Shown here one piece after another: positions 1 to 64,000 of a stretch of 64,000 bases of DNA (its first letter is position 1; the number at the start of each line of letters is the position of its first letter). This DNA is from an uncultured Thermoprotei archaeon (GTDB taxonomy: Archaea; Thermoproteota; Thermoprotei; Thermofilales; B15-G2). Position numbers and translations under genes: made by a program. The notes under the pieces are model-generated. The model saw nothing but the letters and a program-made list of their open reading frames with translations. It was not told where the DNA came from and did no database searches. The stretch spans positions 11,595 to 75,594 of the forward strand of contig CBDUKN010000012.1 of assembly GCA_965367815.1 (NCBI GenBank), given 5' to 3'.

Positions 1-272
1 TTTCTTTCCTCGGAATCTAGGTAAGACAAATTAGCTGCACTACATTCACTCGGCTCATGCAACAGTAAGTCGAACCTATCTAGTTCACGTGTAACTCTAC
101 ATAACTTCTCTAAAGTACTCAGTTTAATACAGAACTCTGTGCAATTTAACTCTAGTTCATCAAGTATTTTGAAAGCCTTTTCAACATAGTCTTTTAACAT
201 AGATCCTGCTTCATCGAGGCTCTTGCCGTAAATTTTCCTAACTATCTCTGTTGTGAATACACCTATTTTCAC
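1..272 (-). CDS. Partial gene running off the left edge; probable sugar phosphate isomerase/epimerase (AP endonuclease 2-type TIM barrel) N-terminus
   Basis: Not in the ORF track. Manual translation from GTG at 272 gives MKIGVFTTEIVRKIYGKSLDEAGSMLKDYVEKAFKILDELELNCTEF...LHEPSECSAANLSYLDSEER, open to the edge. The MKIG..., ..LH.P and NL...D.E.R pattern fits this family. Confidence 0.55.
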   Translation of the reverse strand, partial: MKIGVFTTEIVRKIYGKSLDEAGSMLKDYVEKAFKILDELELNCTEFCIKLSTLEKLCRVTRELDRFDLLLHEPSECSAANLSYLDSEER

Positions 273-328
273 AAAGATAATTCCTTTAGCTTGTATAAAA
301 CAGTATGCGGCGCTTACAGCGCATTGAT

Positions 329-1312
329 CTAAATATTCAGTATTTTACTTAAAAGCTTATACACGTCTATTGCTTTAAGTGTAGAGCCGCAGTAAGGACA
401 TTTTACAGTATCTCCTTTCTCTGGGAGCTTTACTGGTGCACCACATACAGGACACTTCACAGCCTTCAGGATCACTCCCGACTTCTTTAGCTTCTCTAGT
501 ATTTTAGCGAAATCTATTACAACTACTTTCTTCGGCTTCATTTCAAAAGCTGTTTCCTTTAATGCAGTCTTAAAGCCAACAATTATTTTTTCATATGCTG
601 CTGCCGCGTAGTCAGCGTACTCTACTTTAACTTCAGCCGAGTAAGTTAACCTTACTTTAGTTACACCTTGTTCTTTCTCGAAATCTGCTTTAATTGTTAA
701 AGTACCTAAGTCTACTTCCTCGCTTACTTGCCTTGAGCCATATTGATCTGTCACTACTTTAGAAATAATTGTGGTCGGAGTGACTGTCACTGTTAAAGAG
801 TTTTCTTTGAGCGAGTACTTGCATGCTTCAAGTGTTTCTTGCTGGAACTTGACTATAGTTCTTTCAGCATATTCCTTTAAGTCAAGTATTTCTACGTCGA
901 GTATCATTATTTCTGAGTAATTCCATTCAATTGTTCTTGTCTTACTAATTATTCCCATGATAACAATTGTTATAAGCGCGATAAACCACACTACTAGAGC
1001 TGCGCCGAAGTTGAAGGAAAGAGCCGATAGCGCGAAAAATACGAAGAGAACTAAGAAAGACATCTTGACGAAGCTAGAGTAGCTCTTCTTAGCCTCCTTT
1101 AGTTCAGCTAAAGCCTCTTCTAAGTCTCTGGGCTTCTGCTCTTTTCTAGTTTCTTCGCCGAATACTTCCCTGTAAAGAATTTTCACTGCTTCTTCTCTAG
1201 AGCACTTCTTTTCGCTCATTATCCTCTGTAAGTCTTTTTCAAGTTTATGTTTTCCTGAAAAATATACTGACTCATAGTAGACTACGAGCTTATTATAGAG
1301 GTCTGAACTCAT
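329..1312 (-). CDS. Membrane protein (2 TM) with C-terminal zinc ribbon
   Basis: 327 aa; hydrophobic hairpin near aa 84-122; C-terminal CPVCG-x14-CPYCG. Confidence 0.75.
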   Translation of the reverse strand: MSSDLYNKLVVYYESVYFSGKHKLEKDLQRIMSEKKCSREEAVKILYREVFGEETRKEQKPRDLEEALAELKEAKKSYSSFVKMSFLVLFVFFALSALSFNFGAALVVWFIALITIVIMGIISKTRTIEWNYSEIMILDVEILDLKEYAERTIVKFQQETLEACKYSLKENSLTVTVTPTTIISKVVTDQYGSRQVSEEVDLGTLTIKADFEKEQGVTKVRLTYSAEVKVEYADYAAAAYEKIIVGFKTALKETAFEMKPKKVVVIDFAKILEKLKKSGVILKAVKCPVCGAPVKLPEKGDTVKCPYCGSTLKAIDVYKLLSKILNI

Positions 1313-1375
1313 CTAGTTTACTTAAACATTAAGTAAGCTTTATTCTTTCCGACGTCTTGGTTTCTCTGAATACAC

Positions 1376-1810
1376 TTAAGTCCCGCCAAGGCATAAGCTC
1401 AGTATATGCTCCATTAGCTTCACTGCTTCTTCAGCCATCTTCAGGGCCTCCTCTGCATCGCTTTTTGAGTAAAGTTCCCATGGAGAAAGCCTTCTAGTGG
1501 GCTCACCATACACTGTTCTAGAGTGCTCAGGTGCAAGCCTATGAGATATTTCAGCGAGACATGCTACATACTGCCTCGCCTCTTCTGGTAGAAGAGAAGC
1601 CACCTGGTTCAACTCCTCTGACGGATCATAAGTCCACGAAGGTATTCTGAAAAGAGCTATAACAGCTTTAGCAGCATTTTCTGCACACAACTGCGCGCAT
1701 GCAACAGTATTTCTCCAATCGCCTCTCAGAAAAGCTTGCCTACACTCATTCAAATAACCTTGAGCTAGTTTTCTTCTGTAATTCACTTCATCTAAGGGAT
1801 CTAGCTTCAC
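1376..1810 (-). CDS. HEPN domain protein (MNT-HEPN pair)
   Basis: AQLCAENAAKAVI and R..YGEP motifs; overlaps the upstream nucleotidyltransferase gene. Confidence 0.85.
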   Translation of the reverse strand: MKLDPLDEVNYRRKLAQGYLNECRQAFLRGDWRNTVACAQLCAENAAKAVIALFRIPSWTYDPSEELNQVASLLPEEARQYVACLAEISHRLAPEHSRTVYGEPTRRLSPWELYSKSDAEEALKMAEEAVKLMEHILSLCLGGT

Positions 1811-2243
1811 TCTGAATCACCCAGCCGTAACTTTTGCCAATTTTATAGCGCCTAAGTTTAAGTCTCTCAACCAGCATTTTCGTCTCTTCGATTAATTTTC
1901 TTAAAATTCCTTTAGGGTCATATAGGACTATACAATCGTATAGTATATTCAGCATAGTTGACGAAAATTTTAACTTTCCTTTTAACAGCGCTTCAGCATC
2001 CTCTAAGTCTATGTCGATTAAAGTAATGTCTCTTTTAATATGTTTAAATAAAATATCATATATTTTAAATCTTCTCTCAAGGCTTCTTTCCCAATTTTCT
2101 ACAATCACGAGAATATCTATGTCACTTTTTTCAGTAAACTCTCTTCTAGCATAACTACCGAAAATACCCACAGCTACTATTTTGCCACAATATTTTTTGA
2201 CTAGTTCTTTTACAGCCTCGTTAATTGCTTTATCTAACTCCAT
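1788..2243 (-). CDS. Minimal nucleotidyltransferase (MNT)
   Basis: FGSYARREFTEKSDIDILV matches the GS..DxD pol-beta motif. Confidence 0.9.
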   Translation of the reverse strand: MELDKAINEAVKELVKKYCGKIVAVGIFGSYARREFTEKSDIDILVIVENWERSLERRFKIYDILFKHIKRDITLIDIDLEDAEALLKGKLKFSSTMLNILYDCIVLYDPKGILRKLIEETKMLVERLKLRRYKIGKSYGWVIQSEARSLR

Positions 2244-2509
2244 TTTACACTAAACTATAGAGTAGCGAAGATAAATACTTAGCCAATAACTAGAAAATTA
2301 GCAGATAGCATGACTACTATGAGTTAAATATAGGTTTTCTACAAAACTGTTCTACACAGTAAGTATTGAGCTAAAGTATCTACTATATAGGTGAATACAT
2401 AACTACAGAATATACGATATTTTTCAAAAAGCTATTAATAGAATGCTATTTCTACAATTCAAATAGTCTTATTTTTATTTTATTAGCTAACTTATTTGGT
2501 GAAATTGCT

Positions 2510-4372
2510 GTGGTAAGAACTCTAAACTACGAAATTTATTTCGATAAAGTGTACGGTGGATGGATTGGTAAGTGTATTGGAGGAGCTATAGGTGCTCAAG
2601 TAGAAGGACAAAAGAAACTCCATGATTTCACTGAAGAGACAGCTTTTCCTGAAAAATGGCCGCCTAACGATGATTTAGATCTACAGGTTCTGTGGCTTCA
2701 TGCTCTGAGAACACGGGGAATCTTTATTGACAGCAGAGATTTAGCCGAAGAGTGGGCTGAACACTGCTGGTACGATTTCAATGAGTATGGCAGATTTCTT
2801 AAGAACTTTTTGAGAGGAATAGATCCTCCTGTTTCAGGGTGGTTTGACAACGAGTACTTTAGGGAGTCTATGGGTAGTCCCATTAGGTCTGAAATATGGG
2901 GGTTTATTTGCCCTGGGAACCCGGGCTTAGCTACATGGTATGCTCAGAAAGACGCTGTTCTCGATCACTGGAAGAACTCAGTCTGGGCTGAACAGTTCTT
3001 GTCAGCTATTGAGGCTTCAGTATTCTTTGAAAAGGATATTGTACGCCTAATAAACATAGGCTTAGCTTATGTTCCAGAAGACTCTAAGTTCTACAAGCTA
3101 GTGCAACTAGTGCTAGAATGCAGAGAAAGGGGCTTAAATTGGCTTGAAGCCAGAAACATTGTTTTAAGCAGATTTGGGCACCCAGACTTTACTTCAGTTT
3201 ACCAGAACCTAGGTTTCACGCTAATAGCCCTTCTCTGGGGTGAATACGACTTCGGTAAAACTATGCTGATTGCCTTGAATAGCGGCTACGATACTGACTG
3301 TACATGTGCAACAGCCGGAGCTATACTTGGAGCTATTCTTGGAGAGAAAAAGATTCCCGAGAAATGGAGGAAGCCTATAGGCGATGCCTTTGAAATGGGC
3401 TTTTCTCTTCCAAGAGAGAGCTTCAAGATATCTGACTTAGCGAGAGAAACATGCGAAGTAGGCGTAGCTGTGTCTAAAGTACTTAACAGAAAAGTAGAAA
3501 TAGTAAACGTACCAAAGGAAGTGTATGAACGTGCTCTCAAAATACCTTTAGGAAAACCTACTCCTAAAGTAGAATTGTCAGTAGACTACTTGGGGCTACC
3601 CTCAATTGGGAAGGGAGAAACAAAAACTATTGAAGTTTTTGTAAAAAACAATAGTGGAGAATATATTGTCGGCGAGCTAGAAATAGCGGTTCCCGAAAAC
3701 TGGGTTGTTCGAGAGAAATACTACGTTACTTTAGGTCCTAGAGAAAACCGCTTCTACTGCTTCACTGTTCAGGCTCCAGACAAAGGAGTTCTTTTTAATA
3801 AAAATATCCTAAAAATAATATTTAGAGAAGTAGACGGCACAGTATGGGAAAAGAGCTTTGGACTATGTGGAGCTAAACTGTGGAAAGCAGTAGGCCCGTT
3901 CTGGGAAGGAGTATCTCCTTTCGAAGACAGAGCCTACATCGATAAAGAGTATATCGACGAATCACTTATAGCTGAAGGAAAACTAGATAAAGTCTTCGAG
4001 AAAGCAGTTGAAATAAATGCTTATGAAAGCGTACTGCCTCTAGACCAAGTATTTCCTTTAAAGGGAGAATATTGCATATACTTACTTCACCGCTTCTTAT
4101 GTCCAAGTGATAGAGAAGTATCTTTAGTAGTAGGATCTAATGGTGACTTCAAGCTGTGGCTCAATGGAGAGCTAGTAGGCGAAGGAAAGAACAGGTACAT
4201 ATGGAATCCCTTCATGTACTGGTTTAAAGTAAATATTAGGAAAGGTGAAAACACCGTAGTCATTAAATACGTTAAGAAAACAGAGAAAGCTAGACTAAGC
4301 CTCGACTTTTATAAGAGAGAAAAAGTACCCGGCAACTCTTCATGGCAAATAGACCTGGCCACCATACTATAG
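2510..4372 (+). CDS. ADP-ribosylglycohydrolase-family protein with C-terminal Ig-like and beta-sandwich domains
   Basis: G.WIGKCIGGAIG, NDDLD, GSPIRSEIWG and GYDTDCTCATAGAILG motifs; C-terminal LWLNGELV...KGENTVVIK beta-sandwich. Confidence 0.85.
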   Translation: MVRTLNYEIYFDKVYGGWIGKCIGGAIGAQVEGQKKLHDFTEETAFPEKWPPNDDLDLQVLWLHALRTRGIFIDSRDLAEEWAEHCWYDFNEYGRFLKNFLRGIDPPVSGWFDNEYFRESMGSPIRSEIWGFICPGNPGLATWYAQKDAVLDHWKNSVWAEQFLSAIEASVFFEKDIVRLINIGLAYVPEDSKFYKLVQLVLECRERGLNWLEARNIVLSRFGHPDFTSVYQNLGFTLIALLWGEYDFGKTMLIALNSGYDTDCTCATAGAILGAILGEKKIPEKWRKPIGDAFEMGFSLPRESFKISDLARETCEVGVAVSKVLNRKVEIVNVPKEVYERALKIPLGKPTPKVELSVDYLGLPSIGKGETKTIEVFVKNNSGEYIVGELEIAVPENWVVREKYYVTLGPRENRFYCFTVQAPDKGVLFNKNILKIIFREVDGTVWEKSFGLCGAKLWKAVGPFWEGVSPFEDRAYIDKEYIDESLIAEGKLDKVFEKAVEINAYESVLPLDQVFPLKGEYCIYLLHRFLCPSDREVSLVVGSNGDFKLWLNGELVGEGKNRYIWNPFMYWFKVNIRKGENTVVIKYVKKTEKARLSLDFYKREKVPGNSSWQIDLATIL

Positions 4373-4395
4373 TCCAGCCTATCGCCATTCATCTG

Positions 4396-5217
4396 TTAGC
4401 TGTAAAGTGCACTTATAATAAATTTAGTATTTTTAGTTACATAGCACCCTGTTTTAGGAAAAACATATTTTACTTTAAGGTGCACTTTTTTATCAAATAA
4501 CTCTAGTGATACTTCATCTCTTATATGAATTGGCTCGCCTAGATACTTTGTTTTCAGCTCATCAGATAATACTTTTAATGTCTCTTCTTTGCTAATAATG
4601 CTAGAGTATTTTTCTACAATAGATTTAAGCTCACTTAATATAGTGCACGACACATTGCCTAATGGCTCTAGAATAACCCAAAGTGCTTCTGGGTAAGCTT
4701 CCTCAACTAAAGTTTTTTCCAGCAATATTAGCTGTGTTGAATCAACTATTTTAACTACTCCTTTAGGTCTAGTTGCTAGTACTTTAAACGCTGTCGGCTG
4801 CCCTAGTAGTGGCACATAAACTACTTCTCCTTCGCATACAGGATAATTTAATAGCCTCTTTTTGACAAAGCTAGCTAAGCTTTCATCAGTTGTAATTTTT
4901 GAGCGTAGAGAAGCTAGTTTAACTATAGCCGCAGCCTTTACTTCAGGCACTTTAACTAAGACTTCATCTCCTATGTTTACATCAGCATTACTTCTAACTA
5001 ATTCAGTTAAGCCTACGACTTTCTCCCTTACTTCAGGCTCAAGCTTTACTTTAAGCCTATGAACAATAGCTGACGCAGTTCTCTTCCCCACTATTTCAAT
5101 AATGTCATCTTCATCAACTCCCAGCCTATCCATAGTTTCTTCACATAAACAGGCTACTTTCATTTCCGCCTTTTCTTTATGTGCCTCAATAACTTTAAGG
5201 CGGATTTCTCTCATCAT
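4396..5217 (-). CDS. Stand-alone Cdc48/VAT N-domain protein (CDC48_N plus two CDC48_2-like subdomains, no AAA ATPase)
   Basis: LKVIEA...MDRLGV...DIIEIVGKR...RSNADVNIGDEVLV and LLNYPVCEGEVV...FKVLATRPKGVV match Cdc48 N; no Walker A/B; 273 aa ending in a stop. Confidence 0.8.
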   Translation of the reverse strand: MMREIRLKVIEAHKEKAEMKVACLCEETMDRLGVDEDDIIEIVGKRTASAIVHRLKVKLEPEVREKVVGLTELVRSNADVNIGDEVLVKVPEVKAAAIVKLASLRSKITTDESLASFVKKRLLNYPVCEGEVVYVPLLGQPTAFKVLATRPKGVVKIVDSTQLILLEKTLVEEAYPEALWVILEPLGNVSCTILSELKSIVEKYSSIISKEETLKVLSDELKTKYLGEPIHIRDEVSLELFDKKVHLKVKYVFPKTGCYVTKNTKFIISALYS

Positions 5218-5269
5218 TTACTTAATCCTTAAAATTCTATAAAAATATTTGCCCTATTTTTGCGAAATT

Positions 5270-6916
5270 TTATTCCTGCGGTACAGCTATAGCATCAGTC
5301 TCTATAGCTTGAATAACAAGATACAGCCAGTATACCACTTTACATATGTCTTCAAAGAAAGCCTGCGTCCTATGTACTAGCTCTTCGTAACTCAATTCGC
5401 CACAATTGAATTTAAGTAATAGTCTCGCTAATTCACTAAAACTCAGTTCTCTTTCTACTATGCAACGCCCATAGATCTCTTCTAGTACTCGCTTAAATTG
5501 ATTCAATGGAAATACTTTTCCATAGGTTATGTTCCCTAAAACATTTAAGGCCAATTTATTCACATCAATAATAGCGCCGCGCTTTGTAAGATCTTTGAGA
5601 AGTTTATGTAAGGGTTCATAGGGTAGTGAGTAAAGCGGCTTTAAGTCCACATAGTACAGTACTTTGAATCCCTGTTCAATTAGCTCAGAGATATCGCCGA
5701 AAAGCTTCTCAACAGGCTCACGCAATTTAAGAGATATTTTTCCTTCTTTCAGCTCTACGTCGTATCTTATGAAATAGCTTTTACTTTCTTCTCCATCAAA
5801 TAGCCCTACTACAATAGCCCTTATTCCAAATAATTGTATGACGCCAGGACATATGGCTAAGAGTTTGAGTCGTTTAGAAGGACTAGGTACTTTAACTATT
5901 TTATCCCTGTATCTATCAAAAAATTCTAGAAGTCTAAGCACTTCTATTGTACTTAAAGCATCAGCTATAGAATTCATTAAGTCTACTATTTCCGGATAAA
6001 ATTGTCTAAAAGTCCTATATTTGATTCTATCATATTTAGATAGGAGATTAAATATTGGCCTTATGTAAGCGAAACCTTTTCTCTCCTCATCTCTGAGAGC
6101 TTTTTGAATATCTTTAGGGCCACGTACTTTAAGCTCTATAGCTCTTATAATATGTTCATTAATCATAGTGGACGGATCTCCATAAGCCATTTTTTCCATA
6201 AAGCTTTCAATAGGTCTGTAAAGAGCCCAGAAGTCTCTATATTTGCTAAGAAATTCATCTGTTAGAGGGTTTACGAAATTGTGGGCAAATTCATGGAAAA
6301 GTGCTGCTCCAAATTCAGGTATTCCGTTTTTAACTCTAAACGGGCCTAAAAACGCGTAAAGTATTTGCTTGTCATCGACTTTTATAGCGTAGCCGTAGTT
6401 TCCATAGAATAGAGGCGCTAAAATAACGTGGTAGCCTTTTTGCTCTATGCCAAAGAAGTCTTCGAGCATTTTTACGGTCTTCTCTAGCTGGATATTCGCG
6501 GAAGCTCGTTCTTCAATTAAACGATAGAAATCTAGGTGTCTGCGCCAAAACTCTTCGAAATTCGAATCATGGTAGAAGTCTTTTAGAGCTTTAGCGAATT
6601 CTCTTAGCAGTGCTTCTCCTCCAGCTCTACTTATATGATATTTTGAGAAAGGTATGACTATTTCGAGTTCCGGAGGCTCTGAAAAATGCATCATAAAGCC
6701 TACTGGAGCATCAAATGTAAAGCCCCGCTTAATAAGTTCTTCACACAGCTTTACTGCCCTATGCTCACTATAAGGACTAAAGAAATCTATCATCGCTTTT
6801 TTATACGGATAATCTTCTTTCCATATACCTATATCTCTCCAACTAGTGAAAAGCTGTACTGCAGTCAAAAGCTCTATTCTCTTATCTACTCTTATAGAGT
6901 ATTTACTCAGAAACAT
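5270..6916 (-). CDS. DUF4932-like zincin metallopeptidase domain (HExxH) plus about 220-aa C-terminal domain
   Basis: VDKRIELL start, LFHEFAHNFVNP, downstream INEHIIRA and GFAYI; no signal peptide. Confidence 0.75.
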   Translation of the reverse strand: MFLSKYSIRVDKRIELLTAVQLFTSWRDIGIWKEDYPYKKAMIDFFSPYSEHRAVKLCEELIKRGFTFDAPVGFMMHFSEPPELEIVIPFSKYHISRAGGEALLREFAKALKDFYHDSNFEEFWRRHLDFYRLIEERASANIQLEKTVKMLEDFFGIEQKGYHVILAPLFYGNYGYAIKVDDKQILYAFLGPFRVKNGIPEFGAALFHEFAHNFVNPLTDEFLSKYRDFWALYRPIESFMEKMAYGDPSTMINEHIIRAIELKVRGPKDIQKALRDEERKGFAYIRPIFNLLSKYDRIKYRTFRQFYPEIVDLMNSIADALSTIEVLRLLEFFDRYRDKIVKVPSPSKRLKLLAICPGVIQLFGIRAIVVGLFDGEESKSYFIRYDVELKEGKISLKLREPVEKLFGDISELIEQGFKVLYYVDLKPLYSLPYEPLHKLLKDLTKRGAIIDVNKLALNVLGNITYGKVFPLNQFKRVLEEIYGRCIVERELSFSELARLLLKFNCGELSYEELVHRTQAFFEDICKVVYWLYLVIQAIETDAIAVPQE

Positions 6917-7010
6917 CAGAGATAACGACTATGTTTGAATATATAAGAATTAGTATTGTCTACTTTTTGTCGAATTTCGTAGGATTTTGTAAGGTTTAGT
7001 GAAATGTAAT

Positions 7011-7024
7011 TCGAAAGTTAAATA
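7011..7024 (+). promoter_or_regulatory. BRE/TATA promoter of the 7057 gene
   Basis: TCGAAAGTTAAATA ending 33 nt before the ATG at 7057. Confidence 0.5.
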
Positions 7025-7056
7025 GAGGTCTTCACTTTACATATAAGCAAGGGAAA

Positions 7057-10000
7057 ATGAAGTATCTCAGAGTAATCAGTATTATTGTTTTTCTACTAGC
7101 TTTAAATTTTATCTTAGTAAGAATAAATGTTGTTACTGCTTCTGAAAATAATTCATACAGTTTCTACTTCAGGTATATCGTATCAAATATTAATTTAAAT
7201 AATTTGAATAAGCATCTGTCTTGCATTATGTCTGCTGTAGACCGCTATGCTGGTTATTCTGGCTGCTATGAGACAGCATCCTATATTTGTAGCTATCTTA
7301 AGTCTTTAGGTCTTAAGACATGGATTCAAAACTACACTGCTATAGTTCCCTACGACAGTAATTCTACTTTAGTTGTCGTCGAGCCTCGTAGAGAAGTTTT
7401 CAGAGTATATGTCTTCGCGCCGAATTTGGTGTATACTTGTAGAGAGAGAATTCGCGGAGAGCTAGTTTACTTGAATAGAAGTTTTCTTGAAACAACACGT
7501 ATAGGTAATATTAAGGGTAAGATAGTTTTAGTTGATCTCGACTGCGGCTACGACTGGATTTACTTAAAGTTTCTTGGAGTAAAGGCAATAGTTTTTATTG
7601 AAAAGAGGGTGAGTGCTGAGGAATGGTTAAGTAAGGTAGTTTGTGCTCCGCTTAAAGTACCGAGAGTGCTTATTAAGGAGAGTGATGCTGAAAAGCTTCT
7701 TAGTTTACTTAAAGAAGGTAGAGTTACTGTAGAGCTTTTCTTGAATATGGAGTGGAGAGAAGTAGTGTTACAAAATGTTTTTGCTCTTATTCCAGGCTCT
7801 GTTGACGAGAAAAATACTGTAGTTGTTTCAGTGCAGTACGATGCTTGCTCAGTTGTACCTTCTATTTCGCCGGGAGCTAGCAGTGCTTTAAGTACTGCGG
7901 CTCTCCTTGAGTTTGCGCGAATACTTAAGGGAAATAGACCCGCAAGAACTGTTTTGCTGGCTTTCTTCTCGGGCTCTGCTTTAAGTATGCTTGGTGCGCG
8001 AACTTGGTTCTATTCGCCGGAGTTTAATGCTCTGCTTGAGGAAGGATATAGGCCTAGAGTAGCTTTTGTTCTAGATTTATCGGGAGAATCTAGCCAGATA
8101 CGTGTACTTATTCAAGGCCTTCTTTATGGTACATACGATTTACATAGATCTCCTTTGCTTAAAGCTTTTGATAGTCTATTAAACTATATAGCTACTATAG
8201 GAAACTATGACAAGTATACGAAGAAATACACTGTACTCGGTAAAAAATACTCTGTGGTTATAGCTCCATCATACTACTATGCAAAACAGAAAAATATTAT
8301 TTTGAAATATGCTTCTTGCCGCCATTTAGGCGAAGTATTTAATATCGAAGGAATACCTGCTTTGACGTTTTATTCACCTAAAAGCAGCTATGGTACTCCA
8401 TTAGATGTTTTAGGCAAAATTGATTTAACTAAAGTGAGGCCTCAACTTGAAGTATCATTTTACATAATCTTCTCTCTTGTAAATGATTTAAGTGAAAAAT
8501 CTTCGAGAGTATTTAGTCATACAGTTTTCTCACGATGGTGTATGTCTACAGTTAAAGGTAAAATTCAGCCTCACATCAACAGCTCATCGACTCTAATCAT
8601 CGTGACAGATTACTTAAACAACCTTTTCGTATACAAAGTAAGTAAAGAAGGATTTTTTGAAATCTATGGCCTGAGATCGTCTTCATGGGGTGTAGGTTTT
8701 CATGTATACAGACTTTATGCCTTCACTTTAAATTCCAGTAAGATAATCTATGCTTCCAAGGAAATACGAATAAGACTTCCCTTGGAAGTTTATTTAGGGA
8801 AAAGAGAAATTATATTAGAGTTAGTGCCCTGCAGCACACTCATAATAGAAGAGCCAGTACTTGATTTCCATACTTTTCGGGCTATTCAACTAGGTATAGA
8901 AATTTTTGAAAAAAGTAAAAATAAAATGGTAGATGCTCTAAATCTTTTTGAAGTATTTACAGGAAACAAATATACTCAAGTAGCTATTCTAATACTGCCT
9001 AGCAATACTTGCTTTGATATAGTGCTCAGAGATAAAATAACCAAAAAGCCTCTCGCTTTAGTTCCTAACATTATTTTAAGGACAGGAGAAGAAAAAAGTA
9101 TTCCAATATACCGGCTAGCAGAAGAAATTATTAAAGCAGCTAATAGTCTACTAAAGCCTTTAGCAGAAGACCCTACTCTATCCGGCTCACTGGGTTCCTC
9201 AAAAGAATATTTTGAAAAAGCCTTAAAGGAACATGAAAAATACTCTAAGTATTTAAATGAAAAAACTTATAGCGAATATGTTTTTATAGCTTATCGTTCC
9301 CTTTACTATGCTATAAAATCATATTATACTTTAGAAGAAGTATATATGAGTATTAGCAACATGAATATTGTTTTAGTATGTATTTTACTGCCGTTTTCTA
9401 TAGTACTATGCGAATTATTGTTTGAAGTACGAGGAACCAGAAAAATGCTGTATGTTCTAATTATTTCTGCTTCTACTGCAGCTGCTCTAATAGTACTTCA
9501 TCCTGGCTTTAGAATACACTCCAATTTAGTACTATTGTTTGCTTCTTCGCTATCTTTATTTACTTCAATTTTATCTCTCTTATACTTAGTTTTTGAGAAC
9601 TATAGTACTTTAATTAAAATAAGAGAAAAACTTGCTGGTAAACACTTTATTGAAACAGCCTATAAAGGGATCTTCTTTGCATCATTCAGTCTTAGTGTAA
9701 GAAATATGAAGAAGAGGCCTTTGAGAACAGCTCTTACTGCTTTAACAGTAGTTTTGCTAGTATCTTCAATTACATTAATTATTTCGTGGAGATTTCGCGA
9801 TATTGTAGTATTTAAAAAGATAGAAGCACCTTCTCCGCTTTATGCGGGCTTTTTGGTGAAAGAGCCTATGATAGATGCCTTTGAAGGTATAAGAGCATAC
9901 CCTATTCCTTCGCCTTTAGCTGAGTATATTGAGTGCGTTTTAGGCAATAGAGCTAGAATATATCCTAGGGCTAGAATAGGGGGCTCTGTAGTATTTTTGG

Positions 10001-11289
10001 CTAAAAGCACGGGTAGAAAGATTGATGTTCTTGGAGGAGTTATAGGGCTTAAAAGCGACGATCCTATTTTACAGAACCTTTTCGTGGGTATGCTTCCTGA
10101 AGGATCTCACACGGTGTTCATTTCAAGATCTCTACAGGAAGCACTAAAGGTAAGTATTGGAGATGTAGTTACTATTAATGGTGAAGATTTTGTTGTCATA
10201 GGAGTTTTCTCTGATGATGCATTTGCCCGACTATATGATATTGATGGCTACTTACTTACACCAGTTTTCATTACTCGGTCGGGTATCATTCAGGAAAAAA
10301 GTTTTGTCGCAATAGTACCCTACGATACTTTATTGAAGCTAGGGGGAGGCATTTCCTCTATTCTTGTAGTACCGGAGAGAAGTGAAGAAGAGTTAATGGA
10401 AGATGTTATGGAAATTTCTCAGCAAATAAGTGGACTTTACCATATTTACTACAGTGACGGTGAAGAATGCTGGGAGCTAATTCCTATTAAAGGCTACGAG
10501 CTTCAGGGACTTGAAAATATTTTAGTGCCTTTAATAATTTCATGCTTAGTTTTATCAAACACTATACTTGGGTCAACCTTTGAGAGAAGAAGAGAGTACA
10601 CAATATGTTCTTCCTTGGGGCTTTCGCCTAGCGGAGTTGCTTTTATGGCTTTAAGCGAAGGCTTAGTGTACTCAGTAGTAGGAGTTATGTTAGGCTACAT
10701 TACGGCGGCATGCGTTAGCCTAGTTGCGAGAATCTTCGGGTACAGTCTTCCACTAGACGTTTCTTCACCCTATCTTCCTCTAGCCATAATTTTCTCTATT
10801 GCTGCTACACTGGCTTCAAGCGTCTATCCCGCTCTCTCGGTCTTCAAGACTATTACGCCTTCACTTAAAAGAAAATGGGAGATAACAACTAAGCCTCTCG
10901 GCAATGAGTGGTATATTCCATTACCTTTCAGAGTAGGTAGTAGAGAAGAGTGTTTAGGAGTACTCAATTATTTAGCTGAGTACTTCGAGAAAGTTTATAC
11001 AAGAGACTTTATTGTCGTAGAGAAACCAGTACTGAAAACTAAAGACAGTTCATTAGTATTGGCTTTAACTATACAGCTAGCTCCCTACGACGCAGGAATA
11101 TCAGAGTACGTTGAAGTAATAGGTAGACAGGAGAAAGACAAAATAGTTTTCGGAGTACTATCCGTACTCAAAACAGGTAAACGCTACATATGGGTAAGCT
11201 CCCATAAGAGGTTTATAGACCACTTAAGAAAACAACTATTACTTTGGCGTACATTAAAGCCTAAAGAGAGATTAAAGTATATGAAATAG
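7057..11289 (+). CDS. Giant membrane protein: signal anchor, M28-peptidase-like/PA ectodomain and FtsX/MacB-like permease module
   Basis: 1410 aa; N-terminal hydrophobic helix; NVFALIPG...YDA...PGA...LLEFARIL (M28 fold); RNMKKRPLRTALT and ERRREYTICSSLGLSP (FtsX-like); multiple TMs. Confidence 0.85.
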   Translation: MKYLRVISIIVFLLALNFILVRINVVTASENNSYSFYFRYIVSNINLNNLNKHLSCIMSAVDRYAGYSGCYETASYICSYLKSLGLKTWIQNYTAIVPYDSNSTLVVVEPRREVFRVYVFAPNLVYTCRERIRGELVYLNRSFLETTRIGNIKGKIVLVDLDCGYDWIYLKFLGVKAIVFIEKRVSAEEWLSKVVCAPLKVPRVLIKESDAEKLLSLLKEGRVTVELFLNMEWREVVLQNVFALIPGSVDEKNTVVVSVQYDACSVVPSISPGASSALSTAALLEFARILKGNRPARTVLLAFFSGSALSMLGARTWFYSPEFNALLEEGYRPRVAFVLDLSGESSQIRVLIQGLLYGTYDLHRSPLLKAFDSLLNYIATIGNYDKYTKKYTVLGKKYSVVIAPSYYYAKQKNIILKYASCRHLGEVFNIEGIPALTFYSPKSSYGTPLDVLGKIDLTKVRPQLEVSFYIIFSLVNDLSEKSSRVFSHTVFSRWCMSTVKGKIQPHINSSSTLIIVTDYLNNLFVYKVSKEGFFEIYGLRSSSWGVGFHVYRLYAFTLNSSKIIYASKEIRIRLPLEVYLGKREIILELVPCSTLIIEEPVLDFHTFRAIQLGIEIFEKSKNKMVDALNLFEVFTGNKYTQVAILILPSNTCFDIVLRDKITKKPLALVPNIILRTGEEKSIPIYRLAEEIIKAANSLLKPLAEDPTLSGSLGSSKEYFEKALKEHEKYSKYLNEKTYSEYVFIAYRSLYYAIKSYYTLEEVYMSISNMNIVLVCILLPFSIVLCELLFEVRGTRKMLYVLIISASTAAALIVLHPGFRIHSNLVLLFASSLSLFTSILSLLYLVFENYSTLIKIREKLAGKHFIETAYKGIFFASFSLSVRNMKKRPLRTALTALTVVLLVSSITLIISWRFRDIVVFKKIEAPSPLYAGFLVKEPMIDAFEGIRAYPIPSPLAEYIECVLGNRARIYPRARIGGSVVFLAKSTGRKIDVLGGVIGLKSDDPILQNLFVGMLPEGSHTVFISRSLQEALKVSIGDVVTINGEDFVVIGVFSDDAFARLYDIDGYLLTPVFITRSGIIQEKSFVAIVPYDTLLKLGGGISSILVVPERSEEELMEDVMEISQQISGLYHIYYSDGEECWELIPIKGYELQGLENILVPLIISCLVLSNTILGSTFERRREYTICSSLGLSPSGVAFMALSEGLVYSVVGVMLGYITAACVSLVARIFGYSLPLDVSSPYLPLAIIFSIAATLASSVYPALSVFKTITPSLKRKWEITTKPLGNEWYIPLPFRVGSREECLGVLNYLAEYFEKVYTRDFIVVEKPVLKTKDSSLVLALTIQLAPYDAGISEYVEVIGRQEKDKIVFGVLSVLKTGKRYIWVSSHKRFIDHLRKQLLLWRTLKPKERLKYMK

Positions 11290-11312
11290 TCTTTAAGACA
11301 ATGCTTTAGAGA

Positions 11313-14225
11313 TTATTTTAAGCTTCCAGAACATATTTCTAGACATGTTTTTCTTATATCGTCTATTAAGTGGTAGAGTTCTTCTTTATATTTGTAGGTT
11401 TTTGCGAGAGACTTTACTTTAAGCTTTAAAGTATAATAGTCTCTGTCGAGTTTTTTCTCGAAAATAAAGTCTACTTGAACTACTTGTGCGAAAAGTACTC
11501 CACTAGTAAAGCTTATTTTATAAGATATTTTCTTGACTACACTGTCTGTGGTTTTTTCTTCACTAATTTTCTCTTCTTCTATTCTAGTTAAACCATAGTA
11601 AGAGTACTTAGACTTTATTTTACTGCATATACTCGATATGATTATATTTGCTTTACTTACAGGTATTTTGAAAGGCAGAGTCTCTTCGTAGACACCTTTC
11701 TTGAACTTTAGTTTCCATTTTCTCATAAAGCTTGGGACTACTTTTAGTGAAGCTCTGCGAGCCGGAATAGTGGTTGAAGCTAGGCACACAGCTATTACTG
11801 TAGTTAGTGCTGTAACAGACCACACTGGAATAATGTTTACTGAGTAACTTGAGTAAACTGTTTTGAGAATAAGTACTGTTAATACGCTAGCTATGTAGCC
11901 TAAGCCTCCTCCACTAAAAGCTAGAATAATGGACTGTGTTAAGAAAATTAAGGCTACTTAGAGGGGATTTATTCCGATGGCAGTATATATTTCTATTTCA
12001 CGAGACCTATCATAGACTTCAGCTAGCATTAAGTTGATTACTATTAGAGATCCTATAGCCAGCAGTATTAGTGTTTCAGCACCCTTAATATTAAAGGAAT
12101 GGCTTCTTGAAATAATGTATGCTTCGCCTCCAAGACAAACAAAAGGCACTACACGCGGAGGAAGCACTGGAAGAAGCCGTGAAGCTACTTCAAGAGCCTC
12201 TTCAGCACTCTTAGTCACTATAATCACTTTATCAATATAGCATACGTCAAGTTTTTTCGCGAAGTTTTCATGGACAATAAGTACTCCCTCAGGGCTAGTA
12301 GCTCTTGAATCTACAGTAATTGTTCCACAGCTAAACTTATTCCATGGCCTAAGAATCATTCCATCAAGATCTTTTACCTGCGCATAAAGTCTCTCATCAA
12401 AAATACCGACTACTTTTAATTCATAGCCTTTAAACTTAATAACATCACCTACTTTAAGACCAAGTCTCTTAGCATAAGATAAACTAACTAGAACACCGTA
12501 AGTATCATTGTCTCGCAGAAACCTACCCTTAACAACAATTTTAGGCAAAATAGTCAGCTTTTCTTCAAGAGAAGGCACAATACCTAAAACACCTCTAACC
12601 TTAACACAGCGACTACCCCTACACAGTAGACACAAGTACCCTTCCCAGTCCCTTACACGGTCTATGTAGCAGTAAGCACTAGGCTTAAGGCTCATAACTC
12701 TATAGACTACAGTATAGTTTCTCGCAACAAACTCCACTGCCTTAAACACAACGATTTTCTCATAGTCCTTTAAGTACCTCAAGTGAAGAACAACACCCGT
12801 CGAAACAGCATTAGTATCAAAGCCTACAAGACTCCTGAAATTAAATACTACCACTGAAATAGAAGAAAACAATACTAAAGAAAACACCATAGCAGCAACA
12901 CTAAACAAAAACAGCGTAGATCTAAACCTCCTCCTACGAATATTCCTTAAACTAACCTCAAAAGCAAGTACTGCAAGCCTTCCTTCAAGTCGAGAAGAGA
13001 TCTTGAATAAAAGAATTGAAACAATGAGTGCTAAGCTTAAGGAAATAATAAGGAATTCTTGAAATGATACTTTAGGAAGAACTTGAGTCTTAAATCCAGG
13101 ATGAGTTAAATGAAGTAAAAACATGATCGCTGTAAAACAGCTTATAGAAACAATAGTTCTTAATGCATGATTCTTACTACTTAAAATAAAACCTGATACA
13201 ATTAGACAGAAAATCATAATAATTATTGTTACAATGACATTAGTTACAGGTAAGCTCTCTATATAGAGCATTAAAATATATTTAACACTGTTTAAATCAT
13301 TTAATATAACGTTATATTTAAATGACAGCTCATTATAGTCTCTAAACAATAGGTACTCATATAGTTTACTGAGCAAGTGACTACACTTATCTAAAGTAAC
13401 ATTAACTTCGCTTAGGACAATGCCTTCGTAAAAACCTTTGTTTAATAAACTCTTATATTCTGCTATTTCAAGTTGTTTTAAATAAATTAAATTTTTATAA
13501 AATTCATATTTCTCCTCAAAAACAATACCTTTACCCATTTTTACGACATATCCTTTACCACAGTTAGTTAAAATAAAGTCCCCTACACGAATATAATACA
13601 CTCCAACAGCGTACATATTAAGCCATATAGGTTCTACTTCTCTCAGAGTTTTCGGATCAACAACATAAGGACTCTCAAGCCAACTAAAAATATGACCTAC
13701 TCTCTTTAACACTAGTATTTTATATTTACTTTTATAAGATTCAATATATTCTGCAGAAAGCAAATCAATAAATGTTGTGTTCTTGAAGTCTTTAAAGGCA
13801 ACAATATATTTACCTTCTCTTGGAACACAGGCTATACCGCTACTATTAGTTAAAGAAAAAATAACTTCTCTAAATAGAGGACCAATACTGTAAAAATTAG
13901 TTGAAAAAACTACTGCACCACATATGGGTTTCTGTTGTTCATCTACAACTTTAACATAGATTTTTTCTCCAGGATACTCTCCAATACTATAGAAAATAAA
14001 ATTTCTATTTAAAACAGGTGTGTAAACATATTTTTTCCCTAAAACACTGATGGAAATATTTGCTTTTTTATATAGAAAGTCAGTACTAAAAATTATGCTG
14101 ACTCTATATGCTCCTTTATATCTGAAAATCTTAACAGTACTATTGGGTGCTATGCTGGGGTTAAGTTGGAGTGTGTGGCTGTTGGTTTTGTGAGATTTCG
14201 TGAACTGTATGATGAGAAAATTGAT
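11313..14225 (-). pseudogene. FtsX-like permease paralog interrupted by an in-frame TAA, with no canonical start at the 5' end of its open frame
   Basis: ORFs 11958-13763 and 11313-11825 share one frame: ...AIGINPL*VALIFLTQSIILAFSGGGLGY... The frame stays open 154 codons upstream of the TTG at 13763 (to 14225) without ATG/GTG/TTG. RNIRRRRFRSTL and DRSREIEIYTAIG are FtsX motifs. Confidence 0.8.
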
Positions 14226-14273
14226 TTAGCTGTAACTGTTGTTACTAAAAATTAGTTTAATCTAAGTAACAGA

Positions 14274-14705
14274 TTATTTCTGTAATAAAGGGCAATACAC
14301 TTTTAATCCTAGTGCTTTATTTATTTGTTTCTCTCTATACGCTATATCTTTATCAAAAGTTGCTATTGTATCTGTATTTAGTAGATATGCTGCTATTGTG
14401 TGAAGTAAGTCTAGAGTTTTAAGCTTTAGTTTATTTGCATATGATAGTGAATACTCATAGAGTATTTTCCAGTCTACATTTTTGACTAACACAGAGCTCT
14501 TCTTAAGAATGTAATTTACTAATGCTTCCAGCTCAATATCTGTTAAATCCATATTTCTTGAATACACTGAAAATAATTCTAATACTGCTATTTGAGAAAC
14601 TACTTTGCTTATTGTATTTTCGATTATTTCTTTTGCTTTAATATGATTAGGATCTTTAGGGTTAATATATGCTATTAAAACATTAGTATCTATGTAAGTG
14701 CTCAC
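14274..14705 (-). CDS. vapC: VapC/PIN toxin
   Basis: YIDTNVLIA...E...LDLLH.A...TFDKD PIN acidic motif. Confidence 0.9.
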   Translation of the reverse strand: MSTYIDTNVLIAYINPKDPNHIKAKEIIENTISKVVSQIAVLELFSVYSRNMDLTDIELEALVNYILKKSSVLVKNVDWKILYEYSLSYANKLKLKTLDLLHTIAAYLLNTDTIATFDKDIAYREKQINKALGLKVYCPLLQK

Positions 14706-14947
14706 TCTCGATCCCTTATAGCGTCAAGTGATGTTGGTAGATCTGTGTAAGGTAAACCTTCTTTCATGAATTTTTCTACTAAATTTAATACTTTTTTCTT
14801 TTTCTCTACAAGTAGTAATGCTTTTTTATAGCCTAGTTCGAGTATTTTGTTGAAAGCTTGATTGCGGTTTTCGGCTAAACCTAGCTTAATCATGTCTTCT
14901 GCTAACTTGTATATTTCTTCCCGCACTTTAATAGTGACTGTTTTCAT
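14702..14947 (-). CDS. vapB: VapB-type antitoxin (RHH-like)
   Basis: 81 aa starting MKTVTIKV; 4-nt overlap with the PIN gene. Confidence 0.75.
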   Translation of the reverse strand: MKTVTIKVREEIYKLAEDMIKLGLAENRNQAFNKILELGYKKALLLVEKKKKVLNLVEKFMKEGLPYTDLPTSLDAIRDRE

Positions 14948-15016
14948 ATGTGTACCTAGGTATATTACCGTGTACTCTGATATATATTTTTATTCTATTC
15001 AAGTCCTTAGAGTTTA

Positions 15017-16195
15017 TTAATGTGCTTTCTTTATTTTTAGTGCTCTGTTAGGACATATTGCTACACACAGTCCGCAGTTATCACATAGGTTGTAGTTTAT
15101 TTCAGGTTTTCCTTTCTTTACTATTATTGCGCCGTAGAAACATCTTTCTGCACATATTCCGCAGCCCGAGCACTTGTTTTCGTCTACTTCTATTCTGTAA
15201 ATTTTCTTTCTATTGAGTTCTTCTAGGCTCTTGATTTTGGGGAGTGCTTTTCCTTTGAAGTCTTCTATTTTCATGTAGCCTTTTTCTGTCATCCAGTCGG
15301 CGAGTTCTTTTAGTATTTGCTTTATTATACTGTAGGATTTAACTATGACTGCTGTGCATACTTGGAATGCCGATGCGCCTACTGCTATGAATGCTGCTGC
15401 GTCTTTTCCTGAGTGTATTCCGCCTGAACCTATTACTGTTAAGTCGGGTAGCTCTAGTGCTATGTGGGCTGTCCAGGCTAGGCTTATGGGTACTTGCCAT
15501 GGGCCTCCGTAGCCTCCGAAGCTTTTCCACAGAATGGGTTCTAGTGAATTTAAGTCTAGTACTAGGCCCTGAAATCTCGCAGTAGATACTACTGCGTCTA
15601 CTCTAGCAGAGTGCATTGTTTTGGCTAGTTCTAGGGGGTTGGCTCCTTGTGGCGTGAGTTTGCCTATTACGGGGATGCTGGCCGCCTTCTTCACTGTTTT
15701 GACTATATTGTATATGATGTCTGTTTTCTTGGCAGCCGCCTTACCCATGAACTCTTCTTTCTCTACGTGGGGGCAAGACAAGTTTAGTTCTATTGCGTCT
15801 GCTCCTGCTTCATCGACGAGTCTGGCTAGCTTCTCCCATTCTTCGAGGCTTCTTCCCGCGATGCTGGCTACGAGTAGTCTGTCTGGATACTTTTCTTTAA
15901 CTTTCTTTATTTCATTAACCCATTTTTCTGGCTCGATCTCCGACATTAATTCAATGGAATAGAATGAAAAGTAGCCTCCTTTAATTGCGTTAAGCGGATA
16001 TATTACATGCATTCTCGGCTTAGGCTGAGCTCTATGTATTTCGGCGTAAGTTATAGTCTTGGTGACTGCGCCTGCTGCTCCTGCTTCATAGCATTTGATT
16101 ATGTGCTCGGCTGTCCTAGTAGGAGTACCTGAAGCCACTATTAATGGGTTTTCGAGTACAATACCAGCTATTTCTACGGAGAGATCTACTTTCAT
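15017..16195 (-). CDS. preA: Dihydropyrimidine dehydrogenase PreA-like flavoprotein with C-terminal 2x[4Fe-4S]
   Basis: NPLIVASG, AVTKT, ELNLSCPH, GKLTP and GSGGI motifs, plus CSGCGICAERC and CDNCGLCVAICP. Confidence 0.75.
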   Translation of the reverse strand: MKVDLSVEIAGIVLENPLIVASGTPTRTAEHIIKCYEAGAAGAVTKTITYAEIHRAQPKPRMHVIYPLNAIKGGYFSFYSIELMSEIEPEKWVNEIKKVKEKYPDRLLVASIAGRSLEEWEKLARLVDEAGADAIELNLSCPHVEKEEFMGKAAAKKTDIIYNIVKTVKKAASIPVIGKLTPQGANPLELAKTMHSARVDAVVSTARFQGLVLDLNSLEPILWKSFGGYGGPWQVPISLAWTAHIALELPDLTVIGSGGIHSGKDAAAFIAVGASAFQVCTAVIVKSYSIIKQILKELADWMTEKGYMKIEDFKGKALPKIKSLEELNRKKIYRIEVDENKCSGCGICAERCFYGAIIVKKGKPEINYNLCDNCGLCVAICPNRALKIKKAH

Positions 16196-16205
16196 TGGAA
16201 ACCCC

Positions 16206-17126
16206 TTAGAGCATGCCTAGGTCTTTGAGCGCTTTTCTTAATTTTTCTTTCTCTTCGCTAGATATAGGTCTGAGAGGAGGTCTTACGTAGGCTGTTTCGA
16301 GGACACCCATCATGACGAGTGCTTCCTTTATTCTAGTCTTATAGTTTCTTACTGGAGGAGCAAAAATTACTTCTACTAGCGGTAGGAGCTCTTCCCATAA
16401 TTCTTCTGCTTCTTCGTACTTTTTCTCTCCGACAAGCCTGAACATTTCTACCTGCTTGTCTACAGCTATAGTGCCGAATCCTAGTAGTCCTCCGTCTGCT
16501 CCAAGCACAAGTGACTCGTAGATGAAGTTGTCGTTTCCCGTGAAAATGAAGATTTTTCTTTTGGCTTTCCTTAGAATGCGGACAGTGTCGATGAATTTTT
16601 TGGCGTCGAATGAAGCTTCTTTTATTGCTACTACTCCCTCTAATTCAGCGAGTTTCATTAAAGTTTCTTCGCCGAAAATAACTCCTCCTAGAGCTGGCTG
16701 AAGCTGGAAGGCGACTAGAGGTATTTGGGCTTTCTCGTATACTTCTCTGTAGTACTCGTAGACCACGTCTACATTGGGCTCGCCTATAAACGCTGAGTGA
16801 GGGAACACTAGAAGTGCGTTTGCTCCAGCGTTTTTGGCTTCAATGGCCCTTTTTACGGCGCTCATAGTGTTTATTGCCTGTAGTCCCGCGATAATGGGTA
16901 CTCTGCCTTTAACAATGCTGGAGACTGTTTCGAGTATCTTTATTTTCTCTTCGGGAGTTAGGCTAGGGCCTTCGCCTGTATCAACGTTTACAGCGAGGCC
17001 TGCTACATCGTATTTTAGTATCCACTTAACATAGTTTTCGAGCTGATCTAAGTCTACTTCAAATCTGCTGTCCATTGGAGTGACTATAGCGGGAACTAAT
17101 CCATATTTCCTGAACATACTTATCAC
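16206..17126 (-). CDS. DapA/dihydrodipicolinate synthase family aldolase or dehydratase
   Basis: PAIVTPM, DTGEG.SL, AIKEAS (Schiff-base Lys) and VRPPL motifs. Confidence 0.85.
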   Translation of the reverse strand: MISMFRKYGLVPAIVTPMDSRFEVDLDQLENYVKWILKYDVAGLAVNVDTGEGPSLTPEEKIKILETVSSIVKGRVPIIAGLQAINTMSAVKRAIEAKNAGANALLVFPHSAFIGEPNVDVVYEYYREVYEKAQIPLVAFQLQPALGGVIFGEETLMKLAELEGVVAIKEASFDAKKFIDTVRILRKAKRKIFIFTGNDNFIYESLVLGADGGLLGFGTIAVDKQVEMFRLVGEKKYEEAEELWEELLPLVEVIFAPPVRNYKTRIKEALVMMGVLETAYVRPPLRPISSEEKEKLRKALKDLGML

Positions 17127-17160
17127 TCAGAAAACTCGAACTATAGTATTGTTTAGAAAT

Positions 17161-17502
17161 TTAGTCGTAATACATGTCTTCTTCAGTGAAAGGCGGTATG
17201 CCTATTATTAATGCCCGCATATTACCTACAGCACGGTGCCTACAACCAGGCTTTATTACTATAAGATCTCCTTCCTCTACATGTATTGTTTCACCATCAA
17301 GCTCCATTTCGCCGCTACCTTTGACAATGAAATAAAACTCTGTAGTCTTCTTATGATAATGCCGTTTGGCCTCACTAATGTCTACTAGGTGTACTGAGGC
17401 AACTTCTCCTTCTTCATAGCCGAGAAGTTTTCTTCGATAACCACAACTACTTCTTTCTACAGGAATTTCACTAAACTTTTTCACAATATACTTTCTGTCC
17501 AC
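17161..17502 (-). CDS. Cupin domain protein
   Basis: HYHKKTTEFYFIVKG and IKPGCRHRA cupin motifs. Confidence 0.85.
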   Translation of the reverse strand: MDRKYIVKKFSEIPVERSSCGYRRKLLGYEEGEVASVHLVDISEAKRHYHKKTTEFYFIVKGSGEMELDGETIHVEEGDLIVIKPGCRHRAVGNMRALIIGIPPFTEEDMYYD

Positions 17503-17596
17503 AAGTAAAATGCTCCTCGAATATATTTAACACTTCTTAATTAAGCTAGACAAGTGTATTATAGTCTTGTGAGTAAAATGCTTTAGGTGAAGTTTA

Positions 17597-18553
17597 GTGA
17601 AAATAGGCTTAATTGAAGTAAGTCACTGGCACTCCGGCATGTATATTGACGCCCTATTGGATCTCGGAGAAAACATTGTGGCTATTTCTGATAGAGATGA
17701 AGCTATCGCTAAAAAGGTAGCAGAGAAAGTAAAGTGTCGTTACTATACTGACTACAGAGAAATGCTCGAGAAAGAAGACCTAGATTTTGTGTTCTCTTTT
17801 GGGAGACACATAGACATGCCTGAGATAATAGAGACTTTAATAGATTGTGAAATACCTTTTAATACTGAGAAGCCCTGTGGAGTAGACTATAGGGCTGTAG
17901 AGAAATTAGCAGAAAAAGCTTGCGAGAAAAAACTTTTTGCAAGCGTATCTTTTGTTAAAAGAATATCTATTAAGGTAAAAGAGATACTAGATTCTTTGAA
18001 TAAAATAGGTGAAGTGAAGTATATGTACTTTAAGTACGTTACAGGTCCCCCTAGCCGATATATTGAGTGGAAGTGCCCATGGATGCTCGAGAAAAAGCTC
18101 GCTGGCGGGGGCTGTTTAATAAATCTCGGCGTACACTACATAGATCTAGTACATTATTTGACGGGAGAAGAAGCCGAAGTAGAGTACTCCCTTGTACTAA
18201 GCGAAATATATGGTCTCAGTGTAGAAGAGTACGCTTTAGTAGTCCTCAAAACAGCCAAGACACATAGCGTAGTGGAGGTAGCTTATACTCCCTGCCGCAA
18301 GGCAGAAGAATATTTCTCTATTATCGGTACTTCAGGCAGAATTATTTTGTCTGAGAAAAAGCTAATTAAGTGTCTCGGTAAAGAAAAAGAAGTAATTGAT
18401 GTAAAAGAAAACGAGTACTTTAAATTCGTTGAAGAAACTATTAATAGGTTTAAAAGAGGAGACAAGCCTGTAGCCTGCCTCGAAGATGCAGCAAAAGTAC
18501 TGAAAGTAGTTAATAAAGCTTATAGTAAAGTTGAGTCTAGCACCTCGGTTTAA
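17597..18553 (+). CDS. Gfo/Idh/MocA family oxidoreductase
   Basis: EKP and GGG.LINLGVHYID motifs. Confidence 0.85.
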   Translation: MKIGLIEVSHWHSGMYIDALLDLGENIVAISDRDEAIAKKVAEKVKCRYYTDYREMLEKEDLDFVFSFGRHIDMPEIIETLIDCEIPFNTEKPCGVDYRAVEKLAEKACEKKLFASVSFVKRISIKVKEILDSLNKIGEVKYMYFKYVTGPPSRYIEWKCPWMLEKKLAGGGCLINLGVHYIDLVHYLTGEEAEVEYSLVLSEIYGLSVEEYALVVLKTAKTHSVVEVAYTPCRKAEEYFSIIGTSGRIILSEKKLIKCLGKEKEVIDVKENEYFKFVEETINRFKRGDKPVACLEDAAKVLKVVNKAYSKVESSTSV

Positions 18554-18950
18554 TGTATTTGTATTTTAGTTGAATATCTTGGTATTCGCCTACAGCTTCT
18601 TTGAGAAAGAGACTATAGGCTCCTGGAAATTTTTCATATATTACTGTGCCTTCACATGCTACTTTTAGTTTGAACCATGCTGGTGCCTCGTCTACTGCTC
18701 TAACGTCTACTTGTACTCCGGTGGCTTTAGTGAGCTTTAAGCAAAGCTCTGTTTCAAAACGTAAGAAATCATCAACTAGTTCTCCTGCGTATACTGCTAT
18801 ATCGATATCTCTGAAAAAACTTCTTCGTGTGAAGCTTCCGTAGATAATCGCCAAGAGTACTTTTTCTTCCTTTGAGAGAACTTCTTTAATACGTTTAACT
18901 AAGACTCTTTTCTTTTCAGCTGTAGCCTCATAGTACTTAATATCCTTCAA
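18537..18950 (-). CDS. mntA: MntA-type adenylyltransferase antitoxin
   Basis: YGSF...RDIDIAV and VDVR motifs; coupled to HepT. Confidence 0.8.
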   Translation of the reverse strand: MKDIKYYEATAEKKRVLVKRIKEVLSKEEKVLLAIIYGSFTRRSFFRDIDIAVYAGELVDDFLRFETELCLKLTKATGVQVDVRAVDEAPAWFKLKVACEGTVIYEKFPGAYSLFLKEAVGEYQDIQLKYKYIKPRC

Positions 18951-19362
18951 GGTAATTCACCAACTCTTTTACAAACTTTTTAATAACTGAGATACCTGTG
19001 TTTTTTGCTTCCTGATATATTCTAGAATCATCTATTAGCCAGTATCTGTGGACAATAAGGTTTCTCAGTCTAGCGAGCGAAGCCATTTCTTTGGCCACAT
19101 TTAAGCTTAGTACTCCGTGATATGCAAGTTTAATGAATGCTTCTCCGTAGCTCTCGACATTCTCATTGAAAGCCTCAGAGAGTATGTGCATAGCTATGGA
19201 TACTGCTGACTCGACTACAATTAATATGAGGTGTCTTAAGGTAAAGCGAGACTTATAATCCTTAATAAAGTCTTCTTCATTTTCTTTGATTATTTCTTCA
19301 ATGTACTGCAGTGCCTCATTTATTTCATCTAGTCTTCGCTTAACGAGTCTTTTGTCTATCAA
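18937..19362 (-). CDS. hepT: HepT/DUF86 ribonuclease toxin
   Basis: RNLIVHRY matches the RX4HXY motif. Confidence 0.85.
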   Translation of the reverse strand: MIDKRLVKRRLDEINEALQYIEEIIKENEEDFIKDYKSRFTLRHLILIVVESAVSIAMHILSEAFNENVESYGEAFIKLAYHGVLSLNVAKEMASLARLRNLIVHRYWLIDDSRIYQEAKNTGISVIKKFVKELVNYLEGY

Positions 19363-19436
19363 TTTAGGCCACTATAGTCTAAGTATTCAACACGGTAATA
19401 TATCTTTGCCAAGTGTCAGTAAAATTAATGAAAGAA

Positions 19437-20474
19437 TTAGCTTCTTTTAAGGTACTCAAGTACTTGGTCTCTTGCAAAGTAGTAGAGTACTGATTTTGCC
19501 CGACGGGACTCTTTAAAGGAGACTATTCTCTCCTTGTCTTCCTTTACACTGTACTCTACTATCTTTAAAGTACTGTAGTCTTTAAGGTAGCTTAAATGCC
19601 AGTGAAGTTCTACGAGATTTAAAGGATTTTCACTAGAATCTAGTACTCCTAAAGTATACTGTGTTGGATCGATCCATATCCATTTGTTAAAGTCTTTGCA
19701 GAAAACTTCTGTTGTAGTGTGTGCTGGAGACACTAGTAGGCCCTTTTCTTCGTCTTTGTACAGCATGTTTCTAACTATTATTTTTCTACAAGGAATATTT
19801 AGTGCACAGCATATGTAGGAGTATATTTCTGCGATGTTACTGCACCATACTCTGTCTTCTCCATTTACTGCTCTAAAGTACTGTTTCAGCGGGTTTAAGT
19901 TCTCCATAGTGTCAGAAGGTATTCCTCTATGTGGCTCAAGTTCTTTTATAATGCTTTTAGCTATGTTTTTAGCCGCAGAGTACATGTTGTCAGAATTTTC
20001 TACTAAGTGTCCCCATTTTTCTCGAATTATTTCTTTGTCTTCCAGTGGTACTTTATAAGCCATCCATTCTTCGACAAGTATAGGCATGTATGGTATTTCT
20101 GTTTCTTCTACAATTATCCATGAGACTTCTACTGTTCTTCCTTTCTTTGAGTAAAATTCATGAGGATAGAATCCTATTTTTATTTTCTTGAATTCTGTTT
20201 CTTTTGCGTCTGCTACTGCTTTAACTTCTACTTCATAGTGCTGTGGCTCATTATTCTCAGTGAACTCTAGTACTATTTCTTTGTCTGTTGTCTCTATTTT
20301 TCCTTTATTTACTCTATATGCAAAGTACTTTAAGTTTTTTAGAGAAGAGTATAGAGTTATTTTTATTTTTAATTTATTTTCGAGTATTTTTATTTCCTTT
20401 AGAGCTATTTCTTCAAGTCGAGGATAGAGTTCTGCATATTTTCCTTCTAGAATTATGTGGTCTGCAGTAGACAC
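19437..20474 (-). CDS. Transglutaminase-like (Cys-His-Asp) domain protein
   Basis: WCSNIA...ALNIPCR, HTTTEVF and KWIWIDPT motifs. Confidence 0.8.
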   Translation of the reverse strand: MSTADHIILEGKYAELYPRLEEIALKEIKILENKLKIKITLYSSLKNLKYFAYRVNKGKIETTDKEIVLEFTENNEPQHYEVEVKAVADAKETEFKKIKIGFYPHEFYSKKGRTVEVSWIIVEETEIPYMPILVEEWMAYKVPLEDKEIIREKWGHLVENSDNMYSAAKNIAKSIIKELEPHRGIPSDTMENLNPLKQYFRAVNGEDRVWCSNIAEIYSYICCALNIPCRKIIVRNMLYKDEEKGLLVSPAHTTTEVFCKDFNKWIWIDPTQYTLGVLDSSENPLNLVELHWHLSYLKDYSTLKIVEYSVKEDKERIVSFKESRRAKSVLYYFARDQVLEYLKRS

Positions 20475-20644
20475 TTGCTATAGGGATTGAACGGAATATA
20501 TTAATTGCGAATGGTAGTGTAAATTACTATTCCTGTAAAGCTACAGTTATAGTGGAAGTTGTTTTGCCTCCTAGTTTGCTTGAATAAGTACTTGAATACA
20601 GGGAGTTAATTGCTGTACTTATTTTAGTGCTTTTTATAGCTTTA

Positions 20645-21121
20645 TTACTTAGGAAAATTATGAAGAAGAGTGAGTAGGGTCAGCAATAGTATGCATATGA
20701 AGAGTACTAGATTTACTCTAATGACTTCTTTGTAGTAGCTGTAGGGACTTACTACAATTAATTTTTCTATAACTATGTCTACTTTACTGGCTAGCTGTAC
20801 TCCTTTAGATGATATTGGCCATAAGATTTTTACTGGTGGTCCGCCTGTCGTAGAGTCTATTGCTATATGTAGGAGAGGAAGAACTGCTAGCAGTACTGCT
20901 TGTGTTGTGCTGAAGCCTATGTTTTCGAGTACTATTGATAGGAGTATTGCTGCTGGAAAGAGTACTATGATCGAGTGGCTAATGGCTCTATGTTTTAGAG
21001 TAAATGCGTCTATGTCAGGTATTTCTGATAAGAGTACTGCTATAATCCATGTCAGTGGGTTTCTGCTTACTAAAACTCCTGCTACTAGCCCTAAAGTAGC
21101 GTGAGTGAATGTATCGGGCAT
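20645..21121 (-). CDS. Membrane-bound metal-dependent hydrolase (YdjM-like)
   Basis: MPDTFTH, PDID, HRAISHS, HIAID and LWP motifs. Confidence 0.85.
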   Translation of the reverse strand: MPDTFTHATLGLVAGVLVSRNPLTWIIAVLLSEIPDIDAFTLKHRAISHSIIVLFPAAILLSIVLENIGFSTTQAVLLAVLPLLHIAIDSTTGGPPVKILWPISSKGVQLASKVDIVIEKLIVVSPYSYYKEVIRVNLVLFICILLLTLLTLLHNFPK

Positions 21122-21184
21122 ATTCTATACTATTTTAGCGTATTAAAGAACCTGCCTACTTTTAGCCTAGCTTGTAGAATTATT

Positions 21185-22609
21185 TTAGTTAACTTGAATG
21201 CTGAACTGCTTTACTAGAGGTTTTTCTTTATCGAAGTCTTTTTCTATGTCTTTTAGCGAATATAGTATTACGTTTTCTTCTTCTTTGAAAGTAAAGCCTG
21301 TTTTAGAGTATATTATGTATGTGTTTTCTCTTTCTTTCTTTTTCCACTTGAAGTTTTCTGACTTTGATATGAGGGAATAAAGTACTTTTTTGTCTACTGG
21401 CTTGTTTGTCCACTTTACTTCAACAAAGTATACTTTTCTATTCTTTTCATCGACTGCCACTATGTCTATTTCTGTTTCGCTGTTCCACCATTTGCCTATT
21501 TTGGTGAACGGCATTTTGCCTTTTTTTGCTTGTAGAGCCATATGTTGGAGAGCTATTTTTTCGAATGTTGTTGAAGCATGTTTATCTATTTTTTCCTTTA
21601 TTTCATTTAGTACTCTTTTATGTAGACCTAACTCTAAGAGAGGTATATTTGGTCTAATAAACTTGAACCAGAACTGGAAAAAGTTGTCGCGAATATAGTA
21701 TCTTGCTTTACCTTTTCTGCCTTCTTCCATTAATGGATACTTTTTCTCGATGAGGTCTAATTTTTTTTGAAGTACTCTTATGTACTTGCTTACCTCATTA
21801 ATTTTTACTCCAGCTTTGTCTGCTATTTCGCCAAGTTTTGTTGCTCCTTCTGCCATTACTTCGAGTATTCTCATGTAGCGTGAAGGTTCTCTCAGCTCCA
21901 TTGCTAAGAGGTTAAAGGGTTCTTCTCTGAGAGGTGCTCCTGTTTTTAAAATTAGGTTTTCGACATTTTCCATTAAGCTGACTTTATTATCCAGTAGTGC
22001 TAAGTAGCCCGGTACTCCTCCGAATATAGAGTAACATCTAACTTTATCTACAGGCGAGAAGTTTTGCATAAAGACTCTTGCGCTCCGGTAGTCTAGCTCC
22101 TTTAATTTTATTATTTTTGAGGCCCTGCCGTAAAGCGGAGCTTCGTAAGATAAACCTATTTTATCAATCATTCCTACGGCTGATCCAGCTAGTATTAAAA
22201 CAATGTTTCTTTTAGAGAGCTCGCTGTCCCATATGCTTTGAAGCTCTGTCACACCTCCTGTGCCCCATAGTCTTTGAAACTCGTCTATTACAATGATTCT
22301 CACCCCTGATACTGGGAAGAGCTTGTAGAGATCTGTGAAACTCTCGACTAATGGCTTGTAAGGCATCTTTACTTGCCTTAAAAACTGTCTGGTAAGGTCG
22401 CGTAGTGCTAGTTCTCTATCTTCGTAGTTTACTATCAAGTAAATGGAGTCTCGGCTTCTAGCAAAAAAGTTTATTAAAAATGTTTTCCCTATTCGTCTTC
22501 TTCCATATATGATTACTAGAGCAGATTTTCCACTGCTATAGACTTCTTCTAAACTTTTTAGCTCTTCTTCTCTGTCAACGAATATTATACTCATAAGTAT
22601 TATACTCAA
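21185..22609 (-). CDS. Archaeal ATPase (AAA + wHTH + DUF234 PD-(D/E)xK); true start may be the ATG at 22594
   Basis: FVDREEE, YGRRRIGKT, IDEFQ, GGVPGY and EIDIVA...EVKW motifs. Confidence 0.9.
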   Translation of the reverse strand: MSIILMSIIFVDREEELKSLEEVYSSGKSALVIIYGRRRIGKTFLINFFARSRDSIYLIVNYEDRELALRDLTRQFLRQVKMPYKPLVESFTDLYKLFPVSGVRIIVIDEFQRLWGTGGVTELQSIWDSELSKRNIVLILAGSAVGMIDKIGLSYEAPLYGRASKIIKLKELDYRSARVFMQNFSPVDKVRCYSIFGGVPGYLALLDNKVSLMENVENLILKTGAPLREEPFNLLAMELREPSRYMRILEVMAEGATKLGEIADKAGVKINEVSKYIRVLQKKLDLIEKKYPLMEEGRKGKARYYIRDNFFQFWFKFIRPNIPLLELGLHKRVLNEIKEKIDKHASTTFEKIALQHMALQAKKGKMPFTKIGKWWNSETEIDIVAVDEKNRKVYFVEVKWTNKPVDKKVLYSLISKSENFKWKKKERENTYIIYSKTGFTFKEEENVILYSLKDIEKDFDKEKPLVKQFSIQVN

Positions 22610-22631
22610 GAGTATTATACTCTAGAGTATA
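22583..22631. repeat. 15-bp tandem repeat (about 3.3 units) of overlapping palindromes across the ATPase start; probable operator
   Basis: TATTATACTCATAAG / TATTATACTCAAGAG / TATTATACTCTAGAG / TATA; contains GAGTAT-T-ATACTC and ATACTCTAGAGTAT inverted repeats. Confidence 0.85.
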
Positions 22632-22657
22632 AAAATCTTGCGATTGACGACTCTATC

Positions 22658-24352
22658 TTATAGAGGATATTTTGAACCTAGCATTCTGTATATTTTGTTT
22701 AATTGATTCAAAGCTTCTCTCCACTTTTTCTTTAGACAGAGTTCTTCAGCCTTACTGATGTAGCTTTCTGCCTCGCTTATTGTTTCCTTAAGCAGATTTC
22801 TTTTCTTGGCCTCTTCTAGAAGCCTCTTACATAAGGTTAGACCGTAGACAGGATTGAGCATTGCTACGAATTCGTGAAAGTTTACTAAAACAAAGTCACT
22901 GTCTGCTGAGAGTTTATCAGCGACTATTCTGAGAGGCTTAAGGCTCTTATATCTCCACGGGACGCAGATAATTAGCGCGTGTAGTGGCCTCTTCTTGTAT
23001 ACTGTTGCTATTGCTTTAAGCCATCCGTAGACTTTTTCTTCTTCGCCTTCCCAAAACTCTACTGTTCCAGGAATTATTGGTACAGGAGAATCCTTCAAGT
23101 GATATGGGAAAATATCCATTCCTCGGTAGCCCAGCTTAATTGCCAGCAGTCCTGTTTCCGCATACTTGGGCAACGACTCTCCGTCAAGAAATTCTCCCAG
23201 TATTTCAGTGAACTTTAGGCCCGACTCCTCGAGGTACTTACGGGACATTTTTAGGAAAGTGTCTATGTAGTCTGGGTTTACGTTAGGATACCAGTATCCT
23301 GCTCCACTAGGCCCTGACACAAAAGTGTCTTGACTGCTAGCTGTCTCAGCGTAATACTTCATTATGAGGGGAGCGAGCTCTTTAAGGAAAGGCGATATAG
23401 TCCAGGCTACAGGTATTTTGCCTCGATCGGGGTCTTCCCAGAAATCCTTCATCATGAAGTCCCACTGTATGTTGTCGCCATCATTCATATAGAAAGTCAC
23501 GTACACTTTATCTTTACCGAGTTTACTGAAGTCTATTGGTGGTAAAGGATATTTACACTTTACTCTAATTCCAGACCATACTGTTAAATTAGATGTTAGG
23601 AAAGGACTGCCAGTAATTACTACAACAAATTTTCTGTGCTCTGAAGCTAGCCTAACTGTAATATGTTCTGTTTCACGATACCAGCCTAGTACAGCTGAGT
23701 TATCAGGCATTTCTTTAAGCAGTCTACAGAAAAGCTCTCTTTCCTCAGATATTCTAGGATCTAAGTAGTGAGCAAAAATCTTTACTGCTGTCACATAGTC
23801 TCTAAAAGCTATCTGCAGGAGCCTGGAGTCAGAATAAGGCTTCATTGGAGCTAAAAGCCTCTTATTGACTTTAGGCCAGAGCCTTCTATAAGCCCACTTA
23901 TATGCCTCAAGTCTGCTTTTGAATCTTCCTCTAAAGTCTTCAAGAAGCTTTAAGCCCTTTTTTTCAGCCCACTCGCTATCCTCAGGACTCACTACTAGAG
24001 CATCTATAAGTCCTGATAATGTGTTAGCTACATTAAGTGTATCCGGTACACTAGGGTCGAAGACAATGTATCCTTTAGCATAACTCAAGTATTTTTCAAA
24101 GACTTTATCTAAATCTATTTTAGCTACTTCGATTCCATGTTTCTCTATTAACTTAAGTAAATCAGCGTCTCTATCCGAAAGCAGTACGTAAATTCTAGGC
24201 TCTTCTCTATTAACAAGACCTTGGAGAATAAGTAGAGGAAGCCACCTCCAGTTCTTTCTGAAATCTATTTTTCTTAAGTCTACGACTTCAAGTCGCTTCG
24301 GCTCACTAAACTTAGGAAAAACTCTATCTTCAGACCAACTTATACCCGCCAC
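22658..24352 (-). CDS. GxGYxYP-domain putative glycoside hydrolase
   Basis: LQGLVNR, MNDGDN and GPSGAGYWYP motifs. Confidence 0.85.
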   Translation of the reverse strand: MAGISWSEDRVFPKFSEPKRLEVVDLRKIDFRKNWRWLPLLILQGLVNREEPRIYVLLSDRDADLLKLIEKHGIEVAKIDLDKVFEKYLSYAKGYIVFDPSVPDTLNVANTLSGLIDALVVSPEDSEWAEKKGLKLLEDFRGRFKSRLEAYKWAYRRLWPKVNKRLLAPMKPYSDSRLLQIAFRDYVTAVKIFAHYLDPRISEERELFCRLLKEMPDNSAVLGWYRETEHITVRLASEHRKFVVVITGSPFLTSNLTVWSGIRVKCKYPLPPIDFSKLGKDKVYVTFYMNDGDNIQWDFMMKDFWEDPDRGKIPVAWTISPFLKELAPLIMKYYAETASSQDTFVSGPSGAGYWYPNVNPDYIDTFLKMSRKYLEESGLKFTEILGEFLDGESLPKYAETGLLAIKLGYRGMDIFPYHLKDSPVPIIPGTVEFWEGEEEKVYGWLKAIATVYKKRPLHALIICVPWRYKSLKPLRIVADKLSADSDFVLVNFHEFVAMLNPVYGLTLCKRLLEEAKKRNLLKETISEAESYISKAEELCLKKKWREALNQLNKIYRMLGSKYPL

Positions 24353-24432
24353 AGCTTTATCTCGAATTATATGTTTAAATAACTATGTTCAAGTTATTTA
24401 TATCTGTAAGAAAACTCGAATATTAAGTTATT

Positions 24433-25044
24433 TTATATTTTATGCTTCACTATATTTCTCAAATGAGTGTAAACTACTGCTGCTAGTAAATGGTCTACAA
24501 GAAAGTCTTGTGGAATAAAAATTAGCGCGCCGACTACAATAGCTATGACCGCGCAGCTATGAGGAATACTGAGTAAGCTAGCTACAGTAAACGCCCATGT
24601 TTTAATAGGTCCTTCTACAGCAGTAAGCCAGTAGTAAAGCCATACTACTCCGAGCAAGTATATCAAAGAAGACATAGTATTACATACTAGCCAGAACTTG
24701 AGTACACTAGGTTTCTTTATTCTTCTAGCACTCCAGCTAGCTAAATAAGCTGCTAGAGGAAAAGCCCAGAGATAGCCTGCTGTAGGACCTATGAGCACTA
24801 GTATTCCTCCTCTTGCCCCTGCTGCAACAGGAAAACCGAAAGCTATTAACATTAAGTAGAAGATCTGTGAGAGACAAGCATACTCGGGAGGCAGCAGTAA
24901 AGCAGATAAAAATATAGCGAAATTTTGCATGGTATACGGTATAGGCCCCAAGTAGAAACACAGCTGGGCCATGACAGCCGTTAAGCCGGACATAAGTCCA
25001 GCTAACATCAGTAAGAAAATATTTTCTCTACTACTATTGTTCAT
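24433..25044 (-). CDS. bioY: Biotin transporter BioY
   Basis: P.PYTMQ, G.PV.AG.RGG and GPTAGYL motifs; hydrophobic; divergent from birA. Confidence 0.9.
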   Translation of the reverse strand: MNNSSRENIFLLMLAGLMSGLTAVMAQLCFYLGPIPYTMQNFAIFLSALLLPPEYACLSQIFYLMLIAFGFPVAAGARGGILVLIGPTAGYLWAFPLAAYLASWSARRIKKPSVLKFWLVCNTMSSLIYLLGVVWLYYWLTAVEGPIKTWAFTVASLLSIPHSCAVIAIVVGALIFIPQDFLVDHLLAAVVYTHLRNIVKHKI

Positions 25045-25121
25045 GGTTTACTGTAAAAGAATCAGTTTATAACACTACTGACTTTGCTGACTCAATTAAA
25101 CTTAAAACAATTTATTGAACC

Positions 25122-25440
25122 GCTAGCAATCTACTTTTTTATTTCTAGCATATAGGAGAATATTTTCTGCTAACTTTAAGATATCTTTATACTTTCTCTC
25201 AGCTAATATTTTTCTACAAGACTTAAAGATATAGTAGCATAGCCATGAACAACGATATTCCTAGTAACCTATAATTTTCTGCATTAATTTAGCTTCATCT
25301 TCCTTAAGTACTCCTATTTGCTTGAGCACAACTGCAGTCTCACTATATGTTGACGGAGGTTTTTCTCCTAGCTCTCCAATCAAGTGACATGCCATATCTA
25401 TAAGAGCTTAAATAGACACTTATAGAATATGCTGTAGCAA
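25122..25440 (-). pseudogene. Decayed HepT/DUF86 toxin gene between bioY and birA
   Basis: Manual translation: LLQHIL*VSI*ALIDMACHLIGELGEKPPSTYSETAVVLKQIGVLKEDEAKLMQKIIGY, frameshift, RNIVVHGY..., frameshift. RX4HXY motif retained; two in-frame TAA and two frameshifts. Confidence 0.8.
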
Positions 25441-25476
25441 TATTTTATTTAATTTAAGTATAGTTAAATGAGATAA

Positions 25477-26472
25477 ATGTCTTCACCAAAACCGCTTGAA
25501 GACAAAGTACTAGATATTTTGCTCAGCAATGCTGGCAGTTATGTGAGTGGAGCTGAAATAGCTTCAGCTCTAGGTGTTTCACGAATGGCTGTAAGTAAAG
25601 CCGTTAATAATTTAAAGAAAAAGGGTCATGTTATTAGATCTCATCCTCGTTTAGGCTACTGCTACATTGACACAGACGATTTACTCTATTTAGAAGAGTA
25701 TTTGAGAGACCTCTCTACAAGACTTAGATACCGTGTAGTATACTTTGAAGAAGCTACTTCAACACAAGATATTGCTCGCTCACTAGCCAATGCCGGTGTA
25801 GAGGAAGGCACCATAGTGATTGCTGAGAAACAGAGCTGCGGCAGAGGTAGGCTAGGTAGAGATTGGATTTCTCCTCCAGGCGGCCTATGGTTTACAATTA
25901 TACTAAGGCCTCCTATTCCTCCATCTAAAATAACTCTCCTCAGTCTGCTTACAGGCTGTGCAGTAGCACTAGGAATAATGGATATAACGGGACTTAATCC
26001 TCGCTTAAAGTGGCCTAACGACGTCCTTTTAGATGAAAAGAAAACAGCAGGTATACTCGTAGAGGCAGTTACTGAAACTGACTTAATTAAGTACGCTTTT
26101 GTTGGAATAGGAGTAAATGTCAACAATGAAATTCCTCGAGAAATAGCAGATATAGCTACTTCTGTGAGCCAAGAACTTGGGCGCAGAGTCTCTAGAGTAG
26201 CTTTAATGCGTGCAATACTGAAAAGACTGGAAGAACTTTACACTAAGCTAGTTTATGGGTATGTAGACCATATTATTAAAGTCTGGAAATCTCTATCAAG
26301 TACTCTCGGTAAAAGAGTTGTAGTATATTTGAGCGAGAAAGATAAAGTAGAAGGATTAGCAATAGATGTAGATAGTGAAGGCCTACTTATAGTGAAAACA
26401 GATGAAGGCAAACTAGTGAAAATTTATTTTGGTGACATAATTCACTTAAGACATAAAACATATTCTGGTTAA
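25477..26472 (+). CDS. birA: Bifunctional biotin ligase/repressor BirA
   Basis: N-terminal wHTH (SGAEIA...VSRMAV.K); STQD, Q..GRGRLGR.W, KWPND and K.AGIL motifs. Confidence 0.95.
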   Translation: MSSPKPLEDKVLDILLSNAGSYVSGAEIASALGVSRMAVSKAVNNLKKKGHVIRSHPRLGYCYIDTDDLLYLEEYLRDLSTRLRYRVVYFEEATSTQDIARSLANAGVEEGTIVIAEKQSCGRGRLGRDWISPPGGLWFTIILRPPIPPSKITLLSLLTGCAVALGIMDITGLNPRLKWPNDVLLDEKKTAGILVEAVTETDLIKYAFVGIGVNVNNEIPREIADIATSVSQELGRRVSRVALMRAILKRLEELYTKLVYGYVDHIIKVWKSLSSTLGKRVVVYLSEKDKVEGLAIDVDSEGLLIVKTDEGKLVKIYFGDIIHLRHKTYSG

Positions 26473-26474
26473 AT

Positions 26475-27185
26475 CTAAGCTATTTTTCCATATATTATTT
26501 CAATTCCATATTCTTTAGCTTTTTTAAATACTTCTTCTGATAAATTTCTCGTTATCGTAGGCGTTATAAGGAATACATAGTCAGGTTTGCGTCCATAAAT
26601 CCCTTCAACAAGTAGAACTCTTTCGAGAACTTTATCTAATTCGCTTAAATCCTCTAATACAGCCGTCACTTCAGCTACTATTAGTGGATTCTCATTAAAT
26701 ATATTGATTTCTATTTCTCTACTATCTAATTTGAAGACTTTTCTTTCAAGCTTTAACTTGTCTTTAGGAATTCCCCTAGCTTCAAGTAGCCCTCTGAGAA
26801 AACTTCTGCTAAACTCTTCTAGTGTTAGACCCATAGCACTTCTTAGCTCTATAAAAGCCGCTTTAAGCCCCTGAACATCACCTTTAAGTTCCCTTACTTC
26901 AGTTTTTAGCTCTTTTACTTCAGTTTTAAGCTCTTCAATTATCTTTTCATGTTTCTCAAGCAATTTTCCATATTTAACAACTTCTTTTTGGAGATTACTG
27001 ATAATTTTAGTGTGCTCATAAACTTGTTTTTGCAAATTATATATAGCTTTACTCTGTTCAGCTACCTGCCTTTGTAGATCATGAATACTCTTTACTACTT
27101 CATCCAGACCTAAATATCCTAGCACAGTATACCTAAATTCTATATCTTCTCTAAGTAAACGCAGTATTTCTTCTTTAAGCTTCAT
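26475..27185 (-). CDS. Coiled-coil heptad-repeat protein with C-terminal PD-(D/E)xK-like domain (DUF3782-like archaeal family)
   Basis: LLREDIEFRY.V.G.LG start; heptads ELKTEVK/ELKTEVR/ELKGDVQ; EINI...AEV. Confidence 0.75.
   Translation of the reverse strand: MKLKEEILRLLREDIEFRYTVLGYLGLDEVVKSIHDLQRQVAEQSKAIYNLQKQVYEHTKIISNLQKEVVKYGKLLEKHEKIIEELKTEVKELKTEVRELKGDVQGLKAAFIELRSAMGLTLEEFSRSFLRGLLEARGIPKDKLKLERKVFKLDSREIEINIFNENPLIVAEVTAVLEDLSELDKVLERVLLVEGIYGRKPDYVFLITPTITRNLSEEVFKKAKEYGIEIIYGKIA
26894..26934. repeat. Intragenic 21-bp tandem repeat (heptad expansion)
   Basis: TTACTTCAGTTTTTAGCTCT and TTACTTCAGTTTTAAGCTCT at a 21-nt period. Confidence 0.75.
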
Positions 27186-27441
27186 TTCTCTAGTAATAGT
27201 TTACATTAAGGCGACTTATATTTTTACCGTTTACATAGATTTAATAAATTTCCTATTTAAAGTATTTAATAGTTATTGATAACATACTGTAGTGTAGATT
27301 ATTAGTATTTAATATGAAATTAAGTACTTTTTAGCGCAGTACACATAAAATAACTAAAAGCTACTTGTTTCACATAATATTGAATATAGTTGAAGGTAAA
27401 TAGTTTTAGTTTATTACATCAAATTACTATATGGGATTCAT

Positions 27442-28911
27442 TTGAAATATTTAGTCGGAGCTGATCTAGGAACTAGCGGTGTGAAACTTTACGTTACCGA
27501 TTACGAGGGGCGAGTAGTTACTGTAGTTCGAGAGAAATATGGGCTCATTTTCCGAGGCCCGGGCATAGTTGAGCAGAATCCGGAAGACTGGTGGAATGCC
27601 TTCAGTAAGTGTTTAAGGGAAGTAGCCGAAAAATACAAAGTATCTGCTATAGCTCTATCTAGTCAAGCAAATACTCTGCTTCTACTAGATGAAAAAGGCC
27701 GTATTTTATCAAATGCTATTTCCTGGCTTGATCAACGGAGCTTTAAGGAAGTAAACGAACTAATTGAGGCCTTTGGATTGAAGTATCTTCACCAAAGGAC
27801 AGGAATGATACCTAATCCTGGTTTTACTGCACCTAAGTTACTTTGGCTAAAGAAAAATAAGAAAGATTTACTGTCAAGAACAAAGAAAATACTTTTTTCT
27901 CCCCAAAGCTATATAGCATACAAGCTTACCGGCAAAATTGCTGTAGATAGGAGCTTAGCTTCATTTAGTATGCTTTACGATATAAGGAAAGAAGACTGGT
28001 TTTCTGAGTTAGTAGAATTTACTGGAGTTGAAGCAGACTTGTTGCCTACAATTCATTACTCTTATGAAATAGTGGGACATATTAGGAGCGAGATTGCACC
28101 TAAACTAAGGTTAAGCACAAAGATCCCAGTAATTATCGGAGCACATGATCAATGCTGCGCTGCGCTAGGTGCGGGAGTATATTGTCAGGGGCCAGTCATA
28201 GACTCGACTGGAACAGCTGGAGTAATACTTTATGTTGCAGAAAAACTCCCTAAAGAAATTCCAGTGAGCCTTCTCGTATATCATTACGTATTTCCAGGTA
28301 AGTGGACATTACTTGGGACTCTCTCGGCTTCAGGAGCTCTAATAGACTGGCTTATAGAATTCACCGGGAGGAAGCTTTCCCACGAGGAATTTGAACGTGA
28401 AGCAGAGAAAGTGCCCGCCGGGTCTAATGGAGTACGCGTAGTACCTTATTTCTCGGGCTCATTTAGGCCCGGTGTACCACCAGACGCTAGAGGCGCTATA
28501 CTAGGTCTTATGCTGTTCCACAAGCCTCATCATGTTTATAGAGCCATAATGGAGGCCATAGCTTTTGAGCTAAAGTACTATTTGGAAACTATCAAAAATC
28601 TAGGTTATCCTCTCTCTAAAGTCATAGCCGTAGGCGGAGGCGCTAAAAGCCGTTTGTGGAGAAAAATTAAAGCAAATGTATTTGAGCTACCTGTACTTAA
28701 GCCTAAGATAACAGATACTGCTCCTCTTGGAGCATGTATTTTAGCTGGTATAGGCTCAGGAGCATTCAAGAACATTGAAGACGCCATGAGAATAGTCTCA
28801 ATTGAAGAAGAAGTCAAACCAAATAAAGAACTTATCATTATCTATAGAAAGCTTTACAAAAATTACTTAGATTTATCTAAGAAAATATGCTTAGAGCAAT
28901 ATGAAGTCTAG
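27442..28911 (+). CDS. FGGY-family carbohydrate kinase (xylulokinase-like)
   Basis: GADLGTSGVK, EQNPEDWW, WLDQR, GAHDQ, STGT and GGGAKS motifs. Confidence 0.9.
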   Translation: MKYLVGADLGTSGVKLYVTDYEGRVVTVVREKYGLIFRGPGIVEQNPEDWWNAFSKCLREVAEKYKVSAIALSSQANTLLLLDEKGRILSNAISWLDQRSFKEVNELIEAFGLKYLHQRTGMIPNPGFTAPKLLWLKKNKKDLLSRTKKILFSPQSYIAYKLTGKIAVDRSLASFSMLYDIRKEDWFSELVEFTGVEADLLPTIHYSYEIVGHIRSEIAPKLRLSTKIPVIIGAHDQCCAALGAGVYCQGPVIDSTGTAGVILYVAEKLPKEIPVSLLVYHYVFPGKWTLLGTLSASGALIDWLIEFTGRKLSHEEFEREAEKVPAGSNGVRVVPYFSGSFRPGVPPDARGAILGLMLFHKPHHVYRAIMEAIAFELKYYLETIKNLGYPLSKVIAVGGGAKSRLWRKIKANVFELPVLKPKITDTAPLGACILAGIGSGAFKNIEDAMRIVSIEEEVKPNKELIIIYRKLYKNYLDLSKKICLEQYEV

Positions 28912-30227
28912 GTCTCAATATACTTTAATTCAAGAATTCTCGCAAGTATCTTGAGATATTTTCTCAAGTCTCCGTAGGCTAAAGCATAGTGCTGACTCAT
29001 AACGTTCTCTATAAAAGCCTCGACATCTCCTTTGAGCTCTACTTCAGCTGCAGGAAATAGCCTTTGCCTCAGCTCAGTCTCCACTACTTCACCTAACGCG
29101 ACATGGAGCCTGTACTCCCCTGCAACAAGCCCTATTCTAGCTAAAGTTACTTCACCTTTCTTGAGAACTATGCCGCTTCTGAGACCTTTGAAAAAGTACT
29201 TGTGCCTGCCTATACCCATTGTTTTCTCAGCCGAAAGCGTTAGTGGAGCAAATCCACAGCTGGATAAATAGACCTTGTTTCCTCTAATGTCTACTAAGTC
29301 TCCATAATAAATAGGCTGATTTGTCAAGTAATGTAACATAAGCATAGTAAGTGTCAGCAGAACATCACCTTCACAGGAAGAAACTACTCCCTCGTCAGCT
29401 AGCACTGATAGAGGAACACAAGGTACGAAACCCAAGTCCTTAGAAAATTCGTACTGACACTTGACTGTAATTGAAGATAATTTATATTTTTCAACAAGAT
29501 TTCTTAGCGCAATATAGATTTTAGCAGCATTCACTAAATCTTCTTCACTCACATCACTTTCAATAAAGTACTTCTTACGCCAACTATCAGCAACGCTCGA
29601 TGCTTCAGTTGCCTTAACTCCACTCATTTCTTTAAAGACTTCAGAAGTATCTATGTGCACTACATCTACTCCAAATACTTTTCTAAGAGAAAATGGATCA
29701 AACATTGCTGTGTACATTCCCATGGAAGCATAGCCTACAAGCCCTATTTTAGCTTCCCTGATTTTTCTAACAGCACTTGAAGCTAAGCAAATAGTGTAGA
29801 CTTTATCAATAGTAGCTGGTTCATTAGGCATGCCTACTACGAAAAACGGTTTAAGCCCAATAGCCTCTAAGCTTGCTTTAAGCACTGAAGCGCCCGGAAG
29901 AGACCCTGTAGACTCTCTTTTACCATTTTCATAGTACATTCTTAGACCCCATACAACTAACGGATAATGAGAAAGCTCCAGTGCCAATGAAACAGCATTT
30001 GGAGCCTCAGTCCACGTAGCCACGAAAAATACAATAGAGTCTGGTCTATACGAAGTAATACTCTTCACTGCTCCTTCTACACAGCTTTTTTCACAGACTT
30101 CTTGACACAGCAAAACATTAATGTCTTTTTCTCTAAGCCTACTGACAGCCTCTTTAACGAATCTTTTAGCTACGTCAAACGGGTAATCAGAGTGATAAAG
30201 AGGAACAAATGCTACTTTAATTCCCAC
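28908..30227 (-). CDS. L-fucose/L-arabinose isomerase family protein
   Basis: KCQ.E...PC, SCEGD and QHYALAYGD motifs. Confidence 0.8.
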   Translation of the reverse strand: MGIKVAFVPLYHSDYPFDVAKRFVKEAVSRLREKDINVLLCQEVCEKSCVEGAVKSITSYRPDSIVFFVATWTEAPNAVSLALELSHYPLVVWGLRMYYENGKRESTGSLPGASVLKASLEAIGLKPFFVVGMPNEPATIDKVYTICLASSAVRKIREAKIGLVGYASMGMYTAMFDPFSLRKVFGVDVVHIDTSEVFKEMSGVKATEASSVADSWRKKYFIESDVSEEDLVNAAKIYIALRNLVEKYKLSSITVKCQYEFSKDLGFVPCVPLSVLADEGVVSSCEGDVLLTLTMLMLHYLTNQPIYYGDLVDIRGNKVYLSSCGFAPLTLSAEKTMGIGRHKYFFKGLRSGIVLKKGEVTLARIGLVAGEYRLHVALGEVVETELRQRLFPAAEVELKGDVEAFIENVMSQHYALAYGDLRKYLKILARILELKYIET

Positions 30228-30248
30228 GTATGATTTAGCTACTGCACT

Positions 30249-30256
30249 TATTTAAA
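30249..30256 (-). promoter_or_regulatory. TATA box, consistent with a leaderless transcript of the isomerase gene
   Basis: Minus-strand CAAAGT-TTTAAATA ending 22 nt upstream of the GTG at 30227. Confidence 0.55.
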
Positions 30257-30316
30257 ACTTTGTAACTGATAAACTATGTACTAAAGTTTTCGAGAAAATA
30301 ACACTGAAATACTAGT

Positions 30317-31108
30317 CTACTCGCCTGACTTGAGTATCTCGAGTGCTTCCTCAAAGCTCTTACCGTCCTTGACTATAGCCTTTATAGCCTTCATCATGAG
30401 CTCTGGGCGCTCATGCTGAAACACGTTTCTGCCTATACAGACTCCGGCAGCTCCAGCTTCAATAGCTTTCTCCACCATCTTCAAAACATAATTGGGGCTT
30501 TTCTTCGAGCCGCCCGCTATCACGACGGGTACTGGACACACATCGACAACTTCTTCGAAGGGCTCGGCGTAAATAGTTTTAATTATATCGGCTCCTAGTT
30601 CAGCTCCAACTCTGATAGCTATTTTTACTGCCTCTACTTCTTCACCTAAAGTTTCTGTAGGAAGACACTCGCCTAGTACAGGTACTCCCCAGGCATCGCA
30701 CACGTCGACTAGTTCTCCAAAAAACTTTATTGCCTCATTGTAGTTTTCTCCGCCAACGTATAGCGTAAAAGCTACAGCATCGGCTCCGAGCAGTAACGCC
30801 TCCTCGACACTCGAAATAATTGTTTCAAAAGAAGTTTCTCGAGGCACATAGAGTGCCCCGGAGACTCTTAGTATGAAACCTAGTTTCTTCGCACACTTAG
30901 AAAGCTCGCTGCTATACTTCTTCAAAAGCCCTTTATGCAGAAGAATAGAGTCGGCACCGCACTTGACGCCGAGCTCAATAACTTTCCACGCGTCTTCAAC
31001 GCCTTTAATAGGCCCCATGTAGCCTCCATGGTCTATAGGAAAAATAATACTCTTACCGTTCTCCAAATCAAGTACTCTCCCCAATCTTATTCTCTTTCCA
31101 TAGCTCAT
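30317..31108 (-). CDS. Class I aldolase (FbaB/LsrF/DhnA-like)
   Basis: PIDHG, AELGADIIKT, PVVIAGG and GRNVFQ motifs. Confidence 0.9.
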   Translation of the reverse strand: MSYGKRIRLGRVLDLENGKSIIFPIDHGGYMGPIKGVEDAWKVIELGVKCGADSILLHKGLLKKYSSELSKCAKKLGFILRVSGALYVPRETSFETIISSVEEALLLGADAVAFTLYVGGENYNEAIKFFGELVDVCDAWGVPVLGECLPTETLGEEVEAVKIAIRVGAELGADIIKTIYAEPFEEVVDVCPVPVVIAGGSKKSPNYVLKMVEKAIEAGAAGVCIGRNVFQHERPELMMKAIKAIVKDGKSFEEALEILKSGE

Positions 31109-31191
31109 TTATTCACCATACTATTAAACATGCTTCAGTACATATAATTAAGCACACTAAGTTATTTTACTGTTCGAAGAACTATCTAAAC

Positions 31192-32001
31192 GTGAAAAAA
31201 ATACTCTTATGGGAAATGACTTGGGAAGAAGCCAAAAAACACGTTAAAGAAAACAGCCTAGTAATAGTTCCTGTAGGCTCTTTTGAAGAACATGGGCCAC
31301 ACTTACCTCTATCAACAGACTCAATTATCGTAGAAGAAGTAGCCAAGAAAGCCGCAGCAAAACTCTCAGAAGAGATACCTGTAGTCGTAGCACCAACAAT
31401 ATTCTTCGGCTATGAATCACCTAATGTAAGAAAATACCCGGGAACAATATCGCTTAGAATAGAGACTTTCATTAACCTGGTATACGACTACTTATGTAGC
31501 CTAATAGACCATGGGTTTAAAAGAATTCTAGTTATTAACGGCCACGGACAAAACTACGGCGCTCTGAGAGTAGCCTTAAGAAAAATATACGAAGACAAAG
31601 GAGCCCCAGTAGCACTAATACCCCTGTGTCTTTCACTAGCTAAACCAGTAGCCGAAAAATATAGGAAGTCCAAGTTAGGTGGAATAATGCACGCAGGCGA
31701 ACTCGAAACATCGCTAATGCTCGTACTGAGAGAAAACCTCGTTGATTTAAGTAAGGCAGTAAAAGAAATATCTAAACCGCCTTCAACAATACTTACGGCA
31801 GACCTCACAGCCCCAGGTAAAATATTCTTAACTACTTGGAGCTACTGGAAAACAAGAAAAGGAGCACTAGGAGACCCAACTAAAGCAACAAAAATATTTG
31901 GCGAAAAAGCCTTAGAGAAAATCGTCGAAGAAATATACATAATAGCTAAAGAACTATACACTAAAGTATTCCCAACAATAGAGGGAAACCTTAAACATTA
32001 G
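31192..32001 (+). CDS. Creatininase family amidohydrolase
   Basis: PVGSFEEHGPHLPL.TD, NGHGQN and HAGELETS motifs. Confidence 0.9.
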   Translation: MKKILLWEMTWEEAKKHVKENSLVIVPVGSFEEHGPHLPLSTDSIIVEEVAKKAAAKLSEEIPVVVAPTIFFGYESPNVRKYPGTISLRIETFINLVYDYLCSLIDHGFKRILVINGHGQNYGALRVALRKIYEDKGAPVALIPLCLSLAKPVAEKYRKSKLGGIMHAGELETSLMLVLRENLVDLSKAVKEISKPPSTILTADLTAPGKIFLTTWSYWKTRKGALGDPTKATKIFGEKALEKIVEEIYIIAKELYTKVFPTIEGNLKH

Positions 32002-32076
32002 TAAACTAGTTTCCGACGAGTTATAGTAGTTCTTTCTAGCTCCTCGAAGCTTTTTCTAAAACTTAGATTAAAGTCG

Positions 32077-32508
32077 GTGTTCAAAAAGAGTATATTAATT
32101 ATTAGTATTTTTCTTAAAAATATGGCTTCTTGTGACAATCTTTTAGCGTTATCTCAAATACTAGCTTACTCTATGTATAAGCTGAGCTCTAGCTCAATTA
32201 AAATAGCTATAATAGGTTCCTTGAACAAAAAGATCTCAGCTAAATTAACTAAAGTACTACAAGATATTAAAGTTAAAGCAGAAGTTTGCTTACATTTTAA
32301 TGAGGGTAATTTAAAGGATATTGACATTATTTATCTAGATTACTCAGACGCTGGTCTACTCCTAAAGAAGTTATCCAATACTGGTCAGGTAAATCGATCG
32401 CAGTTCTCTGCAATGCTTTTTCTAAAATTTATACCAGATCCTACTGTACTCAAAAATATTAGTGGTAGCAGATATGCTAAAGCTATTTGCCTCTCAACTA
32501 CGGTATAG
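32077..32508 (+). CDS. Hypothetical or degenerate protein
   Basis: 143-aa ORF; KIAIIG and DIDIIYLD suggest a Rossmann-like fragment; coding status uncertain. Confidence 0.3.
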   Translation: MFKKSILIISIFLKNMASCDNLLALSQILAYSMYKLSSSSIKIAIIGSLNKKISAKLTKVLQDIKVKAEVCLHFNEGNLKDIDIIYLDYSDAGLLLKKLSNTGQVNRSQFSAMLFLKFIPDPTVLKNISGSRYAKAICLSTTV

Positions 32509-32519
32509 TATTGTTGTCT

Positions 32520-33097
32520 AAGAAAACTTACGATAAAGAATTTTTGAATAAACAGTTGAAGTTTATCGTGAATCATTTATTCAGGGACTAAAAACAGTTC
32601 ACTATAATACGGCTTATTTCCTTTATATTCTATGTCGAAGTGTTGTCGGAAAAGCCCAAACAGAGTTATTGTTGAAGTAGGTACTGGTAGAGATTTTTCG
32701 ACAATATAGTTAGCTAAGGCTGCTAAAAACATTGGAGGAAAGATATATTCTTTTGGCATTAAGTCTGATATAATTGAATAGCTAAAAGAATTTTAAAGGA
32801 CCTCGAACTCAGTAGCGTATGTGAAATTACCTGTAGTGGCGCTAAAAGGTATTCAATTAAAGAAGATATAACACTTCTGTTTATCGACGGTCTTAAAGAA
32901 GAATACTTTGATTACCTCAAGTTTTTGAAGATAAGCTAATTGAAGGCTCGCTAGTCTTAGCTCATAACACTATATCTCATTCCTATAAAATGACAAATTA
33001 CATCAAGGAAGTCTATAGTAAATTTTGTCACTTACAACCATGACTAATCCAAGAGGTATTACTTTAAGCACTAAATTAGTGAAAATAGCTAGCTAAC
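32520..33097 (+). pseudogene. Decayed O-methyltransferase (class I SAM); boundaries approximate
   Basis: Fragments EVGTGRDFSTI*LAKAAKNIGGKIYSF, FIDGLKEEYFDYLK and KLIEGSLVLAHNTISH in different frames; TAG at 32707-32709. Confidence 0.75.
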
Positions 33098-33140
33098 ACT
33101 TTTATAACTGTATATTAGATTTCTATATAGGTATGATATT

Positions 33141-33518
33141 ATGTGTAACATAGAGACATTTAATCACAGTCACCATAATCCTAGACGTACAGTCTCAGAT
33201 CACCCTTTAAGAGGACTACTTAGTCTAGCTATTATGTGTCTAATTAAACAGAAGCCTACTTACGGGAGCGAAATATACCAGAATCTTAAAGAAAAATTCG
33301 GAATAAATGCTCCTCGTCCCCTAATATATACTCTGCTTAGGAGACTTGAAAGAAACGGCTTCATTACATCTACTTGGGAAATGCCTGAAAGCGGCCCTGC
33401 TAGAAGAATCTATAGAATAACAGAAGAAGGCTTGGATGTATTAAAAGACTCTGCTGTTAAACTGAAAAAAGTTATACCGCTTATAGAAAAAATAATAAAA
33501 GCTATTGAAGAAGAATAA
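33141..33518 (+). CDS. PadR family transcriptional regulator
   Basis: LRGLL...YGSEI...IYTLLRRLE..G.I.S.W...GPARRIYRITEEG. Confidence 0.9.
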   Translation: MCNIETFNHSHHNPRRTVSDHPLRGLLSLAIMCLIKQKPTYGSEIYQNLKEKFGINAPRPLIYTLLRRLERNGFITSTWEMPESGPARRIYRITEEGLDVLKDSAVKLKKVIPLIEKIIKAIEEE

Positions 33519-33569
33519 TTTAAATAAAAACTATAATTTCATTATTAATTTGCATGCTGTTACTTCCGT

Positions 33570-33905
33570 TTAATACTCCTGTGGTGGAGGAAGATACTGC
33601 GGTGCTGGCGGAGACATCGTAGTGGTCTGATAGTATCCTATTCTTCCTAACTCGTCTACTGACACTTTTATTAAAGACGCTATTGAACCTAAGCCCATTA
33701 TAATCAGCGACACAATTACAGTTATTACTCCTACTATGAAAGCTAATCCTCCTAAGCCTTCAGCAATATTGTATAGAAATGGTACGTAAGCTGTCCCCAT
33801 TAAGCCTACTCCGATAAAGAGTAGTACTCCTCCTACAATGTACCACAGTATTGAGTATACTATAGCCTTGATCGCTAACACGAATGCTCTTCCCCAACTT
33901 ATCAT
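33570..33905 (-). CDS. Small 2-TM membrane protein with Pro-rich tail
   Basis: Two hydrophobic helices; C-terminal SPPAPQYLPPPQEY. Confidence 0.7.
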   Translation of the reverse strand: MISWGRAFVLAIKAIVYSILWYIVGGVLLFIGVGLMGTAYVPFLYNIAEGLGGLAFIVGVITVIVSLIIMGLGSIASLIKVSVDELGRIGYYQTTTMSPPAPQYLPPPQEY

Positions 33906-34205
33906 TTAATTCACTCTAATCAGTAAAAGACTAATAAGTATATAAGTTTTTCCTAAATTAAATTAGAGTAATCAATAAAAATAGAAAGTATTCGTTTCTT
34001 TAAAATAATATATTTTATTTTATATTCAATTAATATACGATTTTTTCTTTCCATAAACTATTATGTTAGAAATAATCAAGTTTAAGTATATTTTAACTAA
34101 TCTTTAAGTTAATTAGTGTTTGAGAGAACGTCTTCTTCTTTCTAAAAGTATTAATATGTATCAAACTAGATTACCTATTTATTTTACTTAAGAATAGCTT
34201 TTTAT

Positions 34206-35450
34206 GTGGGGGTACTACGTGATGTCAGAAGTGAGCTCCCCTGCTTAAAAAATCCTATTTCGCTGCTTATAGATGATTGGTCTATAGGTTACGTTGGTGA
34301 AGGCAGAGGAACCATAGAGGACACCAAGTTTGAGAAATGCTACGAGTTTGCCAAAGACTTAGTGAAACTTGGCGCTTTAGGTGTCCGCGGAAAGCTCACT
34401 TTATTACCTTATGTAACTAAACCTGAAGGCAATACATATCGTGTCTTAGGTAGAATTGATAAAGGCATTGAGGGTATTCCCTCGCAAAAGCTACTCGAAG
34501 TTCTTTCTCTTGTTAAGGGAGAGCTTATGAAATACTTTGATATTACACCAGAGCTGCTCACGCATACTCTAGCTTTAGATATCGAGACTGGCACTTTAAT
34601 AAATGAGTCTGAGTGGGAGTGGTCTAATAAACAGGATCTTAAGACTTTAACTAAGTATATTGCGCACGGACTTCAAGTTTTGAGAAATGTAGGTATTGTA
34701 GCTAGTGGCATTACCTGTCCATGTGACTTTGGTAAAGAGGTAGAAGGTATTTTAGCTAAAGCTATTTTAGAAGCAGAAAAAATAGTAAATAATATTACGC
34801 TGACATGGTATTTTCTCCACATGCAGTCGAGGCGCATTGGCTGGGACGGCTCATCGGTAAATCCGAGACTAATGTACCTCAATGAAGAAAGTAAAGAAGC
34901 TGTTGTAAGCATAATTAGCGGCTCAGCAGAATACATTAACCAGAAGACTATAGACTCTGTAGGTCCTGACCCCGAGCGGCTAGCTGACCAATGGATTACA
35001 GCAGACGGTGAAAAAGGGCGGCTAGCTGAACTACTTAAAAATAAAGCATATATTATTTTCCATATTCATTGGTATAATTCTCATGGTAGAGACGATAAAG
35101 TAGGCTTCTTTGCTCTAAAGGAACTTGCTTCAAGAATAAGAGACCTGTGGGCAAATAAAGTTATCTGGATGAAATGTAGCGAGCTAGCTAGATACTTTAC
35201 AGCGAGTAAAACTTGGAAAGCTGAAGTTGCAGGAAGTCGAATAATTTTGTCTAGTCCCTTCCACTGTCCTCTTTTCACTATAAGCTTTGCTGTAGATAGA
35301 GAAGTGAAATATATTAAGGTCAATGGAAAGAAACTTAAAAAGAAGGAAAAGCCTCCTTTAGAGAAGTGTTCATGGACTGCTATGGGAGATAGAGTTTACT
35401 TATGCTTCAATTTGACTGAGAGGACAATAGTAGATATAACATTCAAGTAA
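34206..35450 (+). CDS. Uncharacterised protein, possibly polysaccharide-deacetylase-like barrel
   Basis: PISLLIDD, ITPELLTH, GITCP..FG, HW and WMKCSELARY; 414 aa. Confidence 0.55.
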   Translation: MGVLRDVRSELPCLKNPISLLIDDWSIGYVGEGRGTIEDTKFEKCYEFAKDLVKLGALGVRGKLTLLPYVTKPEGNTYRVLGRIDKGIEGIPSQKLLEVLSLVKGELMKYFDITPELLTHTLALDIETGTLINESEWEWSNKQDLKTLTKYIAHGLQVLRNVGIVASGITCPCDFGKEVEGILAKAILEAEKIVNNITLTWYFLHMQSRRIGWDGSSVNPRLMYLNEESKEAVVSIISGSAEYINQKTIDSVGPDPERLADQWITADGEKGRLAELLKNKAYIIFHIHWYNSHGRDDKVGFFALKELASRIRDLWANKVIWMKCSELARYFTASKTWKAEVAGSRIILSSPFHCPLFTISFAVDREVKYIKVNGKKLKKKEKPPLEKCSWTAMGDRVYLCFNLTERTIVDITFK

Positions 35451-35522
35451 GTATTATAATATATCTTAGTACTTAAACATAGACATTACAATAAGTCAAA
35501 GTTTGCAAAAGATTAATATAAT

Positions 35523-36293
35523 CTACTCTAGGCTTATTCTCGCTAACAGTCCTGCGTGGTCTGACGGATATATTCCTTGTGTGTTTGCTTTATTGCAAAT
35601 AACTTTACAGTCTAGTATTTTAAGTCGAGGATCTACGAAAATATAGTCTATCCGCAGAGATGATTCAGGAAGCTTAAAAGTATACCCTTTCTCACTTGAC
35701 CTTGCTTCTTCCCACGCGTCTTTAAAACTCAGTTTTATTTCATTTATTTCTTTTAGTCCTTTCATAAACTGTATTACTGGTTCATGAGGCTCTTCATTGA
35801 AATCTCCTACTATAATGGTAGGTAGTTCTTTTCCATACTTCTTGATGAAACTCGCTAGCTCTTTAGCTTCGATAAGTCTGTCTGGCGGGTACGTGGACAA
35901 ATGTACTGTCACAAAGAATATTTTCTTTCCTTGTACTTCAATAACTGCTCCTAGAATTGGTCTAGGATGAGGATTTACTTCCGCGCTGTAAGTTAGATCT
36001 TCTTCACTTACTTCTAGCACAGGATACTTGCTTAAAATAGCTAAACCTGCTTTAACTTTCTCTGCTCCAGGAGGCCTTCTTAAGCAGCACACAGCTCTAT
36101 ATTCAGGAAGAATGTGCGCGAGCTGCTCTGCTTGATTTCTGCCTTCTTCGTCTAGCTCAGGGTCACTTGTTACCTCCTGTAAGCCAATAATGTCAGGAGA
36201 ATACTTTTTAATTTCATTTAGAATGAGTTCTCTTCTAGTTTTCCATGGAGAAGAATACCCCCAGATATTTAGTGTCATTACTTTAATTTCCAC
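35523..36293 (-). CDS. Endonuclease/exonuclease/phosphatase (EEP) family protein
   Basis: TLNI, DIIGLQEV, GDFN, RIDYIF and SDH motifs. Confidence 0.9.
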   Translation of the reverse strand: MEIKVMTLNIWGYSSPWKTRRELILNEIKKYSPDIIGLQEVTSDPELDEEGRNQAEQLAHILPEYRAVCCLRRPPGAEKVKAGLAILSKYPVLEVSEEDLTYSAEVNPHPRPILGAVIEVQGKKIFFVTVHLSTYPPDRLIEAKELASFIKKYGKELPTIIVGDFNEEPHEPVIQFMKGLKEINEIKLSFKDAWEEARSSEKGYTFKLPESSLRIDYIFVDPRLKILDCKVICNKANTQGIYPSDHAGLLARISLE

Positions 36294-36323
36294 AATAGTT
36301 TTTAATAAAGACAGTATAAATGA

Positions 36324-37013
36324 CTATGTTTGCCGAGGCTTGTACACTATCCACTCTAGTCGTCTTACTCCAGCCTCAATTAAGTCTAGTAAATTAAGCT
36401 CCTTAACTCTCTTTGTACTCCTACTAGTTAACACAAGTAGTATACTGAATCCTATTTTCTCGAGCATTGTCTTAAGCACTTGAGGAGGATAGATAGTGAG
36501 TCTCAGCTTAAGCTCATCTACTTTAACTAAATTCTCGTCTACTTTTTTGTACAGTACTGCATAGTGGTCGAGAACATAGTCACTTACTTTCTTAACTTCT
36601 TCTAACTCAAAATAATTGTCATTATGCTTAATGATATGAACACCTTCTCTGAACTTTATTGGATAATCTAATATAAATATTCCATAGGGTTTTAAAGCAT
36701 TATAAATGTTTAATAAAACTCTTTGGTTTTCTTCATGTGAAAAATATCCAAATGAAGTATACCAAGAGACCACTACATCAAATTCTTCGACATAATCCAC
36801 TTCTCTCATGTCTTTAACCACATAGTACTCCTTAAATCCCCTGTTCCTCTTTTTGGCTAACTCAATGAGCTCTTTAGACACATCAACACCATATACCTCG
36901 AAGCCTTCTTCTCGCCAATACTTGTGATGGCGTCCTATGCCGCACGCTAAGTCGAGTATTTTCTTGTATTTTACGCCAAGCTTCTTTTCAGCTAATTTTA
37001 TGAGAAAAAGCAC
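36324..37013 (-). CDS. Class I SAM methyltransferase; N-terminus possibly cut by an in-frame TAG at 37059-37061 (upstream ATG at 37085)
   Basis: ILDLACGIGRH, GVDVS, DMR and SFGYF motifs; upstream frame reads MNESKVYL*HIDYPEEANFIEAHYVLFL. Confidence 0.8.
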   Translation of the reverse strand: MLFLIKLAEKKLGVKYKKILDLACGIGRHHKYWREEGFEVYGVDVSKELIELAKKRNRGFKEYYVVKDMREVDYVEEFDVVVSWYTSFGYFSHEENQRVLLNIYNALKPYGIFILDYPIKFREGVHIIKHNDNYFELEEVKKVSDYVLDHYAVLYKKVDENLVKVDELKLRLTIYPPQVLKTMLEKIGFSILLVLTSRSTKRVKELNLLDLIEAGVRRLEWIVYKPRQT

Positions 37014-37226
37014 ATAGTGAGCTTCAATAAAATTGGCTTCTTCAGGATAATCTATATGCTATAAGTATACTTTACTTTCATTCATAAAAATCAAATACTG
37101 CTATTTTAATATAAATTTTTGAAGAACTATATGTACTTAAGCTCTATAGGCACTTTTCTAGGCTTAAAGCTAATAATATTGCGGTCTACAATATTAGTTT
37201 ACGCATATATTAAATAGCCAATAATT

Positions 37227-38006
37227 TTATCTTTTTATTTTAAGTATATAGCTTGGCTGAGCCCCTCTTCCCTCTACTACTATTTTATTTGGTGTTACTG
37301 TTATTCTAGCATAAGATCCTGTAATTTTGTCGAGTTCCCACCAGCCCATACTATGTAAGCATATGTGGTGTGTTCCGTTTTCTTCGCGGTATCCGCCGTA
37401 GTGTGCGTCTCCGCTGAAAGTAGCTACTAGCCTATAGTCTCTAAATAATTCGAGTAATTCATCTTCATTGTCTATTCTAGGTTCATTACAGAAAATCGCT
37501 ATAGGGTAGTGACAAAAAACTACTATTGGTTTGTTTCTAGGTACTTTCTCCAAGTCTCCTTGAAGCCAGTCTAATTCTTGGCTCGGTATGTGCCCTGTAG
37601 GACCGCCGCTATTAGTATTAGGGCCCCATGCTGCATCAAGGAATATTATGTGGAGAAACTTTACGTCTATTGATTTCCACCAATAATTTATTCCTATTAT
37701 ACTAGTGTATTCTTCTCTAGTAAACGCGTCTAGATCATGGTTTCCAAAAACGTAGTATCTTGGAGCTTTGCACTGAGAATATACTTCATTTATTTCCTTT
37801 AATGCTTTCAAAGCTTCTGGCTTCTTGCAGCCAATAAAGTCTCCGAGCTCTACTACAATATCTGGGTTAAAGTCGCTATTCATGTCTTCTATAAACTTTC
37901 TGAGCCACTTTCTGATATCGAGAGGCCCCTGATGAACATCTGCAACAGCTCCTATTTTAACACAACTACCCCCACTTACCATACTATGGACTTCACTCAA
38001 ACACAC
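37227..38006 (-). CDS. Calcineurin-like metallophosphoesterase
   Basis: ADVH, GDF, GNHD, CHYP and SGDAH motifs. Confidence 0.9.
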   Translation of the reverse strand: MCLSEVHSMVSGGSCVKIGAVADVHQGPLDIRKWLRKFIEDMNSDFNPDIVVELGDFIGCKKPEALKALKEINEVYSQCKAPRYYVFGNHDLDAFTREEYTSIIGINYWWKSIDVKFLHIIFLDAAWGPNTNSGGPTGHIPSQELDWLQGDLEKVPRNKPIVVFCHYPIAIFCNEPRIDNEDELLELFRDYRLVATFSGDAHYGGYREENGTHHICLHSMGWWELDKITGSYARITVTPNKIVVEGRGAQPSYILKIKR

Positions 38007-38137
38007 TTTAACACATTATCCTCTATAACTAAAGATTTAAAATACATTCGCTTTCCAGTGAAGCTAAGTGTCGTTAATACTTGAATATGTTATATGTAAA
38101 GATTAGTAGTAGATTAAGTATAAATGCTTAAAACTTC

Positions 38138-38196
38138 TTGAAGAAAACATGGCTCTGAAGGTAATGATAGAGCTAAATCTTTGCCGAGTAGACTGA
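38138..38196 (+). ncRNA. Weak candidate C/D box sRNA
   Basis: Intergenic TTGAAGA, 10 nt, CTGA, 5 nt, ATGATAG, then CCGA or CTGA; boxes are degenerate. Confidence 0.2.
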
Positions 38197-38210
38197 ATTA
38201 AGGTAGCTGC

Positions 38211-39008
38211 TTATTCAATTAATCTATATTTCTTGAGAATATCAAGAACTCCTTTTCCACAGGAAAAGGGGGATACATAACCCCCTCTCCTTAAGACCAC
38301 TTCTTTTACTTCCTCTACTGCATTTGAAACTGTTGCTGGAATAAAGCCGTACTTGCTGTCAAGCATATCTAAGTCGTGTACACAGTCACCTACGCAGAGC
38401 ACTTCATTGTAGTCTATACGCCAGTAGTCTGCTAGTTCTCTAAGAGTCTCTCCTTTGCCTGCAGAAGACAGTATTACTTGAAGTAATGCCCATACTCTAC
38501 TACATTTTAGTTTCAAGCACTTTTCTCTTATTTTTTCATTCAAATACTTTTCTGCCCATCTAGCTTCTTCTGAGCTCTCGAATTTTAATCCAGCTAAGTG
38601 TCTTTCGCATGCAATTTCCTCGCTAACCCATATTTTTACATTAAATCCCCTTTCTTTAAGCTCTTTTTCAGTTTCTTCAAGGAGCTTCATTATTGAAGGT
38701 AGCAGGCGTTTCCATTCTCTTTCGATTTTAAGGTAGTGTTCAAGGTAAGGTCTGTAGCCTTTCTCTACAAGAAAATATATCTCCTGCTCATTAGCTATTA
38801 AAGCATGAGGAACTCCAGCGCAAGCTCCTAGCTTATTAGCATTCAAGTACTTTACTTGATCAGGAAGAGGTCTGCCTGAGGCTGTGGTTACCTTTACTCC
38901 CTTCTTAGAGAGCTTTATGAGAGCTTCTCTAAGCTCCGGTAATATTGTCTTGTCCCACTCTAACATAGTGCCGTCTAAATCTAGTGCAACTAGTTTAATT
39001 TTCGTCAT
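38211..39008 (-). CDS. HAD-superfamily subfamily IIB phosphatase
   Basis: DLDGT, ASGR, KG and GD..HDLDM motifs. Confidence 0.9.
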   Translation of the reverse strand: MTKIKLVALDLDGTMLEWDKTILPELREALIKLSKKGVKVTTASGRPLPDQVKYLNANKLGACAGVPHALIANEQEIYFLVEKGYRPYLEHYLKIEREWKRLLPSIMKLLEETEKELKERGFNVKIWVSEEIACERHLAGLKFESSEEARWAEKYLNEKIREKCLKLKCSRVWALLQVILSSAGKGETLRELADYWRIDYNEVLCVGDCVHDLDMLDSKYGFIPATVSNAVEEVKEVVLRRGGYVSPFSCGKGVLDILKKYRLIE

Positions 39009-40050
39009 AGTAGTCTTCTCTATCCTCTATCTTCATTTTAAAAATACTTTTTCCTTCACACTTATAAGGTACTTCAAGAATATCTGCTATAGTTGGAATA
39101 ACGTCTATGATTTCTGCTTCCCTCACTATTTTTCCTCGATACTCTTCGGGCAGCGCGCCTCCTGATATAATAAATGTTATTCTTCTAGTTCCACCGCTGT
39201 ACTTATCTGTAGGCTTATCCTCCTCGAAATCCCATACACAGCAGTCAAATGGTGCGTCGTGTCCACAGCACCAGTTAACACTTCTAGCTCCCTGTTTTCG
39301 AGCAATACTACAGCCTAAGTGATAGCCGTGGTCTGAAGCCACTACAATATATGTCTGATTCCACATTTTCCTAGACTTTAAGTAACCTATTATTTCCCCT
39401 AATATATAGTCTAGAAGCATCATGTAAGAGTGCTTTGACGTAAATGGGTTAATGCCATGTCCTCTGACATAAGAGGGACAGCCATTAATTACATCGAATG
39501 TAGGGAAATATATTAGCATCAAATTGAAGTCGGGATTAAAGTCCATGTAGGGCTTAATGAAGTTTCTCCATAATAAGAGATCAGACCACTCGACTGTATT
39601 ATGTATCGATATTTTGGTACAGTGAGGAGAAACAATAGTGTCAGGTACATAAAAGTAGCCTCTTTCATACCATCCACCAAAAGTAGCGCACTTAAGCTCA
39701 CCCTTATAGTACTCTTTAGCATACTCGAAGAACCCTGTTTTCTCTTCATTGCTATAGCCTTCAGGATTTCTCCAGTATTCTTCATCGTAGAGAGGTCTAG
39801 TGTAGCTTCCTGTAGCTAAATACCTCATGCCTTGTCTAGTCCAGCATACTCCTCTATTCCATGGCCTCACTACCCATAGGCCGTTGTCTATTAGTTCTGC
39901 AAAATGAGGTATTAGTCCTCTCTCATAGTAGCCTTTAATATTTACTGGAGGTATTCTCTTTTCCTCGTCAACATATACTCCTTCAGCCCAGTGTCCTGGA
40001 AGCTGGTCTATAACCAGGAGTATTACTTTTACCTTAATTTTATTCGACAT
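38995..40050 (-). CDS. Alkaline phosphatase superfamily protein with Cys-rich insert
   Basis: LVIDQL, T...YLATG, ASDHG and DVIPTIA motifs; GCS...WCCGHD...DCC insert. Confidence 0.75.
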   Translation of the reverse strand: MSNKIKVKVILLVIDQLPGHWAEGVYVDEEKRIPPVNIKGYYERGLIPHFAELIDNGLWVVRPWNRGVCWTRQGMRYLATGSYTRPLYDEEYWRNPEGYSNEEKTGFFEYAKEYYKGELKCATFGGWYERGYFYVPDTIVSPHCTKISIHNTVEWSDLLLWRNFIKPYMDFNPDFNLMLIYFPTFDVINGCPSYVRGHGINPFTSKHSYMMLLDYILGEIIGYLKSRKMWNQTYIVVASDHGYHLGCSIARKQGARSVNWCCGHDAPFDCCVWDFEEDKPTDKYSGGTRRITFIISGGALPEEYRGKIVREAEIIDVIPTIADILEVPYKCEGKSIFKMKIEDREDYYDEN

Positions 40051-40061
40051 TATATCGCCGC

Positions 40062-41384
40062 TTAAACACGTTTACCTATAATCATTACTTTCCCGTCCTG
40101 CCTAGGGAAAACATATTCTGGCCGGCCGTCACCGTCCATATCTGTTACTCTTGAACGTACTTCACCGTTGTAAAAGAAGTCTTTACGCATAGTATCTGTG
40201 AAGTATATTTCTCTTACTTGTAGCTCATATGGATTTACTACGAATATCTTCAGTCTATGTTTAACGTCTATTCGCGGCGCTCCTCTTCGGCGAACCATTT
40301 GTTCTCCGAAAACGAACTCATATTTCCCTGAGTTAGCCCAGTCAACTGCGTGAACTCTAGTAGGAACAACTTTGTATTTTGGATAAAGTCCCCAGTCTAT
40401 TACGGTGTGTCTATGTGCTCCCAGCACCCATAGAGTCTCACCGTTTGGTCCAAGTAGCCTACTCTTACCGCGGTAGCCCCACAGCTCTGTTATGTAAATA
40501 AGGCGGCCGGGTCCTTCTGGGTTAGGTATGTGAGCTATCCACTGGCCGTGGTCAAATAAATGTGATACATCCCATACTATTTTGCCGCCCGGATACTCCA
40601 TGAGAAAGCCTTTTTCAACGAGTACTTCTGGCTTGCCGTCTCCCTGGAAGTCGTCTAGCGCGACATCGTCGAAGTGAGTGTCGTCTATAAGGTCTCTTAC
40701 TCTTTTCTTGAAAACTATTTTTCCTTCAGAATTTACTATAAGTAGCTCTCCTTCAACTTTAGGTGACGCGTACCTAATATGGTCTACTGTAACGAATGCT
40801 ACGAGCTCGCTTTCTTCACCAGGCAACTTAAGGAAATAAAATTCGTGGCCAAAGTCTTTTCTAAGCCCCTTAATGCTCCACAGGAGCTCAAAGTCTTCAT
40901 TGAAAGCGAGTAGCGCTCCACCAGCTACAGCTACGCATATACCGTAAGAATCAGCAGTGCGCTTAAAGGCTCCTACCATAGGGACGGCTACACCGTAGTC
41001 ATCTGTAGTCTCTACGTGTATCTCTTTCTGCCTAACTACTTCACCGTTCTTGTCTAAAGCCATTACTCTAGCGTCTCCCGGCACACCTTCGGGTAGAAGT
41101 AGCTCCTCTTTGCCATCGCCGTCTATGTCAGCGAAATCGAATATAGTTGTTCCCCAGCAACCCGTGCTCTTCAGTCTTTTTTCAAATAAAAGCTTCCCAC
41201 TGATATCAAATACTTTAAGCAAATCTCCTGCAGTAGAAAGAACAGCTATTTCCTTACGGCCGTCGCCATTAATATCGCCTACTTCAATCGAGTAGTTAGG
41301 ATATAGTCCTAAGTCTATTAGTGCTTTACAGCAATATTCTTTAGCTTCATCTACAATAATTTCATTTAAACTGCTCGAAGCCAC
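40062..41384 (-). CDS. FG-GAP/VCBS-type Ca-binding beta-propeller protein, no signal peptide
   Basis: GDINGDGRKEI, ADIDGDGKEEL, DDFQGDGKPEV and TDMDGDGRPEY repeats. Confidence 0.8.
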   Translation of the reverse strand: MASSSLNEIIVDEAKEYCCKALIDLGLYPNYSIEVGDINGDGRKEIAVLSTAGDLLKVFDISGKLLFEKRLKSTGCWGTTIFDFADIDGDGKEELLLPEGVPGDARVMALDKNGEVVRQKEIHVETTDDYGVAVPMVGAFKRTADSYGICVAVAGGALLAFNEDFELLWSIKGLRKDFGHEFYFLKLPGEESELVAFVTVDHIRYASPKVEGELLIVNSEGKIVFKKRVRDLIDDTHFDDVALDDFQGDGKPEVLVEKGFLMEYPGGKIVWDVSHLFDHGQWIAHIPNPEGPGRLIYITELWGYRGKSRLLGPNGETLWVLGAHRHTVIDWGLYPKYKVVPTRVHAVDWANSGKYEFVFGEQMVRRRGAPRIDVKHRLKIFVVNPYELQVREIYFTDTMRKDFFYNGEVRSRVTDMDGDGRPEYVFPRQDGKVMIIGKRV

Positions 41385-41464
41385 ATTAAACTAAACTCAG
41401 CTAAATATAATACACTATTTACTCGACTACCCTAACACTTAATTTAAAATTCAGCGCATAGTAA

Positions 41465-41806
41465 ATGATAGCAATGTCTGTTATACACTGGGAAACAGCT
41501 AAAACTAAACAAAGAAAAGGAGATCCTGAAGGCTTAGTTAAAATCTATGTAAGTAGAGAAATTGGAGCAAAGAAGCTCAAAATGCATTTATCTGTAGTAG
41601 GGCCTGGTCAGAAGCCTCACGAACCCCATCGGCACGATGGCGAAGAAATATTTTTTATACTTGAAGGAGAAGGCAGAGCATTAATAGAAGATAGAGAATA
41701 CGATGTAAAGCCTTTTACAGCAGTTTTTATACCGCCGAATAAGCTCCATGGAATAAGAAATACTGGAGATAGACCCTTAAAATATTTGGTTATCATAGCC
41801 AAATAA
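41465..41806 (+). CDS. Cupin domain protein
   Basis: PHRHDGEEIFFILEG and PPNKLHGIRNTG motifs. Confidence 0.9.
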   Translation: MIAMSVIHWETAKTKQRKGDPEGLVKIYVSREIGAKKLKMHLSVVGPGQKPHEPHRHDGEEIFFILEGEGRALIEDREYDVKPFTAVFIPPNKLHGIRNTGDRPLKYLVIIAK

Positions 41807-41822
41807 TTACAGTTTTCTGTAA
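41807..41822. promoter_or_regulatory. Palindromic operator candidate upstream of the ArsR-type regulator
   Basis: TTACAG-TTTT-CTGTAA; two TACAGTA half-sites lie just before the ATG at 41864. Confidence 0.55.
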
Positions 41823-41863
41823 AATAGTATTTTTTATATTTTTACAATATTACAGTATACAGT

Positions 41864-42412
41864 ATGAGTGTAGAAGAAAGACTACGTAAGCTAGAAGAAA
41901 GAGTATCTGAAATAGAGCAGCTTATAAATAAGATAATCGAAGGGGTGCCTAAAAAAGCAACAAAAGAGCCACCTTATAAGGAGATAAGAGAGCTTCTGTT
42001 AAAGAAGTATGGAAAAATCTATGAAAAAGAATTCATTTGCCTAGTTTGCTATACCGACAAATTTGGCTGGGATTTAATACTTTCCCCTAAAGACGCTCTC
42101 AAAGTAGACACTAGAAGAGTATCTTCCGTATCTGAAGTATTAGCTAACGAGTATAGAGTAAAGATTCTCAGAGCACTTTACGAGAAATCTAGAACTTCGA
42201 AAGAACTAAGCGATATTACAGGACTTGAGGGAGGTCAGCTTTACCACCATCTAAGAATACTTACTCAAAATAGATTTGTTGTAATGGGAAAAAGGGGAGA
42301 ATACAGTATTACAGTTAAAGGAGCAGTTGCTCTCATGATTTTATCAGCTTTAGCTGAAGTACTAGTGCCTCCTCCTGAGAAAGAGCTAGAAAAGCCTTTA
42401 GACAAAGTGTAG
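41864..42412 (+). CDS. ArsR/wHTH transcriptional regulator
   Basis: LANEYRVKILRAL...GGQLYHHLRIL...RGEY.IT.KG. Confidence 0.85.
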   Translation: MSVEERLRKLEERVSEIEQLINKIIEGVPKKATKEPPYKEIRELLLKKYGKIYEKEFICLVCYTDKFGWDLILSPKDALKVDTRRVSSVSEVLANEYRVKILRALYEKSRTSKELSDITGLEGGQLYHHLRILTQNRFVVMGKRGEYSITVKGAVALMILSALAEVLVPPPEKELEKPLDKV

Positions 42413-42443
42413 ATTTCATTGGAAAATGTTCTCGAGCAATAAG

Positions 42444-42860
42444 TTATTTGTCTTCTTTTTCCGTAGAGAGAAGTATTGGCCTAACTACCTCTATTCCCTT
42501 CAGGTTAAGTAGTTCTCCTATGAGCTCAGTTATTTTCTCTACTTCTCCTCTAACAGCTATAGCTAACATACATCTTTCTTCGTCTAAGTGTACGTGAAGA
42601 GTACTAGCAACTATATCGAGATGTCTATGCTGTACTTCTGTTATTTCATGGTCTATATCTTTAACGTGATGCTGATAAACTACACCAATTATCCCGACTG
42701 CTCTTCCTTTTAGCCTCCACTTGTTTTCAGAAATAAATAGTTTGAGCGCTTCTTGAATAAGCTTAGACTTACTTTTAATATTTAGAATTTTCATGAGATT
42801 TTCTGCTTCTTGTAGAAGATCTGCTGGAATGTACACTCCCGCTTTTGTTCTAGACCCCAT
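42444..42860 (-). CDS. nikR: NikR-like RHH regulator with metal-binding C domain
   Basis: N-terminal RHH; QH...STLHVHLD...C motif. Confidence 0.75.
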   Translation of the reverse strand: MGSRTKAGVYIPADLLQEAENLMKILNIKSKSKLIQEALKLFISENKWRLKGRAVGIIGVVYQHHVKDIDHEITEVQHRHLDIVASTLHVHLDEERCMLAIAVRGEVEKITELIGELLNLKGIEVVRPILLSTEKEDK

Positions 42861-43008
42861 ACGGTTTAATTAACTAGTATTAGCTATAAATACTTCTCAC
42901 ACTTATTTCCAGTATCCTTACGCGATTTTATGTATACCGAATACTTTCAAATACATTTATTCTTCTGTAGACTATGTAGAATTGTCCGCTGAGATTATCC
43001 ATGTAGCC

Positions 43009-43113
43009 GTACACTCTTCTTCTAAAGTATATTTTCTTGAAAGCTATCTTCAGGGATATTTTCTAGCAATAGAAGCTTTATTCCAAGTCCTTTTCAGCTA
43101 CTCTATTTCTGCC
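43009..43113 (-). pseudogene. Decayed duplicate of the 3' end of the neighbouring GH65 gene
   Basis: Aligns by eye with 44049-44153 (about 66/85 identical over the core). Translates KGLGIKLLLLENIP/KIAFKKIYFRRRVY versus GH65 KGLEVKPLLPENISRIVFKKLFFRGKIY. Confidence 0.75.
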
Positions 43114-43188
43114 AAAATACTTACTATAGCAGCCAAGATTTTAAACTATCTGCATTATATAAATAGAAGTAAGACACTTTAATAGATA

Positions 43189-43629
43189 TTATTTTAAGTT
43201 AGATAAATATTGCTTTAATTGAGTATAAGTCATTACATTAACATATTTTTCTGCTTTTTTAACGAGCTCTTTGTCCTCAGTTACAAGTACTGCATTTAGT
43301 TTCTCTGACGCTACTATATACGATGAATCATAGAAAGTAATGTTTTCGTTAGCAGCAAGCTCAATAATTCTAAGTAAATTTAATTCATTAAAGTAAATAG
43401 GCTCAATGAGCTTTCTTCTCGTGAGATCTTTTAAAACCTCTGTAATCTCTACAGCGTCCTCTAAGCTTATTATTTTCAGTAGAGTCGACATTTTCCATAA
43501 ACTATTGCCGGTCTCATAGACTGTAAGGTCTAATATATGCAACGACACTTTAGCGGCTATGCTAAGTAGTTTTTCACCGTAATCAAGTAGTAAAGGCACT
43601 AAAACCGATGCATCAAGAAGGAATTTCAT
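43189..43629 (-). CDS. vapC: VapC/PIN toxin
   Basis: LLDASV, YETGNSLWK, TFYDSSY and LVTED motifs. Confidence 0.9.
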   Translation of the reverse strand: MKFLLDASVLVPLLLDYGEKLLSIAAKVSLHILDLTVYETGNSLWKMSTLLKIISLEDAVEITEVLKDLTRRKLIEPIYFNELNLLRIIELAANENITFYDSSYIVASEKLNAVLVTEDKELVKKAEKYVNVMTYTQLKQYLSNLK

Positions 43630-43856
43630 TTTCTAACCCTGTCTTCTCTCACAAGTTTAGCTACGATAGTAGGATCTATTTTTCCTGATAAATGTAATCT
43701 AAGTCTTCTTAATTTTTCTTCAAGTCTCTTTATTTCAATTTCTTCAACATATTCTTTTAGAAATTCTCTAACAACTTCACTGACATTGATGTCGAGTTCT
43801 TCAAGTTTCTCTTTAAGCTCCTTGGGAATCCTAACAGAAATTACTACACTAACCAA
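43626..43856 (-). CDS. vapB: VapB/CcdA-like RHH antitoxin; start probably near 43856 rather than 43970
   Basis: SVVISVRIPKELKEKLEELDINVSEVVREFL...VREDR; 4-nt overlap with vapC. Confidence 0.8.
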   Translation of the reverse strand: MVSVVISVRIPKELKEKLEELDINVSEVVREFLKEYVEEIEIKRLEEKLRRLRLHLSGKIDPTIVAKLVREDRVRK

Positions 43857-43867
43857 TCTTAGACACC

Positions 43868-43887
43868 GTATTACATTTTGTATTACA
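43868..43887. promoter_or_regulatory. Direct-repeat operator candidate of the vapBC promoter
   Basis: GTATTACA-tttt-GTATTACA just upstream of the antitoxin start. Confidence 0.55.
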
Positions 43888-43988
43888 GTACTATAAATTT
43901 TTCTTGAAGAAATAACGACATTGATCTTAGAGATTCTGCTTATCAAACATAAAATTTTCTCGGATAACAAGTTGGAACTGAAAATCGT

Positions 43989-46019
43989 TTATTTGAGTTC
44001 TTGGAGCTCATAAAAATCTCTGCCGTCTCTCTTCTCTACGATGAGTCTGTATATTTTTCCTCTAAAGAATAGTTTCTTGAATACTATTCTTGAGATGTTT
44101 TCTGGCAATAGAGGCTTTACTTCGAGTCCTTTCTCCGTTATTCTGATTCCGGCGAAGCCATAAATTATGTTCATTAAGTATCCTGCTGTACTTGTCAAGA
44201 AGACTATTCCTTTGTCGTGCATTAGGATCTCTCTTATTACTTCGAATGGCAGGAGGAAGAAAGGATCCCATTCTTTGAAAAGCTCTGAGGCTTCTTCGCG
44301 TTTGCCTAGTCTGCAGGCTACGACTACGTGTATTGAGGGACAAAAGCTGTGTCCTAGTTCCTTATCGGGCTTATCTATATAGTACTTGAAGTTGTTTTCG
44401 GCAACTTCTCTAGGCATAGGGTATTCTAGTGGAAAAATCATTTCGAGTACGTCTGGCTGCTTAATAGAGTGTCCGTCGTATCCATCGTACTCTAAAATGA
44501 TTTTCTTTTCTTCATCGAAGGGAATATACATTTTTTCAGCTATTTCAATCCATTTCTCGGGATATTTTATTCCCAGTCTTTCACACACTTTGATAGCAGT
44601 CTTAATGTTCCATTGCGCTATAGCATTTGTGAAAGCGCTATTGTCTACTACTGTTTTGCCCCATTTTTCGCAGACTGATTCATCAGGAGGCACTACTTTT
44701 AGTATTTCGTAGCAGTCTTTCTCAGCATTATATACAACTCTGCTGGCCCAGAATTTCGCAGTCTCAATTATAATTGGTGCAGCGCACTTTCTGAAGTATT
44801 TTTCGTCTCCTGTAGCCAAGTAGTAAAGCCACTGTGCCCACGCGACGTCTCCAACAATATGTATTTCGTCCGAGTAACCTCCTCTCGATACCTCTTTACC
44901 AGAGCTAGCTGTCTGCCAGCCGTACCACGCGCCATCGTATCCGTGTTTCCTAGCGTGTTCCTTAGCTGCCTCAAGTGTTCTACAGCGATACGCTACAATG
45001 CTTTTAGCTAGTTCAGGGTATAGTAGAATGAGCGCAGGGAACATGAAGAAGTCTGCGTCCCAGAATATGTGTCCTCCCCAGCCGTCGTTTGATAATCCCA
45101 TAGGCGGTATGCTGTGGTCTTGTCCTTCACGAACGCTAGAAACTAAGTGATATACGCAGGCTCGTATTCTGCGCTGAATAATTGGGTCATCTACCTCTAT
45201 ATCTCTTTCCCATATTTTCTCCCATTCTTTGCAGTGATCATCGAACAACTTCTCGTAGCCTTTCGCCCCACATTCCTCTGCTTTCCTTAAAGCATTTTCA
45301 AGAGGCTTCTCTGAGTCAAGTGTTGTGTAAAAAACAGTATACTTGCGCACACAGTAGCTTTTATTCTCCTCGGCTTCAAAAACCAGCTTTAGTCGAGAAG
45401 ATTTTTCCTCAACTACTTCTTTTACAGCAGATGGCTCAGGCTCGCAGACTACTTTAGATACTTCTGCAATTCTTATTTTAGATAGACTAGTTTCGACCTC
45501 TAGCCAAATAGTATTTTCTTCCGCTCCTCTTTCAATAACCCTTAGGTTTTCTAAACCAGAAGCATCTAGAAAAGTCTCTAGAACAGCCTGAATGTTTTGC
45601 CGCGGAGTAAAAACATACGATATCGCCGCCACATGGGGATCTGCCCTTGAAACAAAGAACTCTATATCAAAGTCTACGGACCCCTGAGGACTAAGCCAAG
45701 TATACTTAGTTAACAGGACCGCCTTCTTTAAGTCTAGTATTTGTTTATAGTTCTTTATTTTACTTAAATCAGAGAAAGGTTGATAATCTGAAGCAGAAAA
45801 AAGTATTCCGCTCCACTTCGGTATTTCAACTATTCTCTCGTGTTCGCCGTCATATACGCCTGCAATAAAGCTTCTTGCCTTAAAATATGCTCCTGTACCA
45901 TCTTTACTAGTCTGTATTCCTAGATACCCGTTACCTAGGTAAGAAAAGTAGTATGGTTCAAGTACATTAGTTTTAAGTCTCCAAGTATCCATTAAGCTCC
46001 CTTTAAAAAGACACAGCAA
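43989..46019 (-). CDS. Glycoside hydrolase family 65 (trehalase/kojibiose hydrolase-like); likely ATG at 45992
   Basis: GNGYLG, GHIFWDAD, HIVGDVA, PPDE and IKQPDV motifs. Confidence 0.9.
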   Translation of the reverse strand: MLCLFKGSLMDTWRLKTNVLEPYYFSYLGNGYLGIQTSKDGTGAYFKARSFIAGVYDGEHERIVEIPKWSGILFSASDYQPFSDLSKIKNYKQILDLKKAVLLTKYTWLSPQGSVDFDIEFFVSRADPHVAAISYVFTPRQNIQAVLETFLDASGLENLRVIERGAEENTIWLEVETSLSKIRIAEVSKVVCEPEPSAVKEVVEEKSSRLKLVFEAEENKSYCVRKYTVFYTTLDSEKPLENALRKAEECGAKGYEKLFDDHCKEWEKIWERDIEVDDPIIQRRIRACVYHLVSSVREGQDHSIPPMGLSNDGWGGHIFWDADFFMFPALILLYPELAKSIVAYRCRTLEAAKEHARKHGYDGAWYGWQTASSGKEVSRGGYSDEIHIVGDVAWAQWLYYLATGDEKYFRKCAAPIIIETAKFWASRVVYNAEKDCYEILKVVPPDESVCEKWGKTVVDNSAFTNAIAQWNIKTAIKVCERLGIKYPEKWIEIAEKMYIPFDEEKKIILEYDGYDGHSIKQPDVLEMIFPLEYPMPREVAENNFKYYIDKPDKELGHSFCPSIHVVVACRLGKREEASELFKEWDPFFLLPFEVIREILMHDKGIVFLTSTAGYLMNIIYGFAGIRITEKGLEVKPLLPENISRIVFKKLFFRGKIYRLIVEKRDGRDFYELQELK

Positions 46020-46036
46020 AATTTAAATGAGTATAT

Positions 46037-46699
46037 TTAATGCTGAAACTCTAGCAGCTGAATTAGCTTATATGCATAAGATTTTTCGAACGAAATATAT
46101 GCTTCAGCATATTTGACCCCAGCTTCCATTCCTCTGAAAACCATCATTTTTTCGTGAACAGGATACCATTTCTGAGGAAAACAGTTTTTATGCATATAGC
46201 ATGCTCTTTTCTTGAGCTCGGCTACTTCTGTTACATCAACGTATATTTCTGGTACAAAGCACTTTGTTTGATGCCCCGTCATTACCTCATAGAAGAATAG
46301 AGCTGGCTGAGGACTAAAACTTCTAACAACATTTATCGTGATTATTCCTACTGCTCTGTGATCAGAGTGAGTATCTATGGGCCAGTGTGTGATAATGATA
46401 TCGGGAGAAAGATCTCTTAACGTTTTCTTTACCTCAAATACAGCTTCTTTAGAGGCATATACTTCGGCGTCCTTGAAATTCAGGAAAACTATGTCAGCTC
46501 CCAGCAGCTTAAAGGCTTCTACTGCTTCCTTTTCATTTACTTTAGCGTTTTCTTCAATACTTTCCGCTCTGCCTGTAAGCTCTCCTCTCGTAAACGAAAT
46601 AGCTGTTACTTTATATCCCCTTTTAGTAAGCAGAGCAATGAGCCCACCTGCTCCTGAATCGGGATCATCTGGATGTGCGCCTAAAACTAGTATATGCAT
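46037..46699 (-). CDS. PIG-L/LmbE family deacetylase
   Basis: AHPDD, T.GE and H.DH motifs. Confidence 0.9.
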   Translation of the reverse strand: MHILVLGAHPDDPDSGAGGLIALLTKRGYKVTAISFTRGELTGRAESIEENAKVNEKEAVEAFKLLGADIVFLNFKDAEVYASKEAVFEVKKTLRDLSPDIIITHWPIDTHSDHRAVGIITINVVRSFSPQPALFFYEVMTGHQTKCFVPEIYVDVTEVAELKKRACYMHKNCFPQKWYPVHEKMMVFRGMEAGVKYAEAYISFEKSYAYKLIQLLEFQH

Positions 46700-46802
46700 A
46701 TTGCTATAGTTGATTTAAGTTATTTAACACTATTTACATAGGTTTTATCTGCTAAGACATTTTTAGAGAAAAGTTTAACTATCTGTAAGGACTCTACTTC
46801 AA

Positions 46803-46985
46803 GTGTCTAAGGAACCTAAATTAGTCAAACTGATAGATTCCTTTGAAAAAGATTACATGCACTATGAAGCATACTTTCTGGCTGGAGGAAAAATAATGCT
46901 TATTGACGAGAAAGGAGGTATAATATTTTTTGGAGACACTAAAGAATATCTCAAATACAAGAAGAAAATTCTCGATAAAAACTAG
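46803..46985 (+). CDS. Small hypothetical protein
   Basis: 60 aa, fills an intergenic gap, protein-like composition. Confidence 0.5.
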   Translation: MSKEPKLVKLIDSFEKDYMHYEAYFLAGGKIMLIDEKGGIIFFGDTKEYLKYKKKILDKN

Positions 46986-47053
46986 CTTAATATTATTTAA
47001 GGAAACTAATTAGTGTTTTAAAGTCTAGCCGCGCTACTTAAAGCGGAAACTAT

Positions 47054-47866
47054 ATGAAGTCTTGTATAAATGGAGCTACTACTATGCCTTATAGTCTTGA
47101 AGAAGATATTCGTGTAGCTAGCGAAGCTGGGTTCAAAGCTGTTGAAATATGGGTAAGTAAACTAGAAAAATTCTTATCTAAGAAAAGTAAAAGCGATTTA
47201 AAAAGGCTTTTAGAAGACTTGAATATAGGTGCTCCGTGTCTATGTGCCTTCGGAGGATATATTTTCTGCAGCGAAACCGAGTTCAAGAAAAAAGTAAGTG
47301 AGCTAAAGCCTTTCCTCGAAGTAGGAAACTACATTGGCTCTGAGTACATCGTAGTTTGTGCTGAAGGACTAGGAGGTAGAAGTTTCGAGGAAGCCTTAAA
47401 ACAGTATGTTTCTCGCTTAAGGAGATTGGGGGACTTTACAGGCGAATATGGCATTAAAGTGGCTTTAGAGTGGTTCGAGGAGCTGCCTCCAGCGATAGAG
47501 ATAGTGAAAACTGTAAATCATGAGAATGTAGGGTTCTTGATAGATACTTTTCACTGGTACCGTGGTGATGGGTCTTTAGATCACTTGAGAGAAGTTCCCG
47601 GAGATAAGCTGTTTTTTGTGCACATAAATGACTGCGAAGACTTGCCTCGAGACAAATTAGCTGACAAGCATAGGCTCTTCTGCGGTGAAGGAGTAATACC
47701 TTTAGTCGACGTACTGAAAATCTTCCGTGAGAAAGGTTACGAAGGGTACTTGTCTGTAGAGATTTTTAGGGAAGAGTACTGGAAAATGAATGTCTTAGAA
47801 ATAGCGAAGAAAGCGTACAGTAGTTTAGTTAAAGTGGCTTCTTCTGCTGGAGTATCTCTCGATTAG
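47054..47866 (+). CDS. Sugar phosphate isomerase/epimerase (IolI/IolE-like)
   Basis: ALE, DTFH, VHIND, R...GEG and SVE metal ligands. Confidence 0.85.
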   Translation: MKSCINGATTMPYSLEEDIRVASEAGFKAVEIWVSKLEKFLSKKSKSDLKRLLEDLNIGAPCLCAFGGYIFCSETEFKKKVSELKPFLEVGNYIGSEYIVVCAEGLGGRSFEEALKQYVSRLRRLGDFTGEYGIKVALEWFEELPPAIEIVKTVNHENVGFLIDTFHWYRGDGSLDHLREVPGDKLFFVHINDCEDLPRDKLADKHRLFCGEGVIPLVDVLKIFREKGYEGYLSVEIFREEYWKMNVLEIAKKAYSSLVKVASSAGVSLD

Positions 47867-47874
47867 GTGGTTTA

Positions 47875-48924
47875 ATGAAAATTAGGCTCGCTTTTATTGG
47901 AGCAGGTATAATGAACCAGCTGGTCCACATACCTAATTTCATGAGTATTAGTGATTGTGAAATAGTAGCATTGTGTGAGCTCAGAGAGAAGCTAGGTAAA
48001 GCTGTTGCCGCAAAATACCATATTCCACGCTACTATAGATCTCACTTAGACATAATTGATGTAAAGGATATAGATGCATGTGTTGTAGCTGTAGCAGACG
48101 AGCTTCACGCGCCTATAGTCATAGACTTACTCAAGTCAGGTAAACATGTTTTTGTAGAAAAACCTATAGCTACTAATTCCCGCGACGCCAAAGAAATGGT
48201 AAAGTGTGCTGAAAAAAGAGGAAGAATATTAATGGTAGGCTACATGAAACGCTATGACCCGGGCTGTAGGTACGCTAAAAGTCTCGTATCAAAGCTTATG
48301 GTCAGTAAAGAACTAGGAGAAATAACATACGCTAGAGTACATTGCTACGGCGGAGACTGGCTTGGAGGCATAATAGGTACAAGTCCTCTTGTTACTTCAG
48401 ATGAACCTAGACCTGAAGTTAAGCCTCGGCCTCCTGAGTGGATGAATCTAAGTGAATATTCTAGATACAGAGCTTTTCTCGATGTTTTCTGCCACGACAT
48501 AAACTTAATGAGATGGTTTTTCGGCGAGCCAGTGAAAATAGTTTACTCAACTTTTCACGATAATACGCATAATTCAGTGATATCTTACGAAAACTTCAAC
48601 GTGGGATTTGAAACAGGCTTTATTAAAGCTCATTTCTGGGACGAAGAGCTGAAAATATACTTTGAGAAAGGATGGATTAAAGTGAAACCTCCAATACCTT
48701 TGCTCAGAAATATTCCAGCATTAGTAGAAGTATACAGTAGCCAAAATAGAACGTTTAAGCACTGTTGGGGAAAATGGGAATGGGCATTTAAGAAAGAAGC
48801 AGAACATTTTATTGAATGCATTAAACATGATAAAGAACCCTTAACTAACGGTAGAGACGCTTTAAAAGACGTAAAGTTAATGGAGAAAATCTATAAACGT
48901 TTCCTCGAAATGAAACAGGTATAA
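47875..48924 (+). CDS. Gfo/Idh/MocA oxidoreductase
   Basis: IGAG, GKHVFVEKP, GYMKRYDP and HDINL motifs; SD-like AGGTGG upstream. Confidence 0.9.
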   Translation: MKIRLAFIGAGIMNQLVHIPNFMSISDCEIVALCELREKLGKAVAAKYHIPRYYRSHLDIIDVKDIDACVVAVADELHAPIVIDLLKSGKHVFVEKPIATNSRDAKEMVKCAEKRGRILMVGYMKRYDPGCRYAKSLVSKLMVSKELGEITYARVHCYGGDWLGGIIGTSPLVTSDEPRPEVKPRPPEWMNLSEYSRYRAFLDVFCHDINLMRWFFGEPVKIVYSTFHDNTHNSVISYENFNVGFETGFIKAHFWDEELKIYFEKGWIKVKPPIPLLRNIPALVEVYSSQNRTFKHCWGKWEWAFKKEAEHFIECIKHDKEPLTNGRDALKDVKLMEKIYKRFLEMKQV

Positions 48925-48988
48925 ATATGCTTTTATATAAAAGTCCTTCGGCGTAAATTTTTATTAACATTATGCTCTACAAAAACAT

Positions 48989-49975
48989 ATGTCCGAGAAA
49001 CTTAAGATAGGTATCTTTGTGCCTCAAGGATGGAGACTTGACTTACCTCCTGATTTACCTGCTACTGAGCAGTGGAATCTCATAGTTAAGGTAGCTAAAA
49101 GAGCCGAGGAACTAGGCTTCGACTCATTATGGGTCTTCGACCACTTCCATACAGTACCGCAGCCGATTAAAGGTAGGTCTGTTTTCGAAGCATGGACTAC
49201 GCTAACAGCATTAGCGGCAGTAACTGAGAAAATTAGGCTAGGAACATTAGTTACTTGTGTTCTCTATAGGTATCCAACTGTCTTAGCTAAAATAGTAGCC
49301 AATGTAGATGTAATATCAAACGGCAGAGTAGAATTCGGTATAGGAGCATGCTGGTACGAAAACGAGTTCAGGGGCTACGGAATACCTTTCCCTAAGCCAG
49401 CTGACAGAATAAAGGCGCTAGACGAAGCACTACAAATTATTAAAATGATGTGGACTCAAGACGAAGTAACATTCGAAGGAAAGTACTACAAAGTAGAGAA
49501 AGGACTAAATGATCCTAAGCCTGTACAGAAGCCCCATCCGCCAATTTTAGTAGCAGGAGCAGGAGAGCAATTAACTCTAAGAGTAGTAGCCAAACACGCT
49601 AACAAATACCATGTCTGGGGAGACCCAGAGTTCTACAAAAGAAAACTAGAAGTACTTAAAAAGCACTGTAAGAAAATAGGCAGAGACTTCAATGAAATAA
49701 TAAAGGTTCACGACGGCTTCTTAATAATGGGTGAAAGTGAAGAAGAAATCAAAAAGAAGATAAAAGAATGCGAATTTCTCGTACTGAGTAAGTCGAGCTA
49801 CGAAGGATTAAAGAAAACACAGTATATAGGAACACCCGAAGAAATAGTAGAAAGAGTTAAGAAATACGTCGAAGTAGGCGTCAGAGAATTCATTTTCTAC
49901 TTCCCCGATGCGTATAAGATAAAGCCGATAGAAGAATTTGCAGAAAAAGTACTTCCAGAGCTAAAAAGACTATAG
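48989..49975 (+). CDS. Luciferase-like (LLM) oxidoreductase of the F420-dependent type
   Basis: PQGW, GFDSLWVFDHF, EAWTTL.ALA, GRVEFGIGA.W.E.E and PKPVQKPHPPI motifs. Confidence 0.85.
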   Translation: MSEKLKIGIFVPQGWRLDLPPDLPATEQWNLIVKVAKRAEELGFDSLWVFDHFHTVPQPIKGRSVFEAWTTLTALAAVTEKIRLGTLVTCVLYRYPTVLAKIVANVDVISNGRVEFGIGACWYENEFRGYGIPFPKPADRIKALDEALQIIKMMWTQDEVTFEGKYYKVEKGLNDPKPVQKPHPPILVAGAGEQLTLRVVAKHANKYHVWGDPEFYKRKLEVLKKHCKKIGRDFNEIIKVHDGFLIMGESEEEIKKKIKECEFLVLSKSSYEGLKKTQYIGTPEEIVERVKKYVEVGVREFIFYFPDAYKIKPIEEFAEKVLPELKRL

Positions 49976-50018
49976 CTTTAAGTCTCTTCACCTTTTTAAA
50001 AGTTTTAGTAATGAGACT

Positions 50019-51269
50019 TTAACTAAAGTCTTTAACTATTTCAGCAATTTTTTCGGGAGTATATATTTCGACTCCAGTCTTAGAGATATTTTCTGGAACA
50101 CTTTTAGCAACTACTATCAGTCTTCTTACTAAGTTTGAAACCTTAGACTTAAAGTCATATACTTCGCTGAGACTCACCTTACCCATTTTCACCTCTATGG
50201 CTGCAATAGGCTTTCTTCCTCTCACTAAAACGCCGTCTATTTCGGGCTGAAAACGCTTCTGAACTTCAGCATCCAGTATTTGTGCAAACAAATCGACTAC
50301 GAAGCGCTCGTAGTAAAATGGAATTTTCTCCACGGCTTTCTTCCTAGTGAGGCTTAATGGAGAACGAAGCTCATAAAACCCTAGCTTAGCGTCGAGATAG
50401 AAAAAGAGGTCTAGAAGAGGAGAATCTATTGTATACAGATATCTTTTCTTATTGAATACCTTTATTTTCCTGACAAGTCCCATTTCAACAAGATTACTTA
50501 TGTACTTTTTCACATCCTGCGACTTCAGATGTTCGCTCAATATTCCTGAAAGATATGAAGCAACTTCTCCGGGAGTCTTACAGCCACAAGCAATAGCTCT
50601 TAGAACAGCCTCGTATCTTTCAGTAAGCTCTCTTTCTTCTTCTAAAAAAACTTCCCCTACAAGACCTCGAGCACTTAGCCTCAAAGCCTCTACAATTTGA
50701 TCTATTATTTCTCCATACGGTTTATCTAGATCTATGAACTCTAGTATCCAAGGATCACTAACTAAAGGAGCAAGCATTAAAGCTTCTTCTGGTCTCTTTA
50801 GTTTAAGTAAAGCGCGTAGTACGTCTAGCGGTTTAGCTAAGCCTAGCTTAACTGGCTTAACTATCCCAAGAAGAGGGCTGCGTGAATGCATAATTTTTCT
50901 TGAAACTAGCATGCTAGAACCCACTAAAATAACCTTAGCTTTGCTCCAGCTCTTCGCGTAATGAAGAAAATCTAAGAAATTTTCGGGAAGTCTCTGAAAC
51001 TCATCTATAACTAAAACAATATTATCTCTAAGAAGATTCTTAAGTCTCTCTAAGAAAACAGAGTAAGTAAGTATCTCTATGTTTCCTGCACTCTCACAAA
51101 ATATTTCCCTCCCTCTAGTTACAAAAAAGTAGTAGTCATAGTGAATCATACTTCTAACAAGAAAAGTCTTCCCTGTTTTCCTTCTACCATAGAGAAGAAC
51201 CCATCCTCTTCCCTCAAGCTTTTTAGCTTCCGAGCGGGGAATTATAAGACCCATACCCATAAAACCCAT
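50019..51269 (-). CDS. Archaeal ATPase (AAA + wHTH + PD-(D/E)xK)
   Basis: YGRRKTGKT, IDEFQRL, LVGSS and EIDG...EVK motifs. Confidence 0.85.
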   Translation of the reverse strand: MGFMGMGLIIPRSEAKKLEGRGWVLLYGRRKTGKTFLVRSMIHYDYYFFVTRGREIFCESAGNIEILTYSVFLERLKNLLRDNIVLVIDEFQRLPENFLDFLHYAKSWSKAKVILVGSSMLVSRKIMHSRSPLLGIVKPVKLGLAKPLDVLRALLKLKRPEEALMLAPLVSDPWILEFIDLDKPYGEIIDQIVEALRLSARGLVGEVFLEEERELTERYEAVLRAIACGCKTPGEVASYLSGILSEHLKSQDVKKYISNLVEMGLVRKIKVFNKKRYLYTIDSPLLDLFFYLDAKLGFYELRSPLSLTRKKAVEKIPFYYERFVVDLFAQILDAEVQKRFQPEIDGVLVRGRKPIAAIEVKMGKVSLSEVYDFKSKVSNLVRRLIVVAKSVPENISKTGVEIYTPEKIAEIVKDFS

Positions 51270-51454
51270 ACTCTAAAGTCCCTTTAATTTCTTCCGAATC
51301 ATAGAGTCCGAAATCATTAAACAAATTCTAGTGAAAACTTTATAAATAATATTATTCTTGATATTTTATAATTTAGTGCTTTATATTACATTATTTTTCA
51401 TTTAAAAAACTGAATCATAAGGACTATATAAGCTTTAGTAAAAGCGCTATCGAT

Positions 51455-51810
51455 ATGAGCTCTACAACTACAAAAGTATTAGTAGATTTAGTTAAGAAAC
51501 TAGAAGAAAAGAATGTTAAAGTATTGGTTAACAGTAAAATAAAAGGTGAAAGTGGAATTTATCATAACTTCGATTTAATAATAATGGGTAATAAAACATT
51601 ATGTATAGATATACTAGAAAACCTTACACTTAAAAAACTCATCGAAATTTTAGCAAAAGCACTAGACTTAGGTCCATTTGCAGAAATATATGCATTAATT
51701 AATAGGAAACATTGTGAAAAAATTCAGTTTAATACAACTAAGTTTAAAAAATATACTATGACGATATAAGTGATTTACCTAAGTTACTTACATCTATTGT
51801 CAACAATTAA
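51455..51810 (+). pseudogene. Restriction-endonuclease-like (G.SG..H.FD) small protein with probable frameshift in an A6 run near 51746-51751
   Basis: ORF 51455-51769 contains KIKGESGIYHNFDLII...AKALD; the -1 frame continues IYYDDISDLPKLLTSIVNN* to 51810. Confidence 0.55.
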
Positions 51811-52186
51811 TATTGAAGACACTTTTCTCGAACATTAACATTATTTTTTCAATAGTCTTTACAAATGTTTTTAATGTTAACAAATGCTGTTAATTAACCT
51901 ATAATATATTTATTTTAATTACTTTCTAGTATTATATAGAGATAATTTTTAGTGAAAGATGAGTTCCTTATATTCTTTTTTGAACAAAGCATTTTACTTT
52001 GGGGTGAAAATTGTTTTTAGAAAGACTTAAATATCTTAATTACCTAAGAGTACAGGGCATTTATGTGCTTTAGTGAGCAAATAGCTGTGACATTGTACTT
52101 ATTAATTCTATTTATGCCTAGAATAAATGTTTCTGCTATTGTATGTCCTCTCTTAAGTTACTTAGCTGGAGCTCGAGGGGACGATC

Positions 52187-52885
52187 ATGGAGCGTTTGAG
52201 TAGTCTTTTACGCGAAAAACTTAGATGGAAAATTGGTCCAGAAAGTATTCAAGATCCCTATAAACTGTTTGATAGAATAGTATCAACATATGGGTATAGC
52301 GTAGCGTCTGAAATATTTAGAGAAGCAGGACTTCCTGTTCCGAGTAGACTTGTTACTATGAAGATTATTTTGATTGGGGATTCTGGTGTAGGCAAAACTA
52401 GTTTATGTACAAGATTTACTCAAAGAGAATTTAAAGAAGACATTAAGTCTACTGTAGGCGTGGCCTTCGGTACTAGAATAATTTTAGTGGGAAATGATAC
52501 TCTAGTTAAAGCAGTTATATGGGATACTGCTGGTCAAGAAAGATTTTCTTCGCTCAGACCTCTCTACTACAAAGGAGCAGCCGGAGGTCTCGTAGTATTT
52601 GACGTAACTAGAGTAAGCTCATTTGACTTTGTAGAAAAATGGGTTAGCGAAGCACGAAGCGTCGAAAGAGACTTACCTTTACTCCTTGTAGGTAATAAAA
52701 TAGACTTACCTTGTAGAAAAGTATCTGAAGCTAATGCTTTAAAGAAAGTCGAAAAACTAGGTCTTCTGGGCTATATTGAAACTAGCGCTAAGACTGGACA
52801 GAATGTCGACGAAGCATTTTTAAAACTAATTCGAGGAGTTCTTGAAAAGCCTTGCTCAAATATAAAAATAGTTACTTTAACTTAA
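52187..52885 (+). CDS. Rab-like small GTPase with about 55-aa N-terminal extension
   Basis: G1 GDSGVGKTS, G2 STVG, G3 WDTAGQE, G4 GNKID, G5 ETSAK; RabF-like VGVAF, KAVIW, RFSSL, YYKGA, VVFDVT; SD-like GAGGGG upstream. Confidence 0.93.
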   Translation: MERLSSLLREKLRWKIGPESIQDPYKLFDRIVSTYGYSVASEIFREAGLPVPSRLVTMKIILIGDSGVGKTSLCTRFTQREFKEDIKSTVGVAFGTRIILVGNDTLVKAVIWDTAGQERFSSLRPLYYKGAAGGLVVFDVTRVSSFDFVEKWVSEARSVERDLPLLLVGNKIDLPCRKVSEANALKKVEKLGLLGYIETSAKTGQNVDEAFLKLIRGVLEKPCSNIKIVTLT

Positions 52886-53024
52886 CATATTTTCATTTAA
52901 TTTTAAACATTTCTGAAGCCATATACTCTAATGTTAACTAGAACTCCGTTTAATATAAGCGTCTAAAATATATAAATTTTCTCTAGATAAAAATAAGTAT
53001 CAGTAAAAATGGATTAATTTATGT

Positions 53025-54041
53025 ATGAAAATGAGCTTTCTTGAATACTCGCTCAAGACTTTAGCAGTAGTGTGTCCTCTTTGCAAAAGTACTTTAACTA
53101 TCGAGAAAGCTACTAGATGTGGCACTATTATTCAGAGAGCTATCTTATCTTGTACTTCATGCAATACTTTATTTAAAGTTTATGCAAGAATCCCTGTTTT
53201 ACTTAAGCCGGGTCAGTATGCTAGCTGGAACCATCCCTTCGTAGAAGCTGTCTTCGGTTTCACTCTCGAGTCCTATGAAAAACTATTAAAGAAGTATGGT
53301 GTGGAAGAAGTCAGAAGAAGAACTTTCAGAGTACTCAGAGGAGAGTATTCTCCTCCTAAAGTATTTTTCAAAGAACCTGTTGATAGAAGGCTTTTAGCTA
53401 TAGGTGGCTGGCGTATTAGAAAATGCTATGTTGAAAAGCATTTGCAAAGAATTAAGGAGCAAACAAAGAGCTCTGTGTCTCTTAAAAGAATGGTCGATAT
53501 TGTTAGAGAATATTCTCCGAGCAAAATACTTGATATGTGTTCTGGTGGAGGATTCTTTTTAACCTGTCTCATTGAAAAATATAGAGACTTTAAAGAATTC
53601 TATAGCTTTGACATAGATTATAAATGTGCTAAAAGAGTTGAAGGTACTTTAACTTACTACAAGCTCTTAGACAAGTCTTTACCTATGGTCGCTGACGCTA
53701 GAGCAATGCCATTTAAAGAAAACTACTTTGATGTAATTACCAATAATTGCGGCTTTAGCCAAATTCTCGGATTTGCTAAAGCTGTTAAGGAAGCTTACCG
53801 TGTGCTTAAGCCTGAAGGAAAACTTGTTGTGAGAGAATTTTACGGCATTACTACGTGGGACAGTGACCAAACTCGAAGAGAACTTGGATTTACTGTAGAC
53901 GAATTAGTAGAATTTTTCAGATACTGTGATATTTATGTGGACAAAGAATCCTTTATTGAAATTATTGAGAAAACCGGGTTTACTATTGAATTAATAGAGG
54001 ATATTGATGAAAGATACTACTTACTAGTGTGTACAAAGTAA
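53025..54041 (+). CDS. Trm112-like Zn-ribbon fused to a class I SAM methyltransferase
   Basis: CPLC...CTSC...IPVL N-terminus; ILDMCSGGG, ADARAMPF..FD and RVLKPEG motifs. Confidence 0.85.
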   Translation: MKMSFLEYSLKTLAVVCPLCKSTLTIEKATRCGTIIQRAILSCTSCNTLFKVYARIPVLLKPGQYASWNHPFVEAVFGFTLESYEKLLKKYGVEEVRRRTFRVLRGEYSPPKVFFKEPVDRRLLAIGGWRIRKCYVEKHLQRIKEQTKSSVSLKRMVDIVREYSPSKILDMCSGGGFFLTCLIEKYRDFKEFYSFDIDYKCAKRVEGTLTYYKLLDKSLPMVADARAMPFKENYFDVITNNCGFSQILGFAKAVKEAYRVLKPEGKLVVREFYGITTWDSDQTRRELGFTVDELVEFFRYCDIYVDKESFIEIIEKTGFTIELIEDIDERYYLLVCTK

Positions 54042-54088
54042 TCAGCTTTGCTAAGGGTCAAGTCGCTAAAATAGCGTTTATATTAAGT

Positions 54089-55273
54089 TTAAAGAGTAAG
54101 TGGAGCTTTTTCAGGCTTTCCATCTAACTCCAGTACTATTACTGTGTCATAAGGATCTGGTGCTAGCCTCGGTAGTCCTTTAAGAAATACTCTATCTTTT
54201 TTCTGCTCTACTTTTACTTCTTCTCCTGTCGTGAGAATATAAGCTGACTGCACTGAATTCGCTACACCAGCTACACATATTTCTTTACCAGGCCACCTAA
54301 ATGCATGGACATAGACCTTGTTTCCCTTAGCTGTCATAGGGCCTACCGTTGTTGTGAAGGGGCAGCGCTCCGACCCATACACTGATTCTCCGTGAACTCT
54401 CATCCACTCTCCTATTGCTTCAAGTCTTTCTAGTGCTTCCGGCGGAAATGTTCCGTCGGCTCGAGGCCCTACATTTAAAAGCAAGTTGCCTTCATAGCTG
54501 GCACATGTCACTAGAATCTGTATTAACTGTTTAACAGTCTTCCAGTTTCTATCAGCCTCAAAGTAGCCCCAGCTATCGTTCATAGTCATACATGTCTCCC
54601 AAAGCCTCCCAGGCTTAGAAGGCCTTATTACTTGCTCAGGTGTATCGAAGTCTTCCGGCAACCCCGACCGATTATTTATGAGTATTTGTGGCTGAAGCTT
54701 TCTTACTTTAGCGTTTAGTTCAGCGGCCCGCCAGTCCTCGGCCGTATAAGGCCAAGCTCCGTCATACCACAGTATGTCTATTTTACCATATTGTGTGCAG
54801 AGCTCTTCTACTTGACTGTGAACATAGTTAAGAAACTTCTCCCAGCCCTCAGGGTCTTCTTTAGGCCCTTTCCAGTAAGCGTTCCATCTCCAGTCTAGTA
54901 ACGAATAGTAAAAACCTATCTTTAGTCCCGCTTTTCTACATGCTTCCACGTATTCTTCAACAAAGTCTTTCTTAGCAGCCGACTTTACTGAAGTAAAGTC
55001 AGATACCTTACTGTCGAATAGAGAAAAGCCGTCATGGTGACGTGTAGTAAAGACCATGTACTTGGCGCCAGCTCTTTTAGCTATCTCAGCCCACTCATAG
55101 GCGTCAAACTTATCTGGTTTAAATTTATCGGCTAGCTTAGCGTACTCTCTTACTGGAATTCTCTCTAAAAACATAACCCATTCAGCTCTACCTAGAATCG
55201 AGTAAAGTCCCCAGTGAATAAATATTCCGAACCTAGCTTCACTAAACCACTTAAGCCTTTCTTCTGACGCCAT
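54089..55273 (-). CDS. Alpha-L-fucosidase (GH29)
   Basis: RFGIFIHWGLYS, TTRHHDGF, LWYDG nucleophile, WETCMTMN.SWGY and NLLLNVGP motifs; uninterrupted. Confidence 0.95.
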   Translation of the reverse strand: MASEERLKWFSEARFGIFIHWGLYSILGRAEWVMFLERIPVREYAKLADKFKPDKFDAYEWAEIAKRAGAKYMVFTTRHHDGFSLFDSKVSDFTSVKSAAKKDFVEEYVEACRKAGLKIGFYYSLLDWRWNAYWKGPKEDPEGWEKFLNYVHSQVEELCTQYGKIDILWYDGAWPYTAEDWRAAELNAKVRKLQPQILINNRSGLPEDFDTPEQVIRPSKPGRLWETCMTMNDSWGYFEADRNWKTVKQLIQILVTCASYEGNLLLNVGPRADGTFPPEALERLEAIGEWMRVHGESVYGSERCPFTTTVGPMTAKGNKVYVHAFRWPGKEICVAGVANSVQSAYILTTGEEVKVEQKKDRVFLKGLPRLAPDPYDTVIVLELDGKPEKAPLTL

Positions 55274-55365
55274 ACTTAATAGTACTCAAAATCAAATAAA
55301 TAACTTTATTACATAGTACCTCCTTAGCAAGAAAATTTTTATTCTTTAATAGATACTTACGTATC

Positions 55366-56257
55366 ATGATCGAGACATTTTATTTAATCGAAGTATTTCC
55401 ATTATTTTTAATAACACTCATTATAACTACGTTTCTGCTATCTAAAAGTGGTAAAGAGCATGTCAACACATTAGTATTCATTATAGGGCTTGCTCTCTTC
55501 ACTATACGTCCATTCGCTCTCTATATCTATGGAGAAAATTTTCCCTCAAAAATGCTGATCTTGCTTAAATACATGGACTTAGGGCTAGCGCCTAGCTTAA
55601 TTCTATCATCTATTATTTCATTTATAAAAAATTAAGGAAAATCGACTGCTGCCTCTACTTTAGTTCTCGTAGCGCTAGTAGTTATACCTATTCTCTACAT
55701 CTATTTCTACTCAGAGAACATTACTTTAATGGCAGAAATTCTGTCACTCAGTCTAGCTAATTGGCTTATATGGCATGCATTGGCAGACATTTTAGCATAT
55801 GCCCTGTTAAAGGATACATTAAGCAAGGATACATAGTAATTGCACCTCGGCTACGAAAATCTTCATCTAAGAGCTTTGTAGATAATGTCTCCAAAGTATC
55901 TACATTAATTTTCTATGGGTTTTCTTTAGTTACTTTCATATTCTCTATAATTAATGTAAACTTTACTGGATTAAGAATGAGTGTGCTTCTCGCTAAAGCA
56001 TCCTGGGTAACATTAGTATTTACATCGGTTTTTCTAGTTTCAATTAAGTGACTTCTAGATGCTGCTAACTTAAGAGCCTATAGTAAATAAGATTTCTGCC
56101 TAGAGGATATTAAGTATGGAGTATTATAGAAGAATTCGCTGGAATAACCGCTATAGTTTCCTTCATTATTCTCATGTATCAATTAGCGGGTGCATTTACT
56201 GGCGTAATTAATACCTGGAGACTAGCCTATAACCTAGCTCAAGAATTTTTCCTCTAG
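55366..56257 (+). pseudogene. Fragmented multi-TM membrane protein
   Basis: ORF 55366-55635 reads on past TAA (GKSTAASTLVLVALVVIPILYIYF...), then frameshifts into 55761-56051 and a last hydrophobic piece (EFAGITAIVSFIILMYQLAGAF...FFL*). Confidence 0.65.
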
Positions 56258-56727
56258 AATTTCTTTTAAGAAAATCTACTGTAATTTCTACTCCGCTGTA
56301 CTTCCCTACATTTCTTTCATCTATTCCTAGCAATAGGCGAAGACCTGTAGGAGGATATCACATGACTAAAAGTGTTCTTCCTTCCTTGACACATTTCTCA
56401 AGGAACGCTACTTCCTCGTTATCTAGTTCGGGGAGATCGGCGAGAATTATTAAAGAGACTTCCTCGCTTAAATCATAGTTTTTGTTGTGTAGAGGGAGCT
56501 GTATTAAAGATAAGTCTACTCCTACTCTTCTAAGGCAATCTTAAAATATGTTGAGCGAAAGCCCGGTACTCCGGTTTACGTAACAAGAACAGTGCTACGT
56601 CTGGTGGGGATCTAATAAGTTTCTGTATTTTAATAAAGTCTTTTAAGGACTCTTTGTAAGCAGCTAGACTCTTACCAGTAGGCTCGTCTAAGAAATATGT
56701 GAAAGTAAATGAAGTCATATTTTTCAC
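56254..56727 (-). pseudogene. Gene remnant, possibly a class I GATase-like/beta-galactosidase trimerisation domain
   Basis: ORF 56530-56727, then a frameshift to LRRVGVDLSLIQLP...LIILADLPELDNEEVAFLEKCVKEGRTLLVM*. Confidence 0.45.
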
Positions 56728-57011
56728 CCTTTCTAGCTCGTAGAATTATGGTATACAATAGTATTGCCTACCTTACTATACTCATCAAAATATTTTTAAG
56801 CCAATTTAAGCCACAATAAACCACATGAGCTGCTGGAAGCCAGTCTAAAACTATTATATTCTCTTACTCATATTTCCAACTATAGCTTCGAGTAAAAACT
56901 TTTACACTTTTGACACTAATGATATTCAAAGCAGTTATTGAGACATGTATTATTATCTTTAATATAATTAGATCCGTTAAACTAATAGTATTCGAAAAGA
57001 ATATAGTATTG

Positions 57012-57257
57012 ATGTCCATTAAAACACCTTCAAAAGAACTCTTAAAAGAGTGGGAAGAAGAAGATAAAGAATTTAGAGAAATAAGGAAAAAGTACGCTGA
57101 CTGGAACTACATAAACAAGCAGCCACCTCATATCCGAGCTGCACTAATTTATTTCATTGAAAAAGGAGACCGCTATGTCGCAGCTAAAATAGCCGGATTA
57201 ACAGTAGAAGAATTCGATGAAATTAGAAGAAAAGCAAATATCCCTGTGGTGATTTAG
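57012..57257 (+). CDS. Small HTH antitoxin-like protein, copy 1 (ATG 57012 preferred over TTG 56910)
   Basis: GDRYVAAKIAGLTVEEFDEIRRKANIP is UPF0175-like HTH; coupled to the PIN gene; length matches copy 2. Confidence 0.7.
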   Translation: MSIKTPSKELLKEWEEEDKEFREIRKKYADWNYINKQPPHIRAALIYFIEKGDRYVAAKIAGLTVEEFDEIRRKANIPVVI

Positions 57258-57912
57258 TGCAAGGAGTAGTTGATACATGCTTTATAATAGATTGGGCAAA
57301 ATACAGAAGGAGAGAAATATTAAACAATATATTTAAACTGCTGCTAATTCATGAAGAAACACTGGCTCAAATAAAGTCTCCTAAGGCAGTAGAGTATATT
57401 TCACAGTTATTAAGTAGAGACATTATGAGACTTTACCCTTGGTCTTCTTCAGAAGAAGAAATGTACATTAAACTGAGAGACGAAATTGCCGCTGATCCAA
57501 GAATTCCTGCTTTAGAGCGTCCAGATATACTCTGCTTAATTATAGCTTATAAGACAAATTCCATTCTCTTAAGCGAAAATATAGGAATACTTAGAGTAAC
57601 TCAATTTCATCCAGTTTACTCTAAAGTCCGCGTATGGACTTCTCTTGAAGTACTAGAACAGGCAGTATATAAAGAAGTAATTAAAGTTAATGCTTTAGAA
57701 GACTTTATTAAAGTAGTAAGAGAATATGAGATTGATACTAAACATATATTTAGTCGAAAAAGGTTAAAAGAAGTATTAGAGAGGGTTGAAAAATGGCTAA
57801 GAAAATAATTCCGCCTCCTGAGCTTTTAAAGAAGTGGGAAGAAGAAGATAAAGAATTTAGAGAAATAAGGAAAAAGTACGCTGACTGGAACTACATAAAC
57901 AAGCAGCCACCT
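57049..57912 (+). repeat. Perfect 80-bp direct repeat (57049-57128 and 57833-57912)
   Basis: AGTGGGAAGAAGAAGATAAAGAATTTAGAGAAATAAGGAAAAAGTACGCTGACTGGAACTACATAAACAAGCAGCCACCT is identical in both copies. Confidence 0.95.
57257..57808 (+). CDS. PIN-domain protein
   Basis: VVDTCFIIDW, E, PD.LCL and LLSEN motifs. Confidence 0.75.
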   Translation: MQGVVDTCFIIDWAKYRRREILNNIFKLLLIHEETLAQIKSPKAVEYISQLLSRDIMRLYPWSSSEEEMYIKLRDEIAADPRIPALERPDILCLIIAYKTNSILLSENIGILRVTQFHPVYSKVRVWTSLEVLEQAVYKEVIKVNALEDFIKVVREYEIDTKHIFSRKRLKEVLERVEKWLRK

Positions 57913-58041
57913 TTAATTAAGTTGGCTCTGATAATTTACATTGAGACAGGAGACATCTATAAAGCTGCTAAAATAGCTGGCATGACTATAGGAGAATTCA
58001 ATGAATATAGATTTAAAGCCAATATACCGAACATTACTTAG
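57793..58041 (+). CDS. Small HTH antitoxin-like protein, copy 2
   Basis: Paralog of the 57012 gene; GDIYKAAKIAGMTIGEFNEYRFKANIP. Confidence 0.7.
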   Translation: MAKKIIPPPELLKKWEEEDKEFREIRKKYADWNYINKQPPLIKLALIIYIETGDIYKAAKIAGMTIGEFNEYRFKANIPNIT

Positions 58042-58762
58042 ATATAATTTTAACAGATTTAATGTAGTCTTCTAGCAAATATCCTCTATCTTCTGCAATG
58101 TAGTGGAAGTGCTTTACTTCGAGCGGATCTACGCCTATTTCTCTTGAAGCCACAATATCTACTGCTAACGCGTCTTCGCTTACTAAAATGCTACCAGGTA
58201 CTTCAACAATATTTAAAGCAGGCTTAATTACTTTAGCTATATCCGCCACTACTTTATCCATTCCGAGCGGATGATAGCGCAAATACTTGTGCTTAGCTGA
58301 AACTAGCCCAAAGAGATTTTTAAGAGCTATAGTGACTCTCGTAGAAGGATGTGTACCTGCCCTAGCTACATTCACTAAAGGAAAATCGAGTACAATGCGT
58401 GAAACAGGTATTTTCCTTAAAGCTCTGCCCTCAGGTACGCTTACTTTAACTACATCGAAATTAGTTAAGTCGAGAAACTTTACTCTTGGATTGTCTTTAA
58501 AAAGCTCAACGTAGCCTAGCTCACGGAACCTATTCATTGGCTTATACATAGTGCTTTCAGTTTCGACCAGCACTACTTTCTCTGATAATTCGCTAAAGTA
58601 CTCGACAACAGTCTTCATAAGCAAGTGTGAAGGAGGATAAAAGCCGCAGACATTAGGCTTAATTAAAACTCTAGTATATGGGCCAGTAAAGCCTTTCTCT
58701 AAGAAAATATCCTTAAGTAAAGCTATTTTACCGGAAGAAATCTTATACACTATCATCTTCAC
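58034..58762 (-). CDS. DUF362 domain protein
   Basis: VLIKPN, TH....T.ALKNLFG and D.LAVD motifs. Confidence 0.8.
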   Translation of the reverse strand: MKMIVYKISSGKIALLKDIFLEKGFTGPYTRVLIKPNVCGFYPPSHLLMKTVVEYFSELSEKVVLVETESTMYKPMNRFRELGYVELFKDNPRVKFLDLTNFDVVKVSVPEGRALRKIPVSRIVLDFPLVNVARAGTHPSTRVTIALKNLFGLVSAKHKYLRYHPLGMDKVVADIAKVIKPALNIVEVPGSILVSEDALAVDIVASREIGVDPLEVKHFHYIAEDRGYLLEDYIKSVKIISK

Positions 58763-58819
58763 TAATATTATTTCTACAGAAGACTCTATAATACTATCTA
58801 GGTCGTTTACTTTGCTATG

Positions 58820-59404
58820 CTATTGAGTATGAATCGCTACATATATAATGTATTCATTTACTTTCTTAGCAATAGTTTTTGAAGGAATTTGTCTATTCAG
58901 AAATATTTTTACTTTATATACGGTATCTGATATAGTTATAGACTTCTTACCTTTATATACTCTTAATTCCTGTTCCTTAGCAATCTTTATTATAGAATCA
59001 ATATCAGGACATACAAGTTTTAAGTATCCTGGCAAATAGTTTACTTTTAAAACATCATCTATTAGAATTGCTTGGGCAGAGTGGCCTACAATAATACCTT
59101 TGGTTACTATAGGCATAAAATATTCAGGTAAAGCTAAGAGCCCCGCCTGTCTGACTCTATTTAGTAGATATTGCTTATCAAGTTCAACCCATTTCTATGC
59201 AAGTATTTTCTTGAGATCACTAATATCTTTATGCTCACAAGACATTACTTTTAAAACTACTAGATTCTCTAAAGAAGATATTTTAGTCTCACGTCCTAAG
59301 TCTACTCCATGGAAAATAATACTTCGGGTACCTATCATGTATACTTCAAGTCCTGCCGAAGTCATTATTTTAACTAATTCTTTGACTATATTTTCTTGAC
59401 TCAT
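58820..59404 (-). pseudogene. Internally deleted nucleotidyltransferase remnant in frame with a downstream hypothetical ORF
   Basis: 59195-59404 and 58820-59116 are one frame split by TAG: ...VYMIGTRSIIFHG..RETK|ISSLENLVVLK...KDISDLKKILA*KWVELDKQYLLNRVRQAGL...; the catalytic DxD core is missing. Confidence 0.55.
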
Positions 59405-59477
59405 TACTCACAATAGATATTAAGGACTAATTACTATGCATATCCTTAGTGTTTTATATAGTCTTTAAGTATTTTAT

Positions 59478-60770
59478 TTGATGGAGAATAAGAGAGGTAT
59501 TGTTAAAATAAAGCCTGTTTTTATTGGACTATACCACTACGAGTATAGTTACGGTAGCGTATGTTCACCCGACGTTAAAGGTACTCCTCAAATTCCTCAG
59601 CTTCCCGAGGAAGAGCTTTTAAAGAGAGCTAAAGCAATGGTTGAAGACTTTAAGCAAAATATAGGATTAGATTTCGTTGAAGTAGACGAACCTTTTATTG
59701 TGAGAAAACAAAGTGATTTGAGGCGTTTTTTGAGCGAACTAACGTACGATACTGACGCTCTTTTAGTGGGCTCTCTTGGCTGCGCTCCACTAGAGCTACG
59801 GACCTTAAAGCTATACGGGCTCCCTATAGTCAATAAATATGTTTCCGAGAGTTTTCTGAGAGCACTTAGAGTAAAGAAGTATTTGAAAGAAAGCCGGTTC
59901 CTCTATATAGGTGAAATACCTTCTTTCTCGGCTCCTAACGGTCCGTGGGACTTCTATGAAATAGAGAAGAAGCTAGGTATTAGAGCCAAGCACGTCGATA
60001 TGAGCGAGTTCTTTAGAGTATTTAAGAGCATACCAGATGACCAAGCTAAGAAAGTACTTGAAGCATGGAAAAAAGATTTCGCTGAAATAGTTGAGCCCGG
60101 CGAAGAAGAGTTACTTGACGCAGCTAAAATATACTTGACACTACGCCTTCTCTGCGAGGAAGAAGACGCTAACGCTGTTACAATTAACTGCGGCAGATTC
60201 ACCGAAGAATCAGCATTTCACTGCAAGAGACCCGTTGTGCCGTGCATGGCTTTCAACAGACTAATAGACGAAGGAATCATGTGCGCGTGTGAAGGAGACA
60301 TAACGGCTACAATATCAGCTCTAATACTTCACGCAGTCAGCGGGCAACCAGTACTCATGGGTAACTTCGGGTATAAGCCCGGTATGTTCGAGGCAAAAGA
60401 GGGAGAAGTCACTATAGAGCACGATATAATACCTCTTTCAATGGCTTCAACCAAGTACCGTGTAAGAGACTACCACGGAAGAAAGTTCGGTGTAACAGCT
60501 TACGCTGATATAAAGAAAAAGCAGCCAATTACACTACTCAACGTAGACACTTCTCTGGAGAAAATGACTGTTATAGAAGGATGGACTAAGTACAGTGTAG
60601 ACGGCATACATTGCCGCATAATAATACACATAGACGTTAAGGGAGATGTAAACAAAATACCAGAAATCCTAGTAGGGTCTCAGCATATATCTATGACTTA
60701 CGGCCACTGGCTTGAATCACTCCTAGAGACAGGACGCTTACTCGGAATGAAAGTATTACACCTCAGCTAG
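59478..60770 (+). CDS. L-fucose/L-arabinose isomerase family protein (divergent)
   Basis: AVTINC, PCMAF..L.DEG..CACEGD, MGN, CR and QHISMTYG motifs. Confidence 0.75.
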   Translation: MMENKRGIVKIKPVFIGLYHYEYSYGSVCSPDVKGTPQIPQLPEEELLKRAKAMVEDFKQNIGLDFVEVDEPFIVRKQSDLRRFLSELTYDTDALLVGSLGCAPLELRTLKLYGLPIVNKYVSESFLRALRVKKYLKESRFLYIGEIPSFSAPNGPWDFYEIEKKLGIRAKHVDMSEFFRVFKSIPDDQAKKVLEAWKKDFAEIVEPGEEELLDAAKIYLTLRLLCEEEDANAVTINCGRFTEESAFHCKRPVVPCMAFNRLIDEGIMCACEGDITATISALILHAVSGQPVLMGNFGYKPGMFEAKEGEVTIEHDIIPLSMASTKYRVRDYHGRKFGVTAYADIKKKQPITLLNVDTSLEKMTVIEGWTKYSVDGIHCRIIIHIDVKGDVNKIPEILVGSQHISMTYGHWLESLLETGRLLGMKVLHLS

Positions 60771-61005
60771 GCGGAGGAGTTCCTCTTTTAACTTCCTTAT
60801 TCTATTTTCTTTTTCAGCAATCTGCTTCTCAATACTCTCCATTTTTTAAGATCTCAATTACATCAGGATCTGGAGGCGCACCTTTCTTAAACTTTTCGTA
60901 AATAATGTATCCGACCTTCTCAGCTTCTTCATCCATTTTCTTCTTCAAATTAGTTATCTCAACTACTTTACCTAAGCCCGCTTTTATCTTTTCTATTATC
61001 GACAT
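60756..61005 (-). pseudogene. Small coiled-coil protein split by a frameshift in an A6 run (60842-60847)
   Basis: MSIIEKIK...DVIEILK, then the +1 frame continues MESIEKQIAEKENRIRKLKEELLRLAEV*. Confidence 0.55.
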
Positions 61006-61192
61006 AGCAATCACCTATAAATGGTATAAAAAAGTATTTAAAAATTATTTAGACTACAGTTGCCTAAAGCTAACTAGACAATTCTTTAAAGTAGTTGACT
61101 AGCACAAATAAGCCTTAATTATTACTCCAAAATATTTATCCAAAGAATCCTAAAAACGCGAACCTGCGTCATATTGCTGTTTACTTAAATCA

Positions 61193-61237
61193 ATTTTGTT
61201 TTGCGAGAAAAGTTTTGAATATTTTGTTTGCGAGAAA
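61193..61237 (+). repeat. Near-perfect 17/18-bp direct repeat in the sulfatase promoter
   Basis: ATTTTGTTTTGCGAGAAA (61193-61210) and ATTTTGTTTGCGAGAAA (61221-61237). Confidence 0.7.
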
Positions 61238-61243
61238 TTATTT

Positions 61244-62632
61244 ATGAAGCCTAATGTAATTCTCATAATAATGGATGTTCAGAGAGCAAGTAACTTCCAC
61301 TGCTATGGCTACGAGAAAGAAACTACACCAAGCATAGATAAAGTAGCGAAAGAGGGAACAATTTTCCTCAACTGCATTTCTCCCGGAGTATGGACTCTGC
61401 CTTCCCATGCCTCGATTTTTACAGGGCGCTATGTTTACGGCCACGGCGTAGGAGCCCGCTATAACTACAAGCCTGTCGAAAAATACACATTAACTGAAAT
61501 CTTTAAGGCTAAAGGCTACCGTACAGCAGGCTTCTGTAACAAAGGACACTGGTGGGCTAGATACGGTATTAGAGACGATAGAGGATTCGATGAATTTTAT
61601 ACATTCACTTTCTCTTCGCTAGAAGAATGGGTTGAAGTAGGCTCTAGTAAAGAAATATCAGCTGCCATTGAATGGATTAAAAGAAACAAAACACGCCCCT
61701 TCTTTGTTTTCATCAACTGCCTAGAACCACACTTACCATATATACCGCCGGAAGAATTCATTAAGAAATTCGCAGGAGACTTGAGTCTAGAGGAAGCTAA
61801 GAAAATACAGCCAAACATATGGAAAGTAAGAATGGGATTAGAGAAGGTAAGCGAAGAACGCTGGAAGAAGCTGAGAGCACTCTACGACGGAGAAACAGCA
61901 TGCCTCGACTATAGACTAGGAAAACTCTTCACATTCCTAGAAGAAGAAAATCTAATGGACAAAACAATACTAATTATCACTAGCGATCATGGAGACGAAC
62001 AAGGAGAACACTATCCTCCTCACATAGCACATCAACTACACCTATATCAGCCCGGTATACACGTCCCACTTATAATAAGACACCCTGAAATCTTTCCACA
62101 GAAAGAAAAAATAGAGTCACTCGTACAGACACACGATATTTTCCCAACACTACTAGAAGTACTTGAAGTAAAGAGCATAGATGTGTGGAAACAGTGCCAG
62201 GCAGTAAGCCTCTTTAACGCCCTCAAAGGACAAGAAAGAGAATACGCGCTAGCAGAGTACCAGAAACCACTACTAGCATTCGAGAGAATGCTAAACATTG
62301 ATCCTGACTACGATTTCAGAAAATGGTACAAGAGCATTAAAGCACTCATAGTAGACGAATACAAGTACATATGGTACTCTACAGGAGAGGAAGAACTCTA
62401 CAATCTAAAAGAAGATCCACTAGAACAAAATAATTTAGCTGACATAGAAACAGGGAAAGTAAAAGAAATGAGGAAAAAGCTCTACAGTATACTATTCTCG
62501 TTAGACCAAAGAGACTTAGGAGACCTTGTACAAGGCTCAGAAGACAACATAAGAAAGCTAGAAAAACTAGGATACATTAGGAGGCTAAAGCCTTACGAAA
62601 AAGAGCCAGTAATGAAAGGCATGTCGCCCTAA
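61244..62632 (+). CDS. Sulfatase-family hydrolase, Thr-type motif (start ATG 61244)
   Basis: KPNVILIIMD, WTLPSHASIFTG, EPHLPY, TSDHG, HVPLII, ELYNL..DP.E and LEKLGY motifs. Confidence 0.9.
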   Translation: MKPNVILIIMDVQRASNFHCYGYEKETTPSIDKVAKEGTIFLNCISPGVWTLPSHASIFTGRYVYGHGVGARYNYKPVEKYTLTEIFKAKGYRTAGFCNKGHWWARYGIRDDRGFDEFYTFTFSSLEEWVEVGSSKEISAAIEWIKRNKTRPFFVFINCLEPHLPYIPPEEFIKKFAGDLSLEEAKKIQPNIWKVRMGLEKVSEERWKKLRALYDGETACLDYRLGKLFTFLEEENLMDKTILIITSDHGDEQGEHYPPHIAHQLHLYQPGIHVPLIIRHPEIFPQKEKIESLVQTHDIFPTLLEVLEVKSIDVWKQCQAVSLFNALKGQEREYALAEYQKPLLAFERMLNIDPDYDFRKWYKSIKALIVDEYKYIWYSTGEEELYNLKEDPLEQNNLADIETGKVKEMRKKLYSILFSLDQRDLGDLVQGSEDNIRKLEKLGYIRRLKPYEKEPVMKGMSP

Positions 62633-62668
62633 CCGTCAACAATATTTAAGCAGAAACTCTAGTAACAT

Positions 62669-63394
62669 ATGATAATAATGAGGCTATGGGAAATCATAGG
62701 GAAAAAGTTTGATGAAATAGAAAAGAAGGTAGCAGTACTACCCGTAGGAAGCATCGAGAGACACGGAGACCACTTACCCTTAGGCACAGACACAATTATA
62801 GCAGAATACATTGGAGAAAAAATAGCCTCAGTAAGAAAAGACACAGTTCTCCTCCCGCCAGTATACTACGGCTCATGTAGAGGATTAAGAGACTTCCCCG
62901 GAACCTGGGATATAGATCCAAATATATTATATAGGTATATCTTAAACATAATCCTTGAAGCCGCCAGACACGGATTCAAGCTAATAGTCATAGTAAACGG
63001 CCACGGAGGAAACATAAGTATACTTAAGTTAGCTGCCCGAGAAGCAGCCTTCAAAACAGACATAGGAGTAATAGTCATAAACTGGTGGACAGACTTAGCA
63101 CAAGAAACTCGAGACAAACTATTCACTAAGCCAGGTCACGCAGGAGAAGACGAAACAAGCGTAATGCTGGCTATAAACTCTAGTCTAGTTGACATGAATT
63201 ACGCTAAAGACGTTGAAACAGAATATCCTTCAATCAAAATATATTCTAATAAAATGGAAAAAAGCATTTACTCAGAAGCATTAACTGGAGCAGCTACAAA
63301 AGCTTCTAAAGAAAAGGGCGCAGAGTGGCTTAAAGCAATAGTCGACCACTTAAACAAAATAATAGATGAAACATTAATACTTCTAGAAAAATAA
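62669..63394 (+). CDS. Creatininase family amidohydrolase
   Basis: PVGSIERHGDHLPLGTD, NGHGGN and HAGEDETS motifs. Confidence 0.9.
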   Translation: MIIMRLWEIIGKKFDEIEKKVAVLPVGSIERHGDHLPLGTDTIIAEYIGEKIASVRKDTVLLPPVYYGSCRGLRDFPGTWDIDPNILYRYILNIILEAARHGFKLIVIVNGHGGNISILKLAAREAAFKTDIGVIVINWWTDLAQETRDKLFTKPGHAGEDETSVMLAINSSLVDMNYAKDVETEYPSIKIYSNKMEKSIYSEALTGAATKASKEKGAEWLKAIVDHLNKIIDETLILLEK

Positions 63395-63582
63395 AATTTT
63401 AAAGTTTTTAACAAGCCCTCAATACATAATAGATAACATAGAGCATATATATGGAAAATATCTACAGCTCTTAACTCTGTAACTAAAGCAGTATCAAGAC
63501 CAGCCCCTAGAGCCCATATAATCAAAGCTAAATAATAGACAACACTCCAAATAGAACATTATAAAAATCATTTTTAAATAGT

Positions 63583-63900
63583 TTAAGGTCTTTTAAGTAA
63601 GCTTCTTATCAACTCAAATAACGTAAATGCTACATCCTTTTTGGCTATTAAAAACAACTCCATGTTCTTGTCTTTTTGCCCAATAATGGCTTCTCCTTCC
63701 TCAGTCTCAAAAATAACTCTAGTTGCCTTAAACTCTCTAATAAGTTCACGAAGTCTATCTACGATTTCCGGCTTTTTGCACATACCGCTCCAGAAAACAA
63801 GTTTATCGTCTTCAAAGACAGCCAAGTAAGTAATATTTTCGTAGCCTATAATATCCATTATTTTGCTTACAGTGTCTGCATCTTTATCAGATACTGTCAT
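63583..63900 (-). CDS. Small alpha/beta protein, possibly roadblock/longin/profilin-like
   Basis: 105 aa with a helix, two strands (ITYLAVF, KLVFW), a helix, three strands (RVIFETEEG, AIIG, LFLIAK) and a helix; SD-like AGTGAT upstream. Confidence 0.5.
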   Translation of the reverse strand: MTVSDKDADTVSKIMDIIGYENITYLAVFEDDKLVFWSGMCKKPEIVDRLRELIREFKATRVIFETEEGEAIIGQKDKNMELFLIAKKDVAFTLFELIRSLLKRP

Positions 63901-63924
63901 TTAATCACTGCTACTTAACAGCAA

Positions 63925-63999
63925 CTACTCTGGATATATTTTTATTCTGCATGTTGTGTATCCTGTTGCCCAGCAGTGTGTTTCTATTGCGTGGTGTTG
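63925..63999 (-). CDS. C-terminus of a V4R-domain-like protein entering from the right edge
   Basis: Not in the ORF track. QHHAIETHCWATGYTTCRIKIYPE* matches the V4R C-terminal E..C...G...C.F.I pattern. Confidence 0.6.
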   Translation of the reverse strand, partial: QHHAIETHCWATGYTTCRIKIYPE

Positions 64000-64000
64000 T

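Follow-up and report, generated by a model that had tools for sequence, protein, structure and literature searches.

A Rab-like small GTPase with a conserved N-terminal extension in an archaeon of the Thermofilum order

The gene, its host and its neighbours

The window (the whole stretch of DNA that was analysed, 64,000 nucleotides) comes from an uncultured heat-vent archaeon of the Thermoproteota, in the GTDB order to which Thermofilum pendens belongs. It encodes a Rab-like small GTPase of 232 amino acids in the following setting.

51296..52938, no strand assigned: block made up of a 104-aa ORF, a spacer and the GTPase gene (from gene order and DNA alignment; boundaries approximate)
51455..51769, + strand: 104-aa ORF of a multi-copy small-protein family, which moved together with the GTPase gene
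51770..52186, + strand: A+T-rich spacer upstream of the GTPase gene, 417 nt (27.6% G+C against 37.2% in the window)
52175..52180, + strand: Shine-Dalgarno-like GAGGGG, 6 nt before the ATG (from the sequence)
52187..52885, + strand: Rab-like small GTPase gene, 232 aa, an ATG-started ORF (stop codon included)

A previous interpretation of this DNA (the sequence-only reading) had described a Rab-like gene of a non-Asgard archaeon behind a Shine-Dalgarno-like motif and an A+T-rich region of about 375 nt. The motif is there, and the upstream region is A+T-rich, but it measures 417 nt. The host is indeed not an Asgard archaeon: proteins of another genome of the order (G017) are identical, on exact look-up, to records of Thermofilum pendens Hrk 5, and the orthologue of the GTPase in a genome of the same genus as the window's (G001) is labelled 'Thermoprotei archaeon'. 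A chimeric contig had been named as a ground for doubt. The contig is not chimeric at this locus: contigs of 11.6 kb and 3.7 kb, from runs of two other studies, bridge the GTPase gene and both flanks. The flanking genes occur in the same order on a contig of G001, and the G+C content of the gene (36.8%) matches that of the window. The bridging contigs, the collinear flanks and the matching G+C indicate that the gene is native to this genome.

Gene-order comparison and DNA alignment showed that the block fills the intergenic region between an ATPase gene and a methyltransferase gene in the window and is absent from the collinear G001 contig. The G001 orthologue is located instead in a cluster that is syntenic with locus C7 of the window's own genome (G000:C7). 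No convincing terminal repeats flank the relocated block, no Rfam family reached its gathering score anywhere in the window, and a tRNA scan of the window found nothing. The 104-aa ORF is 35-37% identical to a 120-aa and a 113-aa gene beside the GTPase clusters of G001:C5 and G000:C7, respectively, and the window's copy meets a stop before the C-terminus of its family. We considered this ORF as a dedicated partner of the GTPase and rejected it: the family is multi-copy (6 matches in G000), it is present in 28 of the 41 genomes of the order, mostly distant from GTPase genes, and in G016, a genome of another family that carries the third orthologue, all matches lie off the contig with the GTPase. 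The three extension-bearing orthologues have three different neighbourhoods, and across them no conserved neighbour points to a partner.

A G domain close to that of Rab proteins

The protein divides into an N-terminal extension, a G domain and a short C-terminal tail, with the following parts.

52187..52357, + strand: N-terminal extension, aa 1-57 (conserved in orthologues; AF2)
52358..52846, + strand: G domain, aa 58-220 (Pfam Ras at aa 59-218)
52376..52399, + strand: G1 / P-loop GDSGVGKT, aa 64-71 (sequence, alignment)
52475..52510, + strand: tip of the beta2-beta3 hairpin, aa 97-108, RIILVGNDTLVK; modelled docking surface (interface of the split-chain model)
52523..52537, + strand: G3 DTAGQ, aa 113-117, with the catalytic Gln117 (sequence, alignment; DTAGQE is 113-118)
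52694..52705, + strand: G4 NKID, aa 170-173 (sequence, alignment)
52784..52792, + strand: G5 SAK, aa 200-202 (sequence, alignment; TSAK is 199-202)
52847..52882, + strand: C-terminal tail, aa 221-232, with a short strand at 228-230 (AF2 secondary structure)

Pfam Ras (PF00071) matches residues 59-218 with an E-value of 5.8e-50 and 169.5 bits against a cut-off of 21.6, whereas Pfam Arf scores only 37.4 bits. A phmmer search of the PDB gave Rab11 (3bfk) as the best match (E 1.9e-42), with Rab14 also among the top matches; all 60 matches listed are Rab or Ypt proteins, 59 of them eukaryotic and one the Thorarchaeota Rab 7ezb. The AF2 model of the full-length protein has a mean pLDDT of 93.9 and a pTM of 0.88. 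Every Foldseek match listed down to rank 50 is a Rab structure, mostly bound to a GTP analogue (TM by target 0.87-0.94), and about 167 columns align to Rab4a, Rab8 and Rab31 at an rmsd of 0.9-1.1 A. All the hallmarks of the Ras superfamily are thus present: the G1 to G5 motifs, the switch-I threonine (Thr89, from the sequence and the alignment) and, in the model, a Ras-like fold. These results agree with the sequence-only reading, which had called a Rab-like small GTPase with intact G1-G5 boxes and the catalytic Gln in DTAGQ. With its fold, nucleotide-binding motifs and catalytic Gln all intact, the protein should bind and hydrolyse GTP in the manner of a Rab.

The family motifs RabF1 to RabF5 reportedly go back to Pereira-Leal and Seabra in 2000. 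The strings VGVAF, KAVIW, RFSSL, YYKGA and VVFDVT occur in the protein exactly as had been noted, but the claim that it has all five RabF motifs is too strong. Scored against the consensus that the claim itself had quoted (IGVDF, KLQIW, RFRSI, YYRGA, LVYDIT), the window protein has 16 of 26 identities and its orthologues in G001 and G016 have 19 and 13. The range is 17-23 (mean 20.0) in 23 eukaryotic Rabs, 10-15 in the Thermofilum-type proteins discussed below and 6-8 in bacterial proteins. Since 16 of 26 falls just below the eukaryotic range, 'RabF-like' is fair and 'all five' is an overstatement.

The protein ends in ...EKPCSNIKIVTLT, in which the sole Cys of the tail, Cys222, is followed by 10 residues, as had been observed; no CC, CXC or CAAX motif is present at the C-terminus, and the G016 orthologue lacks the Cys. 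An alternating hydrophobic pattern is common to the tails of all three orthologues.

The N-terminal extension is conserved and matches no known family

The extension had been given as 55 residues long; it is real, but it comprises 57 residues, Met58 being the residue that precedes the Ras domain. In the AF2 model it consists of three helices (residues 2-12, 24-35 and 37-46) and a linker (47-57) that lengthens strand beta1. The corresponding segment is 49% identical in G001 and 32% identical in G016, in frame in both, and F28, V32, G36, Y37, F44, A47 and P52 do not vary among the three orthologues.

The extension could still be an annotation artefact, in which case Met58 is the true start and the 171 nt upstream are an untranslated leader. 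There is an in-frame ATG at codon 58, but this codon specifies Ala in G001 and Val in G016, the upstream frame is open and conserved at the protein level, and Shine-Dalgarno-like motifs precede the long starts of all three orthologues (GGTGA in G001, AGGAGGTGA in G016). Both structure predictors, moreover, fold the segment with confidence. The 23 runs listed for this sequence include no RNA run. Initiation at Met58, which had been named as a finding that would overturn the fusion, is therefore hardly credible. To judge from these comparisons, the extension is genuine, translated and under constraint.

We searched for relatives of the extension in several ways. A Pfam hmmscan of the three orthologous extensions at E <= 10 returned one family, Death_EDAR, at chance level (E 0.19) and for one extension. 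Foldseek against the PDB gave no match at E <= 0.001 among the 37 listed, and the ESM Atlas offered nothing usable, with a feature score of 0.76 against a bar of 0.9 and all structural rows below the bar. A profile of the extension, run against 1.84 billion representatives, retrieved only 2 genuine representative clusters and neither stand-alone copies nor other fusions. Three proteins that it matched at E about 1e-5, in 4-7 stretches each (P0147-P0149), were discarded as repeat proteins with a short 'F.EAG' motif, and of the weak matches in genomes of the order (E 0.05-0.9) the one opened, in G010, proved to be an unrelated protein. For this small helical add-on, then, the searches brought up no counterpart among Pfam families, PDB folds or other proteins.

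These findings bear on the sequence-only reading's suggestion that the extension resembles DUF3227/NitrOD5-type domains, so that the protein is a sensor-GTPase fusion whose signalling or ligand-sensing domain gates the GTPase. A compact helical extension conserved in three lineages accords with a sensor, and nothing more specific does. Even at E <= 10, Pfam listed neither DUF3227 nor NitrOD5 for a single one of the three extensions, and Foldseek, the Atlas and the profile search lent no support either. Since the extension has no Pfam family, PDB fold or match to another protein, the suggestion is unsupported. The 57-residue unit, furthermore, has no pocket-forming elements and is modelled flat against the G domain, and we consider a sensor fusion very improbable.

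The extension and the tail are modelled as one lobe on the G domain

The pLDDT of the extension is 92-97 inside the full-length AF2 model, compared with 79.5 when it is folded alone. When the extension and the rest of the protein were given to ESMFold2 as separate chains, the interface scored 0.67, against 0.00 for the best of 3 controls. Of 80 solved complexes 58 attain this mark, as do 2 of 110 mismatched pairs; both counts hold only roughly, since our own alignments were used. At least 94% of the contacts agreed between runs, and the partner pLDDT was at least 86. Both halves come from one chain, so this result means no more than that the predictor models a single folding unit.

On the extension side the modelled interface comprises residues 23, 25-26, 28-29, 32, 37, 50 and 52-57, which include four of the seven invariant residues (F28, V32, Y37 and P52). 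On the side of the G domain and tail it comprises residues 58, 80, 97-108, 219 and 226-232. Five hairpin-tip residues that are invariant in the three orthologues (R97, V101, D104, L106 and K108) lie within it, and the strand of the tail is modelled against residues 54-56. The extension is thus modelled, by predictors that had only three sequences covering it, not as a separate sensor domain but as one small lobe together with the 12-residue C-terminal tail.

In the model, strand beta1 is extended by residues 52-57, which pair with the beginning of beta3; the C-terminal strand packs against these same residues, and helices 2 and 3 pack onto the beta2-beta3 hairpin at its tip. The modelled lobe leaves switch I, switch II and the nucleotide pocket free. 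Since neither a lipid-anchor motif nor a recognisable membrane helix is present in the protein, we infer that the lobe most likely acts as a fixed docking surface, specific to the lineage, for either a partner or a location, with the switch regions signalling the nucleotide state to effectors.

A different role for the extension is suggested by Arf, Sar and the archaeal ArvA, small GTPases with a functional N-terminal helical addition. Helix 1 might be an amphipathic membrane anchor that lies on the interswitch hairpin with GDP and is freed by GTP. In the GDP form of Arf, the N-terminal helix sits on the face of the interswitch hairpin, and the extension is modelled against the same interswitch hairpin (beta2-beta3) and against the C-terminal helix at its end. 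The window protein also lacks any lipidation motif, and an archaeal Arf-like GTPase with an amphipathic N-terminal helix drives vesicle formation in Haloferax (PMC10927574). However, the addition in these proteins is a single amphipathic helix, whereas that of the window protein is a three-helix unit in which amphipathicity is not conserved. Helix 1 has a hydrophobic moment of 0.58 in the window protein only and falls below 0.55 in G001 and G016, and we rejected it as an anchor on this account. In the model it is helices 2 and 3 and the linker that make the contacts, and helix 1 takes no part. Arf, Sar and ArvA belong to a different branch of the superfamily, the G domain here being far closer to Rab (Ras 170 bits against Arf 37 bits). 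An interswitch toggle is not known in Rabs. An Arf-like anchor is therefore quite improbable.

Our preferred reading is that the gene encodes a working Rab-like GTP/GDP switch, in an archaeon of the Thermofilum order, that carries a lobe built from the extension and the tail; we give this reading a probability of roughly 55%.

A second small-GTPase lineage in the order

The extension-bearing lineage occurs in 3 of the 41 genomes of the order and, when about 15 billion proteins are clustered at 90% identity, makes up 3 clusters. In a careful tree of 87 rows, which contained no eukaryotic Ras, Rho, Ran or Arf and no MglA, the extension clade was supported at 99/96 and the clade of common Thermofilum-type GTPases at 100/100. 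The window protein, with its DTAGQ and its 232 residues, falls outside the latter. The first sequences to group with the extension clade are Asgard and unnamed prokaryote-type ones (81/75), followed by the eukaryotic Rabs (79/87). A single clade uniting the extension forms with the Thermofilum-type paralogues was not rejected by an AU test (p 0.311). The G3 motif reads DxAGQ in all three extension-bearing orthologues, DTAGQ in 23/23 eukaryotic Rabs and D[LI]GGE in 22/22 Thermofilum-type paralogues. The G domain of the window protein is 39-50% identical to eukaryotic Rabs, 36-48% to the Thermofilum type and 30-33% to the bacterial proteins. The extension clade is a second small-GTPase lineage in the order, distinct from the common Thermofilum-type paralogues. 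Its closest relatives appear, weakly, to be Asgard and eukaryotic Rabs, the deep nodes of the tree being weak, and its probable assignment to Rab rather than to a 'Ras-group' draws on database rankings and motifs. The lineage may have come by transfer from an Asgard archaeon or may be an old paralogue. Among the matches listed by a scan of genome contigs, which were Asgard, Thermoplasmatota and bacterial loci, no relative from the window's own order appeared.

The Thermofilum type (for example WP_011751755, a 'Rab family GTPase' at NCBI) shares its order and superfamily with the window protein, as well as a single small G domain, RabF-like motifs and the lack of a C-terminal Cys motif. The window's own genome contains two such paralogues, at G000:C7. 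They differ in that the Thermofilum type has 171-190 residues with neither extension nor tail and lacks the catalytic Gln. A gene for a Zn-ribbon protein of about 268 aa, moreover, shares the same locus of about 3.5 kb in 18 of 23 Thermofilum-type loci, and none stands at the window gene.

The Asgard Rab-like proteins (Thor-Rab, PDB 7EZB; the Heimdallarchaeota cluster P0081/P0158, named 'Rab family GTPase'; the Helarchaeota locus L018), which the 81/75 node makes the nearest prokaryotic relatives, have in common with the window protein DT[AG]GQ, a switch II of the RPLYYKGA type and a short C-terminus without a prenylation Cys, at up to 50% identity. None of them has the 57-aa extension or the C-terminal strand, and their hosts belong to another phylum. 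The eukaryotic Rabs (best Rab11, Rab14, Rab4, Rab2 and Rab5) share the fold, the G motifs, the catalytic Gln and the positions of the F94/W112/Y127 triad. Unlike them, the window protein has no CC, CXC or CAAX motif, no hypervariable tail and only 16/26 RabF identities, and its extra N-terminal lobe is missing from the aligned eukaryotic Rabs. As for Rab regulators, the genome gave no match to a TBC GAP (PF00566), and the control genomes were equally silent. The best GDI score (PF00996) was 16.3 bits, below the Pfam cut-off, and the single Roadblock gene is distant from the GTPase gene.

Branching with bacterial-type GTPases such as MglA or Rup would have spoken against a Rab-like identity. 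MglA-type proteins generally lack the conserved Asp of G3. The window protein has this residue (Asp113), and in a quick tree it was separated, with the Rab-like set, from the bacterial Ras-like proteins by a long branch (length 1.23, SH-aLRT 100), MglA not being in the tree. The bacterial proteins, which came from the genome scan and carry DLAGQ, have a Ras-superfamily G domain in common with the window protein, and they probably correspond to the 'Group 1 Rup' of Wuichet and Sogaard-Andersen 2015 (PMC4316618).

Where the Rab GTPases, signature proteins of the eukaryotic endomembrane system, have their roots among prokaryotes is a matter of debate. That a Rab-like GTPase occurs in a non-Asgard archaeon, as the sequence-only reading held, is true, but the surprise was overstated: Surkont and Pereira-Leal 2016 (PMC4915359) report Rab-like GTPases in Thermofilum pendens and a Thermofilum sp., so the non-Asgard occurrence is not new. 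In that paper's sense of an archaeal Rab-like GTPase, the window protein has the Rab-closest G domain, the RabF-like motifs and the short C-terminus without a prenylation Cys. In the literature that was searched, each Thermofilum species is credited with a single Rab-like gene, which belongs to the Gln-less type. Because Rab-like genes are already known outside the Asgard archaea, the window gene is a rare variant and not a new kind. What is new here is a second, rare, DxAGQ-bearing small-GTPase lineage in the Thermofilum order, so that the same order also holds a rarer, more Rab-like lineage with a complete catalytic set. Members of this clade could already stand in the supplementary lists of PMC4915359, of PMC4316618 or of a 2024 Arf preprint. 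The gene could help to test whether Asgard-type GTPases moved into the Thermoproteota, and the protein, being small and confidently modelled, lends itself to studying how a switch of the Rab type that lacks prenylation is localised or read out.

A possible link to V4R/TRAPPC3-like proteins

The extension might also consist of the captured N-terminal helices of a V4R/TRAPPC3-like regulator, which would let the GTPase pair with such proteins. With hhalign, the extension profile matched (E 7.4e-4) a 214-aa V4R-like protein of genome G003, encoded directly upstream of a GTPase gene. The alignment spans 41 columns with 37% identity, occupies the same place at the N-terminus of both and shows a shared IV..YGY..A...F.E.G pattern. 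This protein belongs to a 12-member family with V4R/TRAPPC3 character: 11 of its 12 PDB matches at E <= 10 are TRAPPC3 (best 0.0053), 6 of the 12 members match Pfam V4R (best 1.1e-7), and in 5 of the 12 fetched loci, including G000:C7, the gene adjoins a Ras-like ORF. In the window's genome one V4R/TRAPPC3-like protein is encoded at G000:C7:32391-32906, and there are two distant paralogues of it. In Thor-TRAPPC3 the dimer interface is formed by the two N-terminal helices (PMC10933270).

However, the similarity was spotted post hoc, and against the profile of the 12-member family the match falls to E 0.018 with a probability of 2.6%. When 4,726 open frames from the window's genome (G000) were searched with hmmsearch together with the 12 partners, the best partner ranked 6th (E 0.71) and an unrelated open frame, a putative D-aminoacyl-tRNA deacylase, outscored the partners on the same short motif (E 0.006). 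TRAPPC3 is also missing from the Foldseek matches of the extension model. As a finding, we therefore set aside homology between the extension and the N-terminus of V4R/TRAPPC3, which is suggestive in one pairwise comparison and not above the proteome background. We regard capture from such a regulator as unlikely. The fuller version of this idea, a canonical, Gln-bearing Rab lineage persisting in a few archaea of the order, whose lipid anchor has been replaced by a lobe descended from dimerising V4R/TRAPPC3-like N-terminal helices, is to our mind a rather remote prospect. If it were true, the GTPase would be a Rab with part of a proto-TRAPP exchange factor physically joined to it, and its lineage would stand closer to the Rabs of Asgard archaea and eukaryotes than all Thermoproteota GTPases described to date. 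The order would then offer a genetically linked GTPase-TRAPPC3 pair, a linkage that, according to Tran et al. 2024, is generally missing in the cultured Asgard archaeon MK-D1.

As a separate observation, V4R/TRAPPC3-like genes adjoin small GTPase genes in several genomes of the order. This adjacency amounts to a testable pairing of a GTPase with a regulator, and it may matter more than the window gene itself.

The Rab-like GTPase gene and its motifs

The GTPase gene and its upstream region comprise the following features.

52187..52885 (+): Rab-like GTPase ORF with an ATG start, 232 aa, by ORF reading
6 nt before the ATG of the GTPase gene (+): GAGGGG, an SD-like motif, in the sequence
Upstream of the GTPase gene, within a 1.75-kb ATPase-methyltransferase gap: A+T-rich spacer, 417 nt, 27.6% G+C

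Residues 59-218 match the Pfam Ras family (PF00071, E 5.8e-50). A phmmer search of all PDB chains gave Rab11 (3bfk, E 1.9e-42) as the top match, and the 60 matches listed, which include the Thorarchaeota Rab 7ezb, were without exception Rab/Ypt proteins. The sequence-only reading had described this gene as an extended Rab-like GTPase, and that observation is confirmed. The G-box motifs it reported were all found (GDSGVGKT, Thr89, DTAGQE, NKID and TSAK), as were the SD-like motif and a sole Cys located 10 residues from the C-terminal end, with no prenylation motif. The five RabF-like strings are exact, but their identity to the consensus used there, 16 of 26 residues, falls just under the range of 23 aligned eukaryotic Rabs (17-23, mean 20.0); the short Rab-like paralogues common in the order (Thermofilum-type) score 10-15 and bacterial Ras-like proteins 6-8. 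The N-terminal extension is genuine but 57 aa long rather than 55, and the upstream region is A+T-rich as described but spans 417 nt, not about 375.

Host and integrity of the locus

The source assembly (2.45 Mb, 37 contigs) is 99.4% complete and 1.76% contaminated. Two proteins of G017, a genome of the same order, are letter-for-letter identical to Thermofilum pendens Hrk 5 records, and the G017 GTPase is WP_011751755, named 'Rab family GTPase'. A same-genus orthologue of the window's protein carries the database label 'Thermoprotei archaeon'. These record identities and the orthologue label place the host among the Thermoproteota, in the order of Thermofilum but in another family, which supports the non-Asgard host proposed earlier.

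The sequence-only reading had listed a chimeric contig among its grounds for refutation. We looked for bridging contigs in four runs from four studies, with the possible source run excluded. An 11.6-kb contig of run X6 covers window positions 49500-55500 with 158 differences and a 3.7-kb contig of run X2, with 31 differences, covers 49714-53378; X7 and X8 yield only piecewise coverage of the locus. In addition, the genes at 43992-51272 and 53007-55285 keep the same order on contig C66 of G001, a genome of the same genus, with proteins 69-97% identical. Since the X6 and X2 contigs span the locus and its flanks are collinear with C66, the locus is no assembly chimera.

That this order holds a Rab-like GTPase, presented earlier as a surprise, had been published before: Surkont and Pereira-Leal 2016 (PMC4915359) described one Rab-like protein each from Thermofilum pendens and a Thermofilum sp., without a C-terminal Cys and with an inconclusive phylogeny.

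A separate lineage with the canonical Gln

From a pool of 223 distinct G-domain sequences, 87 entered the tree: three extension forms (the window's protein and its orthologues in G001 and in G016, a genome of another family), 22 Thermofilum-type, two other Thermoproteota, eight Asgard, nine unnamed prokaryote-looking, 23 eukaryotic, eight Thermoplasmatota or methanogen and 12 bacterial. The 136 left out were mostly unnamed metagenome matches, more bacterial loci and two near-identical variants. Eukaryotic rows were labelled by source names or a C-terminal CC/CXC, and the tree held no eukaryotic Ras, Rho, Ran or Arf.

The careful tree supported the extension clade at 99/96 and the Thermofilum-type clade at 100/100. 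The extension clade grouped with Helarchaeota, a Heimdallarchaeota-type cluster and three unnamed sequences (81/75), and this group was then joined by eukaryotic Rabs (79/87); deeper nodes were unsupported. Over the G domain, the window's protein is 39-50% identical to eukaryotic Rabs, 33-50% to Asgard, 36-48% to Thermofilum-type and 30-33% to bacterial sequences. The G3 motif is DxAGQ in all three extension forms and D[LI]GGE in 22/22 Thermofilum-type proteins. Tree position, identities and G3 motif together argue that the gene is not of bacterial type, an origin that the sequence-only reading had named as grounds for refutation.

The extension clade is a lineage separate from the published Thermofilum Rab-like genes. 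A clade uniting the extension forms with the Thermofilum-type paralogues was not rejected by an AU test (p 0.311), and the extension lineage may have arisen either by Asgard-to-Thermofilum-order transfer or as an old paralogue. A 2024 preprint on Asgard Arf relatives (10.1101/2024.02.28.582541) infers that one Korarchaeia lineage acquired a GTPase from Asgard archaea, a precedent for the transfer scenario. What is new is that the Thermofilum order holds a rare Rab-like lineage with the canonical Gln.

Among prokaryotes outside Thermoproteota, the best match (47% identity) lies on a Helarchaeota contig (L018:3586-4578). There a Rab-like domain forms the C-terminal part of an open frame of 331 codons, and the roughly 160 residues ahead of it would be another kind of N-terminal fusion to a related G domain.

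Distribution and relocation of the gene

Any match to the window's protein occurs in 29 of 41 genomes of the order, and an extension match at E <= 0.001 only in G000 (the source genome), G001 and G016. The G016 orthologue (246 aa, 45% identity overall) has a strong AGGAGGTGA 5' of its start. In a 401-genome sample of the phylum, 16 genomes had a match at E <= 1e-20, 14 of them from the Thermofilum order. Full-length coverage in a 5.8-billion-cluster collection was limited to two other clusters, P0001 (98% identity) and P0002 (62%); with the G016 cluster included, the clade totals three clusters and nine member sequences. Its occurrence in two of eight families of the order requires several losses or transfer.

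The three orthologues have three different neighbourhoods. In G000 the 1.75-kb ATPase-methyltransferase gap contains the A+T-rich spacer, the GTPase gene and one further ORF:

51455-51769 (+): 104-aa ORF of a multi-copy family, no Pfam match

The corresponding gap in G001:C66 is about 430 nt, and it aligns with the window at its ends only, over 26 nt on one side and about 85 nt on the other. The G001 orthologue (62% identity) is on contig C5, with a 205-aa gene on one side and a short Rab-like paralogue on the other, in a cluster syntenic with G000:C7, from which the extension-bearing gene is missing. Thus, the GTPase gene has moved between the two locations; no flanking repeats bounding the moved block were found.

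The 104-aa ORF has paralogues (35-37%) in the G001:C5 and G000:C7 clusters, namely their 120-aa and 113-aa genes. Because its family is multi-copy (six matches in G000, five in G001, present in 28/41 order genomes) and elsewhere mostly unlinked to GTPase genes, we draw no functional link to the GTPase. Family members share a G.SG..H.FD motif and are stand-alone (~120 aa) or lie inside ~305-425-aa open frames; the window's copy meets a stop codon short of the C-terminus usual for the family.

By Pfam, the neighbouring 416-aa protein (50019-51269, minus strand) has both an AAA_14/archaeal-ATPase-type P-loop and an MCM-like winged helix; it is 82% conserved in G001 and bears no apparent relation to the GTPase. 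A homologue of the window's 394-aa gene (54089-55273) in G004 (C1:364510-364900, in L147) is fragmentary, with TGA and TAG stops, and looks like a pseudogene from its sequence; beside the fragments lies a G004 copy of the methyltransferase gene, 85% identical to that of the window.

The extension is translated and modelled as part of an added lobe

Seven extension residues (F28, V32, G36, Y37, F44, A47 and P52) are invariant in all three lineages, in an open, conserved frame. Codon 58, at which a shorter protein could start, encodes Ala in G001 and Val in G016, and SD-like motifs precede the long starts in all three orthologues. These features uphold the long start and indicate that the extension is translated.

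AlphaFold2 with a 67-row alignment gave a mean pLDDT of 93.9 and a pTM of 0.88. The extension (pLDDT 92-97) forms helices at 2-12, 24-35 and 37-46, strand beta1 begins at 54 and a C-terminal strand spans 228-230. Modelled alone, the extension retained its helices (pLDDT 79.5).

The extension had been likened to a DUF3227/NitrOD5-type sensor domain. Pfam at E <= 10 returned one chance-level row and neither family; of the 37 Foldseek matches in the PDB at E <= 10, none reached E <= 0.001; structural rows from the ESM Atlas (feature score 0.76) were all sub-threshold; and a three-sequence profile run against 1.84 billion representatives found only two clade clusters and three repeat proteins. With no relative in any of these searches, the sensor-domain reading is without support.

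Residues 58-232 and 1-57 were also run as two chains in a complex predictor (ESMFold2). The score was 0.67, against a best of 0.00 among three controls, with contact agreement of at least 94% and partner pLDDT of at least 86. This mark was attained by 58/80 solved complexes and 2/110 mismatched pairs, counts that are only rough because alignments prepared for this analysis were used. Both chains come from a single protein, so this outcome means that they are modelled as one folding unit, and no more.

The modelled interface joins extension residues 23, 25-26, 28-29, 32, 37, 50 and 52-57 to residues 58, 80, 97-108, 219 and 226-232. It contains four of the seven invariant extension residues and five invariant residues within 97-108, and no switch-I or switch-II residues. 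Helices 2-3 lie over the hairpin tip. The closest pairs (104-108 with 52-56; 227-229 with 54-56) suggest that the linker would extend beta1 alongside beta3, with the C-terminal strand on its other side. Short paralogues end directly after the last helix, so extension and tail occur together in the extension clade, which is compatible with a single added lobe. This lineage-specific N-terminal plus C-terminal lobe, without detectable relatives, is also new; our literature search found no N-terminally extended Rab-like protein in Thermoproteota, and supplementary lists may include clade members.

Regulators, paralogues and V4R/TRAPPC3-like genes

G000 has a single Roadblock/LC7 gene, on C2 and distant from the GTPase gene; TBC gave no match in this genome, and GDI none above the cut-off.

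At 18/23 Thermofilum-type loci, a gene for a conserved ~268-aa Zn-ribbon protein lies within the same ~3.5-kb locus; it was not found in the four loci of G000 and G001, nor in G014. The GTPase and ~268-aa genes have overlapping stop and start codons in T. pendens and one congener (two loci). The ~268-aa protein is a candidate dedicated partner of the Thermofilum-type clade. It matches no Pfam family at E <= 0.1. At L098:186-992 (-) and L099:186-992 (-) its gene is directly 3' of the short GTPase gene. The protein has an N-terminal Zn-ribbon-like CxxC pair and is 'hypothetical' in T. pendens (WP_011751754) and 'truncated hemoglobin YjbI' in some JGI records. All 22 Thermofilum-type GTPases (L002-L017, L098-L107, L128) place Glu at the catalytic Gln position, with D[LI]GGE for DxxGQ; judged from this motif, their GTP hydrolysis presumably proceeds in another way or depends on a partner.

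A V4R/TRAPPC3-like family (best PDB TRAPPC3 match E 0.0053; Pfam V4R in 6/12 members) adjoins a Ras-like ORF in 5/12 fetched loci, across three families of the order and three different GTPase subtypes:

G000:C7:32391-32906, then 33188-33688 (L138): V4R/TRAPPC3-like gene, then short GTPase paralogue, by gene order
L133 (G003:C31), L137 (G015), L140 (G019), L141 (G009): other V4R/TRAPPC3-like and Ras-like pairs

Tran et al. 2024 (PMC10933270) solved the structures of Thor-Rab and Thor-TRAPPC3. In contrast to the linkage seen in this order, they noted that operons of the cultured Asgard MK-D1 do not generally combine a small GTPase gene with roadblock, longin or TRAPPC3 genes. We found no publication treating both Thermofilum and V4R.

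The extension aligned with the N-terminus of one V4R/TRAPPC3-like protein (hhalign E 7.4e-4), and the match dropped to E 0.018 against the family profile; in a profile search the similarity was not above proteome background. Kinship between the two is therefore a low-probability lead. The V4R-like frame at L138:1462-2046 (G000:C7) has 193 codons, and the family match begins before the first ATG/GTG/TTG, which leaves 158 aa; this gene has either an unusual start codon or lost its N-terminal helix.
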